Below are positions 1-18,386 of a DNA stretch of 18,386 nt, piece after piece. The position numbers and the translations under genes are program-made. The notes under the pieces were generated by a model that saw only the letters and a list, made by a program, of their open reading frames with translations, was not told where the DNA came from and did not search any database. Source of the stretch: an uncultured Verrucomicrobiales bacterium (lineage in GTDB: Bacteria > Verrucomicrobiota > Verrucomicrobiia > Limisphaerales > Palsa-1400); NCBI GenBank assembly GCA_903898185.1, contig CAIUEN010000050.1, forward strand, positions 1 through 18,386. The letters are read 5' to 3'. Positions within the stretch are counted from its first letter, which is position 1, and every line of letters begins with the position of its first letter.

Positions 1-129
1 GGGAAAGCATTTCCGCGTGGGAACGCCGGTCTGTGCATCGTAATTACCCCTCAAATTCAGGACGGTTATTGGTTCCAAAAAGTGGGCATTTCTTGAAGTG
101 GAAAACTGGTCGTTTTTCTACGGCCTAGG

Positions 130-1056
130 CTAGGCGTAGTCGCCCTGCTTCTTCGGCGGCACGCCCCAAGTGAAACGCTGGAAGCGGTCGCCGCTGCCGC
201 CCTCGCCCAAGGTGAGACCAGTGGACCAGGTTTTGTCGGAGAAAGGCGGATTGGCGACGACGTAGTCGTAGGTGCGGAGCAGTTCGCCGTCCTTGAACTT
301 GGGATCGTAGAGGGTGTTTCCCGAGAGGACGTTGGCTGTGGGGAAGTCGTGCAGGATCATGTTCATGCGGGCAAGACCGGCGGTGGTCACGTCCTTTTCC
401 TGACCTTCAAGGGTGATGTGCTTGCCGGCCTCGGCGGCGACTTTCAGCAACAGCGAACCGGAGCCGCAGGTTGGGTCGTAGGCGGTGGTGGCGGCTTTGG
501 AATTGGCCGGGGAGATCCCGATGGCCTTGGCCATGATGCGGCTGACCTCGGAGGGAGTGTAGAACTGGCCCTTGCTCTTGCCGCTCTCTGTGGCGAAGTG
601 CCGCATGAGATACTCGTAGGCGTCGCCAAGGATGTCATCGTTTTCGGCGCGGTTTTTTGAGAAATCGAGAGCGGGGTTCTCGAAGATGGCGATGAGGTTG
701 CCCAGCTTCTCGACCTTCTGGGCGCCGTCGCCGAGTTTGTTGGAGTCGTTGAAGTCGGGGAAATCGCTACGGGCGAGCCGGGAGTTGGCGTCAATCAGCG
801 GCTGAATGACCTGGGTATTGATCTTGTCGCCGATGTCATCCCTGCCCTTGAGCGCGACCATGTCCTTGAAGCTCGCTCCCTTCGGAATGACGACCGGCGG
901 GGCAAAATCCTTGGAATCGCCGTATTTATCTGAGATGTATTTGATGAACAGCATGAACAGGACGTAGTCCTTGTATTGGCTGGCATCCATGCCGCCGCGC
1001 AGTTCATCGCACGAAGCCCAAAGTGAGGAATAGAGGTCAGATTTTTTTAAGGCCAT
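130..1056 (-). pseudogene. hsdM: Type I R-M HsdM-family N6-adenine DNA methyltransferase, C-terminally truncated remnant
   Basis: Translation has an HsdM N-terminal domain (LWASCDELRGGMDASQYKDYVLFMLFIKYISDKY) and the AdoMet motif I DPTCGSGSLL. It also has the catalytic motif IV NPPF, followed by FTWGVPPKKQGDYA. In intact HsdM this region continues for about 150-200 aa more, but here an in-frame stop falls at 130 only about 40 aa after NPPF. No frame of bases 1-129 continues the protein, since all three hit stops (ctag/tag). No hsdS or hsdR is in the window. Confidence 0.75.
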
Positions 1057-1059
1057 GTG

Positions 1060-1251
1060 CTAATTCTGTAAAGCGGTCAGCTCGATCTGGTCGAATATCT
1101 CTTGGAGAAAACGCAGTTCCACCGGCTCCCGCTCGAAAGTCATGATCTGCTCCACGTCTTGGGGGATCGCCTGCCAGCGGCGAGGCAGCTTCTCCTCTGC
1201 CGGGAGACGTTGCCATTGGCTGATGCTCTCTTCCCAATTCATCGTACGCAC
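1060..1251 (-). CDS. hypothetical small protein (63 aa) translationally coupled upstream of the hsdM remnant
   Basis: The ORF's stop lies 3 nt before the hsdM ATG. It has a GTG start with a GGAGG Shine-Dalgarno 6 nt upstream (rc of 1258-1262). No recognisable family; it could be a small regulator or a fragment. Confidence 0.35.
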   Translation of the reverse strand: MRTMNWEESISQWQRLPAEEKLPRRWQAIPQDVEQIMTFEREPVELRFLQEIFDQIELTALQN

Positions 1252-1433
1252 AGTTTACCTCCAGAGGCAATGTTTTCAAGAAACATAACTATCTCTGGGT
1301 TGTCGAAATGACCATCGTCCCCCGCCCTCTCCTACTTCATTATTGGAAATTCCTTGTTCGATATTTGTTATTCGTTTCCGTTCTATCAGAGCTAGCCAGA
1401 CTTTCGCATAAAACAGCATGAACATTGCCAGTT

Positions 1434-3140
1434 TCAACAACGATTCTGGATTTTATTGCTACATGAAAGAATAGTTGGAAACCAACGCTCAATCTCAAAG
1501 ACCCTTACGGCACGGAGTTGTTCGGTCGTCAGTTCCGGGGGGAGCATCACTGTGGGGCGTCTTCCCGCTGCCCCCGTCACAGTTTGCACCAGCGTGGCAC
1601 GAATTTCGGCCAGGCTCTTCATCATTTGCTGTGCCGAAGCGCTCGTGCCCAACGCCAGCTTGGCCAAGCTCACCAGCAACAGCCCCAGCACTGTGGCAAA
1701 AGTGTGCAACCGCAGCGACCCCTCGGCCCACTGGTGCGACGGCCCCCACGAAATCAGCCCGCCTTTTTTGGTCCGCCGGAAAAGTTCTTCCACGTTCCAC
1801 TGGCCCCGGAAAGCATGCACGATCCGATCGGTGCTCCAACTGTGTCGGTCGGTGCAAAGCACCCGTCGCCCCAAGCAGGTTTTCTCCAGTTGGCACCGCA
1901 AGGCGACATCGACCCGCCAGCCAAACGTGGGCCGTTGGTCGCTGCCGCCGATGGTGGTCACCACGAAACTCGACAGATGCTCCCGGGCCAGCACCTTCTG
2001 GCAGCACTCTTCCAAGCGGTCCCGGCATAGACGGCCCGCTTGAACCAAACGCTCCAGCTTGCGCAGTTCCTTTGTGGCCTTGCGCAGCGCGACCGCGATG
2101 CCCCGCTTCTGTCCCTCCAACGATTCTTCACTCTCGACCACCACCAGTGTGCGATCCAGCTCACCCACGGGTGTTCGCAACCGAGCCGCTCGGACATGTT
2201 TAAGTTTACCCGAAAGCGGCTGCATCGCTCCACACTGCGCTGCCTGTTCCAAAGCGGCTTGCGCGGCGGAGTGCCCGGTCGGCAGCGAGATGATGCTGTG
2301 GTAGCCGATCCGATCCAGATCCTGTTCCAACTGAGGGCTCCAGAATCCGCCGTCGCGCACCAGTGTGCGTTGCGGGGCGCGCTCGGCCCCGTTGTCGAGC
2401 CCTTGGTGCAGTTGCTTCAATCCCTCCAGGCAAGCCTCCATCACGCCTTGATCGGAGCCATTGCCGGAGTATGTCCGATACAACAACGGCACATGTCCGG
2501 TCTCGCTGACCAGCAGGCCCACCCCCACCACGCGCAGATCGCCGCGTTTGCTCTTGGCGTGACCGCGCTGGGAGAGTTTGCCCGATGTAAGAGTGGAAAT
2601 GTGCGTGTCGAAGTTGGTCGTGTCAAAGGCCAGCACATCGGTCGAGAGTTCGAACCGGGCAACAGCCGCCTTGGAAATCGCCACATGCGCCTTCTCCAAG
2701 GACTGCTCGTCAACCTGTTGGGCTACGCGATGAAACGCCTGGCCGCTGAAGGCCGCGCCGCGCAAACACGAGAGGCGAGGCACACTGGCATCCAAGAAGT
2801 CGCCCAAGTCGCATTTGGGTCCCGGTGAACAGACGCTCTGAATGGCCACCGCGACCACCAGTTCGCCAATGGAAGGTCCGTTTTTGGCTCCGAGGCAACC
2901 GCAGGCCCGGTCTATAAGACCAATCATATCCAACTGCTCGGCTATCCAGATCAAGGCACCAACGTCGCCGATAGCGCGCGTGCCGACGCTGCGCGTAGCG
3001 GCCAAGTCTGCGAACGGTGGAGGTGCGACCGGCCCCAGCACAACTTGACGCGCAACCGAGCGCCCACCGGCAGGGTCCCAAACAGATTGGGCGGCGATGC
3101 GGTATCGGTGGCCGTTGATTTCACGTTCAAAGATATGCAT
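1434..3140 (-). CDS. IS1634-family (IS4-related) DDE transposase, 568 aa
   Basis: The length is typical, about 570 aa. The N-terminus (MHIFEREINGHRYRIAAQSVWDP...) and the central segment VVGVGLLVSETGHVPLLYRTYSGNGSD are recalled as characteristic of IS1634-type transposases. The ORF is single and uninterrupted. The nested ORFs inside it (1456-2043, 1475-2203, 2040-2828 and others) are high-GC artefacts. Confidence 0.8.
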   Translation of the reverse strand: MHIFEREINGHRYRIAAQSVWDPAGGRSVARQVVLGPVAPPPFADLAATRSVGTRAIGDVGALIWIAEQLDMIGLIDRACGCLGAKNGPSIGELVVAVAIQSVCSPGPKCDLGDFLDASVPRLSCLRGAAFSGQAFHRVAQQVDEQSLEKAHVAISKAAVARFELSTDVLAFDTTNFDTHISTLTSGKLSQRGHAKSKRGDLRVVGVGLLVSETGHVPLLYRTYSGNGSDQGVMEACLEGLKQLHQGLDNGAERAPQRTLVRDGGFWSPQLEQDLDRIGYHSIISLPTGHSAAQAALEQAAQCGAMQPLSGKLKHVRAARLRTPVGELDRTLVVVESEESLEGQKRGIAVALRKATKELRKLERLVQAGRLCRDRLEECCQKVLAREHLSSFVVTTIGGSDQRPTFGWRVDVALRCQLEKTCLGRRVLCTDRHSWSTDRIVHAFRGQWNVEELFRRTKKGGLISWGPSHQWAEGSLRLHTFATVLGLLLVSLAKLALGTSASAQQMMKSLAEIRATLVQTVTGAAGRRPTVMLPPELTTEQLRAVRVFEIERWFPTILSCSNKIQNRC

Positions 3141-3186
3141 ATTCTTTCACGTAGCATATCCATCGGCACGTCGTCAAGCATGCGTG

Positions 3187-3214
3187 TTGGATGTTTGCCT
3201 CGTGAGTTTATATG
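3187..3214 (+). promoter_or_regulatory. candidate sigma70-like promoter for dnaE (TTGGAT - 16 nt - TATATG)
   Basis: A -35-like TTGGAT (3187-3192) and a -10-like TATATG (3209-3214) with a 16-nt spacer, about 175 nt upstream of the dnaE ATG. Consensus matching in an organism of unknown sigma specificity is weak evidence. Confidence 0.2.
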
Positions 3215-3387
3215 CCGTTGAGCGCGGTTTCACAAACGGCAGCCCTCAAAAATGCGAAATGCGGGCTAAACACCCAAAGAGCCATCGGGCGGGACGCCCG
3301 ATCTTTGTCACTGGCACTGGGCGCGTTGCCGCGCTGATGAAAAATCCCTCGCATAGGATTCGGTTGGTCTTCATAATCACCGAAAGT

Positions 3388-6300
3388 ATGTCGCACGCTG
3401 ACTTTGTTCATCTTCATGTTCACACCGAGTATTCGCTGCTCGATGGCGCTTGCCGCATGGACCGGCTCATGGATAAAGCGCATGAGCTGAAGTTCCCTGC
3501 CTTGGCGATAACCGATCATGGCGTGCTCTTTGGGGCCATCGATTTTTATCAGGCCGCCCGCAGCAAGGGGATCAAGCCGATCATCGGCTGCGAGGTCTAT
3601 ATCGCACGGGGAAGCCGCCTGGAGAAAAAGGCCGGTCTGGGCGGGAAAGATGGATATAATCACCTGATTCTGCTGGCCAAGGACGAGGCCGGATACAAGA
3701 ACCTGGTCAAGCTGGTTACTTTGGCGCACTTGGAGGGCTATTATTACAAGCCGCGCATCGACCGCGAAATCCTGGCCACCTACAAGGACGGCTTGGTGGC
3801 TCTCTCATCCTGTCTCAAGGGTGAAATCCCCGAGTTGATCGCCGATGACCGCCTTCCCGATGCCCGGAAAGCCATTGATTGGTACAAGCAAACGCTTGGG
3901 GCGGAGAACTTTTACCTCGAATTACAGGATCACGGCATCCCGGAGCAGGCCAAGGTGAACCGAGTTCTGATTCCGCTTGCCAAGGAATTCGGAATCAAGC
4001 TCGTCGCCACCAACGACGTTCATTACATCGAGAAAAACCACTCGCACGCCCACGATTGCCTGATTTGCATCGGCACGCAGACACAACTTGCCGACACCAA
4101 GCGGATGCACTACGCCCCCGAGCAGTTTTATCTGCGCTCGGCTGAGGAGATGAAGGCCCGCTTTCACGAGATCCCGGAGGCGGTGAGCAATACGCTGGAA
4201 GTGGCCCAGCAGTGCAATGTCGAGATTGAGTTCGGCAAACTCCATTATCCGATCTTCAGTCCACCGGAGCATTTTACGCGCGAGGGTTACCTGCGCAAAC
4301 TGGTCGCCGAAGGACTCCATTTCCGTTACGGGATGAATGTTCGGGCTGAAGGACAGGAATTCATCGTCGATGGCTTGGGAGACCCGCGCCGATTGCCAAC
4401 GTACGTTCCTGCGCCTGGAACCACGGTTCCGGAAGACCCGAAACTGGCCATGCAGGATCCCCAGGTGGCCGCCGCGATCAAGGTTGTCATCGACCGCCTT
4501 GACCTGGAAATGAAGGTAATCGAACAGACCGGCTTCATCAGCTACTTCTTGATCGTCGGCGACTTTGTTCGCTACGGTCGAAGCAAAGGCGTCACATGCG
4601 TGGCGCGCGGATCGGCGGCTGGTTCGATTGTGACTTATGTGCTGGAGATTTCGAACGTCGATCCGATTCGTTACGGGCTGCTGTTCGAACGATTCCTCAA
4701 CCCGGAACGCGTCAACCCTCCCGATATCGACATCGACTTTGCCGACGACCGCCGGGCTGACGTGATCGAATATGTGCGCGAGAAATATGGACGCGATTCG
4801 GTGGCGCAGATCGTCACCTTCGGCACAATGGGCGCCAAATCGGTTCTGCGGGATGTCGGTCGCGTCATGGGCTTGGGTTATTCCGACTGCGACCGGTTGG
4901 CCAAGATGATTCCCAACGAACTGAAGATGTCGCTGGAAAAAGCGATGGGGATGTCGCCGGACTTTAAGCAGGCTTACGAGACCGAAGAGGTCACCCATGA
5001 ACTGGTCGATACCGCCCTGGTTCTCGAAGATCTCACCCGCAACGCATCGGTTCACGCGGCCGGCGTGCTTATTGGCGATCAGCCGTTGCACAATCTTCTG
5101 CCGCTCAAAAAGGATGAGGATGGCACCATTGTCACCCAATACGCCATGGGCCCTGTCGGCGACCTCGGCCTGCTGAAGATGGACTTCCTTGGGCTCAAGA
5201 CCTTGACGGTCATCCGCAATACCTGCGATCTTGTCAAGCAGACCCAGGGAATCGACATCCCCATTGACGACCTTCCGCTCGACGACGCCAAGACCTACGA
5301 CCTTCTCAACAAGGCCAATACCATCGGTGTGTTCCAATTGGAATCTGGAGGAATGCGCGATCTCTGCAAAAAGTTCAAGATTAGCTCGGTGGAACATATC
5401 ACGGCGTTGGTGGCGCTCTATCGTCCGGGACCGATGGACCTGATCCCCGATTTCATCAAGCGCCGGCATGGCGAGGTGAAAATCGAGTATGATCATCCGC
5501 TGCTGGAGTCGATCAGCAAAGAGACCTATGGCGTGCTGATCTACCAGGAACAAGTCATGCAGGCCGCGCAGTTGCTCGCCGGCTACACGCTCGGCGGCGC
5601 TGATCTGCTGCGCCGCGCGATGGGCAAGAAGAAGATCGAGGAAATGGCCAAGCACCGTGACAAATTCGTCAAGGGAGCAGCCAAGCTCAACAATATCCAC
5701 GAGGCCAAGGCCAACCAGATTTTCGATTTGCTCGAGAAATTCGCTGGCTACGGTTTCAACAAGTCGCACGCGGCCGCCTATGCCATCGTCGCCTACCAGA
5801 CGGCTTACCTGAAGGCCAATAATCCTGTCGAGTTCCTCAGCGCCATGATGACCAACGACATGAGCGACACTGCCAAGTTGAGCATCCTGATCAACGAGGC
5901 GAAGGCGTTCGATGTCGAAGTTCTCGGCCCCGACATCAACGAAAGCGGCGTGTTTTTTACGCCCGCCAAGGTAGAGCAGGCTTCCAGCCTGCTCAGGGGA
6001 GACACGAGAGGGCTGCAGTCACCACAGTTGGAACAGGCGGGACGCGCTGTTCTACCAGAGCAGGCTTCCAGCCTGCTCGGGGGGGACGTGAAAGGGTTGC
6101 AGTCACCACAGCTTGAACAGGCGGGACGCACTGTTCTACCAGAGCAGGCTTCCAGCCTGCTCGGGGGGGACGTGAAAGGGCTGCAGTCACCACAGCTTGA
6201 ACAGGCGGGACGCACTGTTCTACCAGAGCAGGCTTCCAGCCTGCTCAGTGGGGACATGAGAGGGTTGCAGTCACCACAGTCTGAACAGGCGGGACGCGCT

Positions 6301-7398
6301 GTTCTACCAGAGCAGACTTCCAGCCTGCTCAGTCGGAACATGTCCACCGCCATCCGTTTCGGCCTTGCCGCCATCAAAGGCGTGGGCGAGGTCGCCGTGC
6401 AAAGCATTCTTGATGCCCGGAAAGCCGGTGGAAAATTCACCTCCCTTTCCGAGTTGTGCGAGCGCGTCGATGGCCGGACTGTCAATCGCAAAGTCCTCGA
6501 ATCGCTCATCAAATCCGGAGCGTGCGATTGTTTCAACGAAACCCGCGCCTCGCTTTTCGGCAAGATAGATCGCGCGCTTACGCGGGCGGCCGGGGTGATC
6601 AACGACCGGCAGCGCGGACAAGACACGTTGTTCGGCATGTTGGAAGAAACGCCCGACCGCAAGCCCGATGTTGAGAAACAGTTGCCGGAGTGGCCGCAGC
6701 ACGAACTGCTGGCGCATGAGAAAGAACTGCTGGGCTTCTATGTCAGCGGCCATCCGCTCACGCCCCTGGCACCGATCATTGAGCAATACGCGTTGCATAA
6801 AACAAACCAGCTTCCGGCGCTGCCTTCGCGCGGAATGACCCGCATCGGCGGCATGATCGCCGTCGTGCAAAAGGGGTTTTCCAAGAAAAGCAACAAACCG
6901 TATGCAATGGTGACACTGGAGGATTTGGAAGGCTCGGTGCAGATCCTCTGCATGAACGAGAACTACGACAAATATGTCGATCTCCTGGTTGTCAATAAAC
7001 CAATCCTGGTGATCGGCGAGGTCAATAATTCCGAGGACAAGCCCAAGATATTCCCACAGGAAATCATGCCTTTGGAAGATGCCCCTCGCAAATTCACCCG
7101 GCAGGTTCATTTTCGTTTGCAGACGGCGCAGATTGTTCCCGACGACCTGAATTCAGTGATCGACATTGTGGCGGCCCACCCGGGCCGATGTCCGCTGTTT
7201 CTCTGTTTCATGCGCCCGGGCGGCGAGGTTGTATTCCTGGAGACGCACGAAAAATACGGAGTCTGCCCGTCTGTGCCCCTGCAAAAAGCCGTGGACGAAC
7301 GCTACGGCGAAGGCACGTATTACGCCAGGGTGGATGCAAGCTTGCCAGAGCGGGAGAAACGCCGATGGGAGAAGAAGTCTGAAGGAAACGGTGAATAG
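3388..7398 (+). CDS. dnaE: DNA polymerase III alpha subunit (DnaE), about 1336 aa, with an in-frame repeat insertion
   Basis: The true start is the ATG at 3388 (MSHADFVHLHVHTEYSLLDGA), which matches the canonical DnaE N-terminal PHP motif. The 3097 start in the ORF track is an upstream extension overlapping the transposase start. The protein has a PHP domain, a polymerase core (GxGYSDCD..., KMDFLGLKTLT, FNKSHAAAYA), IRFGLAAIKGVGE HhH/beta-binding segments and an OB-fold C-terminus. Confidence 0.95.
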   Translation: MSHADFVHLHVHTEYSLLDGACRMDRLMDKAHELKFPALAITDHGVLFGAIDFYQAARSKGIKPIIGCEVYIARGSRLEKKAGLGGKDGYNHLILLAKDEAGYKNLVKLVTLAHLEGYYYKPRIDREILATYKDGLVALSSCLKGEIPELIADDRLPDARKAIDWYKQTLGAENFYLELQDHGIPEQAKVNRVLIPLAKEFGIKLVATNDVHYIEKNHSHAHDCLICIGTQTQLADTKRMHYAPEQFYLRSAEEMKARFHEIPEAVSNTLEVAQQCNVEIEFGKLHYPIFSPPEHFTREGYLRKLVAEGLHFRYGMNVRAEGQEFIVDGLGDPRRLPTYVPAPGTTVPEDPKLAMQDPQVAAAIKVVIDRLDLEMKVIEQTGFISYFLIVGDFVRYGRSKGVTCVARGSAAGSIVTYVLEISNVDPIRYGLLFERFLNPERVNPPDIDIDFADDRRADVIEYVREKYGRDSVAQIVTFGTMGAKSVLRDVGRVMGLGYSDCDRLAKMIPNELKMSLEKAMGMSPDFKQAYETEEVTHELVDTALVLEDLTRNASVHAAGVLIGDQPLHNLLPLKKDEDGTIVTQYAMGPVGDLGLLKMDFLGLKTLTVIRNTCDLVKQTQGIDIPIDDLPLDDAKTYDLLNKANTIGVFQLESGGMRDLCKKFKISSVEHITALVALYRPGPMDLIPDFIKRRHGEVKIEYDHPLLESISKETYGVLIYQEQVMQAAQLLAGYTLGGADLLRRAMGKKKIEEMAKHRDKFVKGAAKLNNIHEAKANQIFDLLEKFAGYGFNKSHAAAYAIVAYQTAYLKANNPVEFLSAMMTNDMSDTAKLSILINEAKAFDVEVLGPDINESGVFFTPAKVEQASSLLRGDTRGLQSPQLEQAGRAVLPEQASSLLGGDVKGLQSPQLEQAGRTVLPEQASSLLGGDVKGLQSPQLEQAGRTVLPEQASSLLSGDMRGLQSPQSEQAGRAVLPEQTSSLLSRNMSTAIRFGLAAIKGVGEVAVQSILDARKAGGKFTSLSELCERVDGRTVNRKVLESLIKSGACDCFNETRASLFGKIDRALTRAAGVINDRQRGQDTLFGMLEETPDRKPDVEKQLPEWPQHELLAHEKELLGFYVSGHPLTPLAPIIEQYALHKTNQLPALPSRGMTRIGGMIAVVQKGFSKKSNKPYAMVTLEDLEGSVQILCMNENYDKYVDLLVVNKPILVIGEVNNSEDKPKIFPQEIMPLEDAPRKFTRQVHFRLQTAQIVPDDLNSVIDIVAAHPGRCPLFLCFMRPGGEVVFLETHEKYGVCPSVPLQKAVDERYGEGTYYARVDASLPEREKRRWEKKSEGNGE
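5974..6332 (+). repeat. 84-bp tandem repeat, about 4.25 copies, in-frame inside dnaE; each unit begins with a 21-bp perfect palindrome
   Basis: Units start at 5974, 6058, 6142 and 6226, with a partial unit at 6310. The units are about 90-95% identical. The core gagcaggcttccagcctgctc is an 8-bp stem with a 5-nt loop. Each unit encodes a 28-aa module, LPEQASSLLGGDVKGLQSPQLEQAGRTV, with R/G, V/M and T/A variation. The array is inserted between DINESGVFFTPAKVEQ and NMSTAIRFGLAAIKGVGE. Confidence 0.9.
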
Positions 7399-7414
7399 GA
7401 GCGAAGAGAAACTT

Positions 7415-7687
7415 ATGCCGCAAGCAATCATGGATCCTGAGCAAGTCCGGCGGTTTGCCGAGGAACTTAAGCGTTTTAACGCTGATCTCCAAGACCGAAT
7501 GTCGGCGTTGCAAGGGCGTTTCGCCGCGTTGGGTGATAGTTGGCAGGATCAGGAGCACAAGAAGTTTGCCGATGAATTTGTCCAAACGCTCAAGGCGATG
7601 AAGAGGTTCGTTGAGATATCCAATCAGCACACCCCTTACCTGTTGCGCAAGGCCCAGCGTATCGAAGAATATCTGAACCAACGATAA
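7415..7687 (+). CDS. small helical WXG100-like (ESAT-6/EsxA-like) protein, 90 aa, with a W-x-D variant of the WXG turn
   Basis: The ATG lies 17 nt after the dnaE stop, preceded by GGAGCGAAGAGA. The protein is about 90 aa, predicted all-helical, with a central turn LGDSWQDQ. W43-Q44-D45 sits at the same position as the W43-x-G45 turn of ESAT-6. It shares the motif DSW(Q/R)D...F...(F/Y) with the 70-aa ORF at 8404. The ORF-track 7166 start is an artefactual extension back into dnaE. Confidence 0.55.
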   Translation: MPQAIMDPEQVRRFAEELKRFNADLQDRMSALQGRFAALGDSWQDQEHKKFADEFVQTLKAMKRFVEISNQHTPYLLRKAQRIEEYLNQR

Positions 7688-7691
7688 AATC

Positions 7692-8264
7692 ATGGCCGTC
7701 GGCGCCCATGTCACATCCATCGAAGCTCTCGAATCATTTCGAGCGAATCTGATCGTTTACATCAACAAAGCCCGACCGACTTTGGAGGAAATCAGCTCGG
7801 ATGTAATGCGGACGCGGCTTTGGCTGGAGAACAACCAGCGTCTGCACTGGGAAGCCCAGTTACAGCGGCGCGCCAAGGAATTGGAGGCCGCGCGGCAAGA
7901 ACTCTTCAGCGCGGGATTGGCAAATCTGAGGGATACCACGGCTGCCGAGATCATGGCTGTTCGCCGGGCCGAACGGGCGCTTGAGGAGGCCGACAACAAG
8001 CTGCGCTTGGTCAAGAAGTGGACGCGTGAATTTGACAGCCGGACAGCCCCGGTGGCCAGGCAATTGGAAAAGCTCGCAACCATGCTGGCCAACGACCTGC
8101 CGTCGGCGGTCGCGTTCCTGTCGCAAATCATCAAGACTCTCGATGCCTACGGAGCAGGCGGATCAACGCCCGTTCTTTCCGAGGCGACGGCCACGGTCAA
8201 AACCGATCCAGCAGCAGCGAAACCGGACGAGACTGTTCCGTCTCAACCCTCGAACTTGCCATGA
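7692..8264 (+). CDS. hypothetical helical protein, 190 aa (candidate accessory or chaperone component)
   Basis: The ATG is 5 nt after the preceding stop. The protein is predicted coiled-coil/helical with a low-complexity A/T/P-rich C-terminal tail. No recognisable family. Confidence 0.55.
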   Translation: MAVGAHVTSIEALESFRANLIVYINKARPTLEEISSDVMRTRLWLENNQRLHWEAQLQRRAKELEAARQELFSAGLANLRDTTAAEIMAVRRAERALEEADNKLRLVKKWTREFDSRTAPVARQLEKLATMLANDLPSAVAFLSQIIKTLDAYGAGGSTPVLSEATATVKTDPAAAKPDETVPSQPSNLP

Positions 8265-8265
8265 G

Positions 8266-8400
8266 CAGCAATTCTCATTTTGAGCAAGGAACGGGGAAAA
8301 ACCTGGTCTGCCTGCGCACGAATTTTTCGACTCCCTTGCGGAGCCAGAGGCACCGCAACTGGCAGGCCAGAGGCCTACCCCACATAATGAGAATTGCTGT
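8266..8400 (+). repeat. Roughly 115-bp intergenic element, copy 1, bracketed by a 14-bp inverted repeat (cagcaattctcatt / aatgagaattgctg); candidate structured RNA or MITE
   Basis: About 85% identical over roughly 115 bp to 18194-18307 in the same orientation. Both copies share ttttcgactccc, gagccagaggcac and the hairpin aggccagaggcct. The inverted-repeat arms abut the upstream stop (8264) and the downstream start (8404) exactly. Confidence 0.6.
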
Positions 8401-8403
8401 GCC

Positions 8404-8616
8404 ATGAGCGTTGCCGCCAACAAAGCCAGGCTGATATCCTCCACGCGCGAGCTGGCGGCACAATGGGCGTTGACCAAGGATTCCTGGCGAGATGTCAAAT
8501 GCCTGGAATTCGAGCGCAAATACATGGAACAGCTTGTCTCCAATGTCGAAGCGGCGATGGAAGTGATTGATCAGTTGGACAAGCTTGTCAGCAAGATCAG
8601 GAGCGATTGTGAGTAG
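8404..8616 (+). CDS. small helical WXG100-like protein, 70 aa, paralogous to the 7415 ORF
   Basis: It has LTKDSWRDVKCLEFERKY, parallel to LGDSWQDQEHKKFADEF in the 7415 ORF. It is predicted helical. Its stop overlaps the GTG start of the downstream ATPase gene. Confidence 0.5.
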   Translation: MSVAANKARLISSTRELAAQWALTKDSWRDVKCLEFERKYMEQLVSNVEAAMEVIDQLDKLVSKIRSDCE

Positions 8617-11600
8617 CGCATTATCGGTGAGTCAGGTATTGGAGTGTCTGGAACGCCTCCGGGATGCGGCGCGCGACTGCGCCGTGCGCGAACGGGATCT
8701 CAACCAGAAGCGTCAGTCGCGTCTCAATCTCCTGGCTCAGAATCGCCAGGCGGCCACCGATGCGCAGAATGTTCAATTAGCGGAACAGCTTGACTTGGTT
8801 CGCGCCTGGTTTGAAGCAGCGAAGACAACCCCAAGAAACCATCGCGAACGCCGACGGATTCGCATCCATGAAGCTTGGAAGAACAGCCGAAAACAGGCAT
8901 CTGAGCGGATCGAAGCGCAAGAAGGACGCCGCAAATATAAACTGCAAACCGAAACCATGCAGGCCGCCCGCACTCGCAAAAATGATCTGGAGGCCGCCGA
9001 AAAAGCGCGCAACGATTTCAAAGCCGAACTGGAATTGGAAAATCAAACGCTGGCGCAGCTTGAGAATACCGCGAGAGAGGCGTTTCAAGGCTACGCCAAA
9101 TTTTCCGGGATGCTCAACTACACCGCGCCGGACCTTGCTCCAGGAAGCGATGAATATCAACTGATTGTCACGTTGCGGGAGTCGCTTGACAACAGTCGCA
9201 GCGGAATCGAACGGTTCCAACGCTATTTTCTGCCACGTCTTTTCAGGCTCACTCCACTCTTGGTTCCGCTGGCGCTGACCCTCGGCGCTGTGCCGCTGTT
9301 GCGGTCATTGCAGATGGTTGTTTACGGTTGGACTACAGCCATCGTATTGGTTGGATCGCTCTTTGCGGTTGGGTTTGTCCTGCATCACATGGGCAAGCGT
9401 CAGGGGCTGAGGCTTGCCGGCGAGATATCCCGGGCGCTGGTGCGGGCGCGCAAATTGCGCGATGGCTGTCTTGCCCATTGCGACGCGCGTTACACGCGGG
9501 AAACCGAGCGGATTGAAGCCGAACATCGATCTCGCAACGAGTCAATCACTCAGCAGTGGGGCCAGGCCGTGAACGATTCAAAGCAGATGACAGAGCCGGC
9601 GCTGGCCAGAATGGATGAAAAGAAAGCGCGCGCGACCACCCGAATGGAACGGCTGTTTCAAGCCGCCGTTGAAGCCCTGGCTCGCGAGCAATCCCGGCGA
9701 GTGGAGAGGATCCAACGCGACATACAGGATTACCTCGATGAATTGGAGCGGACCTGCGAGAATAGAGAAACGGCATTGCGCAATGAGATGGAGTCGCAAT
9801 GGCAGACGCTGGAGAGAGATTGGAAGACGGCTGTAAAACCGCTCTTTGCCACCATTGTGAGCGCTCAAAGTCAGGCTGCGAAATTCCCTGAATGGAACCG
9901 TTCAACCGTTCAAAGCTGGACGCCGCCGGCAGTCTTTGAGCATGCGGCCAAATTCGCAAGGGTCGTTGTCGATGTCGAAAAACTGGCGGATGCGCTGCCG
10001 ACCGACCCACGACTTGCTTTGCCGGGGCCCTGTCATTTTGAGGTGCCGCTCCTGCTGACGTTTCCGCAACAGGGCTCGGTCTTGTTTGAAACCAGCGATG
10101 CGTCCACCGAAGGTGTCGTCGCATGCGTCAACAACATCATCCTGCGTCTGCTGTTCGAAGCCCCGCCAGGACGGCTGAACTTTACGATTTTTGATCCAGT
10201 CGGACTGGGCCAGAATTTTGCGGGTGTCATGCATCTGGCCGATTACGAAGATCACCTGATCAACAGCCGCATCTGGACACAGCCCGCGCAATTCGAGCAG
10301 AAGCTGGCCGATCTCAACGAGCACATGGAGAAGGTCATCCAGATGTACCTGCGCAATGAATACGCGACCATCGCCGAATACAACGAGCAGGCGGGCAACA
10401 TTGCCGAGAAATATCATTTTCTCGTCGTTGCCAATTTTCCGTCCGGGTTTACCGAGACAGCGGCCCTGCGCTTGTTGAGCATTGCGGCCTCGGGAGCGCG
10501 TTGCGGCGTTTATACGCTGATTCACTGGGATCATCGCCAGCCCAGCCCGTCCGATTTCGTGCCGGATGAATTGATCAAGGGGAGCATTTGTCTCACTGTC
10601 AAAGGCAGTCGTTTTCTGCTTTCGCGCGGACAGCTTCCCGGCACGAGCATCGTTCCGGATCTGGCTCCCGAGCCCGACCTGGCAATCGAGCTGATTCATA
10701 AAATTGGCCTGAGCAGCCGCGATTCCAACCGCGTGGAGGTGCCATTCTCCCACGTTGCGCCACCGGACGACGCGCTCTGGAATCTGGAGACCACGTCGGA
10801 ACTCCGGGTGGCGTTTGGACGCACTGGCGCGACCAAGTTGCAGTACTTGGCCATCGGCAAGGGCACCCGCCAGCATGCTCTGTTGGCCGGCAAAACCGGG
10901 TCGGGTAAATCGACGCTCTTGCACGTTATCATCACCAACCTGGCGCTCTGGTGCAGCCCCGAACAGGTCGAGTTCTATCTGGTCGATTTCAAGAAGGGGG
11001 TTGAATTCAAGTGTTATGCCACCAAACGCCTGCCGCATGCGCGGGTGGTGGCCATTGAGAGCGACCGAGAGTTCGGCCTGAGCGTTCTGCAACGAGTCGA
11101 TGCCGAACTCAAGCGGCGCGGCGATCTTTTTCGCAACCTGGGCGTTCAGGATCTTGCCGGTTACAAACGGGCGGGTGGCGTCGAATCACTTCCCCGGACG
11201 CTGCTGATCATTGACGAATTTCAGGAGTTCTTTGTCGAGGATGACAAGATTTCGCAATCGGCGTCGCTGCTGCTGGACCGGATTGCGCGCCAAGGCCGCG
11301 CATTTGGGGTTCACGCCATTCTTGGATCTCAGACGCTCGGTGGGGCATATACGATGGCTCGCACAACTTTAGGGCAAATGGTCATTCGCATTGCCTTGCA
11401 ATGCAACGAGGCGGATTCCTACCTCATCATGGACGAGAACAACTCCGCGCCGCGCCTGCTCTCGCGTCCAGGAGAAGGCATTTACAATGACTCCGCTGGC
11501 GTCATGGAAGGGAACAGCCCGTTTCAAACCGTGTGGCTGTCGGACGAGTGTCGTGACATGTGGCTGGACAAAGTGCGCTATCGGGCTGACCAGGCACAAC

Positions 11601-12493
11601 CGAAAGCTTACCCAGGGCCGATTGTGTTCGAAGGCGACGCGCCGGCGGACATTCGCGAAAACCCGTTGCTTCAGTCCCTTCTGGAGACTCCGGTTGTCCG
11701 CCCGCCCGCTGCTGCGCGCGCCTGGCTGGGCGCTCCCAATTCGATCAAAGGCCCGACAGAGGTCACGTTTCAACGTCAGAGCGGGAACAACCTCCTTATT
11801 ATAGGCCAGCAGGACGAGGCTGTCCTGGCTATTTTTACCACAACATTGGTGGCGCTGGCAGCGCAACATCCAGGCGACACCGCCCGGTTTATCGTAGTTG
11901 ATGCCTCGGCACCCGGATCGCTCCATCGCGACTACGTTGAACGCCTTGTCCAGTCGATCCCTCGCCAGGTTTCGCTGGCGCGGAACAGCGATCTTCCGGA
12001 AATCATGAGTAGGCTGGCGTCTGACCTCAAGAAATCTGCTGAGCATGACAACAAGGCAACGCCATCGACGTATTTGCTGATTCACGGTCTGCAAAAATTC
12101 TCCAAACTGCGTTACGAGGAGGACTTTGGCTTCTCAAGCGATCCGGCCATCGCAGCCAATCCGTCCGTGGCGCTCAACACATTGATCTGCGAGGGCGCCA
12201 GCCACGGTATTCACGTCATTGCCTCATGCGACACCTACAATAACGTCGTCCGGTTTCTGAGCCGGAAAGCGCTGGGCGAATTTGAAATGCGGGCGCTCTT
12301 CCAGATGAGCGCCAACGATTCCGCAAGTTTGATTGACAATCCACGAGCGGGCAACCTGGGTCTGCACCGTGCGATTTTCTCCAATCAACACGAGGGATAC
12401 CTGGAGGTCTTCCGTCCATATGCGTTGCCGTCGGCGCAGTGGATTGAGGAAGTAACGCGGGCGATGGATAATCGTCGCGTTATTTTGTACTGA
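8609..12493 (+). CDS. Membrane-anchored FtsK/SpoIIIE-family ATPase with three tandem FtsK-like domains (EssC/EccC-like T7SS ATPase candidate), about 1294 aa
   Basis: The preferred start is GTG at 8609 with AGGAG 6-7 nt upstream, overlapping the upstream stop. The TTG at 8567 in the ORF track is less likely. The N-terminal roughly 210 aa is a charged coiled coil. It is followed by two TM helices (LTPLLVPLALTLGAVPLLRSL and VVYGWTTAIVLVGSLFAVGFVL, about nt 9245-9383). The central domain has Walker A HALLAGKTGSGKSTLLHVI (about nt 10888-10914) and Walker B TLLIIDEFQEF (about nt 11201-11230). The flanking domains are degenerate but clearly paralogous: LLLTFPQQGSVLFETSDASTEG...NFTIFDPVG and NLLIIGQQDEAVLAIF...RFIVVDAS...TYLLIHGLQKF. 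The nested antisense ORF 9902-11092 is an artefact. Confidence 0.8.
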   Translation: MSSALSVSQVLECLERLRDAARDCAVRERDLNQKRQSRLNLLAQNRQAATDAQNVQLAEQLDLVRAWFEAAKTTPRNHRERRRIRIHEAWKNSRKQASERIEAQEGRRKYKLQTETMQAARTRKNDLEAAEKARNDFKAELELENQTLAQLENTAREAFQGYAKFSGMLNYTAPDLAPGSDEYQLIVTLRESLDNSRSGIERFQRYFLPRLFRLTPLLVPLALTLGAVPLLRSLQMVVYGWTTAIVLVGSLFAVGFVLHHMGKRQGLRLAGEISRALVRARKLRDGCLAHCDARYTRETERIEAEHRSRNESITQQWGQAVNDSKQMTEPALARMDEKKARATTRMERLFQAAVEALAREQSRRVERIQRDIQDYLDELERTCENRETALRNEMESQWQTLERDWKTAVKPLFATIVSAQSQAAKFPEWNRSTVQSWTPPAVFEHAAKFARVVVDVEKLADALPTDPRLALPGPCHFEVPLLLTFPQQGSVLFETSDASTEGVVACVNNIILRLLFEAPPGRLNFTIFDPVGLGQNFAGVMHLADYEDHLINSRIWTQPAQFEQKLADLNEHMEKVIQMYLRNEYATIAEYNEQAGNIAEKYHFLVVANFPSGFTETAALRLLSIAASGARCGVYTLIHWDHRQPSPSDFVPDELIKGSICLTVKGSRFLLSRGQLPGTSIVPDLAPEPDLAIELIHKIGLSSRDSNRVEVPFSHVAPPDDALWNLETTSELRVAFGRTGATKLQYLAIGKGTRQHALLAGKTGSGKSTLLHVIITNLALWCSPEQVEFYLVDFKKGVEFKCYATKRLPHARVVAIESDREFGLSVLQRVDAELKRRGDLFRNLGVQDLAGYKRAGGVESLPRTLLIIDEFQEFFVEDDKISQSASLLLDRIARQGRAFGVHAILGSQTLGGAYTMARTTLGQMVIRIALQCNEADSYLIMDENNSAPRLLSRPGEGIYNDSAGVMEGNSPFQTVWLSDECRDMWLDKVRYRADQAQPKAYPGPIVFEGDAPADIRENPLLQSLLETPVVRPPAAARAWLGAPNSIKGPTEVTFQRQSGNNLLIIGQQDEAVLAIFTTTLVALAAQHPGDTARFIVVDASAPGSLHRDYVERLVQSIPRQVSLARNSDLPEIMSRLASDLKKSAEHDNKATPSTYLLIHGLQKFSKLRYEEDFGFSSDPAIAANPSVALNTLICEGASHGIHVIASCDTYNNVVRFLSRKALGEFEMRALFQMSANDSASLIDNPRAGNLGLHRAIFSNQHEGYLEVFRPYALPSAQWIEEVTRAMDNRRVILY

Positions 12494-12547
12494 CATCGCG
12501 TGAATTTTATGAGAAGGTATGCTTGGGTAGGCAATTAAAAACATGTC

Positions 12548-13105
12548 ATGATCTTTTTCGTTTATGTCATCTGTCTTGGGGCGGGGTTTTTATTTACCCT
12601 GCTTGCGGCAGTTATGGGCCATGTGTTTGGCCATGACGGCCATGTCGTGGGCAGCCACGGCTCGGTCGAAGCCGGCGAGGACGGCAGCGATTCCTCAGGC
12701 GTGTCGGCGTTCAGTCCGACAATCATTGCCGCGTTTGTAACGGCTTTTGGCGGTTTGGGACTGATTTTCACGCAAGTTCAAGCCACGAAGAGCCCGCTTA
12801 TCAGCGCGCCATTGGCGATTGTGGGCGCACTGGTCATTGCATCCCTCATGGTGAGGGTGCTGCGACAGCTATTCGCGCACACACAGAGTTCGAGCGAATC
12901 CCATGTGGCAACCTTGGTGGGGGTTTGCGCGAATATCATTTCGCCGATCCCAGCAAATGGCATGGGTGAAATCGCCTATGTCCAAGGCGGTAGCCGCTAT
13001 ACCGCGCCCGCGCGGGAACTCACAGGCCAACCGGTGGCGATGGGACAGCCGGTCAAAATCGCAAAAATCATCGGTTCCCAATTTTACGTAACAATCATCA
13101 ACTAA
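12548..13105 (+). CDS. NfeD-like (YuaF/YqiJ-type) membrane protein partner of flotillin
   Basis: Hydrophobic N-terminal TM segments, a His-rich loop (HVFGHDGHVVGSHGS) and a C-terminal OB-fold-like beta segment (GEIAYVQGGSRYTAPARELTGQPVAMGQPVKIAKIIGSQFYV). It is placed immediately upstream of an SPFH gene (stop 13105, next ATG 13109), as in yuaF-floT and yqiJ-yqiK. Confidence 0.7.
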   Translation: MIFFVYVICLGAGFLFTLLAAVMGHVFGHDGHVVGSHGSVEAGEDGSDSSGVSAFSPTIIAAFVTAFGGLGLIFTQVQATKSPLISAPLAIVGALVIASLMVRVLRQLFAHTQSSSESHVATLVGVCANIISPIPANGMGEIAYVQGGSRYTAPARELTGQPVAMGQPVKIAKIIGSQFYVTIIN

Positions 13106-13108
13106 ACT

Positions 13109-14647
13109 ATGAGCATCACACCCATTTTGGCAGAATTGAACCCCTTGAGCGTCCTTTTGAGCGGAGGCTGGGTTGTCATCTCGATCATCGGGATTGTCTT
13201 GATGGCCTTCTTTGTCCTGGCGGCCATTCTCAGCCGCTACACCAAGGTTGGCCCCAATCAAGTCCTCGTCGTCTCTGGACGCAAGCATCGTTACTCCGAT
13301 CCGGATGGAAGAATCCAAACCCGCGGCTTCCGTATTGTCAAAGGCGGCGGAACATTCGTTTATCCCATCGTTGAAAAAGTGGATCTCCTATCGCTCGAAC
13401 TGCTGACGATCGACGTTCAGACACCCGAGGTTTATACAAGCAAAGGCGTGCCGGTTAAAGTGGACGGCGTGGCACAGATCAAGATCAAGGGTGACGATAT
13501 TTCCATCGCGACCGCAGCCGAGCAGGTCTTGAGCAAGACGATTGACGAAATCAAGAGCGTGGCCACCCAGACGCTGGAGGGCCATTTGCGCGCAATTCTC
13601 GGCACGATGACCGTTGAGGACATCTACCAGAACCGCGATGCCTTTGCGTCGAAAGTCCAGGAAGTCGCCGCAGGCGACATGGCCAACATGGGCTTGGGAA
13701 TTGTGAGCTTCACCATTCGCGATATCCGCGATGGCCAGGGCTACTTGGACGCGTTGGGCAAGCCTCGCATTGCGCAAGTCAAACGCGACGCCATCATCGC
13801 GCAGGCCGAAGCAGATCGCGACGCGACGATCCGCTCCTCACAGGCCACACAAGCCGGCCAGGAGGCCAAGTTTGCCGCCGATGCCAAAATCGCCGAAGCT
13901 CAGCGCGATTATCAGATGAACGTCGCCAGCTACCAGGCCTCGGTCAATCTTAAGAAAGCCGAAGCCGACCTGGCCTATGACTTGCAGAAATATAAGACCG
14001 GCCAGTTGGTGAAGGCCGAAGAGGTGCAAGTCAACATCATCGAGAAACAGAAGCAGATTGAGCTCCAACAGCAGGAAATCCTGCGCAAACAACGCGAACT
14101 GGAAGCCCAGGTGCAAAAGCCCGCCGATGCCGAACGCTACCGCGTCCAGACGCTGGCCAGCGCCACCAAGTTCCAGCTCGAAACCGAAGCCGACGGCGCG
14201 GCCGCTGCCACCAAGGCCAAAGGCTTTGCCTCGGCCGAAGTCGTCAGGGTCACCGGTCTGGCCGAAGCCGAAGCCAACAAGGCGCGCGGATTGGCCGAAG
14301 CCGCCGTCATCGAGGCCCAGGGATCAGCAACGGCCGAGGCGATGAAACTCAAAGCCGAGTCCTTCAAGCAATACAACGAAGCCGCCGTCGTCGAAATGAT
14401 CGTCCGCATTCTGCCTGAACTCGCAGCCAAAATCAGCGAACCGCTCTCGAAGACTGAGCGCATGGTTATCATCAATAGCGGCAATGGCCCCGGCGGCGGC
14501 GCCAGCAAGCTCACCGGCGATATCACCCAGATCATCAGCCAGTTGCCACCCGTCATCGAGAGTTTGACAGGGATCAAATTCGAAAAACTGCTCGAACAAG
14601 TTCCGGCTCTGAAAAACGCGATGAGCAAAGATGCGGAGCCGAAATAG
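13109..14647 (+). CDS. floT: Flotillin (SPFH/band-7 family, FloT/YuaG/YqiK-like), 512 aa
   Basis: An N-terminal membrane anchor, an SPFH domain, then a long Ala/Glu/Lys/Gln-rich coiled coil with EA repeats typical of flotillins. Confidence 0.9.
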   Translation: MSITPILAELNPLSVLLSGGWVVISIIGIVLMAFFVLAAILSRYTKVGPNQVLVVSGRKHRYSDPDGRIQTRGFRIVKGGGTFVYPIVEKVDLLSLELLTIDVQTPEVYTSKGVPVKVDGVAQIKIKGDDISIATAAEQVLSKTIDEIKSVATQTLEGHLRAILGTMTVEDIYQNRDAFASKVQEVAAGDMANMGLGIVSFTIRDIRDGQGYLDALGKPRIAQVKRDAIIAQAEADRDATIRSSQATQAGQEAKFAADAKIAEAQRDYQMNVASYQASVNLKKAEADLAYDLQKYKTGQLVKAEEVQVNIIEKQKQIELQQQEILRKQRELEAQVQKPADAERYRVQTLASATKFQLETEADGAAAATKAKGFASAEVVRVTGLAEAEANKARGLAEAAVIEAQGSATAEAMKLKAESFKQYNEAAVVEMIVRILPELAAKISEPLSKTERMVIINSGNGPGGGASKLTGDITQIISQLPPVIESLTGIKFEKLLEQVPALKNAMSKDAEPK

Positions 14648-14761
14648 TGGGAGCAGGAGGATTGAATCATGCCTATCCGGTTGCTTGCCAATCATCCACG
14701 CCTTGAATTGTGTGGAATTGAGCATTGTGCCACGCCTTCAGCCGACGCCAACGGCGTCCTT

Positions 14762-14963
14762 CATACCAGCCTGGGGCAACGCCCCAGGTATGGTGCCACG
14801 GACGATCCAAGCGCCAAAGGCGCGATTCATATTCGGCGCGGCATGGTGGAACGATGCGCACAAAGAACGCTTCACCAAATGAATCGCGCCTTCAGCGCTT
14901 GCGGCTCTCCATATCCCATACCTGGGGCGTTGCCCCAGGCTGATATGAATCGCGCCTTTGGCG
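14762..14963. repeat. Cluster of GC-rich palindromic (REP-like) elements in the floT to beta-CA intergenic region
   Basis: Hairpin A at 14762-14793 (cataccagCCTGGGGCaaCGCCCCAGGtatgg). Its reverse-complement copy A' is at 14916-14947 (ccataCCTGGGGCGttGCCCCAGGctgatatg). Motif B at 14811-14832 (gcgccaaaggcgcgattcatat) has reverse-complement copies at 14942-14963 and, imperfectly, at 14877-14899. The ORFs predicted across this region (14669-15040, 14725-14943, 14738-15046) are probably spurious. Confidence 0.55.
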
Positions 14964-15014
14964 CTGGGCGGGCCATACAACACGAAAATCAACCTGTTTT
15001 GACCAAAATCACTT

Positions 15015-15851
15015 ATGCGCCTTCTCGAATACATCATTGATGCCAACCATCGCGCGTTGGCGGGAGATCAGAAGGACGGAATTGATCCCGCCGATTACGC
15101 TCAATCTCTGCCGCTGATCGCTCTGACTTGTATTGACCCGCGCTTGAACCGCTTTTTTCCCGACATTCTGGGTGTGCCAGAAGAGCAGTTTATCTGGCTG
15201 CGCAATGCTGGAAACATCATCACCAGTCCGCTCAGCAGCACCATGCGCTCGATGGCGCTGGCGTGCGCCGTTAAACGTGGACGCGAGATCGCGGTCATCG
15301 GCCACACCGACTGCCGCATTCGTCAGACCCCCATTACGGCTTTAATTGAGTATTTCAAGGAACTTGGAGTGAGCCGCGCCGCGTTGCCTGATAATTTGAC
15401 GGAGTTTTTTGGAGTGTTTGCCAGCGAACAACAGAATGTCATGCGGGCTGTAGATCATATCCGCGCCAGTCCGCTGATCGGCCCTTCCATCCCGGTGCAT
15501 GGCTTGATGGCGGATGTCCGCACAGGTCGGCTTGAATGGGTGGTCAACGGATATGACGTTTTGGGACGCGCCGCAGTCCCGTTGCCTGCCAGCAAACAGC
15601 CCGCCATCGGAAAAGCTCTGGACGAAGTGAGTGCGCTGGGTGATTTCAAGCTCGGCGAAATGAAATTCCCAGAAGTCCGCATCGGCGAGATTGCAACCGA
15701 TGTCAAACTCAAGGTCAGCCAGGCGAAGGAAACCGTGGAGTCCGCCAAGAAAGCGTTGCGGCCCATACCCTCCGCCCATCCTCCGGAGCCGCCGCCCATC
15801 CCACCGCCAATTCGCCCACAGCAGCGCGGAAAATGGGGCATGCGGGATTGA
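15015..15851 (+). CDS. beta-carbonic-anhydrase-like protein with a Pro-rich C-terminal extension
   Basis: It has CIDPR (the beta-CA Cys-x-Asp-x-Arg motif) and IAVIGHTDCR (His-x-x-Cys zinc ligands), though C-R replaces the canonical C-G. The C-terminal roughly 90 aa is an extension ending PPEPPPIPPPIRP. Confidence 0.5.
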   Translation: MRLLEYIIDANHRALAGDQKDGIDPADYAQSLPLIALTCIDPRLNRFFPDILGVPEEQFIWLRNAGNIITSPLSSTMRSMALACAVKRGREIAVIGHTDCRIRQTPITALIEYFKELGVSRAALPDNLTEFFGVFASEQQNVMRAVDHIRASPLIGPSIPVHGLMADVRTGRLEWVVNGYDVLGRAAVPLPASKQPAIGKALDEVSALGDFKLGEMKFPEVRIGEIATDVKLKVSQAKETVESAKKALRPIPSAHPPEPPPIPPPIRPQQRGKWGMRD

Positions 15852-15872
15852 TTGGACTTTGTTATCGATCCT

Positions 15873-18140
15873 TCAACCGCGCCTGTGCCGCAACCGCAGC
15901 GCGTTGCCGACAACGATCAAATCGGAAAGCCCCATCGCCGCCGCGCACAGAACCGGGCTGATAAAACCGAGCGCGGCCAGGGGCACCGCAGCCGCATTAT
16001 AAAAGAACGCCCAGAACAGGTTTTGCTTTATGGTCCGTAGCGTGGCTCGGGCGAGGTCAAGGGCTTCTGGAATCGCCTGGATGTCGGATCGAAGCAGGAT
16101 CAGGTCGGCGGCCTCGTTCGCCACGTCGGAAGCATGGCTGACCGCAATGCCAAGATCCGCCTGCTCCAAAGCCGGAGCGTCATTGATGCCGTCGCCGACA
16201 AATGCCACACGTTCGCCGCGCTCCTGCAACTCTTTGACAAGCTCAGCCTTCTTTTCCGGGCGTATTTCCGAAAAGACCTCCGAAATGCCGATCTGCCGCG
16301 CGATGGCATGGGCCGTGCGTGGGTTGTCCCCGGTGATGAGGTACGTTTTTAGTCCCGCGTCTTGAAGCGATTTGACAACCCGGTCCGCTCCTGGCTTGAC
16401 CATGTCCCGCAGGGCAATCAAGGCGGCCAGTTTGTCGCCGATTGCCAGGCCCAGGATCGTTGCTCCCTGTTCCATCCACCTCAGCGCGAACTCTTCGCCC
16501 GCTCGCGCGTCGATCCCCGACTCCTGAAGCCACGCCATCGAACCCAGCCTTGCTGTCACCGGCAAATCTTCGGGTTGATTCCATTGCGCCTGAACGCCAG
16601 CGCCACGGACCTCGCGCCAGTCGCTCAGCGCGTTGGAGCGGATAATCCTGTCTGCCTCAAGCTCTGCCTCCAGGCAAAACACCGCTTTGCTCAATGGATG
16701 GTTCGAAGGGCGGGCCAGCGCGGCGGCTATTGGCATTAGAGACTCGCTTGTGTGGCCTGCGGCAAACGCGCGGGTCTCAGCCACAGTCGGCTTTCCAAAG
16801 GTCAGCGTGCCGGTTTTGTCAAATACAATCGCAGTGATCCGTCCCGCTCGTTCAAGGGCGATGCCGTCACGGATGAGGATGCCGCGCCGGGCGGCTGCAT
16901 TCGCGCCAGCCATGATGGCGATGGGTGTGGCGAGTCCCATGGCGCAGGGACAGGCCACGATCAATACCGCAGCAGCGCACATGATGGCTGTCGCCAGCGT
17001 CGAGTCGCCGACTCGCGCCGACCATAAATAGTGGCCCAAGAACCCGGTGACCGCCCGAGCGTGGTCTGGCGCAAGCCCCCACCATAAACCGGTTGCCAAG
17101 GCAATCAGCGCCACCAGAGGCACGAACACGTTGCTGACCCGATCTGCCATGCGTTGAACATCGGCGCGGCTGTTCTGGGCTCGCTGTACCGCGGCAATAA
17201 TGTGCGCCAGCGCCGTCGCCTCTCCGGTTGCGGTCACACGCATGACAAGTTGCCCGTTTACATTCATTGATCCGGCAAAGAGTTTCTCACCGGGGCCTTT
17301 GTCGATCGGAATCGATTCTCCTGTCAGCATCGATTCGTCCACAGCGGATTGACCTTCGACCACAGCCCCGTCGGTTGGAATTCGATCTCCAGGACCGAGG
17401 ATGATGACGTCATTGACGCGGAGAGATGCCACCGGAGTCTCGCTCACCGAGCCGTTGGGATTGTGACGACGCGCCTTTTGCGGAGTTAAATCCAGCAGCG
17501 CGCGCAACGAACTCTCCGCACGGCGGCTCATGCGCGCTTCCAGCCAGTGCCCGGCGCTGATCAGCGTGATGATCACCGCCGCTTCCATGAAAAACAAATG
17601 TTCGCCTCGCGCTCTCAGCAGAACCCAAACGCTGTAGCCGAACGCGGTGGTCGATCCAAGAGACACCAGGGTGTCCATGCTCGAACTCCCCACCTTGAGT
17701 TGGTTCCAAGCGCCGCGATAAAACCTTGCTCCGCAAATCACCTGAACCGGAAGCGCGAGGAAAAAGCCCAGCCACTGAAACCATCGCTCCATTTCAAGTC
17801 CCAGCAACCATTCTCCCGCCAGCAGAGGCATTGCGCAACAAGCGCCCAGCGCTACGTTGAATCCCCATCCGCGCAAACGCCGCTTGGGTTTCAGCTCGGC
17901 TTCCAGCGGTTTGGCCTCATAACCTGCTGCCCTGACTGCTGCCGTCAGCGCCTGCGGTTGGGGCGATTGTTCCGGTTTCCATTGAACACGCGCGCGTCCA
18001 TCCTCCAACGAAACCATCACCGAGGCCACTCCCGGAACCCCTTGCAACGCCTCTGAGACATGGCGCGCGCAATTGCGGCATGTCATCCCGGTGATGGATA
18101 GTTCTGTAATGTTTGGCGTTGAATCAGTGGCAACGGACAT
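15873..18140 (-). CDS. copA: Copper-translocating P1B-type ATPase (CopA-like), 755 aa
   Basis: An N-terminal HMA domain with GMTCRNCARHV (CxxC), the TM6 CPC motif (VACPCAMGLATP), DKTGTLT at the phosphorylation site and a GDGINDAPAL hinge. It is convergent with the beta-CA-like gene, separated by a 21-bp gap. Confidence 0.9.
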   Translation of the reverse strand: MSVATDSTPNITELSITGMTCRNCARHVSEALQGVPGVASVMVSLEDGRARVQWKPEQSPQPQALTAAVRAAGYEAKPLEAELKPKRRLRGWGFNVALGACCAMPLLAGEWLLGLEMERWFQWLGFFLALPVQVICGARFYRGAWNQLKVGSSSMDTLVSLGSTTAFGYSVWVLLRARGEHLFFMEAAVIITLISAGHWLEARMSRRAESSLRALLDLTPQKARRHNPNGSVSETPVASLRVNDVIILGPGDRIPTDGAVVEGQSAVDESMLTGESIPIDKGPGEKLFAGSMNVNGQLVMRVTATGEATALAHIIAAVQRAQNSRADVQRMADRVSNVFVPLVALIALATGLWWGLAPDHARAVTGFLGHYLWSARVGDSTLATAIMCAAAVLIVACPCAMGLATPIAIMAGANAAARRGILIRDGIALERAGRITAIVFDKTGTLTFGKPTVAETRAFAAGHTSESLMPIAAALARPSNHPLSKAVFCLEAELEADRIIRSNALSDWREVRGAGVQAQWNQPEDLPVTARLGSMAWLQESGIDARAGEEFALRWMEQGATILGLAIGDKLAALIALRDMVKPGADRVVKSLQDAGLKTYLITGDNPRTAHAIARQIGISEVFSEIRPEKKAELVKELQERGERVAFVGDGINDAPALEQADLGIAVSHASDVANEAADLILLRSDIQAIPEALDLARATLRTIKQNLFWAFFYNAAAVPLAALGFISPVLCAAAMGLSDLIVVGNALRLRHRRG

Positions 18141-18193
18141 AATCCCAGTATGCGTCTGAAACCTCCCAGCGTCCAGCGGAGGCAGTCAGCAAT

Positions 18194-18307
18194 CAGCAAT
18201 TCTCATTATGAGCAAGAAAGTGGAAAAACGCTGTTCTGTCCACGTACGGAGTTTTCGACTCCCGGCGGAGCCAGAGGCACTGCAACCGGCAGGCCAGAGG
18301 CCTACCC
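18194..18307 (+). repeat. Roughly 115-bp intergenic element, copy 2, upstream of copA on the opposite strand
   Basis: Same element as 8266-8380, in the same orientation and about 85% identical. The left arm is partly duplicated (cagcaatcagcaattctcatt). The right inverted-repeat arm is absent, and similarity ends at cctaccc. Confidence 0.6.
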
Positions 18308-18386
18308 TAGGGTGTTGAATTGAGGAGAAAGAGTTCATGCATCAAGAGTTCCTTGAATTCCATGGGTTTTATCTTACAATCTGAAC

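Follow-up and report, generated by a model that had tools for sequence, protein, structure and literature searches.

A tandem array of hairpin pairs, probably amplified REPs, in frame within dnaE of an uncultured Verrucomicrobiales bacterium

The window, a stretch of 18,386 nucleotides, carries a dnaE gene interrupted by a tandem array of an 84-bp unit. How did an essential replicative polymerase come to contain a long, repetitive and uninterrupted insertion? Very probably, the unit is a head-to-head pair of REPs (GTAG-tagged GC-rich hairpins of the kind mobilized by REP-associated tyrosine transposases [RAYTs]) that was tandemly amplified in frame within a loop of DnaE. REPs are bacterial DNA repeats of wide distribution, regarded as selfish or semi-domesticated. 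This reading gives an exotic-looking insertion an ordinary origin in a published class, the intragenic REPs. The kind of event has been known since 2013, and the dnaE array is an unusually large, copy-number-variable example of it.

The array and its place in dnaE

Tandem Repeats Finder reported a repeat at positions 5973-6332 with a period of 84, 4.3 copies, 93% matches and 0 indels. When read by hand, the array consisted of four full units (5974-6309), directly preceded by GTA, and a 33-nt partial fifth unit (6310-6342). Both readings agreed with the initial annotation, which had described an 84-bp in-frame tandem repeat adding about 120 aa to DnaE, and the encoded 28-aa modules matched its translation. 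In the ORF at 3097-7398, position 5974 falls on the first base of a codon, and the array from 5971 to 6342 contributes ∼124 aa to the product. The gene, the array and the upstream element were located as follows.

1384 to 3322, minus strand: IS1634-family insertion sequence upstream of dnaE, with a transposase ORF at 1434-3140 (NF033559, E = 1.3e-46)
3364 to 7398, plus strand: dnaE, DNA polymerase III alpha subunit (Pfam PHP, DNA_pol3_alpha, DNA_pol3_finger, HHH_6 and OB)
5971 to 6342, plus strand: in-frame cluster of putative REPs, BIME-like (Tandem Repeats Finder, unit table and alignment with the intergenic copies of contig L001)

The ORF start at 3097 falls within the insertion sequence. 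Similarity of the window to contigs L002 and L003, which lack this element at the same position, starts at 3323, and dnaE homologues of 97-100% identity begin at MxxIITESMSHADF. The true start is most likely either 3364 (as called for protein P0130) or the ATG at 3388, giving a predicted product of 1344 or 1336 aa versus 1433 aa from 3097. The insertion sequence is context and no part of the repeat.

The insert lies between residues corresponding to 821 and 830 of E. coli alpha (880 and 886 of the Taq protein), where it interrupts a beta-hairpin loop of variable length that immediately precedes the helix-hairpin-helix (HhH) motif IRFGLAAIKGVGE. Enlargement of a normally short loop ahead of this motif, as initially described, was evident from the loop lengths: 135 aa here versus 10-48 aa in 39 relatives without the element. 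A structure prediction had been suggested as a check on whether the insert is disordered, and AlphaFold2 did predict disorder, with pLDDT values of 24-31 and no secondary structure in the insert as against 78-89 in the flanks; the low values may be partly an effect of the thin alignment there. Pfam detected no family in ORF residues 960-1083, which span the insert, and a search of the 28-aa module against 1.84 billion representative proteins gave no real homologue. Most likely, the peptide is carried along as a passenger and amounts to a disordered loop, rich in Q, S, L, G and P, that performs no function itself.

DnaE inteins, such as the split intein of cyanobacterial DnaE, are large in-frame selfish insertions in Pol III alpha. 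The array would resemble them as a big in-frame insertion of selfish origin in the same subunit but differs in being repetitive, predicted to be disordered and presumably kept in the mature protein, without a homing endonuclease. An intein was rejected because the Pfam search of the insert found no Hint/splicing domain and the sequence is a 28-aa repeat. The view taken in the initial annotation, that DnaE insertions are inteins, is outdated, since a 2013 paper described REPs in dnaE2 of Opitutus terrae (aa 934-971) and in dnaE of Rickettsia conorii (aa 853-861) (PMC3733652).

Hairpins and variation within the unit

The REP1 21-mer that begins each unit reads GAGCAGGCT-TCC-AGCCTGCTC, a perfect 9-bp inverted repeat with a 3-nt loop. 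The hairpin noted initially therefore exists, but the 21 bp are not the perfect palindrome claimed, as the reverse complement differs at 3 positions. A second, inverted hairpin in each unit had been overlooked. This hairpin, REP2, reads GAACAGGCG-GGA-CGC(A/G)CTGTTC, is followed by CTAC and folds into a 9-bp stem containing one bulge. The elements of the array are listed below.

5971 to 5994, plus strand: REP1 copy 1 with the full GTAG tag, GTAG-AGCAGGCT-TCC-AGCCTGCT-C (DNA hairpin of -10.5 kcal/mol, z = -5.7)
5995 to 6030, plus strand: variable spacer of unit 1, between the hairpins and recurring in every unit (14 of 15 variable positions)
6031 to 6055, minus strand: REP2 copy 1, GTAG-AACAG(C/T)GCG-TCC-CGCCTGTT-C as read on this strand (fold of -7.3 kcal/mol, z = -3.7)
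6058 to 6078, 6142 to 6162 and 6226 to 6246, plus strand: further REP1 21-mers, preceded by CCAG instead of GTAG
6115 to 6139, 6199 to 6223 and 6283 to 6307, minus strand: further REP2 copies, whose sole variable base is the bulged one
6310 to 6330, plus strand: fifth REP1 21-mer, with one stem mismatch (G to A)

REP1 copy 1 and each of the four REP2 copies thus carry the GTAG tag (as the CTAC after REP2). Both elements are short GC-rich imperfect palindromes within the 20- to 40-nt range of REPs and form stem-loops. The cluster is laid out as four repeats of REP1, a 36-nt variable spacer, inverted REP2 and CA, followed by the fifth, degenerate REP1 and 12 nt; alternating orientation, conserved spacers and varying copy number make this arrangement BIME-like. 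With up to 3 mismatches, the 21-mer matched the window at 5 plus-strand sites, or 9 matches when the near-palindromic minus-strand reading was included, against 0.01 expected by chance. A CRISPR array was rejected, as the segments between hairpins are copies of one another (93% matches over the 84-bp unit) and not unique spacers.

Variation among 8 units from three assemblies was confined to particular parts of the unit. None of the 36 stem positions varied, as opposed to 15 of the 48 non-stem positions (Fisher p = 8.6e-5), the 15th variable position being the bulged base of REP2 and the others lying in the spacer. Codon variants in these units were nonsynonymous in 9 cases and synonymous in 5. 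The conserved entity is the nucleic-acid hairpins, not the peptide; spacers drift mostly nonsynonymously. Invariance of the stems between units could, however, be due in part to gene conversion or recent amplification instead of selection. Furthermore, not every hairpin is maintained, because the stem-breaking substitution in the last REP1 was present in every allele read as DNA.

Copy-number alleles and competing explanations

Comparison of dnaE in related strains, as proposed in the initial annotation, revealed variable copy number, with 1, 3 or 4 full units per array in strains 99-100% identical over the rest of dnaE. Contig L106 was 100% identical to the window across 5,648 flanking bases and yet had three full units versus four. 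The assemblies behind these differences were built from short reads (k = 141), and some of the variation may be artefactual; doubt therefore attaches to the exact unit number (3 versus 4, or 1 versus 3).

An assembly artefact, in which short-read assemblers made or inflated the tandem copies by looping and the true gene has one copy or none, would account for the missing unit of L106 between identical flanks. The extra unit differs from its neighbor by a single base, the contigs are k141 short-read assemblies, and on some contigs dnaE products (P0124 and P0133) start directly after the array. This explanation is nevertheless highly improbable, as at least 1.4 units were present in every assembly of the lineage (ENA, NCBI and JGI sources), and the element exists elsewhere too. 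Moreover, units inside one array differed at up to 6 positions and alleles differed consistently, neither of which looping creates. The initial argument from divergence of the copies was sound insofar as the array is no pure artefact (11 full-length protein variants, independent assemblies and allele-specific substitutions) but does not establish the copy number, as L106 illustrates. Arrays of this kind fragment or distort assemblies made from short reads and lead to inflated ORF calls.

Under the REP reading, a REP1-REP2-REP1 cluster would have been incorporated into the coding region of dnaE, at the tip of the beta-hairpin loop; the position is observed directly, and the insertion event and any role of a RAYT are inferred. 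Survival of the insertion would be explained by the kept frame, the lack of a stop codon and the lengthening of only a solvent-exposed loop. The insert was probably tolerated, because no other dnaE copy was observed on these contigs and the gene is intact in all alleles. Flanking copies of REP1 form direct repeats and the hairpins would promote misalignment, so that replication slippage or unequal recombination would gain or drop whole units of 84 bp (28 codons), giving alleles of 1, 3 or 4 full units. The hairpin-driven slippage suggested initially is consistent with these alleles in near-identical strains. The allele series lends itself, as a natural system, to measurement of hairpin-driven slippage under frame constraint, and the array makes it possible to examine what amount of disordered loop is tolerated by Pol III alpha beside its HhH motif.

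If the array were instead a functional protein repeat, the 28-aa module would be a newly evolved domain of Pol III alpha that serves for interaction or as a spacer and, for example, alters contacts with the clamp, tau or DNA or makes the enzyme a mutator polymerase, the latter in line with speculation by Di Nocera et al. on REP-tagged replication and repair proteins (PMC3733652). The array is open and in frame in 11/11 full-length protein variants and adjoins the DNA-binding HhH motif, an excess of REP insertions in genes for replication and repair has been noted (PMC3733652), and the same REP is in frame in UvrA of another verrucomicrobium. Preservation of the frame in an essential gene does not require such a function, because purifying selection on DnaE alone suffices. 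We regard a functional module as very unlikely: the insert is predicted to be disordered and has no homologous protein module, nonsynonymous changes outnumber synonymous ones, the variation as a whole spares the DNA stems and not specific residues, the number of copies differs between alleles, and the same DNA is also found between genes.

A role at the RNA or DNA level, with the nine hairpins retained to regulate dnaE through mRNA stability, translational pausing or binding of gyrase or IHF, would fit the invariant stems alongside a drifting peptide. The hairpins are stable, and mRNA stabilization and effects on supercoiling have been proposed for REPs and BIMEs (PMC3733652). Such a role also seems unlikely, if slightly less so than a protein module, as relatives at 83-84% identity lack the array and manage without it, copy number varies freely, and the terminal REP1 is decaying. 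An Rfam covariance-model search of 5700-6600 found no structured RNA, the sole match being a chance-level snoRNA (E = 0.62).

Related elements in other genomes and in known systems

In reference genomes other than the source genome, 97 loci contained the exact REP1 21-mer, with 107 copies in total as opposed to ∼0.3 expected by chance. Hosts included Acidobacteriota, Planctomycetota, Verrucomicrobiota, Chloroflexota, Cytophagales and Acidimicrobiia, one exact 21-nt REP thus being common to distant phyla, and a single Acidobacteriota MAG had at least 20 loci. A GT[A/G]G head preceded 91 of the 107 copies (85%; GTGG in 82 and GTAG in 9). The exact REP2 25-mer was extragenic and beside another REP in L101-L103. 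Contig L001 carried the whole unit of REP1, spacer and REP2 in an intergenic position, in two tandem copies of 105 bp, and was the sole extragenic locus found with a complete unit. The feature is not, therefore, the dnaE-specific novelty proposed in the initial annotation, since its hairpin is a GT[A/G]G-tagged REP of many genomes and the whole unit is also intergenic; the alternative offered there, a dispersed or mobile repeat, is the one borne out by these loci.

At some loci, ORF segments adjoining the 21-mer matched the REP-associated tyrosine transposase family NF047646 of NCBIfam with E values of 1e-17 to 1e-29, and the exact 21-mer flanked NF047646-like sequences in L087, L064 and L034. 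No RAYT was detected in the 18-kb window or in L002. Whole RAYT sequences with the same REP flanking them were read through in frame in DnaE (P0052), CarB (L087), a helicase (L064) and a DNA methylase (L034), and the REP alone was in frame in GlpK-like, FolC-like and UvrA proteins. A literature search found no paper describing RAYT sequences in frame inside host proteins; if confirmed, these would be a more interesting lead than the dnaE array. One might speculate that this REP/RAYT system of soil and freshwater lineages (Verrucomicrobiota and others) regularly lives by in-frame colonization of coding sequences. For such a system, loops of essential genes would be safe harbors, in which the element is transcribed and cannot be lost by imprecise deletion, with the dnaE array as one visible outcome. 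This broader proposal is rather unlikely. In a stronger version, insertion into replication and repair proteins may be targeted or may alter their activity.

Among known systems, the BIME-2 arrays of E. coli, reportedly described by Gilson and Bachellier, have alternating REPs, conserved spacers and head-to-tail reiteration in strain-variable copy number, all of which have counterparts in the dnaE array. E. coli BIMEs are extragenic, typically 3′ of genes, and are bound by IHF, gyrase and Pol I; the dnaE array is, in contrast, intragenic, and this binding is a feature of the E. coli elements. The term BIME is defined in PMC3733652.

A precedent is the 2013 report of intragenic GTAG REPs, which were most abundant in the verrucomicrobium O. 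terrae (Di Nocera, De Gregorio and Rocco, BMC Genomics 14:522, PMC3733652). Those elements are likewise GT[A/G]G-tagged GC-rich hairpins, often in head-to-head dimers or clusters, in frame in known genes, many of them for replication or repair; the comparison made here is one of tag, hairpin and location. REP dimers reiterated in tandem were also reported, and insertions in proteins were considered possibly neutral, being in loops (PMC3733652). The array described here differs in lying in the replicative DnaE of a verrucomicrobium, in comprising 9 REPs from one reiterated dimer and in having copy-number alleles in near-identical strains. At ∼124 aa, compared with a published maximum of 43-82 aa (PMC3733652), it is the largest REP-coded segment on record as far as we have found, and BIME-like tandem amplification would have built it within a replicative polymerase.

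REPINs, which consist of two inverted REPs with a short spacer, are thought to be the RAYT-mobilized unit, form populations in genomes and were described as extragenic (Bertels and Rainey 2011, PMC3116915). The dnaE unit shares the two inverted REPs and short spacer but is intragenic, and whereas REPIN arms are near-identical and form one long hairpin, inverted comparison of REP1 with REP2 gives a likeness of only ∼80%, and both the minimum-energy and centroid folds show two separate hairpins. Assignment as a REPIN was rejected for these reasons. Rickettsia palindromic elements (RPEs), as cited in PMC3733652, are palindromic selfish repeats in frame in genes, including essential ones, where they add a surface peptide to expressed products (Ogata et al. 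2000). On that account, the dnaE array is alike in adding a peptide segment to an essential gene through a selfish palindromic repeat but belongs to an unrelated sequence family and host, and RPE-1 is a single 100- to 150-bp element as opposed to an amplified REP dimer.

Other tandemly reiterated REP-type repeats are also carried by the source lineage. Two further REP-type elements were present in the window.

1322 to 1383, plus strand: remnant of a different, 122- to 124-bp REP-containing tandem repeat, cut by the insertion sequence and present in 4 copies upstream of dnaE in L003
8340 to 8383, minus strand: single extragenic copy of this second REP type, with the GTGG-tagged hairpin GTGGGGTAGGCC-TCT-GGCCTGCCA

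REP hairpins of the dnaE array

A single strong array was detected at 5973-6332 by Tandem Repeats Finder (period, 84; 4.3 copies; 93% matches; no indels), and direct reading of the sequence resolved it into the following parts.

5971-5974: GTAG tag preceding the first hairpin
5974-6309: four full 84-bp units
6310-6342: partial fifth unit of 33 nt

The PHP, DNA_pol3_alpha, DNA_pol3_finger, HHH_6, and OB domains of DNA polymerase III alpha were all found in the ORF at 3097-7398. A first codon position of this ORF falls on 5974; hence, the array is in codon phase and encodes 4.4 copies of a 28-aa module, or ~124 aa. The tandem repeat and domain analyses confirmed the proposal of the initial annotation that a repeat with an 84-bp period lies in frame in DnaE. 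The 21-mer at the start of each unit had been described as a perfect palindrome, which was incorrect, as its reverse complement differs at three positions; it consists of a 9-bp perfect inverted repeat with a 3-nt loop, GAGCAGGCT-TCC-AGCCTGCTC. A second hairpin, also present in every unit, had been missed: GAACAGGCG-GGA-CGC(A/G)CTGTTC, with CTAC (GTAG when read on the opposite strand) directly after it.

REPs of the GTAG superfamily are recognized by a GT[A/G]G tag adjoining a short GC-rich hairpin (Di Nocera et al. 2013, PMC3733652). As tags of this type and short GC-rich hairpins are both present, each unit consists of two head-to-head REPs, termed REP1 (the 21-mer) and REP2, with a 36-nt spacer, and the array is a REP dimer reiterated four times with one extra REP1.

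The 21-mer was used for an exact scan of reference genomes (one per species; 596 Gb; source genome not in the set). This search for the hairpin elsewhere yielded 107 copies in 97 stretches, relative to a chance expectation of ~0.3. The hosts were Acidobacteriota, Thermoanaerobaculales, Planctomycetota, Verrucomicrobiota, Chloroflexota, Cytophagales, and Acidimicrobiia, with at least 20 loci in one Acidobacteriota MAG. GTGG preceded 82 of the 107 copies and GTAG another 9 (85% together), and an inverted partner hairpin was located near many of them. In three loci, the 21-mer flanked a sequence matching NF047646, the NCBIfam model of REP-associated tyrosine transposases (RAYTs), with E values of 1e-17 to 1e-29. 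A match in a Pseudodesulfovibrio MAG (L081:6905-6925) lacked the GTRG tag and preceded a T run; most likely, this is an ordinary intrinsic terminator whose identity to the 21-mer is fortuitous. Untagged matches in Streptomyces (L061) and Neomegalonema (L025) resembled plain coding sequence. Stop-free stretches were uninformative as a test of coding status in these GC-rich genomes, and coding status around the 21-mer was judged instead by Pfam matches of selected ORFs.

The only match to the repeat peptide in a word-indexed protein collection, P0121, was rejected as a homologue, being a spurious ORF on L001, a contig of 1.5 kb, where it runs across a copy of the element located between genes. 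This match led to recognition of the repeat as a DNA element. L001 has two tandem copies of the REP1-spacer-REP2 unit in the interval between two genes (period, 105 bp), so that the unit does exist outside dnaE; in an alignment with the dnaE unit, the hairpins were identical and the spacer and junction were 12 and 9 nt longer, respectively, in L001. A metagenome scan with the REP2 25-mer yielded no more than three contigs, which represent a single unrelated locus, and detected no further copies of the full unit. At this locus, REP2 is extragenic and lies beside another REP, indicating that it is an independent REP. A second REP type, GGAGCCAGACGCTCC...CTGGCAGACCAGAGGTCTGCCCCAC, tagged with GTGG on the minus strand, was found in the lineage of the window.

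Window, 8340-8383: single copy
L003 (related contig), 446-938: four tandem 122-124-bp copies, upstream of dnaE
L002 (related contig), 2796-2819: single copy

As this second type is also tandemly repeated, this genome habitually reiterates REP-containing units in tandem.

Insertion site, encoded peptide, and allelic variation

According to an alignment with solved Pol III alpha structures, the insert lies between residues 880 and 886 of the Taq enzyme and between residues 821 and 830 of the E. coli enzyme, at the turn of a beta-hairpin directly before IRFGLAAIKGVGE, such that the Pfam HHH_6 match is split. The expected expansion of a normally short loop was borne out by comparison with relatives.

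Loop length of DnaE by number of full units
39 relatives without the element: 10-48 aa (mode, 12)
P0002, one full unit: 51 aa
P0001, three full units: 107 aa
Window, four full units: 135 aa

The closest REP-free relatives (83 to 84% identity) have unrelated loops of 23 and 37 aa, and one of these two has the codons AAG GTn GAG C in common with the left boundary of the insert. In an AlphaFold2 model of ORF residues 660-1240, built with 40 homologues, pLDDT values were 24-31 and secondary structure was absent over exactly the insert, as compared with 78-89 for the flanking fingers helices and 81-87 for the HhH region. The insert is thus predicted to be a disordered loop, with the proviso that the low pLDDT may be due in part to thin alignment coverage of this segment.

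A functional protein repeat is an unlikely alternative, for which the maintained frame of the array in an essential enzyme might be cited. Among 1.84 billion representative proteins searched with HMMER, no real relative of the 28-aa module was detected; 21 other matches were discarded as chance periodic matches (unrelated PD40-like ASNLVSGDxNG repeats and coiled coils). In eight full units from three assemblies, variable positions numbered 0 of 36 in the stems and 15 of 48 elsewhere (Fisher P = 8.6e-5, indicative only, as the units are not independent). The sole variable base inside REP2 is the bulged base, and codon variants among units comprised nine nonsynonymous and five synonymous changes. 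Given the invariant stems, the mostly nonsynonymous changes, and the lack of a module relative, it is the hairpins rather than the peptide that are subject to constraint or homogenization. A regulatory role of the array at the RNA or DNA level, which is considered unlikely, would also act through the hairpins; a search of Rfam found no known structured RNA for the array. In all alleles read at the DNA level, a change disrupts the stem of the terminal REP1; two different positions are affected. Exchange among units or among alleles is suggested by mosaics such as P0131.

Variation in copy number, raised in the initial annotation, was observed among 11 full-length DnaE variants from ENA, NCBI, and JGI assemblies: four full units in one (the window, P0130), three in nine (at least five allele types), and one in one (P0002). 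Outside the array, these dnaE genes differed from the window by 0 to 1%. An assembly artefact was considered, as the contigs compared were k141 short-read assemblies. One contig, L106, was identical to the window across the 5,648 bases of flank that were compared, including the IS element, and lacked one of two units that differ by a single base. The array itself is certainly real; the differences between three and four units, and perhaps between one and three, could be either very recent slippage or assembly ambiguity. Hence, of the 4.25 copies first annotated, the tandem array stands and the exact unit count is not secure.

Proposed capture and comparison with known systems

To account for the observed anatomy, REP identity, site, predicted disorder, variation pattern, and allele series, we propose that a REP cluster was, very probably, captured in frame in the dnaE loop and then amplified as a tandem dimer. 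A REP1-REP2-REP1 cluster would have been inserted into the segment that codes for the loop, with RAYT-type single-strand transposition as the presumed route. In this essential gene, survival would have been limited to an insertion that was in frame, free of stops, and placed at a tolerant loop; the absence of stop codons from all six frames of the 21-mer, as read from the sequence, should have made survival easier. Slippage or unequal exchange in 84-bp steps may then have been promoted by the direct REP1 repeats and hairpins, the frame being kept at every such change.

Intragenic GTAG- and CGTC-tagged REPs have been described, with the GTAG type most numerous in the verrucomicrobium Opitutus terrae and with replication and repair genes overrepresented; the cases listed include dnaE2 of O. 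terrae (aa 934-971) and dnaE of Rickettsia conorii (aa 853-861), clusters code for 43-82 aa, and large clusters are dimers reiterated in tandem (PMC3733652). The array belongs to this class, and the class of event was already known. It differs from those cases in being larger (~124 aa, nine REPs), in lying in the replicative DnaE of a verrucomicrobium, in deriving from one dimer reiterated in frame, and in having copy-number alleles. It works like E. coli BIME-2 but is intragenic, is not a REPIN in the strict sense since its arms have diverged and fold as separate hairpins, and is analogous, not homologous, to Rickettsia RPEs. Identification of the insert as an intein, CRISPR array, or functional domain was considered and rejected, and it is not a known RNA. 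The array is thus a real, unusually large feature of an ordinary explanatory class.

In-frame elements in other proteins and flanking genes

Complete RAYT-like sequences (NF047646; E values, 1e-17 to 1e-29) flanked by the same REP were read through in frame in host proteins.

P0052 (protein sequence only; JGI 3300050046, 984-kb contig): DnaE, PHP-palm loop
L087:3502-5874, minus strand: CarB, inside the oligomerization domain
L064:2293-5385, minus strand: SNF2-like helicase
L034:4842-7985, minus strand: DNA methylase

These predictions from assemblies are the most novel lead adjoining the main finding; no description was found in the literature searched, which is weak negative evidence. The exact 21-nt REP without a RAYT was present in frame in proteins of other Verrucomicrobiota.

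L065:2397-4406, plus strand: GlpK-like FGGY kinase
L055:4024-5607, plus strand: FolC/Mur-ligase-like protein
L014:2959-6465, plus strand: UvrA

It is read in different frames in these proteins, as AGFQPA or AGWKPA, and for UvrA there are parallel cases in uvrA of O. terrae (PMC3733652). The PHP-palm and fingers-HhH loops of three DnaE relatives of the clade (P0078, P0051, and P0053) contain variable segments with motifs that resemble translated repeats (e.g., EPPHACSYN, EPPHVGGC, and LSHPMGEG), which at the peptide level suggests that other repeat families may also have entered DnaE loops.

Several features flank the array in the window.

130-1056, minus strand: HsdM-like ORF, 308 aa
1384-3322: IS1634-family element, directly upstream of dnaE
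1434-3140, minus strand: IS1634-family transposase ORF (NF033559, E = 1.3e-46)
7415-7687: WXG100/ESAT-6-like small protein, directly downstream of dnaE (TIGR03930, E = 6e-8, below the curated cutoff)
8567-12493: FtsK/SpoIIIE-family ATPase, 1,308 aa, after the WXG100/ESAT-6-like gene

Bases 3097-3363 of the dnaE ORF (the first ~270) lie inside the IS1634-family element, indicating that the true start is near 3364 or 3388; this extension is spurious and supplied by the element. The element is present in L106, is absent from L002 and L003, and was inserted within the 122-124-bp REP-containing tandem repeat, of which 1322-1383 is the sole remnant in the window. The WXG100-like and FtsK/SpoIIIE pair recalls type VII secretion, here in the genome of a verrucomicrobium, and two ORFs without a family match (7692-8264 and 12548-13105) lie beside it. 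The N6_Mtase match has reached only position 164 of its 311-position profile where the HsdM-like ORF ends at its C terminus, and this ORF may represent a type I methylase gene that has been truncated or frameshifted.

Follow-up and report, generated by a model that had tools for sequence, protein, structure and literature searches.

The window, that is the whole stretch of 18,386 nucleotides which was analysed, carries in this order genes for HsdM, an IS1634-family transposase, DnaE (dnaE), a WXG100 protein, a protein of 190 amino acids, the small repeat element described here, a protein of 70 amino acids, an FtsK/SpoIIIE ATPase, NfeD, a flotillin, a carbonic anhydrase and, on the minus strand, copA (Table 1). 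The cluster from 7415 to 12493 is compact, with tight or overlapping gene junctions, and resembles a type VII secretion locus. Despite this cluster, sibling contigs of the same organism carry the genes for the flagellar L-ring and P-ring. DnaE shares about 80% identity with proteins named Verrucomicrobiota, Verrucomicrobiae, Limisphaerales or Pedosphaera, and these relatives together with the L-ring and P-ring genes identify the host as an uncultured diderm Verrucomicrobium. The dnaE gene contains, between the finger and helix-hairpin-helix domains, four to five in-frame tandem units of 84 bp (28 aa; 5973-6392), one more in the window than in the sibling contig L092; the DnaE proteins of relatives are about 100 aa shorter (about 1210-1225 aa versus 1316 aa). 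Contigs and loci used for comparison are given L numbers where they have to be told apart.

Table 1. Position of the genes and sequence features of the window.
Feature	Position	Strand	Remarks
HsdM gene			N-terminal part, runs off the start of the window
IS1634-family transposase gene	1434-3140 (element to 3156)	-	568 aa; only complete transposase gene in the window
WXG100 protein	7415-7687		downstream of dnaE
190-aa gene	7692-8264	+	no Pfam or NCBIfam match; in WXG100 / FtsK-SpoIIIE (type VII secretion-like) cluster
Left target-site duplication of copy 1, TGCCATGAG	8257-8265		holds TGA stop of the 190-aa gene and duplicated ATG; identical 9-mer at 8400-8408
48-codon "relay" frame	8261-8407	+	from duplicated ATG (8261) to TGA (8405-8407) overlapping the ATG of the 70-aa gene; open through the whole element
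MITE copy 1	8266-8399	+	134 bp; polymorphic among strains; 87-93% identical to 19 other family members
Left terminal inverted repeat, CAGCAATTCTCATTTTG	8266-8282	+	first 14 bases invariant in 20 of 20 aligned copies
Inner hairpin 1, GCGGAGCC-AGA-GGCACCGC	8338-8356	+	A/A mismatch in stem; no compensatory changes, mutations only break pairs
Inner hairpin 2 with CCAC, GGCAGGCC-AGA-GGCCTACC-CCAC	8361-8383	+	REP-like; also alone in other genomes
Right terminal inverted repeat, CATAATGAGAATTGCTG	8383-8399	+	
Right target-site duplication of copy 1, TGCCATGAG	8400-8408		holds ATG (8404) of the 70-aa gene
70-aa gene	8404-8616	+	no Pfam or NCBIfam match; overlaps the EssC-like ATPase gene
FtsK/SpoIIIE ATPase, EccC/EssC-like domains	8609-12493		as called on sibling contigs
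Left target-site duplication of copy 2, GTCAGCAAT	18185-18193		same 9-mer past the intact right arm in L092/L095 and L129
MITE copy 2	18194-18309	+	ends after CCCTA in the window strain; right arm absent
Start of second, unrelated inverted-repeat element, GGGTGTTGAATTGA...	18310-18386	+	interrupts copy 2 at TA; assembly ends inside

Two related copies of the element are present in the window, both in plus orientation (86% identity over 116 nt, E = 4e-31; blastn, 8266-8380 against 18194-18307), which confirms the duplication reported in an earlier note on this DNA. The terminal 17-mer occurs three times in the window, against 0.09 occurrences expected from shuffled sequences. Copy 1 had been described as an intergenic cassette bounded by 14-bp inverted repeats, its left arm starting 2 nt after the upstream stop and its right arm ending 3 nt before the downstream ATG. 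The inverted repeats are indeed there, but the arms measure 17 nt each (16 of the 17 positions complementary) and both distances need correction, since 1 base separates the TGA stop (8262-8264) of the 190-aa gene from the left arm, and 4 nt separate the right arm from the ATG of the 70-aa gene. Missed at that time was a perfect 9-bp direct repeat, TGCCATGAG, on both sides of copy 1. The longest open frame within copy 1 has 44 codons, and the element, with 134 bp, has no room for a transposase gene. Its GC content is 0.545 compared to 0.574 for the window, and the AT-richness which is usual, though not obligatory, for MITEs is thus absent.

In order to compare the insertion site between strains, sixteen contigs of the same population were gathered from public assemblies via the exact 190-aa protein and then via further proteins of the same 90% cluster; the sample names on the sibling contigs belong to the BUCK21-1 series. 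Identities to the window ranged from 98.6 to 100%. The site was filled in twelve contigs (the window and eleven others), where the element sits between two copies of TGCCATGAG, and empty in four (L092/L095, L093, L097 and L129/L130), which read CTTGCCATGAGCGTTGCC, with a single copy of the 9-mer and no element. In these empty alleles the 190-aa gene ends, and the 70-aa gene starts, within a shared ATGA. Over about 10 kb the empty-site strains share 99.3-99.7% identity with the window. Such a pattern of empty and filled sites is characteristic of transposition in which 9 bp of the target site are duplicated, and the element moved recently. The filled allele of L122 (98.6%) is more divergent from the window than the empty alleles are, from which it follows that the polymorphism is old, has been recombined, or stems in part from precise loss of the element. 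Copy 1 would accordingly have inserted into the ATGA overlap of the 190-aa and 70-aa genes of the WXG100/EssC-like operon in a part of this freshwater Verrucomicrobiota population, the left TGCCATGAG copy retaining the upstream stop and the right copy the downstream start, with both reading frames left intact. The appearance of a perfect cassette is explained by the 9-bp duplication including the ATGA, and selection for an intergenic RNA is not required to account for it. The locus may serve as a natural example of a transposon landing on an ATGA overlap with neither gene destroyed, and the presence or absence of the element can be used as a strain marker in lake metagenomes.

A metagenome scan with GCAATTCTCATTWTGAGCAAG returned thirty-one loci, twenty-seven of which are on separate contigs of one JGI lake sample. 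From these, twenty-one distinct full-length members of the family were extracted, mostly of 132-136 bp. Six full-length members measure 172-174 bp, their inner hairpins being separated by an additional hairpin module of about 38 nt; there are also one 110-bp copy with an internal deletion and one 256-bp composite. The mean pairwise identity is 0.91 (20 aligned of the 21 full-length members). The flanks are unrelated at every locus of the family, the copies lie mostly between open reading frames, and they occur in both orientations relative to their neighbours. In twelve of the twenty-one members the flanking 9-mers match in at least 8 of 9 positions, or in 7 of 7 at a contig end (binomial P about 6e-43, with the chance rate taken as 1e-4 per element). 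The remaining nine are without a recognisable duplication, L111 showing instead an 11/12 match of 12 bp. The duplication is of 9 and not of 10 bp because the next base is not consistently C.

The earlier note had also considered that there might be no further copies and that the two in the window could derive from a local duplication. A segmental duplication of non-mobile DNA would agree with only two copies being visible within the window. It is refuted by the further full-length copies, at least twenty-one, on unrelated contigs, the separate 9-bp duplication at each of the two window copies, and the identities, which are 86-87% between the window copies and up to 93% between copy 1 and copies elsewhere.

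The same terminal repeats also bound elements with unrelated interiors (L095 4305-4488, L095 5199-5430, L099 and L103). Two other MITE subfamilies with these terminal repeats are built around a module of about 45 nt, GAATATCCAATATCGAACAAGGAATKTCCAATAATGAAGT (L095 4370-4420 and about 5290-5340), which is also found reversed and without terminal repeats at 1335-1378 of the window, next to the IS1634-family element. The composite (L118 2049-2304) consists of a shortened copy of the long variant joined head-to-tail to a full short copy; as a single 9-bp duplication, AATTTTGCG, surrounds the pair, it seems to have moved or arisen as a unit.

Copy 2 lies 54 nt upstream of the copA ATG (18140), copA being on the opposite strand. 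The earlier note had placed it correctly upstream of copA and without its right arm; of the limits then given (18194-18307) the start stands and the end is moved to 18309. In L092/L095 (L095 5433-5565) and L129 copy 2 is complete, with 133 bp, the right arm CATAATGAGAATTGCTG and the 9-bp duplication GTCAGCAAT. There it is nested in the left end of a further element (L095 5199-5430), which shares its terminal repeats, CAGCAATCCTCATGATG ... CAAAATGAGAATTGCTG, but not its interior. A third one with these repeats is situated 700 bp away (L095 4305-4488). In the window, L091 and L096, copy 2 breaks off after CCCTA (18309), and GGGTGTTGAATTGAGG follows directly. The right arm is missing in these contigs because a second inverted-repeat element has landed in copy 2 at TA, where the assemblies break. 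Copy 2 is an older insertion, fixed in all strains seen.

The second family of small elements has the ends GGGTGTTGAATTGA and TCAATTCAACACCC and was encountered in the window and in L107, L113, L125, L126 and L127. The only complete copy, of about 130 bp, is that of L127, between TA dinucleotides within CTA..TAG. The CCCTA junction of the first MITE family with the second element recurs in the window, L107 and L113, with related joins in L125 and L126, and the interiors of the second family vary among copies. Contigs of several assemblies end inside an element of this family, for which reason a longer, possibly autonomous version may exist. Elements which share inverted repeats around different interiors, and which are themselves targets of a second element, are useful for repeat libraries and assembly, since contigs end at them.

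We interpret the element as a MITE, that is a non-coding DNA transposon of 133-134 bp (with a variant of 172-174 bp) which is bounded by 17-bp inverted repeats and mobilised in trans by a DDE-type transposase making 9-bp staggered cuts, and assign to this reading a probability of roughly 0.93. Inverted repeats, duplications, many dispersed copies and presence or absence between near-identical strains are observed directly; the element combines small size, absence of a transposase gene, terminal inverted repeats, a duplication of fixed length, dispersed copies and an empty and filled site. The mobile element had been put forward in the earlier note as an alternative, to be recognised by target-site duplications and variable flanks, and it is this alternative which the copies bear out.

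Criteria for bacterial MITEs were taken from Minnick 2024 (PMC10969869, section 2.1) and Adams et al. 2019 (PMC6382973). The element resembles other bacterial MITEs in being shorter than 500 bp and non-coding, in having inverted repeats within the range of 4-30 bp and transcripts predicted to form a long hairpin, in the direct repeats which are present in younger copies and decay with age, and in the many dispersed, mostly intergenic copies with size variants. It differs from them in not being AT-rich and in that a parent IS was not found in about 150 kb of related DNA. A literature search for the repeat strings retrieved no paper and no similarity to a named MITE family. By description and not by sequence, it is close to MITEAba12 of Acinetobacter, an element of 113 bp. 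ISAba12, by which MITEAba12 is mobilised, has inverted repeats of 16 bp and makes duplications of 9 bp (PMC6382973). Size and inverted-repeat length are similar, the duplication is of 9 bp in both cases and both were found via insertion polymorphism, but MITEAba12 has a known co-resident parent with matching repeats, while none was found for the element described here. [quoted passage not shown] 2008, via PMC10969869) is summarised in that review as recently active and inserted in an operon, with the structure of the operon undisturbed according to the title of the original paper. Going by this summary, Chunjie shares with our element the recent activity, the position within an operon, the dozens of further copies, the conserved inverted repeats with direct repeats and the several size classes, and differs in its length of 178-235 bp and its phylum. 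A further difference is that here the insertion is exactly on an ATGA overlap, so that the duplication regenerates both signals. The element is of a well-documented, ordinary kind, and the insertion on a gene overlap, the nested modular repeats and the population polymorphism are tidy and unsurprising to a specialist. What the analysis adds is a MITE family, young and active, from uncultured Verrucomicrobiota of fresh water; this phylum has no occurrence in the 2024 review of prokaryotic MITEs (PMC10969869).

Mobilisation would have occurred in trans, probably by a DDE transposase recognising the 17-bp ends and making 9-bp staggered cuts. No autonomous IS with matching (CAGCAATTCTCATT-type) terminal repeats was found in about 150 kb of related DNA. 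The IS1634-family element of the window, just upstream of dnaE, has 17-bp inverted repeats, TGCTACATGAAAGAATA and TATTCTTTCACGTAGCA, the frame of its transposase extending 23 nt past the left repeat. It was rejected as a partner, the repeats being unrelated to the MITE ends; IS1634 elements also make shorter duplications. In L092 the contig extends to about 130 nt upstream of the called start of dnaE, short of the region of this element. An ISL3-family transposase fragment in L114 was rejected likewise, with no MITE repeats around it. No transposase follows the lone MITE ends of L109 and L116, and a scan of viral contigs with the terminal 17-mer gave four chance matches. Duplications of 9 bp are known, in ISfinder terms, from parts of IS4, IS1, ISAs1, IS256 and ISLre2. 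They are also made by the IS903 group of IS5, to which ISAba12 belongs (PMC6382973).

The first proposal for copy 1 had been a conserved RNA element of the operon, and its folding seems at first sight to agree with this. The RNA of copy 1 (plus strand) folds strongly, with -59.9 kcal/mol (z = -4.7), which speaks for a dedicated cis-acting RNA of the secretion operon, serving as a processing or stability signal or as a coupling barrier by means of a 14-17 bp stem around a structured core. A secondary effect at the RNA level is plausible as well, given that RNases process transcripts with Correia and ERIC MITEs (PMC10969869). As the origin of the element such an RNA is very improbable. Near-identical strains (99.3-99.7%) do without it and have directly overlapping genes, and the dozens of copies at unrelated loci stand in both orientations relative to their neighbours. 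Copy 2 as cut in the window folds no better than shuffled sequences (z = -0.2 and -1.0), a result which fits the stability of copy 1 coming mostly from the pairing of arm with arm. With permissive thresholds Rfam was run on the whole window and each of the two copies, and neither copy had a match at the gathering score (best E: copy 1, 8.5; copy 2, 3.3-8.3), so the search for a known RNA family proposed earlier came back empty. The check for covariation, also proposed there, was mostly negative. The terminal stem has no compensatory pair across twenty copies and its mutations only break pairing, the same holds for hairpin 1, and the covariation term of RNAalifold is +0.24, i.e. no net support. 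From these alignments the terminal repeats behave like protein-binding sites, as is expected for transposase-binding ends. For annotation this means that a false lead for a regulatory RNA is removed.

Hairpin 2 is the only part of the element which covaries. Among the twenty copies one of its pairs is G-C in nine, A-T in nine and broken in two, and a second is C-G in nineteen and T-A in one. This suggests that the interior is partly under a structural constraint of its own; the compensatory pairs could go back to one or two ancestral events or to exchange with solo copies. A genome-collection scan was performed with the hairpin GGCAGGCCAGAGGCCTRCC; the scan was permissive, and among the matches listed many are ordinary terminator-like palindromes. 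At least ninety loci with the hairpin were found in other genomes, none of them with the whole element among the matches listed. The 3' flank CYAC is present in 35 of the 90 hairpin matches listed, against about 0.7 expected. Among the matches listed, many of the loci with hairpin and CYAC belong to Pirellulaceae, Planctomycetaceae, Bryobacterales, other Acidobacteriota and Verrucomicrobiota MAGs, often with several per genome. The 23-mer GGCAGGCCAGAGGCCT(A/G)CC + C(C/T)AC occurs solo in MAGs of Planctomycetota, Acidobacteriota and Verrucomicrobiota (loci L003-L090, among the matches listed); its conservation across phyla is odd, and no transposase is linked to it. In the same lake metagenome a double-hairpin unit exists outside MITEs, composed of a variable stem, NAACY, GGCAGRYC-AGA-GRYCTGCC and CCAC. 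In two-hairpin units of L108, L110 and L115 the first stem changes in sequence with its pairing kept.

These hairpins bring the element close to the REP/BIME class. Its interior is made of two G+C-rich hairpins with a conserved loop, the second of which has a GTGG head on the minus strand (GTGG followed by GGTAGGCC-TCT-GGCCTGCC) and recurs alone in many genomes. REPs reportedly consist of a GTRG head followed by a palindrome. The whole element might on these grounds be taken as a REP/BIME unit spread by a RAYT (REP-associated tyrosine transposase), with the inner hairpins active and the outer repeats incidental; the same 19-23 nt standing alone in MAGs of Planctomycetota, Acidobacteriota and Verrucomicrobiota, often in many copies per genome (among the matches listed), the solo double hairpins of the same metagenome and the compensatory changes of hairpin 2 would fit such an origin. 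We regard it as very improbable, as REPs have neither terminal inverted repeats nor target duplications, while the mobile unit is bounded by repeats of 17 bp and makes duplications of 9 bp. Single-strand Y1 transposases are not known to move units bounded by inverted repeats with 9-bp duplications. Nor was a RAYT gene found linked to the element. A frame in L126, at first taken as IS200/RAYT-like, was dropped as a candidate, having no match in Pfam or NCBIfam; by tblastn the L126 fragment had no other convincing match among the loci compared. With the element read as a MITE, its interior looks like a REP-like module carried as cargo.

As to the operon, the direct ATGA coupling would in filled alleles be replaced by 143 nt able to form a long stem, which ends 4 nt before the start codon, and the likeliest effect on expression would be that of a strong stem-loop between two genes of the operon mRNA. 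Correia elements (CREE) of Neisseria have a TA duplication and repeats of about 26 bp. The element described here differs in duplicating 9 bp. Correia elements are also small inverted-repeat elements inside transcription units, whose paired ends are cut by RNase III and which can alter expression (PMC10969869); taken as a model they make an RNA-level side effect of our element on its operon possible by analogy. A candidate outward promoter, CTGGCA-18-CATAAT (8359-8388), was found once compared to 0.5 times expected from shuffled sequences, which is no excess.

All eight filled alleles which are complete, that of 98.6% identity among them, have the relay frame intact and with an identical peptide; within the family the frame is open only in the 134-bp variants. 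Judging from the frame, ribosomes finishing the 190-aa gene would restart at the duplicated ATG and translate the relay frame while melting the stem of the element, and would then terminate at the second ATGA and begin again with the 70-aa gene. The relay frame may in this way keep the two genes translationally coupled, and may be the reason why the insertion persists in many samples. Chance is also possible, as we estimate that roughly one frame in three is in phase and that a random 44-codon frame is open with a chance of about 12%. The broader proposal, that the insertion is tolerated and common because coupling is rebuilt by the relay, and that the double hairpin is a self-standing structured module carried as cargo by this inverted-repeat family, is doubtful. 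Filled and empty alleles provide a ready test of how important translational coupling is in an operon of the type VII secretion kind.

Other hairpins of the window deserve mention. The hairpin ATCGGGCGGGACGCCCGAT (3284-3302), upstream of dnaE, resembles the GCCGGGCGGGACGCCCGGC units which are found beside the GGCAGGCC hairpin in Limisphaerales/Verrucomicrobiota MAGs (L001 and L039). Between the flotillin and carbonic anhydrase genes there is a long inverted-repeat cluster (14746-14968) with arms of 48 nt which are 90% complementary, and inside it a match to the Rfam family Acido-Lenti-1 (14921-14965) with 39.8 bits, compared to a gathering score of 37.

Follow-up and report, generated by a model that had tools for sequence, protein, structure and literature searches.

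The gene at 8609..12493 (+ strand) encodes a triple-FtsK-like ATPase of 1294 aa, which probably serves as ATPase in a compact system associated with WXG100, a T7SS relative found mainly in Verrucomicrobiota-labelled genomes. The window, that is, the whole stretch of Verrucomicrobiales DNA that was analysed, has a length of 18,386 nt. The observations comprise the folds of the domains, the catalytic residues kept or lost in them, the EccC domain that each one matches best, and the conservation of the gene cassette in which the ATPase lies.

Architecture of the ATPase

The gene has a GTG start at 8609, preceded by AGGAG, and its stop codon is at 12491-12493. The same length is found in the 99%-identical ENA protein P0001, in agreement with the triple-FtsK gene delimited in an earlier sequence-only reading. 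All of the motifs quoted in that reading were located in the protein: LLLTFPQQGS (aa 481), HFLVVANFPSGF (aa 603), GKTGSGKST (aa 761), IIDEFQEF (aa 867), LLIIGQQDEA (aa 1062) and LLIHGLQKF (aa 1156). From its N-terminus, the ATPase comprises a charged helical region, a hairpin of two membrane helices, a second helical region (the stalk) and then three FtsK-like domains; these three are the only alpha/beta domains between the stalk and the C-terminus in the AF2 model and the profile comparison.

The N-terminal cytoplasmic region (aa 1-205; 8609..9223, +), delimited by composition and a heptad scan, is 33% charged and 14% Q/N, with only 4% Pro+Gly. No match to FHA or to any other Pfam family was found in these residues by Pfam search, as had been expected from the proposed absence of an FHA fold. 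The description of the N-terminal ~210 aa as charged and helical holds, and that of a long coiled coil holds only in part, since clear heptad regularity was limited to aa 6-34 in a crude scan. Next come two hydrophobic helices, at approximately aa 211-232 and 240-260 (9239..9394, +; Kyte-Doolittle scan), which give the protein the two membrane helices that a T7SS ATPase has ahead of its ATPase domains. Three close orthologues that were checked (P0002, P0017 and P0027) have both segments as well, and the basic residues on either side of the hairpin imply an N-in/C-in topology. The second charged helical region, or stalk (aa 263-425; 9395..9883, +), was recognized by composition and has a heptad signal at aa 352-392, as well as weak matches to coiled-coil families; this region between the hairpin and domain 1 had been overlooked in the sequence-only reading.

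Domain 2 (aa 730-1000; 10796..11608, +) is an intact FtsK/SpoIIIE ATPase (Pfam PF01580, E 2.5e-33), its assignment to the family being supported by 115.8 bits over aa 730-909 against a cutoff of 24. It includes the Walker A motif GKTGSGKS (nt 10889-10912, +), the Walker B motif LLIIDE (nt 11201-11218, +), a candidate Arg finger in LLDRIARQGRAFG (nt 11270-11308, +) and the putative sensor GSQT (nt 11312-11335, +). In an alignment of 32 relatives, both Walker motifs, R891/R894/R897 and Q908 show no variation. The three arginines are located where the helix before strand 4 ends, which is the expected place, and the Arg finger and sensor are assigned by analogy (PMC11154593). Only domain 2 has both the Walker A pattern GxxGxGK[ST] and the Walker B pattern hhhhDE, which are lacking in domains 1 and 3; thus, judged by motifs, the middle domain alone appears to be catalytically intact, as was proposed earlier. 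Among the EccC domains, its best profile match is D1 (E 2.4e-29), its sequence match in the PDB is to EccC5 residues 490-653, and it matches positions 412-670 of the EccCa model.

These matches also bear on whether the protein could be a DNA translocase of the FtsK/SpoIIIE/TraB/TcpA type, acting in chromosome segregation or conjugation. Its relatives are labelled "DNA segregation ATPase FtsK/SpoIIIE" by their sources, FtsK and the coupling protein TcpA are similar in fold, and dnaE lies upstream of the ATPase gene in this window; however, this role is highly improbable. The FtsK gamma (DNA-recognition), FtsK_4TM and alpha domains (PF09397, PF13491, PF17854) were not found in the ATPase, whereas the true FtsK relatives P0050 and P0051 carry gamma/4TM/alpha domains. 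The match to EccC/EssC is better than that to FtsK (EccCa, E 7e-32, vs NF007615, E 2.5e-9), the dnaE neighbour is not conserved, and the three tandem domains and the tight linkage to WXG100 set this ATPase apart from FtsK/SpoIIIE translocases and TcpA.

Domain 3 (aa 1036-1294; 11714..12490, +) was delimited by hhalign to domain 2 and by its alpha/beta fold in the AF2 model. [quoted passage not shown] The P-loop equivalent is LLIIGQQDEAVL (nt 11792-11827, +) and the Walker B equivalent is YLLIHG (nt 12071-12088, +). The best match of this domain among the EccC domains is D2 (E 3e-10).

Domain 1 (aa 440-715; 9926..10753, +) has a weak Pfam FtsK_SpoIIIE match (E 3.8e-5) and was modelled by AF2 with a pLDDT of 81.6. 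The P-loop is lost here too, with SVLFET-SDAST-EG (aa 490-502; nt 10076-10114, +) as its equivalent according to hhalign of domain 1 against domain 3 and DSSP on the AF2 model, and with ETSDASTEG as the segment equivalent to Walker A. The LLLTFPQQGS segment put forward earlier as Walker A was rejected, as it corresponds to the preceding beta-hairpin strand, approximately 10 residues out of register. The Walker B position and its loss were read correctly: in the equivalent segment FLVVANF (nt 10418-10438, +), hhalign pairs N609 with D869 and F610 with E870. Orthologues have D, N or S at the first of these positions, followed by an invariant F, and most of them have the Walker B Asp but no catalytic Glu (VVAD-F).

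Profile and fold comparison thus identifies both domain 1 and domain 3 as FtsK-like in fold, with the P-loop Lys/Ser and the catalytic Glu missing. For these two, the profile alignment that the earlier reading had suggested as a check returned true FtsK-like domains with their catalytic residues lost. Among orthologues, identity is 65% in domain 1 and 59% in domain 3, compared with ~30% in the N-terminal, membrane and stalk regions (N-terminal ~33%). Such strong conservation of the dead domains argues for a retained non-catalytic function.

Relation to EccC and EssC

The cytosolic part of EccC/EssC has four ATPase-like domains: the first, a degenerate DUF unable to bind nucleotide, is followed by the active D1, and both D2 and D3 are degenerate (PMC11154593; PMC9436818). 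The sequence-only reading had presented the domain order found here as a departure from the characterised proteins; in that form this is not supported, because dead-active-dead is already the norm in them (PMC11154593; PMC9436818) and domains 2 and 3 match D1 and D2 best. The logic of the ATPase is therefore only partly unusual. The real departures are the presence of three ATPase-like domains instead of four, dead domains without the P-loop lysine, and long helices flanking the hairpin.

Structurally, the AF2 model of aa 421-1294 (pLDDT 79) is matched best by the cytoplasmic region of T. curvata EccC (E 1e-29), followed by EssC and then FtsK. As in EccC (T7SSa, Actinobacteria; T. curvata 4NH0, M. 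tuberculosis EccC5 7NP7), a membrane hairpin precedes stacked FtsK-like domains, one fully active domain lies between a preceding dead domain and a following degenerate one, FHA domains are absent, and the gene is linked to WXG100. The differences from EccC begin with the domain count, as the arrangement of a DUF plus three FtsK-like domains was not found and domain 1 is not detectably DUF-like. EccC D2 and D3 keep nucleotide-binding P-loops, whereas the degenerate domains here are completely without the P-loop lysine. Additionally, the segments of EccC equivalent to the N-terminus and the stalk are short, whereas here the helical cytoplasmic N-terminus has 205 aa and the helical stalk ~160 aa. 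The cassette is also without the partners EccB, EccD, EccE and MycP, and the scores of the ATPase are far below the equivalog cutoffs for EccC (TIGR03924/TIGR03925; 110.9 vs 509.15 and 99 vs 346.55) and EssC (TIGR03928; 81.8 vs 778.4).

Similarly to EssC/YukB (T7SSb, Bacillota; 5FV0, 4LYA, 9QKS), the protein has a large cytoplasmic N-terminal module before the hairpin, an N-in/C-in topology, and stacked FtsK-like domains of which the terminal one is fully degenerate. EssC loci also encode WXG100 and small WXG100-like helical partners nearby (PMC10765036), a further likeness to this locus. However, the N-terminal module is helical here and consists of two FHA domains in EssC/YukB; EsaA, EssA, EssB and EsaB are not present here, and the host is a diderm. 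Furthermore, S. aureus EssC depends on the Walker motifs in D1 as well as on those in D2 (PMC9436818), whereas only one domain has them here.

It is possible, though rather doubtful, that domain 1 is a true orthologue of the EccC/EssC DUF (8RIN, 6UMM), in which case the ATPase would be an EccC-type protein minus its last domain (DUF-D1-D2) and its logic would not be new. Domain 1 has the same membrane-proximal position directly before the active domain and a degenerate P-loop, the VVAD-F of most orthologues, with Asp and without the catalytic Glu, resembles the DUF Walker B motifs hhhhDD and hhhhDV (PMC11154593), and domains 2 and 3 best match EccC D1 and D2 in that order. However, profile comparison of domain 1 with the DUF was null (E 0.6, with a DUF profile of six actinobacterial sequences only), whereas EccC D2 and D1 were matched with E 1.8e-5 and E 5e-3, respectively, and in structure domain 1 is clearly less similar to the DUF than to canonical domains of the FtsK type.

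The WXG100 cassette

Directly upstream of the ATPase gene are three genes, a WXG100 context that had been overlooked in the sequence-only reading. The first (7415..7687, +) encodes a 90-aa protein of the WXG100 family (Pfam PF06013, E 4.2e-11, 43.4 bits vs a cutoff of 27.3), with the central motif W-Q-D, in which the Gly of W-x-G is replaced; its W and D are highly conserved in 73 aligned family members. A search of 83 sequences, made up of 82 fetched loci and this window, found the gene in 72, with the same position in the loci L001, L002, L083 and L085. The second gene (7692..8264, +), between the WXG100 gene and p70, encodes the helical protein p190 (190 aa), which has no Pfam, NCBIfam or PADLOC match, its family members giving coiled-coil noise only. 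The third gene (8404..8616, +) encodes the 70-aa p70, in which W21, W28 and D30 (W-R-D) are invariant and DCE stands at the C-terminus, and is present in 76 of the same 83 sequences. WXG100 is the Pfam family matched by the largest number of p70 members, though weakly (3 of 19, best E 0.0023), and hhalign of p70 against the WXG family aligns the W motifs (E 0.031); p70 is possibly a short WXG100-like partner. The stop of p70 overlaps the ATPase start by 8 nt, which suggests translational coupling.

The order WXG100-p190-p70-ATPase is intact in 68 of the 73 related loci with enough upstream DNA, and is kept even by a 44%-identical kinase-fused relative. Most of the loci sharing the cassette are labelled Verrucomicrobiota, and their outer flanks differ; domain 1 has 2894 cluster representatives, an indication of the breadth of the ATPase. 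Linkage of a WXG100 gene to an FtsK/SpoIIIE-family ATPase, one locus-level mark of a T7SS, is present. The other T7SS core genes (EccB, EccD, EccE, MycP, EsaA, EssA and EssB) were not found in the cassette or the window by Pfam and NCBIfam searches, and neither were further T7SS membrane core genes in the window, L001, L002 or L083.

PADLOC matches to the SspH (E 4e-26), mad8 (E 2e-19) and HerA models, as well as an HsdM fragment and a transposase upstream within the window, would suit an SspH-, Mads- or HerA-like component of anti-phage defence. The chance of this is very small: these matches extend over no more than the ATPase domain of the FtsK type (aa ~730-950), LeoBC and ZorA are matched more weakly and in the helical regions, and none of the small cassette genes is matched by PADLOC. 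Moreover, dnaE separates HsdM from the cassette here, and in other genomes the cassette is flanked by ordinary housekeeping genes.

Proposed function

In the WXG100-associated system favoured here, the ATPase would be anchored in the inner membrane by its two-helix hairpin, with both ends cytoplasmic and the three FtsK-like domains stacked below the membrane. A hexamer is expected from the analogy with FtsK, EccC and EssC, and in it only the middle ring, made of domain 2 as the counterpart of EccC/EssC D1, would bind and hydrolyse ATP. The membrane-proximal domain 1, in the place of the DUF, probably links the motor with the stalk and the membrane helices, or else serves in assembly of the ring. 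The distal domain 3 probably serves the small helical products of the upstream genes as a regulatory or substrate-docking module. At the N-terminus, the variable helical region may regulate the ATPase or bind partners, as a module in the place that FHA domains have in EssC and a Ser/Thr kinase has in a distant relative. The WXG100 protein would be exported, by analogy with known systems.

Against this proposal are the scores far below the EccC/EssC cutoffs and the W-Q-D in the WXG100 protein instead of W-x-G. Nothing in the cassette is able to take a protein across the outer membrane, and this lack, together with that of any other T7SS core gene, is also in favour of a non-secretory role, in which the ATPase would act in remodelling or signalling, in association with the membrane or in the cytoplasm, with the WXG100-like helical proteins as adaptors or regulators. 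The distant relative P0041 keeps the cassette but has no hydrophobic membrane segment, a poor fit to a self-sufficient membrane pore; it carries a Ser/Thr kinase domain and has an FHA protein nearby. The cassette also occurs in many lineages and at varied chromosomal sites, not in islands. Such a role is nonetheless unlikely, as the hairpin is kept in P0002, P0017 and P0027, the domain order mirrors that of EccC, and all characterised systems in which WXG100 is paired with an ATPase of the EccC/EssC type are secretory (PMC4010439; PMC10765036).

With respect to a compact secretion-type system, PMC10765036 and PMC6471051 note WXG100 and FtsK/SpoIIIE pairs in Gram-negative phyla, including Verrucomicrobia, as never functionally confirmed. 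This locus is an instance of the pairing reported for Verrucomicrobia. Such pairs in Gram-negative phyla were reportedly described by Sutcliffe in 2011. On the pairs, the papers citing that work (PMC10765036; PMC6471051) mention co-occurrence alone, and the four-gene cassette, the three-domain logic and the breadth of the ATPase are not described there. The ATPase is thus an uncharacterised three-domain variant of the T7SS type in diderm bacteria, for which we infer a function in secretion.

Architecture of the triple-FtsK ATPase

The ATPase, a triple-FtsK-like protein of 1294 aa, is encoded on the forward strand; its ORF opens with a GTG at 8609, which has an AGGAG nine bases 5' of it, and ends with the stop codon at 12491-12493. 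A database protein 99% identical to it has the same length, and the alignment shows an MSxxLxV motif common to the N-terminal starts of the ATPase and its orthologues. Every motif quoted by the sequence-only reading was found in this ORF at the place assigned to it. The protein begins with a charged region (aa 1-205; 33% D/E/K/R, 14% Q/N, 4% P+G), followed by two hydrophobic helices (about aa 211-232 and 240-260), which have basic residues on both sides and are therefore placed N-in/C-in, and by a second charged helical region (aa 263-425) not mentioned in that reading. The coiled-coil assessment of the N-terminal and stalk regions was a crude heptad scan. Three alpha/beta domains follow, at about aa 440-715 (domain 1), 730-1000 (domain 2) and 1036-1294 (domain 3). 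In an AlphaFold2 model spanning aa 421-1294 (pLDDT 79), all three are of the same kind, and the top PDB match of the model is the cytoplasmic region of T. curvata EccC (E 1e-29), followed by EssC and then FtsK.

Domain 2 matches Pfam FtsK_SpoIIIE at aa 730-909 (E 2.5e-33) and is 82% identical among orthologues; among 32 relatives there is no variation in its Walker A motif GKTGSGKS, its Walker B motif LLIIDE, R891, R894, R897 or Q908.

The flanking domains had been described as FtsK-like and catalytically dead, and profile alignments together with the AlphaFold2 model bear this out; unrelated folds, which were checked for with hhalign and the model, were found in neither domain. Domain 3 has no match in Pfam when searched alone; hhalign nevertheless aligns its family profile in register with that of domain 2 (196 columns, probability 95.7%, E 9e-9), pairing the lysine and serine of the domain 2 P-loop with V1072 and L1073, and D869 and E870 of Walker B with H1159 and G1160. 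Domain 1 alone gives a borderline Pfam FtsK_SpoIIIE match (E 3.8e-5) and a weak hhalign alignment to domain 2 over the Walker B strand, in which N609 corresponds to D869 and F610 to E870; in orthologues the first position is D, N or S and the next is an invariant Phe. The P-loop of domain 1 is lost, as had been claimed, but LLLTFPQQGS, which had been taken as its position, is the preceding hairpin strand, and the equivalent of the P-loop is SVLFET-SDAST-EG at aa 490-502 (hhalign of domain 1 against domain 3; DSSP). The phosphate-binding Lys or Ser/Thr is kept in neither dead domain. In HMMER searches against PDB sequences, a method too insensitive here, domain 1 gave only noise and domain 3 a weak match to the D2 region of EccC5 (E 0.12).

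Both dead domains are well conserved among orthologues (65% identity for domain 1 and 59% for domain 3, against about 30% for the N-terminal, membrane and stalk regions), and this sequence conservation argues for domains that are functional and not decaying. The domain 1 profile alone retrieves 2894 cluster representatives at 50% identity; the family is large. Among the best 150 of these matches, most full-length proteins have about 1300 aa, with the domain equally placed, and the numerous shorter ones probably represent fragments.

Comparison with EccC and EssC

[quoted passage not shown] The domain logic of the present protein had been called unusual; it is only partly so, since in EccC/EssC the DUF precedes the active D1, and a dead domain placed before the motor is thus the rule (PMC11154593, PMC9436818). 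When compared with DUF, D1, D2 and D3 profiles built from six EccC/EssC-like matches, domain 2 is closest to EccC D1 (E 2.4e-29; D2 7.6e-18, D3 5.7e-7) and domain 3 to EccC D2 (E 3e-10; D1 1.5e-5, D3 1.8e-4), so that these two stand in the known order, the motor first and the D2-like domain after it. Domain 1 is also closest to D2 (E 1.8e-5; D1 5e-3, DUF 0.6), and this membrane-proximal dead domain is equivalent to the DUF by position only. Unlike EccC/EssC, the ATPase lacks one C-terminal domain, and its scores fall well short of the curated cutoffs for EccC and EssC. The activity or multimerisation of EccC is stimulated by EsxB. The pseudo-P-loop of domain 3 (window 11792-11827; family consensus VGQRDEAxL) resembles LVGEREQVL, the degenerate P-loop segment of the DUF in EccC5, where an extended helix takes the place of the loop (PMC11154593); HMMER aligns the two without significance.

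The N-terminal module also differs, being helical in the ATPase, FHA in EssC-like relatives (PMC9436818) and a Ser/Thr kinase in the distantly related protein P0041. The latter (locus L083, 6001-10698) has an Ala-rich helical region in addition to the kinase domain, is without a hydrophobic membrane segment, and its gene has a small FHA-domain protein encoded about 3.5 kb downstream.

The upstream cassette and its surroundings

The genomic context, absent from the sequence-only reading, includes three small same-strand genes directly upstream of the ATPase. These encode a WXG100 protein of 90 aa (7415-7687, +; Pfam WXG100 E 4e-11, above cutoff), a helical protein of 190 aa with no known family (p190; 7692-8264, +) and a protein of 70 aa (p70; 8404-8616, +); the stop of the p70 gene and the start of the ATPase gene overlap by 8 nt. 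The four genes keep their order beside orthologues in unrelated chromosomal neighbourhoods. Species-representative genomes with enough DNA upstream of the ATPase relative supplied 73 related loci, and 68 of these, mostly labelled Verrucomicrobiota, have the cassette; its carriers include MAGs labelled Prosthecobacter, Chthoniobacter, Luteolibacter and Akkermansiaceae. It is also kept alongside P0041 (44% identical), with WXG100, 173-aa and 75-aa proteins, and a second relative, P0042 (42% identical), has genes for a 71-aa protein and a WXG100 protein directly upstream. An invariant W...W-x-D motif is present in p70, whose relation to WXG100 is weakly suggestive by sequence comparison (3 of 19 members match Pfam, best E 0.0023; hhalign E 0.03). 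For p190, nothing specific was matched among WXG100 and other families by hhalign, Pfam or PDB searches. In the window, its tail is Pro/Ala-rich, unconserved and longer than in relatives, and the gap between p190 and p70 is 139 nt (window 8264-8404), whereas the genes abut or overlap in most relatives.

The conserved partners exclude dnaE (upstream) and the genes for a 185-aa transmembrane protein and a flotillin (downstream); the two downstream proteins were rejected as parts of the system since orthologues do not have them as neighbours. A defence system was likewise rejected, as the strong PADLOC matches (SspH, mad8, HerA) span the generic ATPase domain only. The 185-aa protein (12548-13105, +) has hydrophobic N-terminal segments and no family match, and is possibly NfeD-like. 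The FloT-type flotillin (13109-14647, +; NF058507 E 2e-153, with a score under the equivalog cutoff) begins 3 nt after it, and the pair looks like a separate two-gene unit. The dnaE ORF (3097-7398) contains an in-frame 84-bp tandem repeat at 5973-6332 (4.3 copies, 93% matching), which encodes four 28-aa repeats (EQASSLLGGDVKGLQSPQLEQAGRTVLP) between the DnaE finger and HhH domains, an unusual insertion in a replicative polymerase.

Between the flotillin gene and a carbonic-anhydrase-like gene, there is a match to the Rfam Acido-Lenti-1 RNA (14921-14965, +; 39.8 bits against a gathering score of 37), to which arms at 14746-14793 and 14807-14832 are related, and the same 48-nt element recurs nearby in inverted orientation; the ORFs listed in this gap (e.g., 14669-15040) are probably not genes. 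An HsdM-like N6-adenine methyltransferase ORF, whose match to the N6_Mtase profile is limited to its first half (positions 2-164 of 311), adjoins a DDE transposase (130-1056, - and 1434-3140, -), an arrangement suggestive of a type I restriction-modification locus that was disrupted.

Proposed role of the cassette

The best-supported reading is that the protein is a hexameric, membrane-anchored ATPase of the T7SS type. Here it is proposed that the single live ring, formed by domain 2, would supply the energy, that domain 1 would link this ring to the stalk and membrane helices, and that domain 3 may be a dock or sensor for the small helical proteins. The helical region at the N-terminus may be a regulatory or partner-binding module, because other modules (FHA, kinase) are swapped in at this place in relatives. 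Of this reading, the analysis shows the folds, the residues, which domains correspond and how the genes are linked; hexamer formation, what the dead domains do and export are inferred. There is real room for a non-secretory function, given that the cassette has no outer-membrane route, that no other T7SS core genes were found next to the ATPase in the window and orthologue loci (Pfam, NCBIfam), and that a membrane-less relative exists in P0041. We consider it possible rather than probable that the cassette constitutes a third type of type VII-like export system, self-contained and widely conserved in diderm Verrucomicrobiota, having the ATPase as its sole membrane component. It would then be either the T7SS core in minimal or ancestral form or the WXG100/FtsK pair put to a new use, with a motor ring between two nucleotide-free pseudo-ATPase rings as its defining mechanical feature.

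To our knowledge, T7SS research has been confined almost wholly to Actinobacteria and Bacillota. That WXG100 and FtsK/SpoIIIE occur together in Gram-negative phyla, Verrucomicrobia among them, had been noted in 2011; later sources still describe the pairing as functionally unconfirmed (PMC10765036, PMC6471051), and reviews treat these pairs as unconfirmed curiosities (PMC10765036). In the searchable literature, WXG100 in Verrucomicrobia is mentioned in general terms only, and neither the cassette nor the three-domain logic was found described. The Verrucomicrobiota pair is part of a tightly conserved four-gene cassette in many genomes, with a simplified ATPase in which two dead rings flank a single live one, and the exchange of N-terminal modules among relatives points to a regulated input site. 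The cassette is of moderate interest for secretion-system specialists, and of greater interest if it is a minimal export machine in diderm bacteria. If proteins are exported, it would be a minimal T7SS-like machine in these bacteria and a simpler system for studying the pseudo-ATPase rings of EccC/EssC; if they are not, the WXG100-ATPase partnership would have a role beyond secretion.
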